Shown: one piece after another, positions 1-12,487 of the stretch | How positions within the stretch are numbered: the first letter of the stretch is position 1 | Layout: every line of letters begins with the position of its first letter | DNA from: a virus | Virus genome (UHGV): UHGV-0355038 | Direction: 5' to 3' (one strand) | DNA: 12,487 bases | Made by a program: the position numbers and the translations under genes | Notes under the pieces: model-generated | Told to the model about the DNA's origin: nothing | Database searches by the model: none | What the model saw: the letters and a program-made list of their open reading frames with translations, nothing else

Positions 1-106
1 CATAGCCAAAGGTGCCTGTGTATTTTTTTGAGTTTCAATTATTGCATTTCTCACCAGCGGTGGTAGTGCATATATCGGATAAGGATTTTCTGGTGCAAGT
101 AAGCAC
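1..106 (-). CDS. small hypothetical protein, N-terminal part only (runs off window start); paralog of the 357..584 ORF
   Basis: Minus-strand translation from the ATG at 106..104 gives MCLLAPENPYPIYALPPLVRNAIIETQKNTQAPLAM..., open to the window edge. A GAGAGG Shine-Dalgarno-like motif lies about 5 nt upstream. It shares the pattern PYP.YA.P...NAIIETQ.N..A.LAM with the 75-aa ORF at 357..584. Not in the ORF track because it is partial. Confidence 0.35.
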
Positions 107-143
107 ATAAAAGCCTCTCTTTTCATTAATGGGTTAGTAAAGT

Positions 144-179
144 AGCAGCAACTCCCGCTATAATAGCGAAATAGCTGCT
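144..179. promoter_or_regulatory. palindromic operator-like site upstream of the first small-gene copy
   Basis: AGCAGC (144..149) and GCTGCT (174..179) flank a central palindrome CGCTATAATAGCG that contains a TATAAT -10-like hexamer. It is the counterpart of the better-preserved site at 620..656. Confidence 0.3.
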
Positions 180-356
180 GTTCAGACCTAATGTTCTGAG
201 AAATACAGAATATCTGTAGATCTGATGTTTAATAAACCGATAAGGTTAATTCAGTTCATACTGTGTTATTTACCACGAAATATCATTCATGTTTCTCATT
301 CTTAACACCTCCTAAAATTATTTCACTAACACCTTCCCCCCGGTCTTTTTCCTTTC

Positions 357-584
357 TCAGGAATCAGCCAGAACCATAGTGTAAATATTAACGGGCCCAC
401 GTAAATTTCCGGGGTTGCACACGTCAATCTGATTCTGACAGGCAATTGACATCGCTGTTAATAATGATGTTGTAGTCATAGCCAGAGATGCTTTTTCATT
501 GTGTTGAGTTTCAATTATTGCATTTCCAGTCATTGATGGTTGCGCATATACTGGATACGGAGTATCCGGTTTGATGTAAGACAT
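357..584 (-). CDS. small hypothetical protein (75 aa), tandem paralog of the partial ORF at 1..106
   Basis: ATG start with an AAGGA Shine-Dalgarno motif about 8 nt upstream (minus-strand sense ...AAAAAAGGAAATATTTATG). The N-terminus MSYIKPDTPYPVYAQPSMTGNAIIETQHNEKASLAM aligns with the copy at 1..106. A palindromic operator-like site lies about 36 bp upstream. Confidence 0.45.
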   Translation of the reverse strand: MSYIKPDTPYPVYAQPSMTGNAIIETQHNEKASLAMTTTSLLTAMSIACQNQIDVCNPGNLRGPVNIYTMVLADS

Positions 585-619
585 AAATATTTCCTTTTTT
601 CGTAATAACTTTCGGTTAT

Positions 620-656
620 AGCAGCTATTTCCGCTACAATAGCAACAATAGCTGCT
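620..656. promoter_or_regulatory. perfect 10-bp inverted repeat operator-like site (AGCAGCTATT / AATAGCTGCT), 17-bp spacer
   Basis: AGCAGCTATT at 620..629 and AATAGCTGCT at 647..656 are exact reverse complements. The spacer TCCGCTACAATAGCAAC holds a TACAAT -10-like hexamer. The site sits between the small ORF start (584) and the AlpA-like gene end (690). Confidence 0.4.
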
Positions 657-689
657 ATACAGACTGGATATACTGAAAATACAGACAGT

Positions 690-917
690 TCATCTGGTCT
701 GTATCCAGCAGAGAAGGTCACTTAACAACCATCCGCAAGATTTCTTTCCGATAGACTTACGTGGTGGAAATGTTCCCTCCCGTTCAAGTTTCCACGCTTG
801 TGTACGAGAAATTGACGTGATCTCATATCGTTCCTTTTCACGTACCAGTCTGTCGCATTCAATCCCATAAGCTTTCAAAATGACCAGACGCTGTTCATCT
901 GTTAATGGAAGCCACAT
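690..917 (-). CDS. AlpA-family (phage Vis/AlpA-like) helix-turn-helix transcriptional regulator
   Basis: The track ORF 690..938 begins with a TTG codon. An internal ATG at 917..915 is preceded by a perfect AGGAGG Shine-Dalgarno motif at 5-nt spacing, so I place the start there (75 aa, MWLPLTDEQ...). The C-terminal segment ITSISRTQAWKLEREGTFPPRKSIGKKSCGWLLSDLLCWIQ matches, from memory, the AlpA pattern (S.STiyR...G.FP..+.+G.+s.gW...ei..Wi). Confidence 0.6.
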   Translation of the reverse strand: MWLPLTDEQRLVILKAYGIECDRLVREKERYEITSISRTQAWKLEREGTFPPRKSIGKKSCGWLLSDLLCWIQTR

Positions 918-1608
918 ACTACCCTCCTGATATATCAATACTTTTTATTTCCGGCATGAGCATGAAATGACTAAGTTTCCCGGATAAACAATGAGTGAAA
1001 GTCACTATCATTCATCCAGCCAACACCTTACAAATAAAATGTAATACTATGATTTTTATAGGTCAAAATACTGAATTGAAATGTTAAAATGGCTTTTAAT
1101 AGAAAAAATAAAGACATATAGAACCAAATAAAAACAAGCCGCGACCAATAAAAACAAAAATTAATATTAAAAATCCATTATGACGATTTTTGTTGACTAA
1201 AATTAGGTTGGGATATATAAATAAATCCATGTGAAATTCAAACAAAGCATGGAGGAGTCGCAGGAAGGTGAAATATTTCCATCTAATTTGTGATAATCAT
1301 CACAAAAATAAGCTACAACAAGCGGAGGAAAAGACAATCTGTTGCTGAACAGACAGAAGCAGGCTACGAATGATCGGAAAATGAAGCAAATACGCTTATA
1401 CAGAAGACGCAGGGGTAACTGACGGAGACAATCACAATCAGGAGAAAATGATCGTAAATAATGTATAAAATCTCAGGATATAAACAAATGTACACAAGCT
1501 ATCCACGTAATCTGCGGCTGGCTCAGGATTAACGTTTCATTTCAGTGGACGACATCGATTCTGTCTGACAGTGGGCCAATATGTGGCAAGCAGAAAACTT
1601 CTGACATC

Positions 1609-3240
1609 ATGGTAACTCGGACAATGCAACAAAAGTATGATCGTGTTTTATCTGGCGAATCCCACCCATTCCCTGGCATATACGAGGCGGTTTCCGAACA
1701 ACTCCTTTTGCTCATCTTTAAGGCTCGTCAGCTATATCAGAATCCAGAATATCGCCCCTGGTTTGAAGAACAGCACAGAGTTCTCTCTGCATTACGTGCT
1801 AATACAGAGCTCTTGAGAATATTTAGAGAACAAAGAAACGCGGAAGAACCAGAGCTTATTATTAAAGAATCTACATTACCCCTACTCACTAATTCTAATC
1901 TTACAGATGCGCTTAATATTATGTGCCATTTATACAATGGTTTTGATGAAGGAAATATCAGTCTGAAAACCTGGGGGGCGATGCAAGAGGTACAGACAAC
2001 ATCAACCTTTATCAGCCCGGGACCGAGAACCTGGAAAACACCTGAACTGGCAAAGTTTGTAGGAGATGATTTATTTAATATTCTGACTGAATGTAAAGCC
2101 TGGAGTTCACCAATTCCAGCAGAAACCCGACAGGGCTATTGCCATCAGGATCTGTCTGTTGCACACTCCTGCACCTCAGAGTTACTGGCACACCTGAATC
2201 AATACCATGAAATTGATGAATCAGCAATACTTGCCAGAGTTATTGGTATGACGGTTAACGGATTCTACAAGAAAAATAATACAGACCTCCCAGAATGGCT
2301 ATCCCCCTTTAAAGAGGAACATAAAATATTCAGAGATTGTCTGGAGCAAAAGACCGAGGATGTAATCAGACTGAAAGAACAACTGTTGAAAACAGGACGT
2401 TCAGAATTCGTGAATAATTTGTGTCGGGTCGCCAACTGGTATGAAATTAAGTCAATATACGATGAATATGTCCGTCTTTATGCCAATGAAATCATTGGTT
2501 GGTTCAACAAAACCATGGAATATTTTAAACCAACAGATTTTATCCGATATACATGGAAATTCGCAACAGTTACTCCAGATAAAGAGACAGAAACCAAGCA
2601 TACAACTGCATGGGAAAAGGATTATTGCCAGATAACTATACAACGTGATGAACTTCTGAGATTGATTCACACGAATACCCTTCAGGATGCAGTAATTTAT
2701 CTTTGCCATTGCCTGCAGAAGAAATACAAGAAATCATCCCAAAATGAGATAGAGTTTCCAGGAATAAAACCTCCGGCATCAGAGAGTGAAATTAATATAA
2801 CAGATAATTTTGAATTTTATTCTCTCCTGGAGCTCAGTAAAGATAATGAGAGGCGGCTGGAAACATTTCAAAAATGGTATGAAAAAAATAAAGTTTTGTT
2901 AGAAAGTCATAAACAAAAACGAACAGAGAAGATTGACGTTGCCGTACGACTTGTAGGGCTGAAAGCCTATGATCTGCATGAAGGGATTCCGGATAGTCCA
3001 AAACGAAAAGTTAAAGATGGCATAAATGAAGACATCAAAGCCGATACCAGTTTACGCCTGCCAAAGACAAATATAAGTGATACGTCGCTAAACCGTTATC
3101 GCCGCACTGTTAAGGAGATTATCAATAACGAAATCGACGCATTCCTGTTGGAACAGAAGAAAAAAAATAAAAGATTTCCCTACAGTGAAGATAGAGATGT
3201 GATTCGACCTTTATGGGGAAAATGCCTGACCGGGCAGTAG
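1609..3240 (+). CDS. hypothetical protein, 543 aa, no family recognised
   Basis: Long uninterrupted ORF; antisense ORFs inside it are short. A terminator-like hairpin follows the stop. No Walker A, HExxH or other motif I can name with confidence. The start is ambiguous between ATG 1609 and ATG 1624 (no strong Shine-Dalgarno for either). Confidence 0.65.
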   Translation: MVTRTMQQKYDRVLSGESHPFPGIYEAVSEQLLLLIFKARQLYQNPEYRPWFEEQHRVLSALRANTELLRIFREQRNAEEPELIIKESTLPLLTNSNLTDALNIMCHLYNGFDEGNISLKTWGAMQEVQTTSTFISPGPRTWKTPELAKFVGDDLFNILTECKAWSSPIPAETRQGYCHQDLSVAHSCTSELLAHLNQYHEIDESAILARVIGMTVNGFYKKNNTDLPEWLSPFKEEHKIFRDCLEQKTEDVIRLKEQLLKTGRSEFVNNLCRVANWYEIKSIYDEYVRLYANEIIGWFNKTMEYFKPTDFIRYTWKFATVTPDKETETKHTTAWEKDYCQITIQRDELLRLIHTNTLQDAVIYLCHCLQKKYKKSSQNEIEFPGIKPPASESEINITDNFEFYSLLELSKDNERRLETFQKWYEKNKVLLESHKQKRTEKIDVAVRLVGLKAYDLHEGIPDSPKRKVKDGINEDIKADTSLRLPKTNISDTSLNRYRRTVKEIINNEIDAFLLEQKKKNKRFPYSEDRDVIRPLWGKCLTGQ

Positions 3241-3248
3241 ATCACTGA

Positions 3249-3280
3249 GGGGATAACAGCCCGGTTATCCCCTGTTTGTT
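3249..3280 (+). terminator. intrinsic terminator-like hairpin between convergent genes
   Basis: GGGGATAAC (3249..3257), loop AGCCCG, GTTATCCCC (3264..3272): a perfect 9-bp stem. It is followed by TGTTTGTT and starts 9 nt after the stop of the 1609..3240 ORF. Confidence 0.5.
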
Positions 3281-3326
3281 CTGCTTCAGGTTGCCAGAGC
3301 TCCAGGAACACGAGGCAATCGGCAAA

Positions 3327-3923
3327 TTATGCGGCTTTTCCATTAACAGATTCGGCCACAAGAACAACACCGTGTTTGTTTCGATCAGGATGTTCACTCC
3401 AGATTTCTGATTCAGGAATGCTTTCCCCATCATAGCAGATCCGATCACCATCAAACGGATAATACCGTGCGGAATCTGTAGCTAAGATAAACACCTTAAG
3501 ATTCGTTGAACGACGCGCTATATGCTGCCAGAGGGCTTTACCTCCTTCATATTGCTCGTTATCACTTAATAGTATAACGCCTGCTTTTGTGGCTATTGTT
3601 TCATAAACAAACGTAGCAAGGCTAACATCACGTACAGCACCATCGACAACAATCCCTTCAATCTGAGCAACGTCCTGTTCTTCCCAGAATTTCCGGACAA
3701 ACACCCCTTCAAGTCGGGGACGACGCTGAAGCTCCAGAGTGGCAACAACCTTATGGCGAATATCACCATCAATAACAGAAGGTGCAGCTTCGATTACCGC
3801 AGCGAACGGAGTCTTTGGATCCCAGATGATCTGGTAAAGCACACCCTGAATAGTTACTCCATCCAGTATCGAAAAACGACGAGCTACAGTAGCAGGGGAG
3901 TAAGACATTGGAATGACAGCCAT
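3327..3923 (-). CDS. hypothetical protein, 198 aa, no family recognised
   Basis: ATG-initiated ORF on the minus strand, convergent with 1609..3240. The composition looks like a real globular protein (e.g. ...IATKAGVILLSDNEQYEGGKALWQHIARRS...). I could not assign a fold by eye. Confidence 0.6.
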   Translation of the reverse strand: MAVIPMSYSPATVARRFSILDGVTIQGVLYQIIWDPKTPFAAVIEAAPSVIDGDIRHKVVATLELQRRPRLEGVFVRKFWEEQDVAQIEGIVVDGAVRDVSLATFVYETIATKAGVILLSDNEQYEGGKALWQHIARRSTNLKVFILATDSARYYPFDGDRICYDGESIPESEIWSEHPDRNKHGVVLVAESVNGKAA

Positions 3924-4233
3924 TTTATGGCCTAAAATTTGAAAACATCAGTATCAATACTGACCTCATCAGTCTGAGCATATATTGATAAAGTTTTTAT
4001 GTTTACACTCAATAAATACCTTACCAAACAACTAATAGCGATGTCTACATTGCCATTCGACATGCTTACAATTTTTGTCAACAAGAAAGTGAATTTATAT
4101 CAACGGTAAGAAGTAAACACGAGGACACCAAAACCAAATGTACACACTTTTGTGCTTTGTGTCCCCTGTGTGTACCCAAATGACAAACTGCAAGAAAATC
4201 TAGGCACACACTTATCTAACTTATTGATTTAAA

Positions 4234-4279
4234 TGGTGCCGATAATAGGAGTCGAACCTACGACCTTCGCATTACGAAT
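4234..4279 (-). repeat. 46-nt 3' fragment of a tRNA gene (most likely tRNA-Thr CGU, thrW-like): integration-site (att) repeat
   Basis: Minus-strand sense reads ATTCGTAATGCGAAGGTCGTAGGTTCGACTCCTATTATCGGCACCA: anticodon loop with CGT, variable loop, T-arm GTAGG-TTCGACT-CCTAT, acceptor 3' strand TATCGGC, discriminator A and CCA. The sequence 5' of it (GGATTCTTATA) does not continue a D-arm or acceptor 5' strand, so this is a partial copy and not a gene. Confidence 0.65.
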
Positions 4280-5026
4280 TATAAGAATCCGCTTCTAATT
4301 CAAAGTATTACCCCATCAACACTGTGCTCACACGTCCCACCACATCAAAACATGTAAAGCCTTGCAAGCCATTGTGAGGCCTTATGTGTCTCAGTTTTGT
4401 CCCACCTTGTATTATGACTTGCATAGCCAATGAAGATAAACGTGACGACAAACAGCGCAGCAGTCTTCTTTTCTTTCACACTTTCCCCAATCAGCATACA
4501 TACTTTCTACCATAACTGTAGTGAATGTCTGTTATGAGCGAGCAAAAGAGATTCAATTACCGGGGAATTACTCCGACATAAGCTCTCCCAGAAACACCGG
4601 AACAGCGATTCGCATATTCTCTTCTATACTTTCAGTCTGACCGGCTGGAGATTTCATAGCAAGAAAATGGATGAGCCAAGACCTATGCGGGAAAGAGGCT
4701 GAGGAAATAATTGCCGATAGCACTGTGCCCGACGAAAAGTTAATCTGGCACGCAATGACGCGCGTCCTTGGGGCATCAGGAATCAGAGAGCCAACTTAAC
4801 AACCCATTATATATTATTTAACCGGACTGTTACATGTACAAAGTTCAATGATTAGTGATTCTGTGACGCCACATACAACCTAAGCCCCTGATATAAAACC
4901 AGTCTATGCAACACCTAAAAATCATATATGATAGGGTGATAAGTCAACGCGCAGTATAAAAATTAAGCTAAAAAATGCTTTCAGCATAGTGAATCTATTT
5001 CACACTACATAATTAAGGATGAAAAA

Positions 5027-5872
5027 ATGACTGCACCAGTAATTAGTTTTATCAATATGAAAGGTGGGGTTGGTAAAACAACTTTATGCGTTGGGATTGC
5101 TGAGTTTTTAGCCAACCATATGGGGCGCAAGGTTCTAGTTATCGATATTGATCCTCAATTTAATGCCACTCAGTCCTTAATGGGGCATTATGATCGAGTA
5201 GAAGAATATATGACTGCCCTTCGCCCTAATAATCAAACCATTCGAAAGATTTTTGAGCTTCCAAATTCATTAATGGAAGATGAAAAGAAAGTGACACCAG
5301 AACAGGTCATTACTAAAGTTTCAGACAATCTTGATATTATCTTAGGTGATATAAACATTATCTTTGATACTAACCAAGAGGGTATTAGAATAAAAATGTT
5401 GCGTAAATTCATCACCGAAAATGACTTAAAAGAAAGTTACGACTATATCTTTATCGATAGCCCCCCAACAATCTCATTATTTACAGATACCGCACTCCTT
5501 GCTTCTGATTATTATCTTACTCCGGTTAAAATTGATCACTACTCGGTGCTTGGAGCAAGCAGTTTAAATAGCGTTATAAGAAATATGCGCACACATCATG
5601 AGAAAGAAATCAAGCAAGTCGGTTACATTTATACAAACACTGATGCTGAAATGACCAATAAAACAAGGGAAATTAAAGAACAATTCGAAAACCATACTCA
5701 ATTTACAAATTTTTATTTCTTTGAAAATCAATTAACCTACGTGCGTGATTTAATGGTAGGTTATCAAGGAAATATTCCTTCTTGTTATTCAAAGTCACGC
5801 CAAGATATAGAAAAGATCTGTAACGAATTTATTAACAGAGTGGCTCACTTGGAAGGTAACACAAATGAATAA
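5027..5872 (+). CDS. ParA/MinD/Soj-family P-loop ATPase (deviant Walker A)
   Basis: AAGGA Shine-Dalgarno motif 7 nt upstream of the ATG. N-terminal INMKGGVGKTT (deviant Walker A KGGxxGK[ST]), VIDIDPQ (typical ParA DxDPQ motif) and a hydrophobic Walker B-like IFIDSPP. 281 aa, no N-terminal HTH extension. Confidence 0.75.
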   Translation: MTAPVISFINMKGGVGKTTLCVGIAEFLANHMGRKVLVIDIDPQFNATQSLMGHYDRVEEYMTALRPNNQTIRKIFELPNSLMEDEKKVTPEQVITKVSDNLDIILGDINIIFDTNQEGIRIKMLRKFITENDLKESYDYIFIDSPPTISLFTDTALLASDYYLTPVKIDHYSVLGASSLNSVIRNMRTHHEKEIKQVGYIYTNTDAEMTNKTREIKEQFENHTQFTNFYFFENQLTYVRDLMVGYQGNIPSCYSKSRQDIEKICNEFINRVAHLEGNTNE

Positions 5873-6263
5873 ACAATTAATTAAAGCGCTCAATAAAGCT
5901 AATAATATGCCCATGACCAAAGAAAACTTCTTAGGCTTGGTAATTATGTTGATTCTTTCAAAAGAGGTTTTTAGATCAAATTTTGATGTTAGTAAATTTA
6001 TTAACAAAACCTTCAAAATATCTTTTTTGAATTATGCTGTACGGTCAAGAACTTTGATGTGCGCTAAAATTTGCAGACATATTAATGAATTAAGTGAGAA
6101 TGACATAAAGATGGCTTATACGCATTTCTTAAACAACATTAACACATTAGACATTATTTTTAATGATGCAAATAAAACAAGCCAAAAACCCACATCTAAA
6201 AGCAAGCATGCTATAAGGAATTTAAATATTTGGATTAATGCAAATAAAAAGGAAGAAGAATAA
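5865..6263 (+). CDS. hypothetical protein, 132 aa, Lys/Asn-rich, no family recognised
   Basis: ATG overlaps the upstream stop by 8 nt (ATGAATAA). A GGAAGG Shine-Dalgarno motif lies about 8 nt upstream. Very AT-rich codon usage shared with its neighbours. Confidence 0.6.
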   Translation: MNKQLIKALNKANNMPMTKENFLGLVIMLILSKEVFRSNFDVSKFINKTFKISFLNYAVRSRTLMCAKICRHINELSENDIKMAYTHFLNNINTLDIIFNDANKTSQKPTSKSKHAIRNLNIWINANKKEEE

Positions 6264-6928
6264 TGCTCACGCAGGATCCCTTCAACATTGGAAGAGATGT
6301 AAATTATTTTAGAGCGGAGGTGCAAAAGCACCTCAGAACCACTGATGAAATAAACAAATCAGTATCAATATTTAGGCAAATAAGTCTTTGTAATACAATT
6401 TTAAGTCACAATCCTAATCTAAATCACTCTTCTTATATAAAAGGTTTTATATATGATACCTTAAACTCCTTAATTGCCATTATAAAAAAAAGAGAACGGT
6501 ATCTCCAACTGAACTTCCGCTCAATGGTGGAGCATGTGGCCAGAATAAGCCTCAATAAGAACTACAATGGTGGGGATTTTGACCAAACTGTACGTCGTAG
6601 AGACTTTGACTTCTTAAAAGCCCAACAAGTCGATGAAGGCTGGTCTTATTTACATAATGTCTATATCAACGCCTGTTATTATGTTCACTCCTCCCCCCAA
6701 GCGAACCTAAATGTTACATCAACATTTATATCACTTATGGAGGGAGATTGTAATTCAACACAGCATAAAATGGTGAAAAAACTTCATGAGGTAGTATCGG
6801 CGCTGATGAGAATCATTATAAAGTATTATCATCAGCATATCTCAAACATTTTCTTTAGAAACAAAAAGGATTTAGAGAAAATAATGGGAAAAAGCCTTTA
6901 TTCATATTATACCAGCTTAGACAATTAA
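6263..6928 (+). CDS. hypothetical protein, 221 aa, no family recognised (speculative HEPN-like R-x4-H motifs)
   Basis: Start overlaps the upstream stop by 1 nt (TAATG). An AAGGAAG Shine-Dalgarno motif is upstream. It contains R-x4-6-H strings (RSMVEH, RIIIKYYH) that could be coincidental. Confidence 0.6.
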   Translation: MLTQDPFNIGRDVNYFRAEVQKHLRTTDEINKSVSIFRQISLCNTILSHNPNLNHSSYIKGFIYDTLNSLIAIIKKRERYLQLNFRSMVEHVARISLNKNYNGGDFDQTVRRRDFDFLKAQQVDEGWSYLHNVYINACYYVHSSPQANLNVTSTFISLMEGDCNSTQHKMVKKLHEVVSALMRIIIKYYHQHISNIFFRNKKDLEKIMGKSLYSYYTSLDN

Positions 6929-6965
6929 TTCTCTCATATTCATTGCGTAGAGCATAAATATCTAT

Positions 6966-7461
6966 CTAACCACCTAAAATGCCAGAAAATCTAGTTGTAT
7001 ACCGGTGCGAAAATATCTCGCGTTTCATCTGCCACTGCTGCTGAATGCCCTGCCCAGCGAAACAGAGTGTTTCCTTCCCGTCTTTTGCATTGAGGTGCTC
7101 CAGCACGCTCATTAACTTTTCGCTCCCAGGACCCAGCGCGTTATCGTCGAATAGGTTAGGGCATGCTCTGACTGAAGAAGTCCCCCAGCATTACCCCGGC
7201 TTTCTGATATCGGTGTCCGTCTTTCCATATTGCATCCAGACTCCCCGTTGCTACTGCAATGATATCCCGACTGTCCTGTGTCGGGATGAGCAGCTTCACC
7301 GACGCGCTGTTACAGTAGTACGACTCGTTCAACGCAAAGGGTATCGTGTAAAACCGATGATGACACTGCCGGCAATCAGCACTGACGTCAGCAAACGTGA
7401 GAAAGAACAGATAAGCCGAACGATTTAGGAAATGTTTGAAGAGACTGATATGTGGATGGTT
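6966..7461 (-). pseudogene. umuC: umuC-like Y-family translesion polymerase gene, 3' remnant, frameshifted and 5'-truncated
   Basis: Minus-strand translation gives ...FYTIPFALNESYYCNSASVKLLIPTQDSRDIIAVATGSLDAIWKDGHRYQKAGVMLGDFFSQ. After a frameshift near 7160..7175 it gives NLFDDNALGPGSEKLMSVLEHLNAKDGKETLCFAGQGIQQQWQMKREIFSHRYTTRFSGILGG-stop. This matches my recollection of the UmuC C-terminus (...HRYQKAGVMLGDFFSQ...NLFDDNA...GQGIQQQWQMKR...PRYTTR...). No intact ORF remains, and the upstream extent (possibly to about 7790) is uncertain. Confidence 0.6.
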
Positions 7462-7858
7462 TCAGTTTAAACGCCTTGAACCGTCATATTACCTAAGTAC
7501 AATCCGCTGTGACTGGCAATCATTCAATACTTGCACTATCAAAAGTGCATCAGCCAACCGCAGCACGTCTTGCATACGACCTGTCTGCGGTTTCAATCAC
7601 CTCTCACCACCAGTCCCATCAATAATAATTAAACAGCGCCTAAACAAAATAAATAACAACAAGTCAACAACCTCGACAGGATGCCGATGGGATGATGAAG
7701 AGATAAGAAAGAATAACTAGTAAAGCCCTAAAACGTCAGCGTTCAGACGCGTTTTTTACTTAACCGGTAACAAATACGTTGTATCATAGCAACATAAAAT
7801 GATTGTTCTAAATCAGATTAACTCCTCACTTTTGTACAATGTCGCTTACAGGTATACC

Positions 7859-9748
7859 ATGAAATCCGAGACGCTAACTGTCCAACAACTTTTTCAAGAC
7901 CGCCGACAATACTGTGTTCCATTCTATCAACGTGCCTATGTATGGACTCAGCGAAACCAATGGTCAGCTCTACTGGAGGATATCCTAGAGAAAGCACAAT
8001 CCCGGCTCTCGGGTACAAAACCAACTCCCCATTTCCTTGGTGCAGTGGTACTGGAACCTCAACCAAAAAAAGGATTATTCGGTGTAGATTCCATACATAT
8101 TATTGATGGTCAGCAACGATTGACCACTCTTCAATATGTTCTGGCATCCATCCGATTAGCATTACGTGCGACAGATCTTTCCAACTTAGAGCCTCTCATT
8201 TCGTCTTGCCTGAAAAACTCAAACGAAGACACAATGCGAAATAAAGAAGTAGAGCGCTTCAAACTGTGGCCAACTTTTCGGGATCAAACTCATTTTATTC
8301 AAAGTTTTAATGTTGAAAATATTGACGATATCCGGAATGTATTCTCTGATAGTTTCACGCAGCATGGTACGTTGCGTAAGCATTTTAATCACCCGCCATC
8401 ACTAGAAGCATTATGTTTTTTTACTGAAGCCTTTATAAAGTGGATTAAAATAGAAAATCACTCACCACGAGAAAATGCTGTAGCATTAATTGAGGCTGTC
8501 TTGACGGATCTGAAACTAGTAAGCATATTTCTCGAGGCTGAAGATGACGCTCAAATAATTTTTGAAACATTAAATGGCAGAGGTGCGGAACTTCATGCCA
8601 CAGATCTTATTCGCAATTATATTTTTATGTGCGCTGAACATGAAAATATTAATGCTGTTGAATTATATGAGAATGAGTGGAAGATCTTTGAAGATACGTA
8701 CTGGTCAGAAAGACAACGTCGTGGTCGTATTAATAAACCACGCATGGAGTGGCTAGTGCATGCAACATTGCAATCAGAAAGGCAACGTGAAATCGATCTG
8801 TCTCGTCTTTACAATGAGTATCGTGATTATGTAAGTAAGGACTTGCCTTCACAACGAGCAGATCTGCAAGTAAAGCGCCTCAAACAATATGCATCACAAT
8901 ATAAAGAATTGGTTGGTGGTTTTGGCACAACCCCCATCTCACACTTTGGACATCGCATCGCAGCCTATGATGTGACGACACTTTATCCGCTTGCTTTGTT
9001 CATTTCGATAGCTAACATCGCCGATGATGAGAAAGCAGCCATGTATAATGATCTTGTCTCCTACGTAGTACGAAGAGCCGTATGTGGCCTGACGCCAAAG
9101 AATTACAACAATGTATTTATGAATGTATTGCGGCACTTGTCTAAAACAGAAATTTCCAGTGTTGAGTTACGTAATATCCTCAATAGCTTAAATGGCGAAG
9201 CCTCACGTTGGCCTGGGGACTCAGAATTTCTCAACGCTTGCATCAATGCTCCACTTTATCCTGGCAGGCTCGACGCACCGAAAATGCGCTCAATGTTAAC
9301 GGAACTTGAAAGAGAACTTTGTCGCCAAGTGAAGACAGAGAAGCCTGATGTTCCAAATCTTTCTAACCTCGATATCGATCATCTTATGCCTCAAAGTTGG
9401 TATTCCTGTTGGCCTCTCGAAAATGGTCATATAGTGACAAATTCAGATGCTACGGTATTGAACCAAATTGTTCTGTCTGGAACCGATCTTACCCCAGAAC
9501 AGCTACTGGTAAGGAAACGGCAACAAGCGATAGCTACGTTGGGAAATCTAACTTTGCTTAACCTTAGCGTAAACCGTTCTGTTCAGAATGCTGTATTTCT
9601 GAAAAAACGTGATGCTCTCATCGTCCACACCAATCTACGACTGAACATTCCACTTATAGTTAAGGATAAATGGGATGAGGATGAAATCCTGGAGCGGGGT
9701 AAAAAGTTGGGGGAAATTGCATTGAAAGTATGGCCAAAACACGATTAA
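7859..9748 (+). CDS. GmrSD-family putative type IV (modification-dependent) restriction endonuclease: N-terminal DUF262 (ParB-like NTPase) plus C-terminal DUF1524 (His-Me finger nuclease)
   Basis: N-terminal YCVPFYQRAYVW and IIDGQQRLTTLQ (the DGQQR signature of DUF262). C-terminal LSNLDIDHLMPQSW (DUF1524-like D-H..P.S nuclease motif). The track ORF starts at ATG 7799; I prefer the in-frame ATG at 7859 (AGG 9 nt upstream; the conserved block then starts near residue 18), but 7799 is possible. Confidence 0.75.
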   Translation: MKSETLTVQQLFQDRRQYCVPFYQRAYVWTQRNQWSALLEDILEKAQSRLSGTKPTPHFLGAVVLEPQPKKGLFGVDSIHIIDGQQRLTTLQYVLASIRLALRATDLSNLEPLISSCLKNSNEDTMRNKEVERFKLWPTFRDQTHFIQSFNVENIDDIRNVFSDSFTQHGTLRKHFNHPPSLEALCFFTEAFIKWIKIENHSPRENAVALIEAVLTDLKLVSIFLEAEDDAQIIFETLNGRGAELHATDLIRNYIFMCAEHENINAVELYENEWKIFEDTYWSERQRRGRINKPRMEWLVHATLQSERQREIDLSRLYNEYRDYVSKDLPSQRADLQVKRLKQYASQYKELVGGFGTTPISHFGHRIAAYDVTTLYPLALFISIANIADDEKAAMYNDLVSYVVRRAVCGLTPKNYNNVFMNVLRHLSKTEISSVELRNILNSLNGEASRWPGDSEFLNACINAPLYPGRLDAPKMRSMLTELERELCRQVKTEKPDVPNLSNLDIDHLMPQSWYSCWPLENGHIVTNSDATVLNQIVLSGTDLTPEQLLVRKRQQAIATLGNLTLLNLSVNRSVQNAVFLKKRDALIVHTNLRLNIPLIVKDKWDEDEILERGKKLGEIALKVWPKHD

Positions 9749-9770
9749 TGCAATTAATAAAATGATTATA

Positions 9771-9794
9771 GCGGCCTTACATTAGTAAGGCCGC
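9771..9794. terminator. perfect 10-bp stem hairpin downstream of the GmrSD-like gene
   Basis: GCGGCCTTAC-ATTA-GTAAGGCCGC. The T-run is weak on the plus strand; on the minus strand it is followed by TATAATCATTTTATT. It may terminate either or both convergent transcripts. Confidence 0.4.
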
Positions 9795-9839
9795 TACTCA
9801 CTATTAAATCCTTTAATTTGCAACAAGAACAGCAGTGTC

Positions 9840-9971
9840 AGCCCTAGGTTTCGGACTTTGTACCGCTTATCTTGTCTTCAAAATCAGCTCGCATCCTGCA
9901 CAGTTCAGCGCATTACGTTGTAGATCTGTGTTCTGGTCATTTGTTGATACGCGAACATAGCCAATAAGCAT
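9840..9971 (-). pseudogene. pin: Gin/Pin/Cin/Hin-family serine DNA invertase, N-terminal stub only
   Basis: Minus-strand ATG at 9971..9969 translates MLIGYVRVSTNDQNTDLQRNALNCAGCELI, the near-invariant invertase N-terminus containing the catalytic-serine region (VRVST). A 1-nt loss in a T-run then shifts the frame (LKTR-stop); the +1 frame still reads FEDKISGTKSE before a TAG. Homology ends around 9830 where the GmrSD cassette begins. Not in the ORF track (too short). Confidence 0.7.
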
Positions 9972-10000
9972 GATAGCTCCTCCTGACAAAAACAGGAACG

Positions 10001-10474
10001 ATGCCATTTGCGCGCTATTTCTGCATTTTCATAAACGTTCAATTGGGAGAAGCGGCAAAACGGGATGTCGGAACCGGTAATAATCAACTCCCGGACATGT
10101 CCGCATTTGGTATGTCGCGAAACGGACAAACTGCCTGGGATATTCTCCCAAATGGTATGATTCGACAGGTTGGTACTGTGACACTGACGCCTGTTGGTAA
10201 TTTCAACGCAATTACTCTTGGTGGAGTGCTGTACTACACCCATTACTACAGGGTTAATTTCCCCAGACAATTCCCAAATGCACAAATAGCAACGCTGGCA
10301 ACACTAGCGAGTTACAGCTTTTCGACCCAGTCATCAATGGCTGGGAAATCACTGGCAACGCATCGCGATACTGATTCTGGCACTGACGTATCAAGAACGC
10401 GATTCACTGTGTCGTATACGACACCCAATCTCGGCGAAATTCCGACTTTGCATTTTGAAGCAATAGGATACTAA
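10001..10474 (+). CDS. alternative tail-fibre C-terminal (receptor-binding tip) cassette, S'-like, inverted relative to the expressed fibre gene
   Basis: 157-aa ORF; the frame is open from 9977. Its beginning ...INVQLGEAAKRDVGTGNN... parallels ...NALQLGTAATRDVGADNA... inside the minus-strand fibre gene, and both end in A(I/L)GY. The cassette has no obvious promoter or Shine-Dalgarno motif of its own. Confidence 0.55.
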   Translation: MPFARYFCIFINVQLGEAAKRDVGTGNNQLPDMSAFGMSRNGQTAWDILPNGMIRQVGTVTLTPVGNFNAITLGGVLYYTHYYRVNFPRQFPNAQIATLATLASYSFSTQSSMAGKSLATHRDTDSGTDVSRTRFTVSYTTPNLGEIPTLHFEAIGY

Positions 10475-10476
10475 AT

Positions 10477-10710
10477 ATGGAGAATATGTATTTCAGCCCA
10501 ACGACCGTTGGTTTTTATGTTTCTGAACAAGAGCGACCTGATGATGCGGTTGAAGTCTCGCCAGAGGTGGAGGCATTTTTGAGGGAGTGTGTTATCTGGG
10601 GAGCGGATACATTTAACGTAGAGCGAGATGCAGCAACGGTGACATATCCAACAGAACTGCTTGAATATGTCACCACCTACAACGCCCCCGTTAAATATCC
10701 TGCGGATTGA
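10477..10710 (+). CDS. small ORF downstream of the S' cassette, U'-like (alternative tail fibre assembly chaperone), possibly truncated
   Basis: ATG 2 nt after the S' stop (TAA-at-ATG), the same spacing as the fibre/Tfa junction on the other strand (TAA-ga-ATG). It is 77 aa, and its 3' end overlaps the 3' end of the minus-strand Tfa gene by 20 bp. The assignment is by position; I see no family motif. Confidence 0.4.
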   Translation: MENMYFSPTTVGFYVSEQERPDDAVEVSPEVEAFLRECVIWGADTFNVERDAATVTYPTELLEYVTTYNAPVKYPAD

Positions 10711-11101
10711 CAGGCCATACGGGTTTTGCTGTATCAACGCGCATCAGCAAGACCCGGTATTTTTTCCATTCAGATAACGCGGCGGTTTCTTCTGCCGTCG
10801 CGATTTCCGCATCAAAAGCATCCTGTCTCCAGGCTATTTCCTTATCAGCCATAGAACGCAATACCGTTCTTTTCTGTTCAGCCTGAATAATCTGTTGTTC
10901 AGCGGAGAGTGGCGGGATATCAATCCACGCAGGATTACCATTTTTATCAGCCCCCAGCGTTTTGCCTTGTGGCGCTACGCCTGTGTAAATTGCCATTGTT
11001 TCATCATCAACATCAACGCCATTTTCAGGCCATGAACCGGCGCTGATATATACCTCTTTTAGTGCTTTCGGATAGAAAGAGCCTTTATAAAATTTATTCA
11101 T
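10691..11101 (-). CDS. tfa: tail fibre assembly protein (lambda Tfa / Mu U family)
   Basis: C-terminal ...[27 protein letters not shown]... matches, from memory, the conserved lambda Tfa C-terminus (...[25 protein letters not shown]..WP). I place the start at the ATG at 11101, which is 2 nt after the fibre stop with GGGG upstream; the track ORF from 11131 would overlap the fibre gene. Confidence 0.75.
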   Translation of the reverse strand: [136 protein letters not shown]

Positions 11102-11103
11102 TC

Positions 11104-12487
11104 TTAATACCCCAGCGCGATAAAACAACAATCTTCGGTGCCCTCTCCGGATGGCGACCAGTTCTGAATACTGATATGCGTTCTGCTGGCAATACGCACA
11201 TTCATCGCGGCATTGTAGCCAGATGTTCCACGGTTTCCGGTCGCAAATAAGCCTGCATAGGGAAAAGCAAATGGTAAGGCATATCCAGCATCAGCTCCCT
11301 TTTGTGTTGCCACCATTCCCCACTGCAACATAAGTTTCACCGGGTTTCCTGTCGTCGCAATGCATGGAATGTAGATGTAGCCATTCCCTGACATCATTGA
11401 CCTGAAGCTGTCTAAACCCAGTAACTTCGAGGCATTATCTGCTCCAACATCTCGTGTTGCGGCGGTCCCTAACTGGAGCGCATTTCGGAAGGCTGATACA
11501 TCAGAAATATCAGCTCCATTAGCCGATTTCTGCATAGCTCCGGAGGCTTTATTTATCGTTTCGCCCAAACCAAGGTATGCGAGAAGACCAGCTACATCCT
11601 TTCCACTCAAATTAGTCAGCGTATTGTCCAGCGGTTGTTTGCCCGCCAGTGCGCTCTGTACTTCGCTTTTGCTGTAGGCATCCAGATCTTTAGGCGTAAG
11701 CGTAATATCCTTCGTGCCGTCAAACGGAACGCCGTTGATATTCCGTGCAGTCTGTAGTTTTGTGGCAGTTGCAGCATTACCAGTGGTGTTCTGATTACCC
11801 GTAGTGTTTACACCTGGAAGGTTAATATTTGCAGAACCGTCGAAAACAACTCCACCGATAGATCTTGCCGTCTGCAATTTCGTGGCTGTACTTGCATTAC
11901 CATTCAATGAACCAGTTAATCCACCTGTAACAGACAACGGACCTGAAACTGTTCCTCCGGTTGTTGGCAGTGCTCCAATATCTAACGGCGTCGGTTTCTG
12001 ATGTGTGCTATACATCGTATAAACAACACCATAGGTAACGCTGGAAGGCTTACTCGCTGAATATGTTGGCGAGGTATAAACAGAAACTGACGCATTTGCA
12101 GTACAATCCCAATGGATATTTACACTCGTCGCATAATTGCCAATCTCAACGTAAATATCATATGTATCGCCGGATGTGTTGATCCAGGCGAAATTCGTTA
12201 ATCCGACGGCTGTACGCTTCCACAAAGCCCCGGTAATTCCTTTGGGGTTTCCATTGCCTGCTCGTAGAACCAGTTCTGAAATGCCTGCCTGATGTGGGGA
12301 ACCGACGTTGTAACCAGCGCCACCAATCAATGCGATGTAAACGATGGAACTCGCCTGTGGCATGGTTACCGTTGCTAATTTGAACCAACCAGCACCACCG
12401 CTGAATGACATTGTTGTTGAGTTAAGCGTACCAATATCTTTCGGCGTCAGTGTTATATCCGCTGAAAGCGCCTTACCATTCACCTTA
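11104..12487 (-). CDS. stf: side tail fibre protein, C-terminal about 460 aa (5' end beyond the window)
   Basis: Repeated fibre motifs (DITLTPKD twice; ATKLQTARSIGGVVFDGSANI / ATKLQTARNINGVPFDGTKDI), Gly/Ser/Thr-rich composition, and an immediately downstream Tfa. The track methionine at 12483 is probably internal. Confidence 0.8.
   Translation of the reverse strand, partial: KVNGKALSADITLTPKDIGTLNSTTMSFSGGAGWFKLATVTMPQASSIVYIALIGGAGYNVGSPHQAGISELVLRAGNGNPKGITGALWKRTAVGLTNFAWINTSGDTYDIYVEIGNYATSVNIHWDCTANASVSVYTSPTYSASKPSSVTYGVVYTMYSTHQKPTPLDIGALPTTGGTVSGPLSVTGGLTGSLNGNASTATKLQTARSIGGVVFDGSANINLPGVNTTGNQNTTGNAATATKLQTARNINGVPFDGTKDITLTPKDLDAYSKSEVQSALAGKQPLDNTLTNLSGKDVAGLLAYLGLGETINKASGAMQKSANGADISDVSAFRNALQLGTAATRDVGADNASKLLGLDSFRSMMSGNGYIYIPCIATTGNPVKLMLQWGMVATQKGADAGYALPFAFPYAGLFATGNRGTSGYNAAMNVRIASRTHISIQNWSPSGEGTEDCCFIALGY

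Follow-up and report, generated by a model that had tools for sequence, protein, structure and literature searches.

The window, i.e., the whole 12,487-nucleotide stretch of UHGV virus genome UHGV-0355038 that was analyzed, begins with an alpA-yfjI junction (positions 1..940, Table 1) that belongs to an E. coli integrative island of the CP4-57 type, located at the thrW tRNA site, and positions 1..4279 of the window are identical to NZ_CP080139. The first gene of the alpA -> yfjI unit is alpA. An AlpA-type regulator had been named in the original prediction as the neighbor of a duplicated small-protein module, and this assignment was borne out by a match to PF05930 (Phage_AlpA, E 2e-13; 50.4 bits against a cut-off of 21) that covered model positions 1-51 of 51. 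Between alpA and the left edge of the window lie two copies of the start of yfjI with its upstream palindrome, designated copy A (left edge, palindrome pal1) and copy B (next to alpA, palindrome pal2).

Table 1. Features of the alpA-yfjI junction, in window coordinates
Feature	Position	Strand	Details
yfjI codons 1-36, copy A	1..108	-	WP_000335705.1 in NZ_CP080139; gene continues past the left edge
yfjI leader with Shine-Dalgarno GAGAGG	109..142	-	from sequence
pal1	143..180	.	sense strand CAGCAGCTATTTCGCTATTATAGCGGGAGTTGCTGCT; dyad 53 nt upstream of yfjI ATG
Upstream flank common to both copies	181..209	-	aligns with 657..685
Spacer between remnant and pal1	210..312	-	seen only in this context
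Mini-ORF MRNMNDISW	Shine-Dalgarno GGAGG 312-308, ATG 299-297, stop 272-270	-	conserved block
yfjI pseudogene, copy B	313..584	-	homologous to codons 1 to about 92; PGAP incomplete
Open frame of the remnant, 75 codons	357..584	-	closed by GGT-to-TGA at codon 76
Remnant leader with Shine-Dalgarno AAGGAA	585..616	-	from sequence
pal2	617..659	.	13-bp perfect arms TATAGCAGCTATT / AATAGCTGCTATA around GTTGCTATTGTAGCGGA, sense strand
Short flank, alpA stop codon to pal2	660..689	-	shared with copy A up to 685
AlpA-family helix-turn-helix gene, 75 aa	690..917	-	PF05930 E 2.1e-13; PGAP WP_000266639.1

The duplicated segment and the intact yfjI

A gene start is duplicated head-to-tail together with the palindrome that precedes it; the original prediction had described this repeat, and it was present where it had been placed. 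In a local alignment of 1..330 against 331..760, positions 1..209 paired with 476..685, with a score of 125, compared to a mean of 20.0 (sd 2.6, maximum 35) for 300 dinucleotide-preserving shuffles. The period is 476-477 bp, and families of direct repeats were spaced by 476, 477 and 476 bp. When the left flank beyond the window edge was taken from an identical genome (L001), the repeat proved longer than the window shows: copy B (313..685) matched copy A from 209 down to -163, with 363 aligned pairs, 81% identity and 20 gap positions. Two head-to-tail copies with significant similarity make this a tandem duplication, which is not strictly contiguous because about 100 nt of unique spacer separates them. 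The peptide motif common to both open frames is real as well, and purine runs resembling Shine-Dalgarno sites precede both start codons in the sequence. The 10-bp arms reported for the palindrome at 620..656 are perfect, and perfect pairing reaches 13 bp (617-629 / 647-659). It is highly likely that the locus holds two yfjI copies, one intact and one a stump, each with a conserved palindromic element, and no finding spoke against this identity of the open frames.

Copy A had been taken for a small gene. It is instead codons 1-36 of a gene of 477 residues that is cut by the window edge: PGAP annotates in NZ_CP080139 a 'YfjI family protein' (WP_000335705.1) of 477 aa ending at window position 108. 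The full protein matched PF13148 (DUF3987) with 288.8 bits over model positions 1-363 of 364, and the complete domain of copy A lies only outside the window. DUF3987 has been described as a predicted helicase located between PriCT and winged-helix domains (PMC5862659). An AlphaFold2 model of YfjI (mean pLDDT 89.9) had MCM2-7, archaeal MCM and ComM as its top Foldseek matches (E 2e-5 to 1e-3), and residues 406-477 were modeled as helix-strand-helix-helix-strand-strand after a disordered linker. The yfjI product is thus predicted to combine an MCM-like AAA+ helicase fold with a C-terminal winged helix. A sequence search detected no YfjI relatives in PDB, and an NCBIfam search gave no hits. Toprim, PriCT or Prim-Pol domains occurred in longer YfjI homologs; YfjI itself, unlike P4 alpha, has no primase domain.

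A truncated yfjI copy and the spread of the arrangement

In identical genomes, copy B is labeled by PGAP/RefSeq as a pseudogene, 'DUF3987 domain-containing protein, incomplete, missing C-terminus'. Its 75-aa open frame matched PF13148 with 34.7 bits, above the gathering cut-off of 27 bits, at model positions 2-45 of 364 only, and a complete DUF3987 domain (about 364 positions including the P-loop and AAA+ core) was not found in the 357..584 copy. Both protein and DNA alignments showed that homology to yfjI runs beyond the TGA to about codon 92, ending just after a Walker-A-like SGERKT motif, i.e., the P-loop of the AAA+ fold. Because homology continues past the stop codon, the second open frame must be closed by a nonsense mutation, where a gene end had been supposed. 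With a match confined to model positions 2-45, a frame closed at codon 76 and homology lost near codon 92, the 357..584 copy is a DUF3987 fragment and not a functional member of the family.

Conservation of the small open frame in related elements, which the original prediction had set in advance as a measure of its own claim, was not seen; stops at codon 15 or indels interrupt it. Lesions seen in other lineages are early stops at codon 15, an insertion of 1 nt and deletions of 10 nt and 12 nt; the frame of the O157, ABU83972 and XD35 lineages is either shifted or closed at codon 15. All remnant copies have one truncation junction in common, and the lesions are lineage-specific. Differences among fragment copies by codon position ([15,7,7], [17,7,8] and [10,11,8]) had no third-position excess, and neither purifying selection nor a kept frame was found for 357..584 in related elements. 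Omega between copies A and B was intermediate (0.6). The remnant leader changed in 9 of 32 columns in three lineages and is not conserved, and the proteins returned by the 75-aa query were only 47-94 aa long. The stump has evidently been decaying neutrally, and differently in each island lineage, since one founding event.

That the locus encodes two paralogous proteins of about 75 aa, each with its own palindromic operator, as a duplicated autoregulated module is hardly credible, although 357..584 is here open for 75 codons behind a Shine-Dalgarno site and an ATG and a protein database cluster holds 65 sequences 99% identical to the 75-aa frame: one frame is the start of a 477-aa gene, and the other a truncated pseudogene copy whose homology outruns its stop codon and ends at the P-loop, whose frame is closed or shifted in the three lineages above, whose differences show no third-position excess, and whose leader and Shine-Dalgarno site are not conserved. 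Should the palindromes be operators, or the locus autoregulated, the regulator would not be a 75-aa protein. The correction is the main gain, as an apparent duplicated small-protein gene turns out to be a stump that RefSeq already flags as incomplete.

The spacer, and hence the layout alpA - remnant - spacer - yfjI, was detected in about 1338 of 5426 complete E. coli genomes. Every match covered at least 80% of the query and always spanned both junctions, and no similarity to the spacer was found elsewhere in the islands or in other E. coli contexts. Islands without the remnant also exist (L004 and K-12 CP4-57). The spacer includes a mini-ORF whose block changed in 3 of 47 columns (P 5.5e-5 against the pseudogene background). 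Because all remnant copies have one junction, the arrangement goes back to one old event. Either two related islands recombined in this founding event or a partial duplication arose in tandem, and the remnant was accordingly either captured from a diverged island or duplicated in situ. Searches for an intact parent of the remnant found no intact yfjI more than about 81% identical in complete E. coli genomes, and only the same arrangements in IMG/VR.

Sequence and conservation of the palindromic element

All alpA -> yfjI islands that we examined have a palindromic element of about 40 bp before yfjI. The class present in the window has a core of nested GCTATT/AATAGC hexamers with a conserved center, the four GCTATT-type hexamers being arranged -> -> <- <-. 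The element is centered 52-60 nt upstream of the yfjI start codon, to which its distance is constant, and the dyad of pal2 likewise lies 53 nt upstream of the remnant ATG. Hexamer spacing varies by 1 nt between subtypes, and the A+T content of the flank is 63-77%. We found the element in K-12 CP4-57, Mangrovibacter, Yokenella, Cedecea, Serratia, Tenebrionibacter and IMG/VR contigs; a pattern scan of IMG/VR for the palindrome gave 46 hits, mostly chance, about 17 of which were true alpA-yfjI junctions. Enterobacter and Citrobacter islands have at the equivalent position an unrelated perfect palindrome with 16-bp arms and, in the Enterobacter type, a loop of only 4 nt; among more distant yfjI genes, only this Enterobacter/Citrobacter type had an informative upstream region. 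No further copies of the element were detected elsewhere in the islands, and no palindrome was found before yfjI genes that are preceded by yfjJ instead of alpA.

The palindromes of the original prediction thus hold up as conserved cis elements: many islands have them before yfjI, and they have changed less than the pseudogene beside them. Across three lineages, pal1 changed in 4 of 42 columns (P 0.001) and pal2 in 5 of 43 (P 0.003), compared to 84 of 274 in the pseudogene; the leader of the intact yfjI (7 of 33 columns in three island lineages) did not differ from the pseudogene background. Both palindrome copies are kept in about 95% of the islands of the window's family. Because pal2 is still conserved before a dead gene, its function would be independent of translation of the adjacent open frame. 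A hexamer palindrome conserved from K-12 CP4-57 to Serratia and Mangrovibacter, and still conserved beside a dead gene copy, is a lesser but positive finding. The low divergence near yfjI could partly reflect recombination tracts instead of selection.

In an alignment of the K-12 type, 94.9% of cells were paired, yet no pair had changed on both sides, and 5 of 8 loop columns were invariant; it appears that the sequence of the element is conserved rather than its pairing. Covariation support for a structured RNA was absent from a small sample of 10 sequences (0 of 10 pairs changed on both sides). Rfam searches gave no match at the gathering score, the sole match with E <= 1 being a spurious plant miRNA (E 0.2), and no P4-like CI/C4 immunity RNAs. 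The -10-like hexamers reported within both palindromes are present (TATAAT at 159-164, TACAAT at 636-641), but they lie on the plus strand, opposite to the genes, and lack a -35 element; a scan of 1..1300 for sigma-70 promoters (-35/-10 with 16-18 nt spacing) detected none at 143-180 or 617-659 on either strand. Neither palindrome is followed by the T-run of an intrinsic terminator. A LexA-box-like CTG-N10-CAG upstream of pal2 was considered and dropped, its spacing not being conserved in other lineages.

Possible functions of the palindromes and comparison with known systems

Tentatively, and with real doubt, we regard the element as a putative sequence-specific cis site of the island's replication module. 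This module would consist of the YfjI helicase and the neighboring YfjJ, which has HUH-endonuclease-like motifs (invariant H-u-H and Y-x-x-K); K-12 YfjJ matched YagK_YfjJ_C and REP_ORF2-G2P in Pfam. The element may serve for loading or nicking in the manner of an origin, may be the operator of yfjI, or may combine the two roles. Its class does not follow YfjI similarity: K-12 YfjI is 53% identical to the L076 type, which has a different palindrome, and only 43% identical to the window type, which has the same hexamers. Similarity of the winged-helix region correlated weakly with palindrome class, in the expected direction (36% vs 43% identity), and islands with the element in common have YfjJ proteins of only about 20% identity. 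Two direct copies of a rolling-circle nick site would be expected to promote loss of the intervening 476 bp, and their retention in about 95% of the islands of this family therefore argues against active nick sites of this kind. A more elaborate proposal, in which a functional cassette, and not debris, is made up of pal1, pal2 and the mini-ORF, the palindromes being putative loading or nicking sites of the YfjI/YfjJ module, seems unlikely. If true, it would mean a previously unstudied replication module on CP4-57-type defense islands, in which the duplication would supply two sites to an origin or control region, as ori and crr do in P4; the duplication could also tune Rho-dependent silencing of yfjI. 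The palindrome, together with MCM-like YfjI and YfjJ with its HUH motif, is a testable candidate for the origin and replication machinery of these islands.

An alternative that we consider possible, if on the improbable side, is that the palindromes fold into hairpins in an RNA transcribed across alpA and yfjI, where they would be a barrier in processing or stability or would modulate Rho termination before yfjI; the duplication would then place two hairpins in series. Stable hairpins can form on both strands; those of the sense strand reach -28.1 and -24.2 kcal/mol (z -3.6 and -3.0), and, owing to G-U pairs, folding favors the sense over the antisense strand in 13 of 19 variants. Single-side changes, tallied by hand as a test for RNA, were about 6 sense-wobble and 3 antisense-wobble, which favors neither reading. 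The alpA-yfjI interval contains no promoter-like site, and transcription of K-12 yfjI, measured from a far-upstream start, is strongly Rho-terminated. A strong Rho-dependent terminator was reported upstream of K-12 yfjI, with a supplementary value of 45 for yfjI that we read as fold change (PMC9160355). A hairpin would also tolerate the 1-nt variation in hexamer spacing more easily than would a rigid protein dimer, a different palindrome with perfect 16-bp arms holds the equal position in Enterobacter and Citrobacter islands, and the lack of a palindrome at yfjI genes without a preceding alpA fits a role in alpA-to-yfjI read-through at least as well as an origin. However, compensatory double changes are absent, three pairs departing by mismatches only, and in several variants a change on one side leaves the sense strand with an A-C mismatch. 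Moreover, loop and stem are about equally conserved, a hairpin does not need four hexamers of one sequence, the absence of a U-tract speaks against an intrinsic terminator, and no Rfam family matched.

The duplication would also lengthen the stretch from alpA to the functional yfjI by about 476 nt of leader, most of it untranslated. Given the strong Rho-dependent termination of K-12 yfjI, we infer that this extra leader would lower read-through into yfjI.

It is improbable that the duplication is a neutral relic without consequence, in which the conservation of pal1, pal2 and the mini-ORF would reflect recent recombination tracts and not selection. The sample amounts to three independent lineages, and identity between lineages steps up toward yfjI (alpA unrelated, fragment 73-93%, yfjI 97-100% between L001 and L005), which shows a mosaic history. 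However, pal2 lies at the far, divergent end, between flanks that changed by 28-31%, and is nevertheless little altered; the mini-ORF block changed by 6%, compared to about 9% for yfjI 5' coding sequence (24 of 276 nt) in the same lineages; and the palindromic element is conserved between genera.

Still less probable is that the palindromes are AlpA operators from which AlpA controls yfjI. They lie immediately downstream of alpA, and AlpA-family proteins are DNA-binding regulators and excisionases, a role established for CP4-57 AlpA and P4 Vis. However, the GCTATT-type element follows three AlpA classes that are 26-47% identical and differ in their helix-turn-helix, an AlpA with a near-K-12 helix-turn-helix (59% identity overall) precedes the unrelated palindrome, and the motif is absent near the integrase, although AlpA acts on int expression, and elsewhere in the islands. 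As judged by these comparisons, any protein that binds the palindrome is very probably not AlpA.

Among the closest known systems is K-12 CP4-57, which has the same gene order (AlpA-family -> DUF3987 -> YagK/YfjJ) and is likewise an island at a tRNA/tmRNA site with defense cargo. Its palindrome has the same hexamers (CTGCTATTTCCGCCATTAATAGCGGAATAGC) and lies 60 nt upstream of yfjI; the window type has extra outer arms (AGCAGC/GCTGCT) and a center one nucleotide shorter. Unlike the window, K-12 has a single copy with neither remnant nor spacer, and the proteins of the two islands have diverged (AlpA 27%, YfjI 43% and YfjJ about 21% identical). CP4-57-type islands carry anti-phage cargo: that of K-12 has AbpAB, and the islands analyzed here have Zorya and TOTE remnants.

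Origins served by initiator helicases, such as the GAGGC pentamers of SV40 large T antigen, the papillomavirus E1 sites and the ori/crr iterons of phage P4 alpha, resemble the junction in the short identical repeats, inverted within a palindrome of some 30-40 bp; in the AT-rich flank; and in a neighboring gene that encodes an AAA+ helicase, for which a separate winged helix is predicted. Repeated short inverted sites beside an AT-rich tract are indeed found in the window. The likeness would be one of working only, and the repeat sequence in the window does not clearly track the phylogeny of the YfjI winged helix. Likeness to HUH rolling-circle origins includes the H-u-H and Y-x-x-K motifs of YfjJ and its REP_ORF2-G2P match, as well as repeated hexamers and a stem whose AT-rich loop is conserved; the differences are the two stably kept direct copies and the 4-nt loop of the Enterobacter type. 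Two further candidates were rejected. The element loop has TTAATAG.GGA in common with the M13 nick site, but likeness to an Ff (M13/f1) gpII-type origin is probably due to chance, as gpII (Phage_CRI, G2P_X_C) and YfjJ belong to different Pfam families. PIME mobilizable elements are a different family, with repA and trb genes (bioRxiv 10.64898/2026.01.12.698999).

Finally, the remnant resembles other 5' gene remnants that recombination leaves in mosaic islands and prophages, in which a truncated 5' copy with its upstream region lies beside an intact paralog, with lineage-specific lesions, neutral substitutions and a PGAP 'incomplete' label. The region is, in this sense, an ordinary partial duplication carrying one mildly interesting putative control site. 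It differs from such remnants in being unusually persistent and widespread, occurring in approximately one quarter of complete E. coli genomes and in lineages 12-15% diverged, and in that the embedded pal2 and mini-ORF change far less than the rest.

A repeated yfjI start and its decay

The genes of 1..940 were all on the minus strand, and the head-to-tail repeat proposed for this region was borne out. A local alignment paired 1..209 with 476..685, the spacing of direct-repeat families was 476-477, and the alignment score was 125, compared with 20.0 +/- 2.6 (maximum 35) in 300 dinucleotide-preserving shuffles. Once the left flank of an identical genome was added, the upstream copy reached from 685 down to 313, with 81% identity over 363 aligned positions. 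The homology crossed a TGA at 357-359, which stands in place of a GGT glycine codon, and ended near codon 92. A unique spacer of ~100 nt (210..312) links this truncated copy (stump) to the region upstream of intact yfjI. The original prediction of a small-protein module had to be abandoned, since one ORF is the start of the 477-residue yfjI and the other an incomplete DUF3987 pseudogene (table below). In Pfam searches, the 75-aa ORF aligned with the 364-position DUF3987 model at positions 2-45 only, full YfjI spanned that model end to end, and ORF 690..938 was Phage_AlpA. The window is E. coli chromosome: 1..4279 was identical to strain PK8241, and strain Ec-2977 was 99.3% identical to the whole window.

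Features of the island, with the fraction of alignment columns changed among three lineages of stump-bearing islands (binomial P versus the pseudogene)
Feature	Coordinates	Strand	Columns changed	Remark
'YfjI family protein', 477 residues	start codon at 108, leaves window leftwards	-		RefSeq annotation
Palindrome before intact yfjI (pal1)	143-180		0.10 (P 0.001)	
Mini-ORF, 9 codons, MRNMNDISW	ATG 299-297, stop 272-270; whole feature 270..312	-		
Shine-Dalgarno GGAGG	312-308	-		strong; spacer between stump and pal1
Stump, pseudogene 'DUF3987 domain-containing protein, incomplete, missing C-terminus'	360..584	-	0.31 (coding sequence)	RefSeq annotation; background
Stump leader			0.28 (not significant)	
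Palindrome before stump (pal2)	617-659		0.12 (P 0.003)	
Helix-turn-helix gene	690..917	-		RefSeq annotation
543-aa ORF	1609..3240			divergent from alpA
198-aa ORF	3327..3923			strand opposite to 543-aa ORF
YagK/YfjJ family gene after yfjI	PK8241 locus (L001) 3134..3697, left of window			K-12 yfjJ: K-12 locus (L008) 7548..8174

Of 5426 complete E. coli genomes, 1338 had the spacer, O157:H7, ABU 83972, Nissle and ATCC 25922 among them; each match extended over 80% or more of the query, and the spacer turned up in no other context in these genomes. The stump was absent from the islands of CFSAN027350 and K-12 CP4-57. Stump copies from three diverged lineages shared an identical truncation junction but differed in their damage: a stop (TGA or TAA) at codon 15, an insertion of 1 nt, and deletions of 10 and 12 nt. 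Differences among them were distributed evenly across the three codon positions (15, 7, 7; 17, 7, 8; 10, 11, 8), unlike intact yfjI copies, among which omega was 0.23-0.35. When proteins were searched with the 75-aa sequence, all matches were short (47-94 aa). The arrangement therefore goes back to one old event, after which the stump has decayed; the window has its least decayed version. No intact relative of the stump was found in complete E. coli genomes, the protein search or IMG/VR. Between lineages, intact yfjI was 97-100% identical versus 73-93% for the stump, and alpA was sometimes unrelated; the islands are therefore mosaics, and their recombination joints lie close to the palindromes. 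Such mosaicism ordinarily yields stumps of this kind, and RefSeq already flags this one.

Conserved elements upstream of yfjI

The palindromes also proved real: pal2 has perfect 13-bp arms (617-629 and 647-659), and pal1 has a weaker outer pair flanking a perfect CGCTAT-A-ATAGCG. On the gene strand, both are variants of AGCAGCTATT..GCTATT.TAGCGG..AT.GCTGCT, which consists of four GCTATT-type hexamers, two forward followed by two inverted. The dyad is 52-53 nt upstream of the ATG in the window type and 57-60 nt in the K-12 type, and an A+T-rich leader comes after the element. The same core was found between alpA and yfjI in K-12 CP4-57, in islands of Mangrovibacter, Yokenella, Cedecea, Tenebrionibacter, Serratia and another Escherichia species, and in ~17 IMG/VR contigs (form given as CTGCTATTTCYGCYATTAATAGCGGAATAGC). 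The motif was not found elsewhere in the islands, and the element had no Rfam match. Islands of Enterobacter kobei and Citrobacter werkmanii, whose AlpA recognition region is almost the same as that of K-12 AlpA, had an unrelated palindrome with perfect 16-bp arms, TATCAGTTGTGATGCC-ATTT-GGCATCACAACTGATA, in the same alpA-yfjI position (loci L076, 1924..1959; L085 and L086, at about 624..659). What is conserved here is position and symmetry rather than sequence.

Judged from column changes in pal2 and the stump coding sequence, pal2 is maintained although the ORF behind it is dead. The mini-ORF block was also conserved among the three island lineages, with 3 of 47 columns changed versus 84 of 274 for the pseudogene next to it (P 5.5e-5); the changes were one nucleotide between the Shine-Dalgarno motif and ATG, a synonymous AAC/AAT, and TAA/TGA. 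This mini-ORF could be a leader peptide counteracting Rho, or a remnant of another gene. With modest probability, the palindromes and mini-ORF mark the control region or origin of a replication system of such islands that has not been studied before.

A predicted replication module and the role of the palindrome

Genes associated with the element make up a predicted replication module. AlphaFold2 modelled YfjI with confidence (mean pLDDT 89.9). Among solved structures, MCM-type AAA+ helicases were closest in fold, and the model had a separate C-terminal domain of winged-helix topology. Longer homologues contained Toprim, PriCT or Prim-Pol primase domains, and DUF3987 has been described as a predicted helicase sited between PriCT and winged-helix domains (PMC5862659). 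The YfjJ family, which is always found with yfjI (other lineages have the two genes in either order), has invariant H-u-H (HYHLIL or HIHFIG) and Y-x-x-K (Y-[LFM]-[AT]-K) motifs like those of HUH rolling-circle endonucleases, and K-12 YfjJ scored above the Pfam REP_ORF2-G2P cut-off. These motifs and the predicted YfjI fold suggest that CP4-57-type islands may encode a nickase-plus-helicase replication module.

The tie to helicase-like YfjI and HUH-like YfjJ favors, tentatively, a palindrome that would act as a cis site of this module, as an origin-type loading or nicking site, a yfjI operator, or both. Both copies were also predicted to fold stably as RNA, and the main alternative, a hairpin acting on the alpA-yfjI co-transcript, would fit the location of K-12 yfjI behind one of the strongest measured Rho-dependent terminators (PMC9160355), the absence of a palindrome before yfjI genes without a preceding alpA, the 1-nt variation in hexamer spacing between subtypes, and a sequence class that does not clearly track the YfjI winged helix. 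However, the K-12-type alignment had 0 compensatory pair changes, three pairs departed by mismatches only, and loop conservation was about equal to that of the stem, which argues for sequence-specific recognition and not pairing alone; we consider the hairpin unlikely. An AlpA operator is also unlikely, since the same element stands behind AlpA proteins only 26-47% identical to each other, and the Enterobacter/Citrobacter AlpA with a near-K-12 recognition region precedes an unrelated palindrome. The -10-like hexamers noticed in the palindromes were on the plus strand, opposite the genes, and consensus scans detected neither a sigma-70 promoter nor an intrinsic terminator there. The duplication has put ~476 nt of RNA, most of it untranslated, and another copy of the element between alpA and the working yfjI, and should raise Rho-dependent polarity on yfjI.

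Island flanks and known relatives

Positions 4234..4279 (46 nt) are identical to the 3' portion of the tRNA-Thr gene (thrW) annotated at 10234-10309 of the PK8241 locus; ARAGORN found no tRNA in the window. This segment looks like an att-type repeat between the island and a second element. The window departs from PK8241 at 4280, and matches to other genomes begin at about 4217-4233; two elements thus lie in tandem at thrW. An integrase gene was missing between the 198-aa ORF and the repeat (3924..4233), and the same island in ETEC4068, at another chromosomal site adjoining nfeF, had a tyrosine integrase there (L002, 10058..11374 region). The window's island may be unable to excise alone. Within 939..3923, alpA and the divergent 543-aa ORF are 670 nt apart, with A+T-rich sequence between them. 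The 543-aa and 198-aa proteins had no match in Pfam, NCBIfam or PADLOC; in several islands, their ORFs accompany this alpA type as conserved partners.

Region 5027..9748 is the end of a neighboring lambdoid prophage, where several genes precede a remnant of a pin invertase and the tail-fibre genes. They encode a ParA-like ATPase (AAA_31, E 8e-38), ORFs of 132 and 221 aa with no family match, remnants of umuC-like and DinI genes, and a type IV restriction enzyme, GmrSD (PADLOC mREase_IV, 1436 bits). The ATPase and the two ORFs could form an uncharacterised defence or partition cassette. Cargo beyond yfjJ varied among near-identical islands (left flanks L001 1..2818, L002 1..1571 and L003 1..5982): PK8241 and Ec-2977 had NERD-kinase and TOTE primase remnants broken by IS21 and IS66, and ETEC4068 had a type I Zorya system and an otherwise intact yfjI copy split by IS2.

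A literature search turned up no publication on the palindrome or on what yfjI does, and the element is therefore counted as an as yet undescribed case of a well-known type, a site with inverted repeats before a replication gene. Among known systems, the CP4-57 alpA-yfjI-yfjJ module comes closest, and this island is a diverged member of that group that differs in having the extra 5' yfjI stump.

Follow-up and report, generated by a model that had tools for sequence, protein, structure and literature searches.

A half-tRNA sequence as the attR core of a lambda-like prophage in thrW of Escherichia coli Ec-2977

Does a 46-nt half of a threonine tRNA gene mark the place where a prophage ends, and on which of its two sides does the prophage then lie? 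The question is raised by positions 4234-4279 of a stretch of DNA of 12,487 nucleotides, hereafter the window, for which the initial annotation, made from the letters alone, had proposed a partial tRNA-Thr(CGU) 3' end acting as an attachment-site repeat at a prophage boundary. The window is 100% identical to part of the chromosome of Escherichia coli Ec-2977, a urine isolate (NZ_CM192148.1; record position = 3,594,927 + x for window position x), and its surroundings were read from the RefSeq annotation of 87 kb of this strain. The Ec-2977 record is a CM-prefixed chromosome assembly, and matching context is also present in the finished genomes of strains YJ3 and H8.

The half-tRNA sequence and its intact counterpart

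Read on the minus strand, positions 4234-4279 give ATTCGTAATGCGAAGGTCGTAGGTTCGACTCCTATTATCGGCACCA, which occurs once in the window and was matched with up to three mismatches by none of 200 dinucleotide shuffles. Alignment with the intact thrW gene for tRNA-Thr(CGU) of Ec-2977 revealed identity at all 46 positions, corresponding to nt 31-76 of the tRNA. The sequence begins with the final base of the anticodon stem's 5' strand and runs through the CGU-bearing anticodon loop, variable loop, T arm, and acceptor 3' strand to CCA. From 4280 onward the 5' half of the tRNA is missing, and TATAAGAATCC stands in place of GCGCTGCTCTACC, to which it is unrelated. ARAGORN called no tRNA in the window, nor did Rfam at a permissive E-value over its whole length, as is expected for a half-molecule; the permissive Rfam search returned only sub-threshold matches, namely IS009 (37.5 bits, the gathering score being 117) and chance snoRNA, lncRNA, and miRNA hits. 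Silent searches of this kind would also accompany a tRNA-like sequence that arose by chance, or a degenerate tRNA pseudogene, that owes nothing to site-specific recombination. We nevertheless discard this explanation altogether, as it is refuted by the 46/46 identity, where none is expected by chance, by the break exactly at the published boundary of an attP core, and by the homology to the attP arm of Sf phages that starts at the very next base.

Both ends of the fragment are base-exact, with CCA ending at 4234 and the homology to empty sites with intact thrW ending at 4279, and the coordinates of the initial annotation thus hold to the base. Our only addition to them is that the direct repeat includes another 17 nt after CCA, all but one of them matching, as revealed by alignments and blastn-short, which brings the repeat to 63 nt in total. 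The sole mismatch lies at 4231, with A at attR and T at the intact-tRNA end (attL). In blastn-short searches, the 63-nt attR sequence was identical at 63/63 positions to YJ3, H8, ampC_0069, and phage SfII, and at 62/63 to attL and phage SfI. The published core of the Sf phages is 46 bp long and ends at CCA, and the 63-nt block found here is longer. We also observed that the 17-nt extension is kept in three unrelated left-flank contexts, that is, next to the island of Ec-2977, next to an integrase remnant in ampC_0069, and in phage DNA, and that the 63-nt identity between phage attP and chromosome starts exactly at the int stop codon TAA (the equivalent of window positions 4217-4219).

An intact 76-nt tRNA-Thr(CGU) gene, together with the matching direct repeat that the initial annotation had proposed to look for, was located with ARAGORN on the minus strand of the Ec-2977 record at 3,645,615-3,645,690. 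It is thrW in its canonical place beside proA-proB-phoE-crl. The two 46-nt copies share the same orientation and have a start-to-start spacing of 46,454 bp, and both the intact gene and the integrase lie at higher coordinates, which assigns the integrated element to the tail-fibre side, as had been predicted from the orientation of the fragment. An intact tRNA at lower coordinates had been named as the finding that would reverse this boundary, and ARAGORN detected none in the 20 kb left of the fragment. The tyrosine integrase gene directly abuts intact thrW, and its stop codon, 15 nt from the tRNA gene, opens the 17-nt tail; an excisionase-type HTH gene comes next, and the C-terminus of the integrase shows the catalytic HxLRH...Y motif.

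In the RefSeq annotation, the interval from thrW to the fragment is filled by an uninterrupted lambda-like prophage. Its early part comprises yfdP-T-like genes, cI/cro-type repressors, replication genes, RusA, and Q, its late part comprises holin/endolysin/Rz, terminase, portal, capsid, tail tube, tape measure, gpJ, Lom, tail fibre, and assembly protein, and an accessory 'b-region' follows the tail fibre genes and ends at the fragment. The structural, lysis, and regulatory genes are all annotated as intact, and one early-region gene is annotated as frameshifted. On the strength of these sequence comparisons, we regard it as very nearly certain that positions 4234-4279 represent the attR core (P-O-B') of a 46,454-bp lambda-like prophage residing in thrW of E. 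coli Ec-2977, and none of our observations speaks against this assignment. The features on either side of this core are listed in Table 1.

Table 1. Features of the window in window coordinates, from the left-hand island through attR to the tail-fibre genes
Feature	Position	Strand	Evidence
B' side, att-proximal end of resident integrase-less island	1-4216	.	Annotation, Pfam, empty-site comparison
YfjI start	1-108	-	
DUF3987 fragment	360-584	-	
AlpA-family regulator	690-917	-	Pfam PF05930, E = 2e-13
543-aa ORF	1609-3240	+	
198-aa ORF	3327-3923	-	
17-nt extension beyond CCA, B' side	4217-4233	-	Alignments, blastn-short
attR core, copy of thrW nt 31-76	4234-4279	-	46/46 to intact thrW; equals 46-bp attP core of SfI/SfIV/SfV
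P arm of attR, phage DNA directly inside prophage	4280-4404	.	Homologous to Sf attP arm away from int
att-proximal prophage end, continued	4405-4546	.	Shared with other thrW lambda-like prophages; ~89-91% to phi458 and phage 21
b-region cargo, attR to tail-fibre genes	4547-9971	+	RefSeq, Pfam, PADLOC, PHROGs
SOS-response-associated (SRAP) peptidase remnant	~4659-4799		Homology to ampC_0069 annotation
ParA-like ATPase, 281 aa	5027-5872	+	
Overlapping 132-aa and 221-aa ORFs	5865-6928	+	PHROGs 6264 and 7540 (unknown function)
UmuC C-terminal (DUF4113) pseudogene and DinI fragment	6966-7429		
GmrSD type IV (modification-dependent) restriction enzyme, full-length	7799-9748	+	Pfam GmrSD_N and GmrSD_C; PADLOC mREase_IV, 1436 bits
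Invertase pseudogene	9850-9971	-	
Distal end of prophage late operon	10001-12487	-	Annotation, Pfam, PHROGs
gp53-like fibre tip, opposite orientation	10001-10474	+	
Tail-fibre-assembly (tfa) fragment	10477-10710	+	
Tail-fibre assembly gene	10691-11101	-	
Tail-fibre gene, running off the window	11104 onwards	-	

Empty and occupied sites and the left-hand island

A comparison with empty sites, which the initial annotation had suggested as a check, could be made on a large scale and gave exact breakpoints. The empty-site query was assembled from window positions 3800-4279 joined to the 5' half of thrW and the proA flank of Ec-2977, and was searched in 5,426 complete E. coli genomes. Matches across the empty junction, in which the island is followed by intact thrW and proA, were obtained in 213 genomes, including several with 100% identity along the entire 919-nt query, among them the finished genome of YJ3. 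In YJ3, the whole left-hand context of the window (lsrR-lsrK, cupin, NERD kinase remnant, TOTE remnant, IS21, Gp2/YagK, YfjI, DUF3987, AlpA, 543-aa ORF, 198-aa ORF) abuts intact thrW-proA with no prophage. In the converse search, the homology of the empty-site genomes to the window ended exactly at 4279.

The occupied junction, in which the island is followed by the core and an Sf-type arm, was found in 18 genomes, those besides Ec-2977 being 94-98% identical, and the exact junction region at a coverage of at least 80% is present in one of the 5,426 genomes. The adjoining stretch 4405-4546 also occurs in other lambda-like prophages at thrW, among them those of 17 genomes with the identical succession of island, core, and arm. 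Strain H8 combines the occupied junction with another prophage end, carrying Avs2 instead of the ParA/GmrSD cargo, and in strain ampC_0069 the prophage end is the same while the left flank is another one, consisting of a 155-nt integrase remnant and then yagU-ykgJ-ecp. The empty, the occupied, and the ampC_0069 junctions thus amount to a presence/absence polymorphism with base-exact ends in more than one chromosomal background, and judged by these sequences, their distribution would fit recent, repeated acquisition of the prophage.

The DNA to the left of the fragment had been described as mobile-looking, with an AlpA-like regulator, unassigned ORFs, and no integrase beside the repeat, and this description is borne out by the PF05930 match, the annotation, and tblastn. 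The segment 1-4216 includes 293 nt of non-coding DNA, and the island DNA is low in G+C (32-44%). Its backbone of AlpA, DUF3987/YfjI, YagK/Gp2, IS21, and IS66 is part of an extensive mosaic island, riddled with IS elements, which further holds a copy of the lsr operon, C4-dicarboxylate/aspartase (dcu) modules, PTS modules, and NERD-kinase and TOTE remnants. Where the prophage is absent, namely in YJ3 and 212 other genomes, this resident island directly adjoins thrW. The island was therefore at thrW before the phage arrived, as seen in YJ3, and the part of the initial annotation that spoke of an older resident island of mobile-element-like character is right.

The other part of that proposal, a decayed island in a tandem array at the same tRNA, fared differently. 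Left of the fragment no integrase is annotated, and six-frame translation of 3924-4233 yielded no integrase-like ORF. Besides, tblastn with the SfI integrase against window positions 1-4300 gave no match better than E = 7.5, and neither the 198-aa nor the 543-aa ORF contains a recombinase domain; ampC_0069, by contrast, has its integrase remnant at that position. A leftward search for a third att copy with blastn-short (word size 7) found only chance matches of up to 15 nt in 20 kb of Ec-2977, ~44 kb of YJ3, and ~54 kb of H8. As neither an integrase remnant nor a third att copy within 20-54 kb was found, the evidence stops short of a tandem att array in the strict sense.

The same observations bear on an alternative proposal in two versions. 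In one, the fragment would be the repeat that terminates the left-hand island, the boundary then being reversed; in the other, it would be the site shared in the middle of a genuine tandem array, the island having a distal att of its own. The backbone genes and the base composition of the left side are hallmarks of a mobile island, thrW is a recognised hotspot for islands (PMC7545054), and experiments with SfI and SfX have demonstrated integration of a newcomer at the tRNA-proximal att (attL) of a resident (PMC3306764), a documented tandem arrangement at thrW whose geometry is that of the Ec-2977 locus. However, a minus-strand copy of the 3' half closes an element lying toward the intact tRNA, which here means higher coordinates, and leftward neither a tRNA in 20 kb nor an integrase or its remnant came to light; a third att copy of at least 16 nt was likewise missing from the three leftward stretches searched. 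The island, moreover, is a pre-existing B' flank that is not demonstrably delimited by the 4234-4279 repeat. The version with the reversed boundary is refuted by the position of the intact tRNA, and we consider the proposal as a whole highly improbable. We retain the fragment as the attR core of the prophage on the right, with the island as its older neighbour.

On the distal side of thrW, the island of Ec-2977 takes up the slot that is also used by CP4-6 of K-12, PAI III-536, and the APEC Vat/Tsh island, and it combines the AlpA/YfjI/YagK-type backbone known from P4-integrase islands with IS elements. It differs from CP4-6, PAI III-536, and the Vat/Tsh island in having no detected integrase or distal repeat, and in its cargo of lsr, dcu/aspartase, PTS, NERD-kinase, and TOTE.

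Some further observations on the island deserve mention. On its thrW-distal side, in YJ3 as well as in Ec-2977, it contains a complete copy of the lsr (autoinducer-2 uptake) operon, flanked by IS100/IS21 and YjhX-toxin fragments; unlike here, where it sits inside a mosaic island, the lsr operon is usually found in a K-12-like chromosomal context. A mis-assembly or inversion was considered for the leftward lsr genes and rejected, as the same arrangement also occurs in finished genomes with the lsr copy inside the mosaic island. In addition, an ISCro1 element (IS66 family, with tnpA/tnpB/transposase), located at 3,587,070-3,590,573 of the Ec-2977 record, is inserted in istB of an IS21 copy; in YJ3, istB is intact and the island otherwise identical.

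The conserved 543-aa and 198-aa ORFs lie between AlpA and att, which is the slot of the integrase in CP4-57/P4-type islands. Sequence searches of Pfam, NCBIfam, PADLOC, PHROGs, and PDB returned no informative family for either of them; over its full length the 198-aa protein matches phrog_7522, a family of unknown function, and its single-sequence AlphaFold model (mean pLDDT of 42) was discarded as unusable.

Cargo and tail-fibre genes inside attR

What lies just inside attR varies from one phage to the next, with gtrABC in the Sf phages, Avs2 in H8, and GmrSD together with a ParA-like/132-aa/221-aa trio in Ec-2977, and owing to these differing contents the position behaves as a variable cargo/defence slot. 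The trio (5027-6928) has a G+C content of ~30-35% and is present in other thrW prophages, for example in ampC_0069, and its 132-aa and 221-aa ORFs belong to no Pfam/NCBIfam family. When the b-region was compared with a collection of sequenced phages, only pieces of the tail-fibre and invertase genes matched, the ParA trio and GmrSD being absent from that collection. An integrated lambda-like prophage has no obvious need of a partition system. It is conceivable that this trio forms an undescribed prophage cargo system, and likewise that the 198-aa and 543-aa ORFs of the island form an uncharacterised functional module, for instance a defence/mobility pair replacing int, but we would rate both ideas as rather unlikely.

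Farther from attR, positions 9850-12487 look like a decayed tail-fibre inversion switch, with an invertase pseudogene and with a reversed fibre tip and tfa fragment facing the active stf/tfa genes. Long inverted repeats that could serve as crossover sites no longer remain at this switch, where the search yielded only a 20-nt pair with 80% complementarity. The sub-threshold IS009 match of the Rfam scan (E = 7.5e-6) falls within the tail-fibre assembly gene, at 10725-10901 on the minus strand, and is probably due to sequence homology between the tfa regions of prophages and not to an RNA gene.

Strand exchange and the thrW attachment system

From xis through int to the core, the Ec-2977 prophage aligns in one ungapped piece each with Shigella phages SfIV (99.9% identity), SfV (99.1%), SfII (98.8%), and SfI (97.6%), and its int-xis-att region is ~80.6% identical to that of the P22-like phages ES18 and L; the labels 'P22 attP site' and 'tRNA-like fragment' stand at this place in their records. 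On the P-arm side, the identity to SfV/SfII/SfIV is 97.3% over 4217-4404, a span that includes the 63-nt core, the arm proper being the 125 nt of 4280-4404; the homology to the phage attP arm begins at 4280, the base right after the core. The 46-nt 'attP core' annotated in the SfI record (JX509734) coincides base for base with the fragment. Three-way alignment revealed that attL equals SfI attP on its int side and thrW/proA on the other, and that attR equals SfI attP on its inner (right, gtr) side and consists of non-phage island DNA on the left, so that the inner flanks of both junctions jointly rebuild the attP of a characterised phage. When SfI attP was scanned for repeats that might represent arm-type sites, a palindrome and a single weak direct pair of 10 nt came up, and nothing convincing; no arm-type Int or IHF sites were identified. 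The 46-bp attP is reported to be identical in SfI, SfIV, and SfV and to be found at both prophage ends (PMC3851460), and integration of these phages takes place in thrW downstream of proA (PMC3851460; PMC3306764). Judged by its defining features at the sequence level, the site studied here is a member of the SfI/SfII/SfIV/SfV (P22-type) thrW attachment system.

The two junctions can be accounted for by the following course of events. The phage brought along an int-xis-attP module of the SfI/SfII/SfIV/SfV, P22-type kind, whose attP duplicates thrW nt 31-76 together with the 17 nt downstream of it. Reciprocal recombination between attP and chromosomal thrW, downstream of proBA, was catalysed by Int and inserted the phage. 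At attL, beside int, the tRNA gene was rebuilt from its chromosomal 5' part and a phage-borne 3' part, and the tRNA remains intact because the latter is now supplied by the phage. The original chromosomal 3' part now lies 46 kb off, at the opposite end of the prophage, where it forms attR and hence the fragment in the window.

The base at 4231, which is the third after CCA, bears on where the strands were exchanged, as attR shares its allele (A) with the empty-site strains and attL shares its allele (T) with SfI attP. This segregation places strand exchange on the tRNA side of that base; the allele is supportive and not decisive for the crossover, since it varies among phages and SfII attP carries the 'chromosomal' one. 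We infer that the strands would be exchanged within or close to the anticodon loop, where the block of identity begins, and that this 7-nt loop would be the overlap. Williams reportedly assigned the use of the anticodon-loop sublocation to the P22-type integrase class in 2002.

Considering that int and xis are nearly identical to those of an inducible phage, that the two 46-nt cores are identical, and that the structural genes are annotated as intact, we infer that the prophage may still be excisable by Int and Xis. It could be argued that attR is correctly identified in sequence and is today a historical scar of a prophage that has become fixed and can no longer leave, as the att-proximal b-region contains SRAP, UmuC-C, DinI, and invertase remnants and one early-region gene is frameshifted. 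Against such fixation stand the 99.9% identity of int and xis, in one ungapped piece, to the inducible phage SfIV, the two identical cores, and the intact structural, lysis, and regulatory genes, as well as the rarity of the exact junction, the 94-98% identity of the other occupied ones, and the 213 empty sites, which fit recent, repeated acquisition. We thus hold fixation to be unlikely and favor a prophage that is putatively still excisable.

For annotation, the outcome is that the right end of a 46.45-kb prophage is fixed to the base, with the core at 4234-4279 and its inner side at 4279/4280, that the integration module is identified as SfI/SfIV-type, and that the left-hand DNA is recognised as a separate, older island and not as part of the phage. 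In kind, the site is a textbook attR scar that was already known, and it makes no open question testable. Two known themes are illustrated by it, one being the variable cargo slot just inside attR and the other the exchange of int-xis-attP modules between phages of unrelated morphology, here the Sf phages, which are Myoviridae-like according to the literature, versus a lambda-like phage. The difference from the named phages concerns not the att site but the body and cargo of the phage joined to it, and amounts to ordinary modular exchange.

The closest known counterpart is the thrW system of SfI, SfII, SfIV, and SfV, which shares with the Ec-2977 prophage the identical 46-nt core, an int-xis identity of 97.6-99.9% at the nucleotide level, a P arm that is ~97% identical over ~125 nt, integration in thrW just downstream of proA, and the placement of int at attL and of cargo at attR. 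The Ec-2977 phage differs from the Sf phages in its lambda-like body (gpJ, Lom, stf/tfa, lambda-type head genes, and the Q antiterminator), in the slot beside attP, which holds the ParA-like trio, remnants of SOS genes, and GmrSD instead of gtrABC, and in its host, a urinary E. coli and not Shigella. P22, along with ES18 and phage L, which recombine with thrW of Salmonella, has the same integrase family, target tRNA, and sublocation, whereas its int-xis-att identity reaches only ~80.6%, its body is that of a podovirus (P22, L) or of another type, and its host is Salmonella. In integrated lambda, the core is duplicated at both ends and the phage arms lie on the inner sides. The attR described here has the same P-O-B' topology, with the order attL-int-xis-early-late-J-lom-stf-tfa-b region-attR, as read from the annotation, and with a final J-lom-stf-tfa-b region-attR succession that is that of the lambda prophage. 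The core of lambda, however, measures 15 bp and its attB is intergenic (gal-bio), whereas the core of the Ec-2977 prophage spans 46 (63) bp inside a tRNA gene that is repaired by the phage copy.

What the first reader, a model, noticed from the sequence alone, without database searches (positions are those of the whole stretch)
6929..9830. Compositional mosaic: alternating AT-rich cargo blocks and host-like remnants
By eye, 5027..6928 is very AT-rich and 7799..9748 is intermediate, whereas the umuC remnant (about 6966..7500) and the tail-fibre region (about 10000..12487) look host-like. The boundaries coincide with gene truncations (umuC 5' end, invertase 3' end). This supports at least two independent cargo insertions.
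Basis: seen in the sequence. Interest (0 to 1): 0.35.

Follow-up and report, generated by a model that had tools for sequence, protein, structure and literature searches.

The report
Prophage arm patched with two defence cassettes
The uneven base composition is real: it marks two separately acquired, already known anti-phage gene cassettes (a RemAIN-like tRNA-nuclease operon and a GmrSD restriction enzyme) lying among decayed SOS-type genes at the end of an E. coli prophage, which is ordinary prophage mosaicism.

Summary
GC is 0.33 (5027-6928), 0.51 (umuC remnant), 0.41 (7429-9748) and 0.47 (tail-fibre end). Change-points fall at 7002 (strong), about 7393 and about 9830 (both modest). There is no step at 7750.

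The window is an E. coli chromosome. Everything right of a 63-nt thrW att repeat (4217-4279) is the tail-fibre-distal arm of a lambdoid prophage.

The AT-rich block is a ParA-like/132-aa/221-aa operon. It is homologous (65/33/49% aa) to a Salmonella prophage trio that matches the published description of Gifsy-1 RemAIN (ATPase, immunity protein, HEPN anticodon nuclease). It is 28-35% GC in five genomic contexts across four genera.

In Enterobacter and Klebsiella prophages the operon sits between intact SRAP and umuC genes, at the same convergent junction. It therefore did not truncate umuC. The umuC 5' end is a deletion joint to a dinI fragment.

The intermediate block is a 2.25-kb GmrSD cassette (96% aa to the characterised UTI89 enzyme). 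It replaces about 420 nt of the pin invertase gene.

The two cassettes occur without each other in other genomes, so two independent acquisitions are supported. The truncation argument is only half right, and the "host-like" pieces are phage genes, not host genes. Known systems, known phenomenon: low novelty.

The parts
4217..4279 (.). Prophage att repeat: a copy of the 3' part of tRNA-Thr (thrW) plus flank. It is the left limit of the prophage arm.
   Evidence: The 63 nt are repeated at both ends of the thrW prophage in L002 (8001-8063 and 20106-20168, overlapping tRNA-Thr). In 337 genomes window 1-4279 runs into a genuine tRNA-Thr. ARAGORN finds no complete tRNA in the window.
4280..4541 (.). 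Widespread att-proximal prophage arm segment.
   Evidence: Matches in about 3,600 of 5,426 E. coli genomes. Homology breaks at 4541 in LAU-OXA, ECONIH1 and ERL04-3476.
4659..4799 (+). 3' remnant of an SOS-response-associated peptidase (SRAP) gene.
   Evidence: RefSeq annotates it in the matching stretch of L002 and L009. Homology to the intact 225-aa SRAP gene of the Enterobacter prophage starts at 4668.
5027..5872 (+). remA-like gene: ParA-family ATPase (MKGGVGKTT Walker A), GC 0.34.
   Evidence: Pfam AAA_31 7.9e-38; phrog_164. 65% aa to the Salmonella immunity-region homologue. dN/dS 0.03 against Enterobacter.
5865..6263 (+). remI-like gene: 132-aa middle gene at the position of the RemAIN immunity gene, GC 0.27.
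   Evidence: phrog_6264. 33% aa to the Salmonella middle gene. dN/dS 0.18. The role is inferred from position and from the RemAIN description in PMC13043305.
6263..6928 (+). remN-like gene: 221-aa all-alpha protein with R86-x4-H91, GC 0.35.
   Evidence: 49% aa over the full length to the Salmonella third gene. R86 and H91 are invariant in 27 homologues. AF2 model pLDDT 88. dN/dS 0.10.
6966..7341 (-). umuC 3' remnant (DUF4113 part, about 125 codons, one frameshift), GC 0.51.
   Evidence: Translations. RefSeq annotation. Colinear with a full-length prophage umuC up to 7341. 71% nt to chromosomal umuC. 77% aa to phage CobraSix UmuC.
7342..7470 (+). dinI 3' remnant, 5'-truncated and joined directly to the umuC remnant. 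In-frame TAG at 7426-7428.
   Evidence: RefSeq annotation 'DinI family, missing N-terminus'; sequence and translation.
7513..7597 (.). Conserved double-hairpin element that lies immediately downstream of intact pin genes in other prophages. Probably a bidirectional terminator. Recombination breakpoints cluster in it.
   Evidence: 80-89% nt to the sequence abutting the pin stop codon in ECONIH1 and WCHEC025943. Homology with other haplotypes starts or stops at 7515, 7518 and 7563. Folding z-scores -3.3 and -3.8.
7598..9848 (+). GmrSD cassette (2.25 kb, GC 0.41). Contains the type IV restriction enzyme gene 7859-9748 with upstream region and a downstream 13-bp-stem hairpin at 9768-9797.
   Evidence: Pfam GmrSD_N 7.8e-34 and GmrSD_C 5.1e-20. 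PADLOC mREase_IV 629/629, 1436.7 bits. 96% aa to UTI89_C2960. DGQQR 83-87 and D507/H508/N522 present. Limits set by comparison with loci that have intact pin. Hairpin.
9849..9971 (-). pin (serine invertase) 5' remnant, about 41 codons with a 1-nt deletion.
   Evidence: Intact pinE genes align only from 9849 (or 9838) onwards. RefSeq annotation.
9972..10710 (+). Alternative tail-fibre C-terminal segment (gp53-like, 10001-10474) and a tail-fibre-assembly fragment (10477-10710), laid out like the silent half of a pin-type invertible segment.
   Evidence: Pfam Gp53-like_C; phrog_188 and tail-fibre phrogs; annotation.
10691..12487 (-). Tail-fibre assembly gene (10691-11101) and the C-terminal part of the lambdoid side tail-fibre gene (11104 to beyond 12487), GC 0.47.
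   Evidence: Annotation of L001 with lom, gpJ and tape-measure genes following; Pfam and PHROG hits.

Best explanation
Window 4217-12487 is the tail-fibre-to-att accessory arm of a lambdoid prophage integrated at thrW in E. coli. Its composition is patchy because it is a recombinational mosaic of modules with different histories.

1. The AT-rich block (5027-6928) is an intact operon under purifying selection, homologous to RemAIN. By homology it works as published for Gifsy-1: a ParA-like ATPase (RemA) and a small immunity protein (RemI) control a HEPN anticodon nuclease (RemN). RemN cleaves tRNAs when a competing phage or prophage enters lytic growth, which aborts that growth.

2. This operon is an old passenger between the phage's SRAP and umuDC genes. 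Both neighbours later lost their 5' parts by deletion in the E. coli lineage.

3. The umuC stump was joined by illegitimate recombination to a dinI stump. That stump belongs to a second, widespread module: dinI, then a terminator-like element, then GmrSD, then a truncated pin, then the invertible tail-fibre segment.

4. In that second module a 2.25-kb cassette replaced about 420 nt of the pin invertase gene. The cassette encodes a single-chain GmrSD type IV restriction enzyme, which cuts glucosyl-hydroxymethylcytosine (glc-5hmC) and 5hmC DNA of T-even phages.

What is shown and what is inferred:
- Shown: module limits, distribution, composition and selection.
- Shown: the biochemical functions rest on homology to characterised proteins.
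- Inferred: the order of events.
For: Location and boundaries:
- The window is 100% identical to E. coli Ec-2977, with lom, gpJ and tail genes to the right.
- The att repeat is defined.

RemAIN-like trio:
- Window 4668-7341 is colinear at 85.4% nt with an Enterobacter prophage carrying intact SRAP (225 aa), the trio, UmuC (422 aa), UmuD, a resolvase and tail genes. Klebsiella has the same layout.
- The trio is 0.27-0.35 GC in E. coli, Enterobacter, Klebsiella, Yersinia and Salmonella, against flanks of 0.45-0.62.
- dN/dS is 0.03, 0.18 and 0.10 for the three genes.
- In Salmonella the trio (840-bp and 663-bp genes) lies directly after the CI-type repressor, next to cII, O and P. This matches the description of Gifsy-1 STM14_3218-3220 (PMC9879122).
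- That region is named remAIN, with RemA ATPase, RemI immunity and RemN HEPN anticodon nuclease (PMC13043305; also PMC12626290, PMC12409363).
- The window proteins are 65, 33 and 49% identical to the Salmonella ones. R86-x4-H91 is invariant in 27 homologues.

GmrSD cassette:
- Published activity is in PMC4437046.
- Loci with intact pinE match the window only at 7513-7603 and from 9849. They have 420 nt of pinE where the window has 2,245 nt.

Separate distributions in 5,426 genomes:
- Trio in 51 genomes.
- GmrSD/pin junction in 288 genomes.
- Each block occurs without the other.

Variable slot: the position next to pin carries other cargo elsewhere, namely McrBC-like, GIY-YIG and FRG genes.
Against: - The Salmonella locus was identified with RemAIN by gene order and gene lengths in papers, not by sequence identity to STM14_3218-3220. 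The primary RemAIN paper could not be read.
- Foldseek did not recover a HEPN fold for the RemN-like model. The best HEPN hit was 5yep_C at E = 2.
- H91 is replaced by N in 77% of 88 more distant family representatives.
- PADLOC 2023 gives no real hit for the trio.
- No target-site duplications or terminal repeats flank either cassette, so the insertion mechanisms are unknown.
- The order of events is inferred from a handful of loci, not from a phylogeny.
- The 7393 and 9830 GC steps are no larger than steps between ordinary chromosomal genes.
Confidence: 0.82

Rival explanations
1. A host-like backbone (umuC, invertase, tail fibre) was hit by two AT-rich cargo insertions, and these insertions caused the truncations of umuC and of the invertase.
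For: GC steps at about 7000, 7393 and 9830 lie near gene ends or stumps. The invertase stump does abut the GmrSD cassette.
Against: The trio lies beside the intact 3' end of umuC, and the same junction is present next to full-length umuC in Enterobacter and Klebsiella. The umuC 5' break is fused to a dinI stump, 250 nt away from the GmrSD cassette. That joint also exists in a genome without GmrSD. The remnants are phage-borne paralogues inside the att sites, not host genes.
Confidence: 0.12
2. The whole arm (trio, remnants and GmrSD) arrived as one pre-assembled block, so the composition records nothing about separate events in E. coli prophages.
For: 43 genomes carry 6929-7800 contiguously. 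The haplotype is nearly identical (at least 99%) among them.
Against: Each module occurs alone in other prophages, at other integration sites and in other genera. Breakpoints fall at 4541, 7514-7563 and about 10100.
Confidence: 0.04
3. The GC differences are ordinary gene-to-gene heterogeneity and carry no information on origin.
For: An ordinary chromosomal stretch gives change-points of similar statistical strength (LLR 9.4-53). The 9830 step is only 6 GC points, with a flat likelihood profile.
Against: The trio at 0.33 GC lies 3.3 sd below 300-nt windows of backbone DNA. It keeps that composition in five contexts across four genera. The comparative data independently place module limits near the steps.
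Confidence: 0.02

Closest known systems
RemAIN of Salmonella Typhimurium 14028s prophage Gifsy-1 (STM14_3218-3220; Sargen and Helaine 2024, as cited in PMC13043305, PMC12626290 and PMC12409363; earlier genetics in PMC9879122)
   Same: Three overlapping genes in the same order: ParA-like ATPase, small protein, about 220-aa protein. All three are homologous over their full length to the Salmonella immunity-region trio (65, 33 and 49% aa). The operon is prophage-borne and patchily distributed. The R-x4-H motif is present.
   Different: Location differs: here it lies between SRAP and umuC in the tail-fibre/att arm, not downstream of the repressor in the immunity region. The RemI and RemN homologues are strongly diverged, so trigger, tRNA targets and immunity specificity may differ. 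No functional data exist for the E. coli version.
GmrSD type IV restriction enzymes of E. coli UTI89 (UTI89_C2960), STEC_94C (Eco94GmrSD) and CT596 (PMC4437046; review PMC12707154)
   Same: 629-aa single chain with DUF262 and DUF1524 domains. 96% aa to the UTI89 enzyme. DGQQR and D507-H508-N522 are conserved. It lies on a prophage next to tail-fibre genes, as reported for Eco94GmrSD, UTI89 and APECO1_3911.
   Different: This is a slightly different allele, so the phage range and IPI* sensitivity are unknown. The paper places the gene downstream of the tail-fibre genes. I did not find in the passages I read that the cassette replaces most of the pin invertase gene.
e14-type prophage end (pin invertase followed by a modification-dependent restriction gene, mcrA in K-12; from my own knowledge) and P2/P4 defence hotspots (PMC9122126)
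   Same: A fixed slot beside conserved phage genes carries interchangeable defence cargo: McrBC-like, GIY-YIG, FRG or GmrSD.
   Different: Here the cargo has overwritten the invertase itself. The arm also holds a second, unrelated cassette.
Temperate siphophages with a tail fibre, umuD, umuC, cargo, SRAP, int arm (Escherichia phage PHB10, Salmonella phage Oslo)
   Same: Same gene order and orientation of umuC and SRAP relative to the tail fibres and att. The UmuC remnant is 71-77% aa identical to phage UmuC proteins.
   Different: In the window umuD and the 5' parts of umuC and SRAP are deleted. PHB10 carries small ORFs and cold-shock genes, and Oslo nothing, where the RemAIN-like trio sits.

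Membership tests
RemAIN defence system | Three-gene operon in the order ATPase (RemA), small immunity protein (RemI), nuclease (RemN) | tested here: met
   ORFs 5027-5872, 5865-6263 and 6263-6928 lie on one strand with overlapping starts and stops. The same architecture is seen in all homologous loci.
RemAIN defence system | Sequence homology of all three proteins to Gifsy-1 STM14_3218-3220 | tested here: inconclusive
   65, 33 and 49% aa identity to a Salmonella prophage trio. That trio's position (after the repressor, beside cII, O and P) and gene lengths (840 and 663 bp) match the published description (PMC9879122). The STM14 sequences themselves were not available for comparison.
RemAIN defence system | RemN is a HEPN nuclease (R-x4-6-H active-site motif, HEPN fold) | tested here: inconclusive
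   R86-SMVE-H91 is invariant in 27 homologues, including the Salmonella one. However, Foldseek gave no significant HEPN match, and H91 is N in 77% of 88 distant representatives.
RemAIN defence system | tRNA anticodon cleavage and protection against phages or co-resident prophages | not testable with these tools
   Needs tRNA sequencing and plaque or induction assays.
GmrSD type IV restriction endonuclease | N-terminal DUF262 (GmrS, DGQQR NTPase motif) fused to C-terminal DUF1524 (GmrD, His-Me/HNH nuclease) | tested here: met
   Pfam GmrSD_N 7.8e-34 and GmrSD_C 5.1e-20, both above the curated cut-offs. DGQQR is at residues 83-87.
GmrSD type IV restriction endonuclease | Catalytic D507-H508-N522 shown to be essential in Eco94GmrSD (PMC4437046) | tested here: met
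   D507, H508 and N522 are present at the same numbering. 96% aa identity to UTI89_C2960 without gaps.
GmrSD type IV restriction endonuclease | NTP-stimulated cleavage of glc-5hmC/5hmC DNA and restriction of T-even phages | not testable with these tools
   Inferred from near-identity to characterised enzymes only.
Pin/Hin/Gin serine invertase | Complete resolvase catalytic domain plus C-terminal HTH | tested here: not met
   Only the first 41 or so codons remain (9849-9971), with a 1-nt deletion. The other 420 nt or so are replaced. It is a pseudogene.
UmuC (Pol V catalytic subunit) | Complete IMS polymerase domain plus IMS_C/DUF4113 | tested here: not met
   Only about 125 C-terminal codons remain, with a frameshift. 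The full-length relative is 422 aa. It is a pseudogene of a phage-borne paralogue.

The most novel reading that the evidence does not exclude
SRAP, RemAIN-like and UmuDC, found intact and adjacent in Enterobacter and Klebsiella prophages, may be a functional supermodule rather than a chance neighbourhood. In that reading the anticodon nuclease is wired into the SOS/DNA-damage response of the prophage arm, and E. coli kept only the nuclease operon because it alone benefits the host as a domesticated prophage-competition element with new trigger or tRNA specificity.
Probability: 0.12. Interest if true: 0.45.

Novelty: new member of a known kind. Interest (0 to 1): 0.25.

Why it matters
It shows that GC patchiness at a prophage end can point correctly to separately acquired defence cargo. 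It also shows that composition alone misassigns which junctions are insertion scars; relatives with intact neighbours are needed for that.

Practically, it flags:
- an uncharacterised E. coli/Enterobacter/Klebsiella branch of the recently described RemAIN anticodon-nuclease system, kept under purifying selection while its neighbours decayed;
- the fact that the widespread prophage GmrSD cassette sits inside, and inactivates, the pin invertase. Inference: with pin gone, the adjacent tail-fibre segment can no longer be inverted by it.

None of this changes current concepts of prophage morons and defence hotspots.

Tried and rejected
- Rfam scan of the whole window: no family.
- tRNA scan: none, because the att carries only a partial tRNA copy.
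- Direct and inverted repeats around both cassettes: no target-site duplications or terminal repeats, so no sign of transposition.
- Second copy of the pin-proximal crossover-like sequence: none within 3 mismatches. Inverted repeats in 9800-12487 were uninformative.
- tblastn of the 221-aa protein against 50,697 phage records: no match.
- Genome-contig scan with the single protein: no confirmed relative.
- Pfam, NCBIfam and PADLOC for the 132-aa and 221-aa proteins: nothing significant.
- PDB sequence profile search: nothing.
- Foldseek against PDB and BFVD: no hit better than E = 0.2.
- My first idea, that the trio is a partition module, was dropped. There is no ParB, the contexts are lysogen-expressed, and the literature link is to RemAIN.
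- The idea that the umuC remnant is a piece of the host umuC was rejected (71% nt identity, and it lies inside the att sites).
- The primary RemAIN paper (PMC11840918) is not held.
Full report

| Segment | GC |
|---|---|
| 5027-6928 | 0.331 |
| umuC remnant 6966-7347 | 0.513 |
| 7429-7798 | 0.405 |
| 7799-9748 | 0.413 |
| 10000-12487 | 0.470 |

A likelihood-ratio change-point scan with shuffling finds:
- 5227 and 7002, LLR 16.8 and 29.2, none of 300 shuffles as high;
- within 7002-12487, a step at 7393, p = 0.022;
- within 7393-12487, a step at 9830, p = 0.0005, on a flat plateau from 9800 to 10100.

GC3 separates the blocks more sharply: trio 0.30-0.37, GmrSD 0.35, umuC stump 0.57-0.67, tail-fibre C-terminal part 0.42, gpJ of the same prophage 0.65.

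Two corrections apply.
- The middle step is at about 7393, not about 7750. The 7429-7798 spacer already has the composition of the GmrSD block.
- The tail-fibre end is intermediate, not host-like.

One caveat applies. The same test on ordinary chromosomal DNA (ecpD-paoD) also returns 'significant' steps, LLR 9.4-53. By composition alone, only the 18-point step at about 7000 stands out.

**2. Where are we?**

The window is 100% identical to E. coli Ec-2977. To the right follow lom, gpJ and the rest of a lambdoid tail module.

In most genomes the sequence from 4217 rightwards abuts the yagP'/paoD side of the thrW (CP4-6) site. Window 4217-4279 is a 63-nt repeat of the 3' end of tRNA-Thr, which also closes the other end of the prophage. 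So 4217-12487 is the tail-fibre-to-att accessory arm of a thrW prophage.

Window 1-4216 belongs to a different integrative island. In 337 genomes that island abuts the genuine tRNA-Thr.

**3. The AT-rich block**

It is a three-gene operon:
- a ParA-family ATPase (Pfam AAA_31 7.9e-38);
- a 132-aa protein;
- a 221-aa protein, with no Pfam, NCBIfam or PADLOC family but PHROG families 164, 6264 and 7540.

The 221-aa family is small. It has 31 clusters, and all named members are Enterobacterales. About 100 representatives appear in a profile search of 1.84 billion proteins.

The contexts are decisive.

*Enterobacter and Klebsiella.* In these prophages the trio lies between an intact SRAP gene and intact umuC-umuD, followed by a resolvase and tail genes. 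Window 4668-7341 is colinear with the Enterobacter locus at 85.4% nt. The trio/umuC junction is therefore an ordinary convergent gene end, 34-37 nt wide, and not an insertion scar.

*Elsewhere.* In Yersinia the trio sits beside a giant LPD/MuF protein. In E. coli RM13322 it sits between two integrases. In Salmonella it sits immediately downstream of the CI-type repressor, next to cII, O and P.

In all five contexts it is 0.27-0.35 GC against flanks of 0.45-0.62. It is under purifying selection, with dN/dS of 0.03, 0.18 and 0.10.

**4. What the trio is**

The Salmonella arrangement and gene lengths (840 and 663 bp) match the Gifsy-1 region STM14_3218-3220. That region is required for activation of the RtcR RNA-repair regulon during the SOS response, and its deletion raises phage yield 2-4-fold (PMC9879122).

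The region has since been named remAIN. RemA is an ATPase, RemI an immunity protein and RemN a HEPN anticodon nuclease. The system defends against phages and blocks co-resident prophages (PMC13043305, citing Sargen and Helaine 2024; also PMC12626290, PMC12409363, PMC13492144).

The window proteins are 65, 33 and 49% identical to the Salmonella ones. An R86-x4-H91 motif is invariant in 27 homologues.

Caveats:
- I could not compare directly with the STM14 sequences.
- Foldseek found no significant HEPN match for a confident model, pLDDT 88.
- H91 is N in most distant representatives.

**5. The 'host-like' remnants**

*umuC stump (6966-7341, minus strand).* It keeps the C-terminal 125 or so codons with one frameshift. 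It is 71% nt identical to chromosomal umuC, against 85% to the Enterobacter prophage gene and 71-77% aa to phage UmuC proteins.

Phages PHB10 and Oslo show the same arm layout: tail fibre, umuD, umuC, optional cargo, SRAP (PHB10 only), int.

*The umuC/dinI joint.* Homology to umuC stops at 7341. From 7342 a 5'-truncated dinI reads the other way, as far as 7470, with an in-frame TAG. Both genes lack their 5' parts at one point, which is the signature of a deletion or an illegitimate joint.

This joint is present in JBEHAAB-19-0176, which has no GmrSD. It is therefore unrelated to the GmrSD insertion.

*SRAP stump.* It begins at 4659-4668.

**6. The intermediate block**

The 7859-9748 gene is a single-chain GmrSD:
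- Pfam GmrSD_N and GmrSD_C;
- PADLOC mREase_IV over 629/629 positions;
- 96% aa to the characterised UTI89 enzyme;
- DGQQR and D507/H508/N522 intact (PMC4437046).

Loci with intact pinE (ECONIH1, ERL04-3476) match the window only at 7513-7603 and from 9849. The first match is the element abutting the pin stop codon. Between the two matches those loci have 420 nt of pinE where the window has 2,245 nt. So a 2.25-kb cassette replaced most of pin. This is the one truncation that really coincides with a cargo boundary and with a GC step (9830).

The same cassette with the pin stump occurs in e14/Mu-like prophages at ssrA (UTI89), thrW (LAU-OXA) and proL (VE-V10-F). Its junction is present in 288 of 5,426 genomes.

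Beside intact pin genes the slot holds other cargo: McrBC-like, GIY-YIG and FRG genes.

**7. Independence of the two cargo blocks**

- The trio is in 51 genomes, and the umuC/dinI joint in 49.
- Each block occurs without the other.
- Breakpoints between haplotypes cluster at 4541 and inside the 85-nt double-hairpin element at 7513-7597, at 7515, 7518 and 7563. That element folds well, z = -3.3 and -3.8. It probably serves as a shared terminator and homology patch.
- No repeats flank either cassette.

**8. Verdict**

The compositional mosaic is real and it does reflect at least two independent cargo acquisitions.
- the remnants are decayed phage accessory genes, not host DNA;
- the strongest GC step is a normal gene junction;
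- the umuC truncation is a deletion joint unrelated to either cargo block.

Both cargo systems (RemAIN-like, GmrSD) and the phenomenon (prophage morons and defence hotspots; PMC9122126) are known. The finding is ordinary. Its modest added value is an uncharacterised E. coli branch of RemAIN and the mapping of the GmrSD cassette into pin.

Noticed in passing
window 1-4216: A different integrative island: YfjI-family and DUF3987 remnants, an AlpA-like HTH gene at 690-917(-), a 543-aa ORF at 1609-3240(+) with no family in Pfam, PHROGs, NCBIfam or PADLOC, and a 198-aa ORF at 3327-3923(-) that matches phrog_7522. In 337 genomes it abuts a genuine tRNA-Thr. Here it sits in tandem with the prophage at the att repeat, and only one of 5,426 complete genomes carries the whole window contiguously.
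   Followed up: partly
window 7513-7597: An 85-nt element with two stable hairpins (folding z = -3.3 and -3.8). It lies just downstream of pin in many prophages and also, at 84% identity, in the chromosomal ecpE-ykgJ spacer. Recombination breakpoints between arm haplotypes fall inside it. No Rfam family matches.
   Followed up: partly
window 9849-12487: Inference: with pin reduced to about 41 codons, the gp53-like alternative tail-fibre C-terminus (10001-10474) and the truncated tfa (10477-10710) are probably locked in the silent orientation. No second crossover-site copy was found within 3 mismatches.
   Followed up: partly
window 7799-7859: The longest ORF for GmrSD starts at 7799 (649 aa), but the 629-aa PADLOC profile and the RefSeq annotation fit the ATG at 7859. 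ORFs 7045-7428(+) and 7436-7720(+) overlap the umuC and dinI stumps and are probably spurious.
   Followed up: yes
L014 (Enterobacter) 5910-11120; L022-L024 (Klebsiella) 4886-10985: Intact SRAP, RemAIN-like trio, UmuC, UmuD and resolvase form a conserved prophage arm in two other genera. Whether the SOS-type genes and the nuclease operon are functionally linked is unknown.
   Followed up: no
family of the 221-aa protein (P0032-P0134): Across 88 representatives, R86, E90, Y134 and H142 are 100% conserved and S87 98%. The histidine of the R-x4-H motif is mostly asparagine, so distant members may use a different catalytic arrangement from the one described for RemN.
   Followed up: partly

Follow-up and report, generated by a model that had tools for sequence, protein, structure and literature searches.

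This locus raises the question of what is left of a DNA-polymerase operon at positions 6966-7790, and whether anything there could still work. The window, i.e., the whole stretch of DNA that we analysed, comprises 12,487 nucleotides and is listed as UHGV virus genome UHGV-0355038. An earlier note, made from the letters alone, had read 6966-7790 as a frameshifted UmuC C-terminal region on the minus strand, left over from an operon for an error-prone polymerase on a prophage. Our analysis bears out the homology and corrects its extent. UmuC similarity stops at ~7342-7347, which leaves a fragment of 382 bp instead of 825 bp. The remaining part, 7344-7790, is not umuC; it consists of a dinI remnant at 7344-7472 (plus strand) that had been missed, followed by the flank of a pin-type invertase gene and by leader sequence of a GmrSD restriction gene.

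The umuC remnant occupies 6966-7342 on the minus strand and was recognised by NCBIfam, Pfam, blastn and the RefSeq annotation pipeline PGAP. Translation of 6900-7850 yielded two minus-strand frames. Frame A extends from 7347 to 7159 (TIPFALNES...GDFFSQSMP, followed by a stop) and frame B from ~7166 to 6966 (PNLFDDNAL...GILGG); the latter reads PNLFDDNALGPGSEKLMSVLEHLNAKDGKETLCFAGQGIQQQWQMKREIFSHRYTTRFSGILGG and terminates at 6966, the native umuC stop TAG lying at 6966-6968. When joined, the two frames give 128 residues matching the NCBIfam profile PRK03609, ‘Pol V subunit UmuC’, with an E-value of 1.2e-59 over positions 294-419 of 422. The same residues match Pfam IMS_C (PF11799) in its last half only (positions 58-107 of 109; E 1.9e-6) and Pfam DUF4113 (PF13438) over positions 1-48 of 51 (E 6.6e-17). 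The remnant hence spans codons ~294-422 of the Pol V catalytic subunit, that is, the end of the little-finger IMS_C domain and DUF4113. The two frames part at 7158-7163 (minus strand), where gapped blastn against strain GE3 shows 4 + 1 nucleotides missing relative to intact umuC. This 5-nt loss hits the codons of the conserved AQLNLF motif: eight intact UmuC homologues read SQG(I/V)AQL(N/D)LFD(D/E), whereas the window reads SQSMP and a stop in one frame and PNLFDD in the other. As the frameshift falls within it, this QLNLF-type motif, which we take to be the beta-clamp-binding motif of UmuC, is not intact.

The catalytic N-terminal domain (palm, fingers and thumb) is absent from the window, in which full-length GE3 UmuC aligned by tblastn with its residues 285-419 only. 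The run-on over residues 285-293 crosses the end of DNA similarity at 7342 and was discarded as weak and not true homology. The earlier note had rightly pointed to the lack of a start codon and of a umuD partner: the remnant has no N-terminus, no start codon and no uninterrupted frame, and tblastn returned nothing N-terminal of residues ~285-294 and no UmuD match anywhere in the window. An exact LexA box (CTGT-N8-ACAG) was not found in the window either, and the six matches with one mismatch do not exceed the chance expectation; the lone one within 6966-7790 lies at 7050-7065, inside the umuC remnant and not at a promoter position. Because the catalytic domain, start codon, umuD and LexA box are absent and the frame is broken, the remnant is, as judged from its sequence, a member of the UmuC family by descent but not functionally. 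RefSeq PGAP labels it a pseudogene (‘DUF4113 domain-containing protein; frameshifted; missing N-terminus’).

The dinI remnant, at 7344-7472 on the plus strand, covers codons ~40-81 and was delimited by blastn, Pfam, translation against GE3 and PGAP. Aligned to GE3 DinI, it translates as RVKPMMTLPAISTDVSKREKEQISRTI, a stop, EMFEETDMWMVSV and a second stop. Pfam DinI (PF06183) matched with an E-value of 8.2e-6, only profile positions 26-63 of 63 being present, and tblastn with the intact GE3 DinI reached an E-value of 9e-20. A run-on of the tblastn alignment over dinI residues 30-39 was again weak and not counted as true homology, the DNA similarity starting at 7344. We also considered a frameshift in this remnant and rejected it, since codon-by-codon comparison with GE3 revealed an in-frame TAG at 7426-7428 (codon ~67) where GE3 has CAG; the native stop, TAA, stands at 7470-7472. 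The remnant lacks a start codon and falls short of a full-length DinI of ~80 aa, and a PGAP pseudogene call at 7342-7428 covers it. It can thus be regarded as a member of the DinI family by descent only. DinI proteins modulate the activity of RecA filaments (PMC6590174).

The setting of both remnants is a lambdoid prophage of E. coli. The window is E. coli chromosomal DNA that matches strain Ec-2977 end to end at 99.3%, and its part from 4217 to 12487 is common to more than 40 complete genomes at 100%. To the right of the window, these genomes carry a tail fibre gene, lom, J and lambda-type tail genes; the umuC/dinI relic belongs to the accessory arm on the far side of the tail-fibre genes.

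An intact counterpart of this arm is found at tRNA-Pro in GE3 (NZ_CP012376.1) and strain 100181. There, the genes follow each other as SRAP (plus), umuC (minus), umuD (minus), dinI (plus), HipA-DUF3037, pinE (minus) and the tail-fibre genes, in the same order and orientation relative to pin and the tail-fibre genes as in the window. In contrast to the window, all genes are intact, the chromosomal site is another one, HipA/DUF3037 takes the place of GmrSD and a ParA block as cargo, and a canonical LexA box, CTGTATATAAATACAG, lies in the 77-bp spacer between umuD and dinI. Against the GE3 arm (locus L003), blastn aligned the window in three colinear pieces: 6993-7342 with the umuC 3' end (L003 6001-6355; 82% identity), 7344-7461 with dinI nucleotides 117-234 (L003 7854-7971; 87%), and 7460-7603 with the pin flank (L003 9672-9821; 76%). 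Alignment to an intact prophage-borne umuDC had been proposed as the way to define the deletion, and the GE3 arm served this purpose: the umuC and dinI pieces are 1 nt apart in the window and 1498 bp apart in GE3, placing a loss of ~1.5 kb across the presumed divergent SOS promoter, from umuC to dinI. The GE3-type sequence missing at the junction amounts to ~1498 bp (L003 6356-7853). The truncated 5' ends of the two genes meet head to head, one blastn segment ending at 7342 and the other beginning at 7344, and the single base between them, 7343, matches neither flank.

Because the two pieces are 1 nt apart here and 1498 bp apart in GE3, one deletion between the divergent genes accounts for both truncations and for the head-to-head orientation. 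On these comparisons we consider it very probable that a single loss of ~1.5 kb took place and that the remnant is now a nonfunctional, decayed SOS module. Alternatively, the two genes might have been truncated independently, through successive deletions or through a mobile element that entered and was later imprecisely lost, and abut by chance. The region does rearrange repeatedly, as seen in the internal deletion of SRAP, the exchange of pin for a GmrSD cassette and the IS elements nearby in sister genomes, and the base at 7343 fits neither side; yet the junction contains no IS or foreign remnant, and two blocks 1 nt apart, oriented as a simple deletion of a GE3-type arrangement would leave them, are explained more parsimoniously by a single event. 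Independent truncations are thus improbable in our judgment. A closer intact progenitor than ~82% in DNA and 79% in protein was not present in E. coli genomes, species-representative genomes, phages or plasmids: complete E. coli genomes contain only three intact relatives (81-83%), the best relative among 185k species-representative genomes has 79% protein identity, and matches over umuC stay at or below 74% in plasmids and in phages. At this distance from any progenitor, the exact breakpoints, a microhomology or the choice between one and several events are not open to proof.

With the single deletion as the preferred reading, the history of the locus might be as follows. At the tail-fibre end of the ancestral prophage, there would have been an accessory module under SOS control, in which umuC and umuD read leftward and dinI rightward from a shared intergenic start region with a LexA box, the divergent promoters presumably sitting in the 77-bp spacer and a SRAP gene being convergent on umuC. 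The ~1.5 kb deletion would have removed umuC codons 1 to ~293 and with them the entire catalytic domain, the complete umuD gene, the LexA-box region of 77 bp and dinI codons 1-39. It would have left the 3' halves of umuC and dinI abutting at 7343, both without promoter and start codon. Later decay would have added the 5-nt loss and many private amino-acid changes to the umuC remnant and the TAG codon to the dinI remnant. By now, the relic would be without function and presumably without expression, a filler inherited with the prophage between two intact, later-acquired cargo modules, namely a ParA-type three-gene block and the GmrSD restriction gene.

Comparable modules occur elsewhere. Among 80 umuC loci, eight have dinI divergent and immediately upstream of umuD, in other Enterobacteriaceae species. 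In Citrobacter sedlakii (locus L008, 2744-4387), a dinI homologue lies divergently ~150 bp upstream of umuC, with no umuD between them by tblastn, and this locus may represent a different state of decay or rearrangement of the same module. Temperate siphophages (Escherichia phage PHB10, Salmonella phage vB_SosS_Oslo, Enterobacter phage CobraSix and Klebsiella phage ST846-OXA48phi9.2) have intact umuDC genes, with 71-78% protein identity to the repaired remnant. The free phages PHB10 and Oslo carry their umuD-umuC flanked by the tail-fibre genes and the integrase, and their annotation shows no divergent dinI next to the pair. Together with the J, lom and tail-fibre neighbours, an intact umuDC in the same relative place in GE3, 100181, PHB10 and Oslo, with tail fibre/pin on one side and the prophage end on the other, supports the idea of the earlier note that an error-prone polymerase operon on a prophage left this relic. 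In E. coli K-12, the umuDC and dinI loci are unlinked. The relic shares its protein families with the chromosomal umuDC (Pol V) and dinI of K-12, both of which are LexA-regulated (PMC6590174). The umuC of the window has ~75% protein identity to the umuC copies of three E. coli representative genomes (L026, L027 and L030); it is a horizontally acquired paralogue, now dead. Plasmid operons of the impCAB type likewise place a small DinI-like gene and homologues of umuD and umuC together on a mobile element, with all three genes co-directional. In the prophage module, by contrast, dinI is divergent from umuDC, and plasmid umuC matches to the remnant reach only about 72-74% DNA identity. Our literature search returned no paper on this specific umuC-dinI prophage module.

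A comparison of the umuC remnant with eight intact homologues covered 117 alignable codons. At sites where these homologues are invariant, the remnant carries 12 private substitutions, compared with 0-6 in the homologues themselves, and its dN/dS against GE3 is 0.15, as opposed to 0.05-0.06 among intact copies. This excess of private changes fits a long neutral decay. The deletion, the frameshift and the TAG are all found again in the copies of WCHEC005784, PCN061 and ML775, which differ by 0-3 SNPs, and the relic recurs at an identity of at least 99% in 52 of 5426 complete genomes. As the carriers share all three lesions at this identity, the lesions are older than the spread of the prophage arm. 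The identical structure in 52 independently sequenced complete genomes also refutes an assembly or sequencing artefact, be it a frameshift error or a chimeric join, to which we assign practically no weight. Both pseudogenes are already annotated by RefSeq in about 50 E. coli genomes. The relic is an ordinary pseudogene pair, and our contribution beyond the existing annotation is its refined anatomy.

The only long plus-strand ORF of the region, 7045-7428 (127 aa), had been set aside in the earlier note as antisense to umuC and not protein-like. This holds for its first ~100 codons, which are antisense umuC, and neither Pfam nor NCBIfam has a family for the ORF; its final 28 sense codons, however, are the real dinI frame, the antisense run continuing in frame into dinI codons 40-66. 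The ORF is held open by the 5-nt loss and was brought into phase with dinI by the deletion. Conservation of this ORF had been named as possible counter-evidence to the umuC reading, and it is not seen: in GE3, a stop breaks the antisense-umuC frame, and the 5-nt difference puts it out of phase. Hence, the ORF is a spurious chimera, a by-product of the lesions and not a conserved gene.

A different view would be that a small working gene persists here, either this 127-aa chimera or a 48-aa ORF comprising DUF4113 alone (7112-6966, minus strand), and modulates the host Pol V, the beta clamp or RecA. In every carrier examined, both reading frames are uninterrupted, and the 48-aa ORF starts at a Met conserved inside UmuC and spans the whole DUF4113. 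However, the carriers are at least 99% identical, so that open frames are uninformative on selection, and the plus-strand ORF matches no family and has a broken frame in GE3. Moreover, some of the private changes at invariant sites fall within DUF4113, the native promoter region is missing, and neither ORF has a promoter-like site facing it from nearby. We judge a working small gene to be very unlikely. It would be just as far-fetched that one of the two ORFs is expressed via read-through from the cargo genes and acts as a decoy that damps host Pol V/RecA during prophage carriage. With the reading as a decayed gene pair retained, 7045-7428 should not be called a gene in annotation, and the relic should be entered as two pseudogenes, not one. 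It further illustrates that lesions in pseudogenes suffice to create a long antisense ORF.

To the right of dinI, the segment 7460-7603 (minus strand) is the 3' flank of a pin-type invertase gene with its last ~3 codons, and its blastn match in GE3 spans the pinE stop at L003 9811. Other genomes annotate a ‘recombinase family protein’ under the match at 7514-7593, and we considered this segment as a recombinase coding fragment; it was rejected, as the match merely abuts the stop of the recombinase gene and represents 3' flank plus about 3 codons. The 5' end of pin, 42 codons and frameshifted, is found at 9971-9846 (minus strand), and the terminal ~3 codons at 7593-7603. In place of the central part of pin, there is 7604-9848, a cassette with a full-length GmrSD type IV methyl-directed restriction gene at 7859-9748, whose product scores 1436 bits against PADLOC mREase_IV and matches Pfam GmrSD_N/C. 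The region 7604-7858 (plus strand) is the leader or upstream region of this gene, with which it co-occurs: 7515-7800 recurs at 92-97% identity upstream of the DUF262 gene in other prophage contexts, and 7760-7787 resembles a promoter. A candidate terminator hairpin at 7731-7760 was dropped after a negative consensus scan and a fold z-score of -0.22. An Rfam scan of the whole window gave nothing in 6966-7858; at 10725-10901 (minus strand), inside the tail-fibre-assembly gene region, it gave a sub-threshold match to IS009 (37.5 bits versus a gathering score of 117; E 7.5e-6) that is probably not meaningful. As pin is gutted, the invertible tail-fibre segment should be locked. Sister genomes carry this segment in opposite orientations (L001 versus L002).

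To the left, a remnant of a SRAP gene (SOS response-associated peptidase, YedK-type) lies at 4623-4799 (plus strand), most of the gene being deleted. Positions 4659-4772 correspond to residues 172-209 of GE3 SRAP (E 8e-12) and 4623-4655 to the stretch just upstream of the SRAP start; in PCN061 and ML775, PGAP lists the remnant as a pseudogene. SRAP and umuC once converged, and the ends of their remnants are now separated by an AT-rich (29-34% GC) block of three genes with overlapping stops and starts (5027-6928, plus strand), which occupies a cargo hotspot of the prophage next to a restriction gene. It encodes a ParA/AAA_31 ATPase of 281 aa and two proteins of 132 aa and 221 aa, which have no Pfam family and only negligible PADLOC similarity. 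The block may represent a defence module or a partition-like one that has yet to be characterised.

The earlier note had also seen a GC contrast to AT-rich sides and had taken the umuC region for an older layer of the mosaic. Indeed, GC is 0.46-0.53 across 6900-7350 versus 0.29-0.39 on both flanks. The remark on layering finds support because every member of the syntenic backbone, i.e., SRAP, umuC, umuD, dinI and pin, is damaged or gone, whereas the AT-rich ParA and GmrSD inserts are intact; the excess of private substitutions points the same way. Of little importance alone, the relic provides a clean worked example of how a prophage accessory arm decays, with its SOS module and tail-fibre invertase eroded and newly acquired defence-type cargo intact.

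A sharp edge lies at ~4217-4228: more than 40 genomes are 100% alike over 4217/4228-12487 and unlike leftward of it, and in WCHEC005784 a tyrosine integrase occupies the site to its left. That the shared block ends here and an integrase is found there suggests that recombination or integration produced a breakpoint at this end of the prophage. The block 1-4216 is shared with only one other complete E. coli genome and holds two ORFs, 1609-3240 (plus strand, 543 aa) and 3327-3923 (minus strand, 198 aa), which are hypothetical in RefSeq and without Pfam or PADLOC match. They are adjoined by an AlpA-type regulator gene at 690-938 (minus strand) and, in the one other genome that shares the block, by CP4-57/P4-like genes (YfjI, DUF3987).

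Follow-up and report, generated by a model that had tools for sequence, protein, structure and literature searches.

The window analysed in this study, a stretch of 12,487 nucleotides from the virus genome UHGV-0355038, carries a gene that, judged by its sequence, is an allele of GmrSD, a single-chain type IV (modification-dependent) restriction endonuclease of E. coli prophages. The gene lies on a cassette of 2.2 kb, and alignments indicate that this cassette replaced only an internal part of the serine invertase gene pin, pieces of which flank it on both sides. We consider it very probable that this account holds as a whole: a functional GmrSD allele on a pin-interrupting cassette, one junction spread by recombination, and two later, independent events in the neighbouring prophage end. 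The coordinates of the features are compiled in Table 1.

Table 1. Features of the prophage end, the cassette and the adjoining tail-fibre switch (positions of the window).
Feature	Position	Strand	Evidence
att core, 63 bp, duplicating the 3' end of tRNA-Thr (thrW); prophage boundary	4217-4279		
SRAP (SOS-response-associated peptidase) remnant, C-terminal part only	4659-4799	+	tblastn with UTAK-5 SRAP, residues 172-209, 60% identity
Three-gene cargo operon: ParA-like ATPase (281 aa), 132-aa and 221-aa proteins	5027-6928	+	
umuC 3' remnant, little-finger and DUF4113 regions	6966-7347	-	Pfam IMS_C and DUF4113; PGAP pseudogene
dinI 3' remnant, N-terminus deleted	7344-7470	+	tblastn with DinI, residues 30-78, 69% identity
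pin 3' end: stop codon (complement 7593-7595), up to about 8-11 coding nt, structured 3' flank	7513-7603	-	aligned to intact-pinE loci
GmrSD cassette, about 2.2 kb	about 7604-9826	+ (antisense to pin)	absent from both intact-pin references; pin sequence on each side
Sigma-70 promoter-like site: TTAACC, 16-nt spacer, TATCAT	7760-7787	+	consensus scan, 9 of 12 matches
GC-rich 13-bp hairpin 3' of gmrSD	9768-9797		scored as terminator on the minus strand; kept in four of four contexts
pin 5' stub (serine invertase), ATG at 9971	9827-9971	-	Pfam Resolvase, 2.5e-05; tblastn with PinE, residues 1-34, 88% identity
pin-proximal crossover site TTCTCCCAATTGAACGTTTATGAAAA	10026-10051	-	differs at 3 positions from the conserved pin-upstream sequence of the other loci
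Invertible tail-fibre segment, about 1.54 kb: alternative fibre C-termini and tail-fibre assembly genes	10038-11576		
Second crossover site of the tail-fibre switch	11558-11583		

The gmrSD gene and its product

The gmrSD coding sequence (7859-9748, plus strand) is an intact open reading frame of 629 amino acids. The longest frame over the gene (7799-9748) specifies 649 residues; the start at 7859 is the one that agrees with the PGAP annotation and with the characterised 629-aa enzymes. A plus-strand DUF262/DUF1524 gene had been predicted here from the sequence letters, and the profile searches bore this out with matches to Pfam GmrSD_N (PF03235, 7.8e-34, residues 28-276 of the 649-aa frame) and GmrSD_C (PF07510, 5.1e-20). 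The PADLOC model mREase_IV matches the protein over its full length with 1436 bits, and the PADLOC models for SspE give weak matches (31 to 57 bits) to the N-terminal domain. No NCBIfam model matches the protein, and a phmmer search of PDB sequences returned only 9jfl_B, a DUF262 protein (E = 1.6e-07), without reaching BrxU. The N-terminal DUF262 domain (ParB/Srx-like) carries the near-invariant motif DGQQR at residue 83 of the 629-aa protein, and D507, H508 and N522 are kept in the C-terminal DUF1524 domain, a His-Me finger nuclease.

The UT, Eco94 and CT596 GmrSD sequences used for comparison are those of Fig. S1 of PMC4437046. All three align with the window protein over 629 residues without gaps and belong with it to the same 90% cluster, so that what had been called a GmrSD-like type IV enzyme is an allele of GmrSD itself. 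UT GmrSD (UTI89_C2960, EcoUTI89GmrSD) is 96.2% identical, with 24 substitutions, and Eco94GmrSD (ECSTEC94C_1402) and CT596 GmrS/GmrD, which share DGQQR and D507/H508/N522, are both 94.0% identical. Each of the latter two is separated from the window protein by 38 substitutions, of which the N-terminal 150 residues hold 24; the other 479 residues account for the remaining 14 differences from Eco94. The window allele is a mosaic, UT-like in the N-terminal 150 residues and closer to Eco94 in residues 301-470. A tblastn search of deposited phage genomes found no close GmrSD homologue (best match, 24% identity), and in a megablast search of such genomes with the whole window the matches were confined to pieces of tail-fibre, invertase and att sequence. 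Integrated prophages are therefore the only known source of the allele.

In the published model, the DUF262 domain with its DGQQR motif would bind and use NTP, and the DUF1524 His-Me/HNH domain (D507-H508-N522) would cut DNA containing 5-hydroxymethylcytosine or glucosyl-hmC. A prophage carrying the enzyme would thereby exclude T-even-type phages unless a matching inhibitor such as T4 IPI* is injected. Eco94GmrSD cleaves glc-5hmC and 5hmC DNA in an NTP-stimulated manner, restricts T4 delta-ip1 more than 10^6-fold, and loses its activity upon alanine substitution at the positions of D507, H508 and N522 (PMC4437046). Defence against phages with modified DNA, which the original prediction had called plausible, is thus already established experimentally for GmrSD (PMC4437046). 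The CT/Eco94 and UT alleles are not alike in their phage range or in how sensitive they are to T4 IPI*. Activity of the window allele, and the phages that it may exclude, are inferred.

An allele that is decaying or functionally shifted, being inactive or directed at 5mC (as BrxU) or another sugar-hmC, is unlikely. Such a state would be in line with the properties of the 96.2% identical UT GmrSD, as the purified protein had no detectable activity in vitro and the strain UTI89 restricts neither T4 nor IPI-deficient T4, although it does restrict some other T-even phages (PMC4437046). The concentration of allelic divergence in the N-terminal 150 residues and the many pseudogenes of the neighbouring prophage end point in the same direction. 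However, the reading frame is intact with every motif retained, and the exact protein occurs on at least 481 contigs. Moreover, pairwise dN/dS values of 0.12-0.20 between the gmrSD alleles, also across domains, indicate purifying selection.

The cassette within pin

The cassette contains the promoter-like site, gmrSD and a terminator hairpin. Its junctions were read against two independent references with intact pin, UTAK-5 (L007) and TUM1880 (L011), which gave the same picture. On the right side, the predicted minus-strand stub of the invertase N-terminus is present and retains roughly the first 124-147 nt of pin: identity to pin is clear over about 124 nt (to 9849) and continues in degraded form to 9827, and PGAP annotates the stub as 9850-9971. 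Only residues 1 to about 41 are kept, the complete catalytic domain and the C-terminal helix-turn-helix of the invertase (about 184 aa) are absent, and in the window lineage one further nucleotide is deleted from the A-run at 9881-9884; the stub is a pseudogene and specifies no functional invertase. On the left side, the pin 3' end aligns just 3' of intact pinE in UTAK-5 (L007 13673-13822) and in TUM1880 (L011 5001-5091), where it overlaps the last 11 nt of pinE. Truncation of the invertase by the cassette, as originally predicted, is thereby evident from both flanks, and the internal pin DNA lost amounts to about 400-420 nt relative to the intact pinE of L007, L008 and L011.

The pin 3'-flank element of about 90 nt recurs in 5394 of 5426 E. 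coli genomes, with a folding energy of -42.7 kcal/mol (z = -4.7) for the minus strand. An Rfam search of the whole window at E <= 0.1 assigned no family to the structured element at 7505-7610; sub-gathering matches within the window to IS009 (inside a tail-fibre assembly gene), to an archaeal snoRNA model and to a lncRNA model were treated as chance or uninformative.

The right breakpoint in pin is identical in four aligned contexts, non-pin bases included, and its position is uncertain by about 25 nt because similarity to pin decays gradually from 9849 to 9827. The left boundary differs in the e14-like context, where the shared sequence begins at window position 7648, so that at least one secondary event is needed. 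Transposon-like ends of the cassette were considered and rejected, as searches for direct and inverted repeats over 7300-12487 found none flanking it, only short matches at chance level.

The promoter-like site is the putative promoter of gmrSD; this stretch is largely kept in the upstream alignment of the four contexts, and a small hairpin with a T-run precedes it at 7731-7757. In the consensus scan, the number of sigma-70-like sites in the region was not above chance. The expression signals of gmrSD are consensus matches only.

Distribution and exchange

Among complete E. coli genomes, 288 contain the contiguous junction between GmrSD and pin. The prophages concerned are integrated at thrW, ssrA, icd and proL, and thus at no fewer than four sites, among which the cassette DNA is 90-100% identical. 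The cassette accompanies both lambdoid siphovirus-type and Mu/SfV-like myovirus-type tail modules. In about 1230 other genomes, which have an intact pinE, homology between pinE and the window begins at window positions 9838-9849; pin was truncated in all nine inspected loci, and one further locus keeps only a scar. Homology between contexts does not stop at the cassette ends: it continues into the 5' end of pin, crossover site included, and into the pin 3'-flank element, a pattern that fits exchange by homologous recombination.

Were the cassette an active mobile unit with site-specific targeting of pin, acquired separately by each prophage, this could also account for its presence at thrW, ssrA, icd and proL beside both types of tail module. 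We regard such repeated insertion as highly improbable, given that the open reading frames of the cassette include no recombinase or transposase gene, that terminal inverted or direct repeats are lacking, and that the junction, non-pin bases included, is the same in all aligned contexts. The homology outside the cassette, too, is of the kind expected for homologous recombination. A self-contained cassette would rather have replaced about 400 nt inside the pin gene of a tail-fibre switch once, and the single ancestral junction would later have spread among unrelated prophages by recombination, a route that we infer from the alignments.

Between the prophage end and the tail-fibre switch lies a hotspot for defence genes and other cargo. 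In UTI89, GmrSD is accompanied there by PD-T4-3 (453 bits) and a DpnII-like REase, and in S3 by a type ISP R-M enzyme. The occupants are McrA in K-12, HipA_2 and DUF3037 (matching PDC-M66A/B) in UTAK-5 and, in the place of GmrSD, a 445-aa unknown protein in GPT24-02. The turnover of defence genes that had been proposed for this prophage end is visible among its relatives.

Two further events at the prophage end

That the gene lies at the end of a prophage agrees with the prediction and is marked by the att core, a 100% identical copy of which overlaps tRNA-Thr at the integrase-bearing end of the same prophage locus in strain BS74R-D (L003 28126-28188). Window positions 4217-4404 share 97% identity with the int/attP region of the phages SfV and SfII. 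The prophage end around gmrSD is full of pseudogenes. The SRAP remnant was also found by blastn to L007 9827-9961, and PGAP lists it as a pseudogene in L003. Between the convergent 3' ends of the SRAP and umuC remnants sits the ParA operon, with a GC content of 29-35%; its first gene matches Pfam AAA_31 (7.9e-38), and genes 2 and 3 belong to no Pfam, NCBIfam or PADLOC family. The same three-gene set is conserved in mobile elements of Dickeya, Brenneria and Salmonella. Arrival of the umuC remnant together with this operon was rejected, because the SRAP, umuC and dinI remnants keep the order and orientation of UTAK-5 and the operon stands in place of just about 40 nt of the reference (L007 9961-10001).

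A umuC remnant had been predicted at 6966-7461 as the direct left flank of the cassette. The C-terminal remnant on the minus strand is indeed there, but it ends at about 7342-7347. It covers residues 285-419 of the 422 of UmuC in two frames (tblastn), with a frameshift near 7157-7162, shares 82% DNA identity with the intact umuC of UTAK-5 and is without the palm/finger catalytic core; no partner umuD is present. Beyond it, on the plus strand, lies what is left of the 3' end of dinI, annotated by PGAP as 'DinI family protein, missing N-terminus', with an in-frame TAG at 7426-7428 and 81.5% DNA identity to L007 11855-12000. Since dinI is followed by the pin stop codon and 3' flank, it is pin and not umuC that borders the cassette. 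The junction of the umuC and dinI remnants at 7342/7344 has at most 2 nt of microhomology and is confined to 55 genomes, with >= 99% identity in 52. It is a separate deletion of about 1.5 kb that removed the 5' part of umuC, umuD and the 5' part of dinI.

In UTAK-5 the order is SRAP, umuC, umuD, dinI, cargo, intact pinE and tail-fibre switch, and by this comparison the umuC and pin remnants of the window belong to one ancestral backbone. This much of the original prediction stands in the alignment with UTAK-5, which keeps pin and umuDC intact, but the two junctions have separate origins. A single insertion-deletion, with the cassette taking the place of all sequence between the remaining ends of pin and umuC (the 3' part of pin, the intervening genes and the 5' part of umuC), would explain why both remnants share a strand and keep the order of the UTAK-5 backbone, with gmrSD as the sole intact gene between them. 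It is nevertheless scarcely credible, as it is already contradicted by the sequences at 7344-7603, where the dinI remnant survives together with the stop codon and 3' flank of pin in ancestral order, and by the unequal distribution of the junctions, with GmrSD/pin in 288 genomes at >= four att sites and umuC/dinI in only 55. Moreover, no umuC remnant is annotated next to the cassette in UTI89, S3, MS1679, EM22-18-53 or GPEC1189. Apart from the cassette, the window lineage has undergone two further independent events, the 1.5-kb deletion between umuC and dinI and the insertion of the ParA operon between the SRAP and umuC remnants.

The tail-fibre switch

The inversion end-point of the tail-fibre segment maps at 10038/10039. 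In WCHEC025985 the segment has the opposite orientation (99.87% identity), the flank 4217-10039 is 100% identical to the window and pin is equally truncated. The segment still inverts, presumably by invertases acting in trans, as the inversion between identical flanks suggests.

Discussion

The closest known counterpart is UTI89, which shares with the window the cassette, the truncated pin stub, the adjoining invertible tail-fibre segment and an upstream dinI(-like) pseudogene or remnant. The two copies differ in their prophages: that of UTI89 is a myovirus-type prophage integrated at ssrA, with PD-T4-3 and the DpnII-like REase as left neighbours, whereas the window copy belongs to a thrW-integrated prophage with a lambdoid tail and has the umuC and dinI remnants and the ParA operon on its left. 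Eco94GmrSD is located on an SfII-like prophage directly after the tail-fibre genes (PMC4437046), and the CT596 GmrS/GmrD genes were reported to adjoin tail-fibre-assembly-like and invertase-like ORFs.

Like the window, e14 of K-12 has a type IV restriction gene between the invertase of a tail-fibre switch and the prophage end. The predicted likeness to pin-mcrA of e14 turns out to be literal in MS1679, where an e14-like prophage at icd carries the GmrSD block exactly at the K-12 mcrA position. Its allele is 99.7% identical to Eco94GmrSD and has the same pin junction as the window. In K-12, pinE is intact with mcrA downstream, whereas the cassette removed most of pin in the window and in MS1679, in the latter 433 nt of pin plus mcrA. 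Apart from an HNH-type nuclease, McrA and GmrSD are unrelated in domain make-up. BrxU and SspE share the DUF262/DUF1524 two-domain architecture with the window GmrSD at distant sequence. The gene for BrxU lies on a plasmid next to BREX, and the enzyme has 5mC as a further target; SspE requires the sensing of phosphorothioates (PMC12707154). The gmrSD gene of the window stands alone.

It is possible, though we put it forward only tentatively, that GmrSD and the truncated pin form a recombination-mobilised defence module that rides on the DNA of the tail-fibre switch and is swapped between unrelated prophages. The right arm of such a module would be the pin 5' end with the crossover site, and the left arm the structured pin-3' element of about 90 nt. 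The proposed reach of these arms covers four att sites and a scar at a fifth, with siphovirus- and myovirus-type tails. If this reading is true, the prophage would pay for its defence gene with a host-range switch that relies on invertases from other prophages in trans.

The observation is real, yet both the enzyme and its location were already known, and it adds no new biology. The enzyme, its mechanism, its role against T-even phages and its site by tail-fibre and invertase genes on SfII-like prophages are published (He et al. 2015, PMC4437046; Bair and Black 2007, cited in PMC4619093). Added here are a nucleotide-level map that places the cassette inside pin, one junction that about 290 complete E. 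coli genomes share across several att sites, and the distinction of the umuC/dinI scar, an unrelated later deletion, within a slot of cargo turnover. The region could be used as a clear illustration of how defence genes are exchanged at the ends of prophages, and a third natural GmrSD allele, a mosaic of UT and Eco94, could help to map the determinants of IPI* sensitivity.

Results

The open reading frame on the plus strand matched both domains of the DUF262/DUF1524 enzyme expected from the original prediction (Pfam GmrSD_N, 7.8e-34; GmrSD_C, 5.1e-20), and the PADLOC model mREase_IV was covered in its entirety with 1436 bits. The start at 7859 yields 629 aa, in agreement with PGAP and the characterised enzymes. 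Reference sequences of UT, Eco94 and CT596 GmrSD were taken from Fig. S1 of PMC4437046, in which He et al. report UTI89_C2960 (UT GmrSD) and the single-chain CT596 GmrSD. The GmrSD of the UTI89 locus is 100% identical to the published UT GmrSD, and the allele of MS1679, carried by an e14-like prophage at icd, shares 99.7% identity with Eco94GmrSD and CT596 GmrSD. The window protein aligns without gaps at 96.2% identity to UT GmrSD and 94.0% to Eco94GmrSD and CT596 GmrSD; it has DGQQR at residue 83 and keeps D507, H508 and N522, each of which abolishes activity when changed to alanine (PMC4437046). The gene is GmrSD itself, in an arrangement already known from CT596, Eco94 and UTI89.

The predicted invertase stub on the minus strand is real, with a Pfam Resolvase match and 88% identity to PinE residues 1-34. 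Overlooked before was that this pin gene, with its 5' end at 9971, survives at its other end too: window 7513-7603 holds its stop codon and 3' flank. As had been proposed, relatives with intact genes were compared. UTAK-5 served as intact-backbone reference, with the gene order SRAP (+), umuC (-), umuD (-), dinI (+), HipA-like kinase and DUF3037 (+), intact pinE (-) and invertible tail-fibre segment. In TUM1880, the second independent intact-pin reference, pinE is the final gene of a prophage adjoining bioA-ybhB; window 7513-7603 corresponds to 5001-5091 of its locus L011, including the final 11 nt of pinE, and window 9849-10077 to 5512-5741. Both strains agree on the cassette junctions, and their alignments therefore place the replacement of approximately 400-420 nt inside pin by about 2.2 kb (7604-9826), in which gmrSD runs antisense to pin.

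Positions of features in the window
Feature	Position	Strand	Remark
543-aa protein	1609-3240		no family
198-aa protein	3327-3923		matches PHROG 7522
att core	4217-4279		63-bp repeat of tRNA-Thr 3' end
SRAP 3' end	4666-4799		aligned to UTAK-5 (L007)
ParA-like ATPase (281 aa), 132-aa protein, 221-aa protein	5027-6928	+	starts overlap
umuC 3' end	6993-7347		aligned to UTAK-5 (L007)
dinI 3' end and downstream sequence	7344-7488		aligned to UTAK-5 (L007)
Spacer directly 3' of pinE, up to pin stop codon	7460-7603		aligned to UTAK-5 (L007)
Promoter-like site	7760-7787		within cassette
GC-rich hairpin	9768-9797		within cassette
pinE first 147 nt and upstream crossover site	9827-10052		aligned to UTAK-5 (L007)
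Tail-fibre switch crossover site	10026-10051
Tail-fibre switch crossover site	11558-11583

While a single replacement from the 3' part of pin to the 5' part of umuC had been postulated, junction mapping revealed three separate events. The umuC remnant (-) itself was correctly recognised (IMS_C and DUF4113; UmuC residues 285-419 of 422, split over two reading frames), but 7344-7470 is the 3' part of dinI (+) and not umuC. At the junction of these partial genes (7342/7344, microhomology of at most 2 nt), about 1.5 kb present in UTAK-5 is deleted, which takes out umuD together with the 5' parts of umuC and dinI. This deletion was found in 55 genomes only, with at least 99% identity in 52 of them, and in UTI89 and EM22-18-53 the cassette is preceded by a dinI-like pseudogene, with no umuC remnant annotated. 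The loss of the umuC 5' end is therefore not due to the GmrSD insertion.

The third separate event is the insertion of a ParA three-gene operon (+) of low GC content (29-35%) between the convergent 3' ends of the partial SRAP and umuC genes, replacing approximately 40 nt of the UTAK-5 sequence. Searches of Pfam, NCBIfam and PADLOC gave no family for its second and third genes, which matched only PHROGs of unknown function, and homologues of the third gene (221 aa) were found in Enterobacterales only. The three-gene set (further loci L013, L014/L015 and L016) occurs in islands beside integrases in Dickeya and Brenneria at 49-65% identity. A lambdoid prophage of Salmonella has it immediately 3' of the gene for the CI repressor, the place taken by rexAB in lambda. 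The operon is a candidate exclusion or defence cassette of an uncharacterised kind.

The window comes from an E. coli chromosome, and its sole full-length match is Ec-2977 (99.3% identity, two joined pieces), while 4217-12487 is shared by many strains. The part to the right of 4217 represents the distal end of a thrW-integrated prophage: in BS74R-D, a second copy of the 63-bp att repeat overlaps thrW beside the integrase, and 4217-4404 is 97% identical to the SfV/SfII int/attP region. To the right of att and the GmrSD region follow the invertible tail-fibre segment and, in the source strain, head and tail genes of lambda type. Positions 1-4216 belong to a different element, found left of the att core in one complete genome only (Ec-2977). 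It contains a DUF3987 fragment and an HTH regulator gene, with a YfjI-family gene just outside the left end of the window, and looks like a second island in tandem integration at thrW.

With pin truncated, the tail-fibre switch has lost its own invertase. Nevertheless, WCHEC025985 (L009 7319-8856) carries the 1.54-kb segment 10038-11576 reversed at 99.87% identity, next to a flank 100% identical to window 4217-10039 with the same truncated, frameshifted pin; in several other near-identical carriers, colinearity with the window ends exactly at the crossover site (10039). The pin truncation is old because it is common to alleles with approximately 8-10% DNA divergence, and the flip therefore came later. 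Pin, Gin, Cin and Hin cross-complement one another, and the simplest explanation of the flip would be a Pin-family invertase acting in trans. In the window, the pin-proximal crossover site has CCCAATTG as its segment-side half, a 3-nt change from the CCCAAACC conserved in the five other aligned loci. A sub-threshold match to Rfam IS009 at 10725-10901 (-; 37.5 bits, gathering score 117) lies inside a tail-fibre assembly gene and probably reflects homology among such genes rather than an RNA gene.

Discussion

The right breakpoint and the non-pin bases after it are identical in the window (thrW), UTI89 (ssrA), S3 (thrW) and MS1679 (icd), and the S3 prophage carries left-hand cargo unlike that of the window. 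At least 80% of a 390-nt junction probe was covered in 288 genomes; in approximately 1230 further genomes, homology begins at window 9838-9849, within intact pinE. The truncated pin was present in 9/9 inspected loci; beyond these four contexts they include EM22-18-53, with a prophage at proL, and GPEC1189, a further variant at thrW. These sequence comparisons point to one insertion event that then spread widely. For the cassette, no linked recombinase was detected, nor any inverted repeats at its ends or duplication of its target. Homology common to the contexts extends from 7513-7518 (7648 in the e14-like case) through 10052-10101, so that its left arm takes in the element flanking pin 3' and its right arm the pin 5' end together with the crossover site. 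The simplest account would be that the cassette spread through homologous recombination in these two conserved arms. Cassette DNA was found in 306 of 5426 complete E. coli genomes, chromosomal every time, and 50,697 deposited phage genomes contained no close GmrSD relative.

The element directly 3' of pin (7505-7610, core 7513-7593, approximately 80-90 nt) was detected in 5394 of the 5426 genomes with a median of three and a maximum of eight copies, nearly always without annotation. Its sites include the 3' side of pinE in TUM1880, the ecpE-ykgJ intergenic region and, in a K-12-like strain, the end of Qin with the partial ydfJ gene. Homology repeatedly breaks off at its left edge (7513). In the pin-sense orientation it is predicted to fold (-42.7 kcal/mol, z = -4.7), and Rfam gives no family. 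Possible roles are those of a terminator, a 3'-UTR module or a small RNA.

All GmrSD alleles fall into one 90% cluster (1185 members). The window protein is a mosaic, UT-like in residues 1-150 (142/150 identical to UT, 126/150 to Eco94) and nearer to Eco94 in residues 301-470. Pairwise dN/dS among four gmrSD alleles is 0.12-0.20, and dS of the window allele versus those of S3 and MS1679 is approximately 0.55-0.60 in the first 280 codons (7859-8700) and 0.07-0.11 in the rest (8700-9748), a roughly 7-fold ratio. This pattern indicates purifying selection plus intragenic recombination, in which the N-terminal domain appears to be shuffled among alleles, possibly linked to inhibitor or substrate specificity.

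In the GmrSD family, NTP is bound by the ParB/Srx-like DUF262 domain and DNA is cleaved by the DUF1524 His-Me finger; activity is stimulated by NTP or dNTP, with a preference for glc-5hmC or 5hmC DNA (PMC4437046, PMC4619093, PMC12707154). Eco94GmrSD restricts IPI-deficient T4 >10^6-fold and wild-type T4 only about 15-fold, because injected IPI* inhibits the enzyme, while UT GmrSD is IPI*-insensitive, restricts T2 and T6 but not T4, and was inactive in vitro after purification (PMC4437046). The functional guess in the original prediction was right, and judging from the family the window allele is presumably active and may act on phages of the T-even type; as it is a mosaic, its IPI* sensitivity is not predictable.

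The suggested analogy to the pin-mcrA arrangement of e14 turned out to be literal: in MS1679 compared with K-12 e14, the GmrSD block takes the place of K-12 pinE from nucleotide 123 onward, of the entire mcrA and of all further DNA as far as the att scar at the partial icd gene. Different cargo occupies the prophage end in UTI89 (PD-T4-3, 453 bits, and a DpnII-like REase), S3 (a type ISP R-M enzyme), UTAK-5 (HipA_2 and DUF3037, which match the PADLOC candidates PDC-M66A/B) and K-12 (McrA). The argW/intS prophage of GPT24-02 (L012 3643-5283) retains a cassette scar in which the pin stub and the hairpin are left with approximately 60 nt from the gmrSD 3' end, the record of a further round of turnover. 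The protein encoded in place of gmrSD (445 aa) belongs to no Pfam family, and its PADLOC matches, to Lit and PD-Lambda-2_B, are marginal (E about 6e-4 to 7e-4). The turnover of defence genes at the prophage end, as originally proposed, is a familiar theme and is well supported here.

Follow-up and report, generated by a model that had tools for sequence, protein, structure and literature searches.

An orphan pin-type tail fibre switch in a lambdoid prophage of E. coli, probably inverted by an invertase encoded elsewhere in the cell

Does an invertible tail fibre segment stop switching once the invertase gene beside it has decayed? The question is raised by an E. coli lambdoid prophage with an invertible tail fibre (host-range) segment of the e14/Mu type, studied here in a stretch of 12,487 nucleotides of virus genome UHGV-0355038 (hereafter the window; Table 1). 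A preliminary description made from its sequence had assigned the segment to the class of Mu G, P1 C and e14 P, which our comparisons support, and had taken it to be probably frozen in one fibre specificity unless an invertase acts in trans. The frozen state is contradicted by chromosomes that carry either orientation next to a 100% identical invertase stump and flank, and it is the reservation about an invertase acting in trans that the evidence indicates.

Table 1. Features of the invertible fibre segment and its surroundings (window positions)
Feature	Position	Strand	Remarks
GmrSD-like (DUF262/DUF1524) type IV restriction-type gene	7799..9748	+	Pfam GmrSD_N 7.8e-34, GmrSD_C 5.1e-20
Perfect 13-bp stem hairpin, terminator-like, between GmrSD-like gene and invertase stump	9768..9797	.	
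pinE-type serine invertase remnant, about codons 1-45	9838..9971	-	PGAP: frameshifted, incomplete, C-terminus missing
Enhancer-equivalent stretch, invertase nt 19-90	9882..9953	-	Homology to P1 cin enhancer
Left crossover site, TTTTCATAAACG TT CAATTGGGAGAA	10026..10051	.	Core TT 10038-10039; second-best consensus match in window
Invertible segment, 1536 bp core to core	10038..11573	.	In-silico inversion of exactly 10038..11573 matches known chromosomes
Tip B cassette, silent in window's orientation	10040..10474	+	Pfam Gp53-like_C 6.3e-7
77-aa ORF, partner of tip B, short chaperone-slot protein	10477..10710	+	
tfa, tail fibre assembly protein, partner of tip A, 136 aa	10691..11101	-	Pfam Caudo_TAP 2.4e-31
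Tip A, variable C-terminal part of Stf, expressed in window's orientation	11104..11571	-	Pfam Gp53-like_C 1.6e-7
stf constant part and tip A together	11104->12487+	-	
Right crossover site, TTCGCCCAAACC AA GGTATGCGAGAA	11560..11585	.	Core AA 11572-11573; inside stf, encodes AYLGLGE; best consensus match
stf constant part	11574..12487	-	Runs past window end; J and lom upstream in lambdoid tail module
Junction sequence, orientation A			TTTTCATAAACGTTCAATTGGGAGAA
Junction sequence, orientation B			TTTTCATAAACGTTGGTTTGGGCGAA

The gene order described previously was borne out, with the constant part of stf, tip A and tfa on the minus strand facing the 77-aa ORF and tip B on the plus strand. The full-length stf product comprises 1008 aa in NZ_OZ501671.1, and Tfa covers the whole Caudo_TAP profile and matches phrog_188 at 3.8e-42; the 3' end of its gene overlaps that of the 77-aa ORF by 20 bp. 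Tip B is part of a mechanically called ORF that begins at 10001 with 13 leader codons, MPFARYFCIFINV, and the 30 bp said to separate the invertase start from the silent cassette are indeed the distance between the ATG at 9971 and this ATG. A promoter scan of positions 9600-11700, which covers the silent-slot ORF, found no sigma-70 consensus promoter.

The two partner proteins differ in length (77 versus 136 aa) as had been pointed out, but the shorter one does not look like a truncation. Judging by its homologues, it is a member of a conserved full-length family and not a product of decay, with 77 to 80 aa in E. coli, Citrobacter, Enterobacter and Phytobacter at identities down to 59%. One homologue (P0030) fills the slot behind the fibre gene of a P2-like tail module; the tip of this fibre shares 51% identity with tip B. 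An origin by a deletion that fused two convergent genes was considered and rejected, since the conserved length across genera argues against it, as does the family member that follows a single fibre gene in the P2-like module. Likeness of the 77-aa protein to Tfa is confined to residues 1-31 (phrog_188, 8e-5); the protein has no Pfam match and shows no domain-wide similarity to Caudo_TAP (PF02413), and it is its position that suggests a chaperone-like role.

The invertase gene had rightly been called a pseudogene. Aligned to an intact relative in E. coli locus L006 (Resolvase 1.7e-51, HTH_7 3.2e-12), it retains about 134 nt and lacks the C-terminal ca. 140 codons, and the loss of 1 nt from the T-run at 9880-9883 ends the MLIGY frame after 34 codons, so that no intact small serine invertase (Resolvase plus HTH_7, ca. 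185-190 aa) is encoded at the locus. Invertase homology is lost past the stump, where the GmrSD-like gene follows; in genomes of this lineage, the latter adjoins the truncated invertase in one copy per genome, and it is a cargo gene that probably replaced the invertase 3' part. What is left is well conserved, with nt 1-88 of the stump identical to K-12 pinE at 87 of 88 positions. It includes the equivalent of cin nt 19-90, annotated in the P1 record (the reference P1 record, not the P1 'transconjugant' record L007, was used throughout) as the enhancer of C inversion. Over this stretch, 57 of 72 positions are identical to the P1 enhancer in the window and 55 of 72 in Mu gin, and 68 of 70 are shared between the window and the intact pinE relative. 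The distance from crossover site to invertase ATG is 67.5 bp in the window, 67 bp in Mu and 67.5 bp in e14; the enhancer of Hin is 65 bp long and lies ca. 99 bp from hixL (PMC3798978). Going by this homology, the stump presumably retains a Fis-bound recombinational enhancer, and its 134 nt may be functional DNA rather than junk.

The crossover regions had been described as diverged, and the right one had been placed at ca. 11400..11470. Neither point held up. The window contains two inverted 26-bp sites with imperfect 12-bp half-sites and an identical 2-bp core, and these are its two best matches to the consensus TTCTCNNAAACCWWGGTTTNNGAGAA of hix/gix/cix/pix invertase sites (gix, cix and pix read from the Mu, P1 and K-12 records). 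The right site has two mismatches and the left site five, at an expectation of 0.017 sites with up to five mismatches per shuffled 12.5-kb window. The right site, ca. 100 bp upstream of where it had been sought, was mapped from the recombinant junctions of phage phi458 and of E. coli loci in the opposite orientation (L003, L005, L006 and L011), and resembles P1 cixR, TTCTCTTAAACC AA GGTATTGGATAA. The left site shares its outer half and core with the pinE-proximal pix of K-12 e14 and differs from it at three positions of the inner half, CAATTGGGAGAA, which has three departures from the GGTTT consensus adjoining the core; homology of other genomes to the flank stops at 10051/10052. All four half-sites are different, and the hybrid junctions put the exchange inside the TT/AA core. 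At 11400-11470, ca. 14 of 26 positions agree with the left site by eye and no recombinant junction maps there. The motif QLG.AA.RDVG that had drawn attention to this place is indeed found in both tips, but the DNA divergence noted around it belongs to tip sequences inside the segment and not to the crossover sites. A generic repeat search of the window did not report the crossover pair because its arms are too imperfect, and the pair came to light only through the recombinant junction of phi458. For annotation, the lesson is that the real crossover sites lie ca. 100 bp away from the obvious protein-level repeat.

Inverting the segment in silico at the 2-bp cores gives a construct whose 3088 nt are 100% identical to sequence in five E. 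coli chromosomes, each with the identical invertase stump and GmrSD-like flank. Strains 32-4, 3090, BDSF8-3, WCHEC005784 and WCHEC025985 are in this orientation (B). Ten further chromosomes combine the same stump and flank with the orientation of the window (A). Strains 164 (orientation A) and WCHEC005784 (orientation B) even share one IS3-family insertion at window position ca. 10242, and their 2849-bp segments are exact reverse complements of each other between identical flanks. Because all four combinations of orientation and presence or absence of this insertion sequence are found, at least two inversions must have followed the truncation of the invertase gene. The segment has thus inverted recurrently after invertase loss, and its reading frames are intact in both orientations: in orientation B, the constant part of stf reads on into tip B without a break of frame for 1010 open codons in all, a fusion that a standard annotation pipeline wrongly calls a fibre pseudogene. 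In phage phi458, too, a 99.6% identical segment stands in orientation B, and its junction is the hybrid that was predicted.

It is next to inconceivable that the two orientations arose without site-specific inversion, be it through RecA-dependent recombination, through import of an oppositely oriented copy from a related prophage or as an assembly error. Related prophages with an intact pinE do carry the same cassettes and might have served as donors, but at ca. 98% identity they do not account for segments that are 100% reverse complements, insertion sequence included, between identical flanks. As inverted repeats, the segment ends offer nothing but the two 26-bp sites, whose match is too short and too imperfect to serve RecA, and the point of exchange falls within the 2-bp core. 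Assemblers may pick one orientation out of a mixed population, though a choice between orientations would itself imply a population that switches.

A more serious alternative, though one that we still consider unlikely, is that the segment is by now a relic locked in the Tfa/tip A state in the prophage at hand, with tip B and the 77-aa ORF as decaying passengers. The truncated invertase fits this reading, as do 18 out of 18 assemblies of a sub-lineage with IS903B at window position 9801, all of which are in orientation A and in which no second pin-like 5' region was detected; many of them, however, are repeats of a single strain ('strain 167'). With the 5' probe, the window's closest genome, Ec-2977, likewise yields the stump only, but it keeps one extra locus resembling the invertase 3' part. 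Deletion of pinE in K-12 locks the e14 segment despite the presence of pinQ (PMC12529663), so action in trans can be weak at native expression levels. Against a general standstill speak the intact crossover sites, the intact tip B and 77-aa ORF, both from conserved families, and above all the occurrence of both orientations with identical stump, flank and insertion sequence, though a locked state may exist in some hosts such as the IS903B sub-lineage.

Cross-complementation among these invertases is established, and the explanation that we very much favour is an orphan pin-type fibre switch that is inverted by an invertase encoded elsewhere in the cell. The region would be an inversion switch of the Hin/Gin/Cin/Pin family that governs a lambdoid prophage's side tail fibre, with a control end orthologous to that of the K-12 e14 P segment. 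A serine invertase would cut both 26-bp sites at their 2-bp cores and let the 1536-bp segment rotate, so that the constant part of Stf would continue into tip A, with Tfa as the next gene product (the state of the window), or into tip B, with the 77-aa protein as the next one. With its own invertase gene reduced to the first ca. 134 nt beside a GmrSD-like defence gene, the segment would be flipped in trans by a compatible invertase from another prophage or a phage-plasmid, and it would remain a substrate because both crossover sites and the enhancer-bearing 5' stretch survive. The existence of both orientations among near-identical strains implies that inversion still goes on, with an invertase that is not encoded at the locus. 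The identity of the acting invertase, the need for Fis and the retained enhancer, and the functionality of both fibre forms are points that we infer.

Additional pin-like loci, for which the preliminary description had proposed to look, are present in the same chromosomes. All 18 chromosomes with a 100% identical flank contain one or two further loci matching the invertase 3' part, as counted with chimeric queries; the flank occurs once per genome. Of the five chromosomes in orientation B, four show a second pin-like 5' region; in the fifth, WCHEC025985, it is absent and only one extra 3'-like locus was seen. No trans-acting invertase was located in the E. coli search, which gives the best place per genome. 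As a donor of the invertase, e14 is ruled out by the absence of its mcrA end from all genomes of the lineage. Inversion of the e14 P segment by the invertase of another prophage has itself been described, as PinQ produced from a plasmid raised it in K-12 (PMC12529663; 2025).

Among known systems, the control end is closest to that of e14, with homology in the invertase 5' region, the proximal crossover site including its outer half and TT core, and the leader of the silent slot (MPFACYFFIFINV in StfE of e14). Both elements also have 30 bp between invertase and silent-slot ORF, and in both the gene that comes right after pin is of a type IV restriction type, namely mcrA in e14 and the GmrSD-like gene in the window. 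The cassettes, in contrast, are unrelated at the DNA level: only window positions 9849-10052 align, at 91% identity, and no alignment to stfP/tfaP or stfE/tfaE extends beyond the crossover site. Unlike in the window, pinE is intact in e14 and the segment measures 1797 bp; the window's fibre, Stf, comes from a lambdoid tail module that also has J and lom, and one of its partners is the 77-aa protein in place of a Caudo_TAP Tfa. As in Mu G/Gin and P1 C/Cin, either of two tips can follow one constant fibre part, the two partner genes converge, the 26-bp sites have the half-site pattern TTNTCNNAAACC with an AA/TT core like that of cix, and an enhancer (predicted by sequence in the window) lies in the invertase gene's first 90 nt; Cin of P1 is 82% identical to the stump's intact relative. 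Their tips and partner genes are unrelated to those of the window, whose phage is a siphovirus-type lambdoid and not a myovirus and has no functional invertase in cis, and P1 cin reads towards the segment with cixL at its 3' end. The same segment, at 98-99.6% identity and with the predicted hybrid junctions, occurs in phi458 (OP434518) and in E. coli prophages such as that of strain 2017.15.02CC. Phi458 differs by an IS1 in tip A and by a different but also decayed invertase, and in 2017.15.02CC an intact pinE (184 aa) precedes restriction-modification genes instead of the GmrSD-like gene. The system is of a known kind, and in principle nothing in it is new.

Because the silent slot comes with a start codon of its own and a leader resembling that of e14 StfE, a free fibre-tip protein of 157 or 168 aa is also encoded in each orientation. 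By analogy to StfE2 of e14 (PMC12529663), a protein of this kind might keep incoming phages off their receptors. One could then picture the segment as part of a phase-variable defence locus that further comprises the GmrSD-like gene next door and the invertase stump with its enhancer, kept for the benefit of the host and driven by the invertases of other mobile elements. We regard this reading as very unlikely.

As an orphan switch, the locus corrects a plausible misreading, namely that a dead invertase alongside must mean a dead invertible segment. It would represent a natural, population-level case of cross-talk between mobile elements in which the switch of one prophage needs the recombinase of another element, and a host-range, or possibly a defence, switch could be unlocked or locked when the cell acquires or loses an unrelated prophage or plasmid.

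The window derives from an E. coli chromosome: several complete genomes match positions 9400-12487 with 100% identity, and strain Ec-2977 comes closest to the entire stretch (99.3% identity over 100% of its length). In the annotated record NZ_OZ501671.1, the corresponding region makes up the distal part of the tail module of a lambdoid prophage, among whose genes are tape measure, L, J, lom and a 1008-aa "prophage tail fiber". ORF layout and Pfam/PHROG-type profile matches confirmed the gene order of the preliminary description, in which a constant fibre part, variable tip and tfa face an alternative tip cassette and small ORF, followed by the start of an invertase gene. Upstream, positions 1-7720 are a piece of an integrative element with a ParA-like ATPase at 5027-5872, while the ORFs at 1609-3240, 3327-3923, 5865-6928 and 7045-7720 have no Pfam match. 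The NZ_OZ501671.1 counterpart of this element carries a tyrosine integrase and a relaxase along with DinI and DUF4113 fragments, and among complete E. coli genomes only Ec-2977 has a match to positions 1-4216.

Features of the invertible segment and its surroundings
Feature	Position	Strand	Evidence or sequence
Fibre gene constant part	beyond 12487 down to 11574	-	ORF/annotation
Right crossover site	11560-11585		TTCGCCCAAACC AA GGTATGCGAGAA; phi458 hybrid junction
Tip A	11104-11571	-	Gp53-like_C domain (Pfam)
tfa	10691-11101	-	136 aa; Pfam Caudo_TAP 2.4e-31
77-aa ORF	10477-10710	+	ORF call
Tip B cassette	10040-10474; mechanical ORF from 10001	+	Gp53-like_C domain
Left crossover site	10026-10051		TTTTCATAAACG TT CAATTGGGAGAA; phi458 hybrid junction
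Pin-type invertase start	9971	-	begins MLIGYVRVSTNDQNTDLQRNAL...
Perfect hairpin	9768-9797		beyond stump
649-aa gene	7799-9748, beyond stump and hairpin	+	GmrSD_N + GmrSD_C domains

A search for a pair of 26-bp crossover sites was successful. Phage phi458 carries the segment at 99.6% identity, joined the opposite way to its fibre gene, and its junction reads ...TTCTCGCATACC TT CAATTGGGAGAA..., an exact hybrid of two 26-bp sequences of the window. Their plus-strand cores, TT and AA, place the two sites in the inverted orientation needed for inversion. Relative to the QLG..RDVG motif, where this junction had been placed in the preliminary description, the right site lies around 100 bp deeper in the fibre gene; in tip A, ca. 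35 additional residues separate the site (AYLGLGE) from the motif. In the annotated records of Mu, P1 and e14, the gix, cix and pix half-sites all fit the pattern TTNTCNNAAACC. P1 cix shares the TT/AA cores and P1 cixR the GGTAT variant of the right site, while the pinE-proximal pix of e14, a cryptic prophage of E. coli K-12, has the same outer half and core as the left site and differs at three positions of the inner half. When the entire window was scanned against TTCTCNNAAACCWWGGTTTNNGAGAA (22 specified positions), the two sites were the best matches, at 2 and 5 mismatches, ahead of a third with 7; sites with at most 5 mismatches came to 0.017 per shuffled window. In several other genomes (e.g., VG1046-3E9 and BS74R-D), 99% homology to flank and stump breaks off right at 10051/10052, the inner edge of the left site, which thus also marks a boundary for whole-cassette exchange between prophages.

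The invertase stump (9838-9971) was aligned to an intact 184-aa relative annotated as pinE in strain 2017.15.02CC and to K-12 pinE, and it is indeed the pseudogene that had been proposed. K-12 pinE is identical at 87 of 88 positions from 9971 to 9884, after which a T5 run (9880-9883) is short by one T, leading to a stop after 34 codons; invertase homology is no longer recognisable past ca. 9838, and PGAP labels the stump [quoted passage not shown]. The invertase of the isolated phage phi458 is of another type and has decayed as well (L002 6469-6747; 92-aa ORF MIYGYVRVSTNHQ...), and this phage has an IS1 in tip A; the cis invertase beside such segments appears to have been lost repeatedly. The DNA just past pin is an apparent hotspot for defence cargo swaps (window 7799-9838; L005 2289-4136; L006 1-4136; L014 5686-7180): the GmrSD-like gene adjoins a 134-nt stump in the window and rnlAB a 288-nt stump in strain 5CRE51 (L005), while an intact pinE is followed by GIY-YIG, cytosine methyltransferase and restriction endonuclease genes in 2017.15.02CC (L006) and by mcrA in K-12 e14 (L014). 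As this cargo is exchanged, the invertase seems to be eroded, starting at its 3' end.

With its invertase gone, the segment had been described as frozen, and this reading is contradicted by chromosomes that carry the same stump. We built the post-inversion sequence in silico (9400-10037 and 11574-12487 on either side of the reverse-complemented 10038-11573) and searched it against all complete E. coli genomes, counting chromosomes with the same GmrSD-like flank and stump. This inverted orientation (B) is present at 100% over all 3088 nt in five chromosomes (WCHEC005784, 32-4, 3090, BDSF8-3 and WCHEC025985) and the window orientation (A) at 100% over the same frame in ten; at the fetched loci, the junctions are exactly the predicted hybrids. 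The strongest single result comes from strains 164 (A) and WCHEC005784 (B), which have a common IS3-family element inside tip B at window position ca. 10242: from core to core (2849 bp), the segment in one is the exact reverse complement of that in the other, and the 1.4-1.5 kb of flank on each side are identical. All four combinations of IS presence or absence and orientation were found, which, given a single insertion, would require at least two inversions after the truncation. Because all four half-sites differ, exchange is confined to the 2-bp core, the signature of a serine invertase and not of homologous recombination. Repeated core exchange and the presence of both orientations mean that the segment is not frozen in this lineage. 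A group of 18 assemblies, many of them repeats of one strain, shows the picture that locking would give where a helper invertase is missing: they have IS903B at window position 9801, 37 bp past the stump, and are in window orientation throughout (18/18). They lack the GmrSD-like flank, have a type I restriction hsdR gene nearby instead and, in searches covering the chromosome, almost all gave no second pin-like 5' region.

The IS3-family element (1313 bp including target duplication) lies within tip B in 8 genomes (L010 ca. 1994-3400 and L011 ca. 3400-4830 among the E. coli loci compared). In strain IH5, ca. 580 kb separate the stump from the rest of the fibre region, and NZ_CM148374 has a group II intron and IS629 close to the IS3-family insertion region; this suggests further rearrangements seeded at the element.

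Inversion without a resident invertase would need three things, in cis or in trans: sites, an enhancer and a recombinase. The Hin enhancer spans 65 bp, has Fis sites at both of its ends and natively lies 99 bp from hixL (PMC3798978); in P1, nt 19-90 of cin are annotated in the reference record as "enhancer of Cin-mediated C-segment inversion". Window positions 9882-9953, the counterpart of the latter in the stump, are identical to the P1 enhancer at 57/72 positions (Mu gin vs P1: 55/72) and to the intact pinE relative at 68/70, and core-to-ATG spacing is 67.5 bp (Mu, 67; e14, 67.5). The 1-nt deletion falls at the far edge of 9882-9953. Judged by homology, the truncation thus took the protein but probably spared the cis-acting enhancer.

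As for the recombinase, Gin, Cin, Pin and Hin cross-complement one another. Most chromosomes of the GmrSD-flank lineage, four of the five inverted ones among them, contain a second or third match to a 200-bp probe from the pin 5' region. A chimeric probe, composed of the lineage-specific flank and the invertase 3' part absent from the stump, found 2-3 places in 18/18 chromosomes with 100% flank, and the flank is single copy in these genomes; one or two further loci per chromosome would thus resemble the catalytic and HTH part, as candidate invertases only. Ec-2977, the nearest relative of the window, has one extra 3'-like locus and no second pin 5' region. The e14 prophage was rejected as donor because its mcrA end is absent from the lineage genomes. 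In K-12, plasmid-produced PinQ of prophage Qin increased inversion of the e14 P segment, but deletion of pinE locked this segment despite the presence of pinQ (PMC12529663), so trans action cannot be taken for granted.

The fibre frame of orientation B has 1010 open codons, the last of them in tip B. PGAP calls this fibre a pseudogene ("incomplete, missing C-terminus") and gives tip B no annotation (L003 4738-7770, L005 5302-8334, L006 5302-8202). The frame nevertheless runs open through tip B, and the call is a systematic annotation artefact of inverted segments. The 77-aa ORF, noted in the preliminary description as short beside the 136 aa of Tfa, is a member of a conserved family whose proteins have 77-80 aa, with representatives in E. 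coli, Citrobacter, Enterobacter and Phytobacter, identity down to 59% and many invariant columns. In a P2-like tail module, the most distant member of the family comes directly after the fibre gene, the usual slot of a fibre assembly gene, and the last 147 residues of that fibre are 51% identical to tip B; tip B and the small protein are thus a co-inherited pair. Only residues 1-31 resemble Tfa and a Pfam search gave no match, so a role as chaperone is suggested by position. Judged by their sequences, the alternative parts are not decayed. An ATG of its own opens the silent slot, with a 13-codon leader at 10001-10039, MPFARYFCIFINV, homologous to e14 StfE; a scan found no consensus promoter for it. 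In either orientation a free tip protein of 157 or 168 aa is thus encoded as well, comparable to the StfE/StfE2 pair of e14, which is reported to block T2 adsorption.

The control end of the locus is orthologous to the e14 P segment, alike in stump, proximal site, spacing, silent-slot leader and a type IV restriction-type gene just past pin. The cassettes are unrelated and lie here within a lambdoid side-fibre gene; in its mode of working, the locus is like Mu G and P1 C. The preliminary description stands in architecture, pseudogene and kind of system, though not in the right junction or the frozen state. As an intact cis invertase, one defining feature of the family, is missing, we consider the locus an "orphan substrate of the family" and not a "complete member", with the mechanism unaffected. 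Its interest lies in the natural evidence that it would provide for repeated inversion in trans after invertase loss and in an enhancer that likely survives inside the stump.

Follow-up and report, generated by a model that had tools for sequence, protein, structure and literature searches.

Does a tail-fibre switch die with the gene for its recombinase? The question is raised by a stretch of 12,487 nucleotides (the window, from here on) that is catalogued as the virus genome UHGV-0355038 and that is E. coli chromosome, 99.3% identical over its full length to strain Ec-2977. On the minus strand of the window lies the beginning of a serine DNA invertase gene of the pinE type, cut off well short of its end, with the side tail fibre gene of a prophage on one side and a restriction gene on the other. 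Calling such a stub a pseudogene is routine and has already been done in RefSeq. The object as a whole is a degenerate Din inversion system, a modest variant of a well-known kind: a tail-fibre switch that has no invertase of its own and is inverted in trans all the same.

The identity of the stub comes first. Translated along the minus strand from 9971 to 9840, it reads MLIGYVRVSTNDQNTDLQRNALNCAGCELILKTR*, with the stop codon at 9869-9867 after 34 codons and out-of-frame sequence beyond. Restoring one T in the run at 9880-9883 lets the reading go on as ...CELIFEDKISGTKSE, giving a repaired peptide of 41 amino acids. This peptide matches the Resolvase N-terminal domain of Pfam (PF00239) at 37.5 bits, where the curated threshold is 23.3 bits (E 3e-9, residues 3-40 only). 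It also matches the Gin invertase structures 4m6f and 3uj3 (phage Mu Gin) in the PDB with E about 1e-18, and 37 of 40 residues are identical to those of Gin 4m6f. At the level of DNA, the window aligns with pinE of the K-12 prophage e14 from the pix site through nucleotide 122 of the gene, and one substitution and the missing T are the only differences over that distance. With PinE as the tblastn query, residues 1-34 match at 9971-9870 (E 8e-17) and residues 31-44, in a second frame, at 9882-9841.

A sequence-only reading of this DNA, made before any database search, had proposed a Gin/Pin/Cin/Hin-family N-terminus at 9840-9971 on the minus strand, frameshifted in a T-run and stopping after about 34 codons. 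The e14 alignment, the Pfam domain and the Gin structures bear out the family; the translation and the same alignment bear out the coordinates, strand, stop and frameshift position; and the tblastn matches constitute a significant alignment to a serine invertase, well beyond what chance would give. It was also right that homology fades some 40 codons in, for the strong match ends at nucleotide 122 and the fade runs over codons ~42-49. Where it erred was in calling the fragment unannotated: the RefSeq annotation, made by PGAP, has a pseudogene at precisely these coordinates, labelled 'recombinase family protein; frameshifted; incomplete; missing C-terminus'.

As a gene, the stub has the start of the N-terminal catalytic domain (PF00239) with its active-site serine, Ser9. 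The rest of the catalytic domain, helix E and the C-terminal HTH domain of a protein of about 185-195 amino acids are absent, and tblastn searches of the window and of a homologous 32-kb locus (L005) found no trace of PinE residues 45-184. The stub is thus a pseudogene fragment, a non-functional member of the Din subfamily, and a recombinase cannot be made from it. Its inner edge is blurred. Homology is lost between codons 41 and 49: for most alleles the strong match to intact pin ends at 9849, and beyond it comes a zone of diverged yet alignable pin, with about 16 of 24 positions identical in the alignment to e14 pinE. Some pin alleles carry the match to 9838, and blastn with the pin gene of one related locus, L011, extends it to 9827, so that by alignment the true pin breakpoint is near 9827. 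Between that breakpoint and the restriction gene stands a hairpin (fold -27.1 kcal/mol, z-score -5.9) that is terminator-like on the minus strand and also closes the restriction gene. The coordinates of these and the other features are collected in Table 1.

Table 1. Features of the 12,487-nucleotide window, grouped by region, with strand and basis or remarks.
Feature	Position	Strand	Basis or remarks
GmrSD-family type IV (modification-dependent) restriction enzyme	7859..9748	+	Convergent with the stub; Pfam, PADLOC
Replaced slot	about 7597-9826		Limits from comparison with L011
13-bp GC-rich hairpin	9768..9797	.	Between GmrSD stop codon and pin breakpoint; terminator scan
Fade zone	9827..9849	-	~23 nt of diverged yet alignable pin, codons ~42-49
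pinE-type serine DNA invertase gene, 5' stub	9850..9971	-	Gene nt 1-122, codons 1-41
T4 run (T5 in pinE and sister copies)	9880..9883	-	1-nt deletion giving the frameshift; from alignments
Predicted Fis-dependent recombinational enhancer (sis)	9887..9950	-	Assigned by homology to the Salmonella hin 5' coding region
Distal 15-bp Fis core (predicted)	9887-9901	-	GTGCAGGATGCGAGC
Proximal 15-bp Fis core (predicted)	9936-9950	-	GTATCAACAAATGAC
pin leader, pixR-to-gene spacer	9972..10025	-	Strong Shine-Dalgarno AGGAGG 7 nt before ATG
pixR crossover site	10026..10051	-	TTCTCCCAATTG AA CGTTTATGAAAA; core 10038-10039; 67 bp upstream of stub ATG
Invertible segment, 1,536 bp	10038..11573	.	Between the AA cores
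Alternative Stf C-terminus (gp53-like), in-frame ORF part	10038-10474	+	
77-aa ORF, 'hypothetical protein' WP_001619155	10477-10710	+	Inside the invertible segment
tfa, tail-fibre assembly gene	10691-11101/11131	-	
Current Stf C-terminus	11104-11573	-	
pixL crossover site	11560..11585	+	TTCGCCCAAACC AA GGTATGCGAGAA; inside stf; core 11572-11573
stf constant (N-terminal side) part, side tail fibre	11574..12487	-	Runs off the window; ORF list

The earlier reading had held that the stub anchors the interpretation of the whole right-hand region, and so it does, because what lies there is an invertible tail-fibre segment bounded by two pix sites. As in other Din switches, the crossover sites are 26 bp long, inverted with respect to each other and identical in their 2-bp AA cores. 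A generic repeat finder missed the pair, the sites being too diverged, and a targeted mismatch scan was needed. A pattern search matched pixR once, with no match expected by chance; the site has three mismatches to e14 pixR, and its inner half-site reads TTG where e14 has ACC. The mismatch scan found pixL, which matches the position of pixL in e14. We considered whether the change from ACC to TTG was a decay that locks the segment, and rejected it: the inner half travels with the segment, and inversion across TTG is seen. The segment holds Gp53-like_C and Caudo_TAP domains (Pfam), and in both orientations the Stf fusion stays in frame to a stop codon, ending in ...IALGY* in one case and ...EAIGY* in the other. 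In RefSeq the constant part belongs to a gene of 3,027 nt, annotated as 'prophage tail fiber N-terminal domain-containing protein', after which come lom and gpJ. The 77-aa ORF occupies the place of the second tail-fibre assembly gene in e14-type segments, and its product may be a short chaperone or a remnant.

The same module is found on two kinds of prophage. In ML775, SCU-122 and APEC O1 it sits on e14-like genes with a Mu-type baseplate, and in CRE1493 a close relative of the segment, which shares its tfa protein, lies beside an intact pinE in an e14-like prophage of the Mu-type-baseplate kind. In the window it is attached to a 1,008-aa lambdoid Stf, and related records show lom and J following to the right of the window. 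The two attachments make the window arrangement a hybrid of two prophage types and imply that recombination took place within the fibre gene.

How was the rest of pin lost? About 298 of 5,426 complete E. coli genomes have the junction of the GmrSD-family restriction gene with the stub, and its surroundings in the chromosome are of at least three kinds. In SCU-122 and APEC O1 the neighbour is ssrA; in ML775 and BS74R-D it is paoABCD with a fragment of a LysR-family gene; in S3, in strain 164 and in the window itself there are other islands. The junction was absent from the phage collection, where only the intact invertases of e14-like myophages were found. Since no isolated phage in that collection carries the junction, the elements that bear it may be defective prophages, switching fibres with no virion to serve. 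The most telling relative is L011, which has a full-length pin and shares two flanks with the window, 7513-7596 (downstream of a dinI-like gene) and 9827-10052 (from pin nucleotide ~145 to pixR). Between these flanks L011 has a DUF4145 gene and the 3' 410 nt of pin, and the window has the single GmrSD gene. The common flanks thus show that DNA with the GmrSD gene took the place of a former cargo and of the 3' ~410 nt of pin. We rejected a simple insertion into pin, because the other half of the gene is missing on the far side of the GmrSD cassette. The event is a replacement or deletion by cargo exchange that removed the 3' three-quarters of pin. The sequence-only reading had dated the cassette insertion as later than the arrival of the invertase; the flanks held in common with the full-length pin of L011 support that order, and it is the insertion that has to be given up.

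The frameshift is a separate event. The same junction with a run of five T occurs in TL-14, S3, ML775, BS74R-D, SCU-122 and APEC O1, and the deletion of one T is confined to the window-type lineage. With six strains keeping T5 beside the same junction, the alignments place the truncation before the T-run frameshift, which came later in one sub-lineage. In strains of one clone set, named '167' or 'NDM' (strain 167, for example), an IS903B lies at about window position 9800. The insertion sequence has replaced the GmrSD side there but has spared the stub, the segment and the hairpin-proximal 48 nt.

Against this background, what matters is whether the segment has moved since the gene was cut. 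SCU-122 and APEC O1, which both have the GmrSD-stub junction, differ by an inversion of 1,939 bp at 99.9% identity, and at each end of that inversion the overlap with the collinear flank is 20 bp and coincides exactly with a pix site. In the sister prophage that carries the junction, 68 genomes have one orientation and 79 the other, counting only matches in which the GmrSD 3' end, the stub, pixR and about 200 nt of the segment were found together; these are numbers of genomes and not of independent events, many of the genomes being clonally related. For the lineage of the window itself, we computed the product of inversion (window 1..10037, the reverse complement of 10038..11573, then the rest) and searched with 601 nt of it that run from the stub across pixR into the new neighbour. 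At 100% identity, T4 frameshift included, the product occurs in five complete genomes; a sixth has it at 97%. Fifteen genomes show the orientation of the window, and to these come at least 17 more that have lost the GmrSD side to IS903B. One inverted genome, WCHEC025985, was followed from end to end: it is collinear with the window to 10039, inverted over 10038-11576 and collinear again from 11557, with T4 kept and with the hybrid pix sites expected from exchange at the AA core. The locus therefore behaves as a Din switch does, with both orientations present and their junctions at the crossover sites, but the cognate invertase that should stand next to the segment is reduced to a stub. On the evidence of these deposited genomes, site-specific inversion has happened after the truncation and after the frameshift, and because it took place with no local invertase the catalysing enzyme must have been encoded elsewhere and supplied in trans. 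To see the stub as a mere relic, as it had been treated, is to overlook that the switch adjoining it is still operating. In WCHEC025985 (locus L016, 4771-7601), stf appears in the PGAP annotation as a pseudogene ('missing C-terminus') and about 900 nt carry no annotation, despite the in-frame fusion that we computed; a single indel in the inverted segment may be the cause.

Could the stub still be an inert scar next to a frozen segment, both orientations having been inherited from before the truncation? That it encodes no recombinase and is treated as a pseudogene by PGAP would fit, as would its conservation, which across seven loci showed no excess over the neighbours (6.6% variable columns; the GmrSD gene has 8.6% and the spacer 5.9%). 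Yet the junction is identical in the two orientations, and in the window lineage so is the T4 deletion, at 100% over 601 nt. The same truncation and the same frameshift would each have to arise twice, and the split of the sister prophage into two groups of similar size favours repeated flipping. We regard a frozen segment as very unlikely.

Nor does homologous recombination offer an easy way out. RecA might act on the short inverted repeats, or a double crossover with another prophage might exchange the segment, with no need of an invertase or an enhancer. An E. coli genome has several prophages with related tail-fibre segments (we found thousands of partial matches), and mosaicism is evident in the fusion of an e14-like end to a lambdoid stf. 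Against such a route, the overlap between collinear and inverted parts is about 20 bp, very short for RecA, and coincides with the pix sites; the hybrid sites are exactly those of an AA-core exchange; and the segment and its flanks are 99.9-100% identical in both orientations, which gives no sign of imported DNA. RecA is an unlikely agent here, if marginally less so than a frozen segment.

If the inversion is the work of a foreign invertase, what could make this segment a substrate for it? Din-family invertases are described in the literature as requiring a cis-acting enhancer bound by Fis. The enhancer of hin is 65 bp long, has a Fis site at each end and lies about 100 bp from hixL, and wild-type Hin is inactive without it (PMC3798978); its position and size are also given in PMC2724282. 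In this family the element lies within the 5' coding part of the invertase gene, and for gin this is said in the title of Kahmann et al. 1985, which those papers cite. Aligned with the hin locus of Salmonella, the stub is homologous throughout this region, including the TAATG segment between the sites that PMC3798978 names. G-N13-C 15-mers stand at homologous places, 64 bp from outer edge to outer edge, and the homologous interval is wholly kept: the truncation point lies 38 bp past the distal core, or about 60 bp if the fade zone is counted. We infer from this homology that the whole predicted enhancer is retained in the stub, and that it is what permits inversion.

The geometry is consistent with such a role. 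From pixR to the gene the spacer measures exactly 10 bp less than its counterpart in Salmonella hin (L013 3300-3360), so that the distance to the crossover site differs by one helical turn and the predicted enhancer would face the same side of the helix relative to that site. The T deletion falls 4 bp outside the distal core and thus leaves both the spacing of the Fis sites and their distance to pixR unchanged, though it could weaken the distal core. Apart from this deletion, the element differs from the hin enhancer in a distal core that is richer in G+C, particularly at its centre, and in being predicted here from sequence. As the stub is not more conserved than its surroundings, retention of the enhancer is possibly accidental, and we do not claim selection for it.

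A different use for the stub would be as a short functional peptide, one that interferes with other invertases, for example; it would have 34 amino acids here and about 44 in the T5 copies. The Shine-Dalgarno sequence and ATG are intact, and the hairpin terminator lies downstream on the same strand. What speaks against it is that no sigma-70-like promoter was found in 9700-10120, that the peptide would be without the dimerisation helix E and the DNA-binding domain, and that the frameshift alters its C-terminus in one lineage, where inversion goes on with no visible consequence. Of all the alternatives that we weighed, this seems to us by far the most improbable.

We return, then, to an enzyme acting in trans with Fis on the stub. 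There is good precedent for trans inversion. In K-12 the invertases PinQ and PinR of the Qin and Rac prophages invert the P segment of e14 (Kirigo et al., NAR 2025, PMC12529663), and the same paper finds a locked P segment in the Keio pinE deletion and suggests a role for such fibre fragments at the level of the host, namely the blocking of phage adsorption. The enhancer is not a subject of that paper. Deleting pinE completely would take the enhancer region with it, and this would explain the lock; the reading is ours and not that of its authors. Potential donors are plentiful, with pinQ-like genes in 2,751 of the 5,426 genomes and 3' parts of pinE in 1,753. Megablast found no second pinE-like 5' region in most of the genomes that carry the stub. 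The enzyme that inverts the segment is presumably some serine invertase encoded elsewhere in the cell. A 43-kb plasmid (NZ_CP083887.1) of NDM2, a strain named in the same NDM series as several of the stub-carrying genomes, has at 23989-24201 a recombinase gene that is 86% identical to part of pinE. Its product is a candidate for the invertase that acts in trans.

Put together, the history runs as follows. A Pin-type gene of the Din family stood at the cargo end of an e14-like prophage module, which in the window is joined to a lambdoid stf. A cargo exchange brought in the GmrSD gene and removed pin beyond about nucleotide 145, and later, in one sub-lineage, one T was lost from the T5 run. The stub side has kept every cis element, that is pixR, the spacer and the predicted 64-bp Fis enhancer in the first ~90 nt of the gene. 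With all of these in place, the 1.5-kb segment between pixR and pixL would continue to invert and so swap the C-terminal, receptor-binding part of Stf. The catalyst would be a serine invertase that another prophage or some plasmid provides, while Fis from the host sits on the stub. We consider this account, taken as a whole (a truncated pin, cis elements kept, inversion in trans with Fis on the stub), to be probable. That the stub has been retained as an enhancer, in an orphan phase-variable switch run wholly by the invertases of co-resident prophages and plasmids, is a further step, which we put forward tentatively and on which we lean slightly towards doubt. If it is true, the 5' 90-145 nt of pin live on as a non-coding element that regulates in cis, and an exchange of cargo at this hotspot can take away no more of the gene than lies beyond the enhancer. 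If it is general, short 5' invertase stubs in prophages mark live switches driven in trans, not dead ones.

The closest known system is the P segment of e14 with PinE, itself a member of the Din family alongside Gin of Mu, Cin of P1 and Hin of Salmonella, and over nucleotides 1-122 the stub DNA is nearly identical to pinE. The layout is also that of e14: 26-bp pix sites, of which the first lies upstream of the invertase gene and the second within the tail-fibre gene; a segment that holds two alternative fibre C-termini with tfa genes; and a type IV restriction gene beyond pin, mcrA in e14 and GmrSD here. The differences are that the invertase gene is cut to 122-145 nt and inactive; that the restriction gene is of another family and convergent rather than co-directional; that the segment sits on a lambdoid stf, with J and lom adjoining, and not on the e14 baseplate module; and that the inner half-site of pixR is TTG instead of ACC. 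With the PinQ/PinR system (PMC12529663), our locus has in common a tail-fibre segment inverted from elsewhere and an orientation that is polymorphic among deposited genomes. In that system, however, pinE is intact, whereas here the cognate enzyme is absent and all inversion must be in trans.

Several consequences follow. With the enhancer inside the invertase gene, a 5' stub can keep a switch responsive to foreign invertases, and this bears on how the 'recombinase pseudogenes' of prophages are interpreted. It bears as well on the phenotypes of pinE deletions, since a full deletion takes the enhancer too, and on the prediction of variation in tail fibres and receptor blocking among the E. coli clones that have the element, including strains named NDM, CRE and WCHEC.

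The GmrSD gene is one more cargo variant at a slot for defence genes beyond pin. Its product has both domains of the family, GmrSD_N (DUF262, PF03235, 118 bits) and GmrSD_C (DUF1524, PF07510, 72 bits), and matches the PADLOC profile mREase_IV at 1436 bits over 629 of 629 profile positions. In relatives the same slot is occupied by mcrA (e14), by a GIY-YIG nuclease (S51), by a GIY-YIG nuclease with a type II restriction-modification system (CRE1493) or by the DUF4145 gene (L011); S3 has the same GmrSD-type (DUF262) gene next to its stub, with a type ISP restriction-modification enzyme further out. The start of the GmrSD gene differs between sources: the ORF program begins it at 7799 (649 aa), and RefSeq and the PADLOC profile begin it at residue 21, position 7859 (629 aa). 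Within the shared block, variation is greatest just upstream of the gene, at 7700-7858, where 48% of the columns vary over seven loci.

Further left, three tightly packed genes on the plus strand (5027-6928) encode a ParA-family ATPase of 281 aa and proteins of 132 and 221 aa. The two partners of ParA gave no Pfam or PADLOC match, and ParA itself only a weak PADLOC hit to PDC-M28B. The block accompanies GmrSD and the stub in many genomes and could be an uncharacterised defence or partition module. At 6966-7428, as in RefSeq relatives, come back-to-back fragments, the frameshifted C-terminal end of a UmuC-like protein (DUF4113, minus strand) and DinI (7342-7428, plus strand); the ORFs of 127 and 94 aa listed for this neighbourhood (7045-7428 and 7436-7720) look spurious. 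In 1609-3923, a 543-aa ORF on the plus strand and a 198-aa ORF on the minus strand had no Pfam or PADLOC hit. The left part of the window, 1-4216, is found together with the rest in one complete genome only, Ec-2977, where it adjoins genes of a CP4-57-like island (YfjI and an AlpA-type HTH protein), and the conserved block begins at about 4217-4233.
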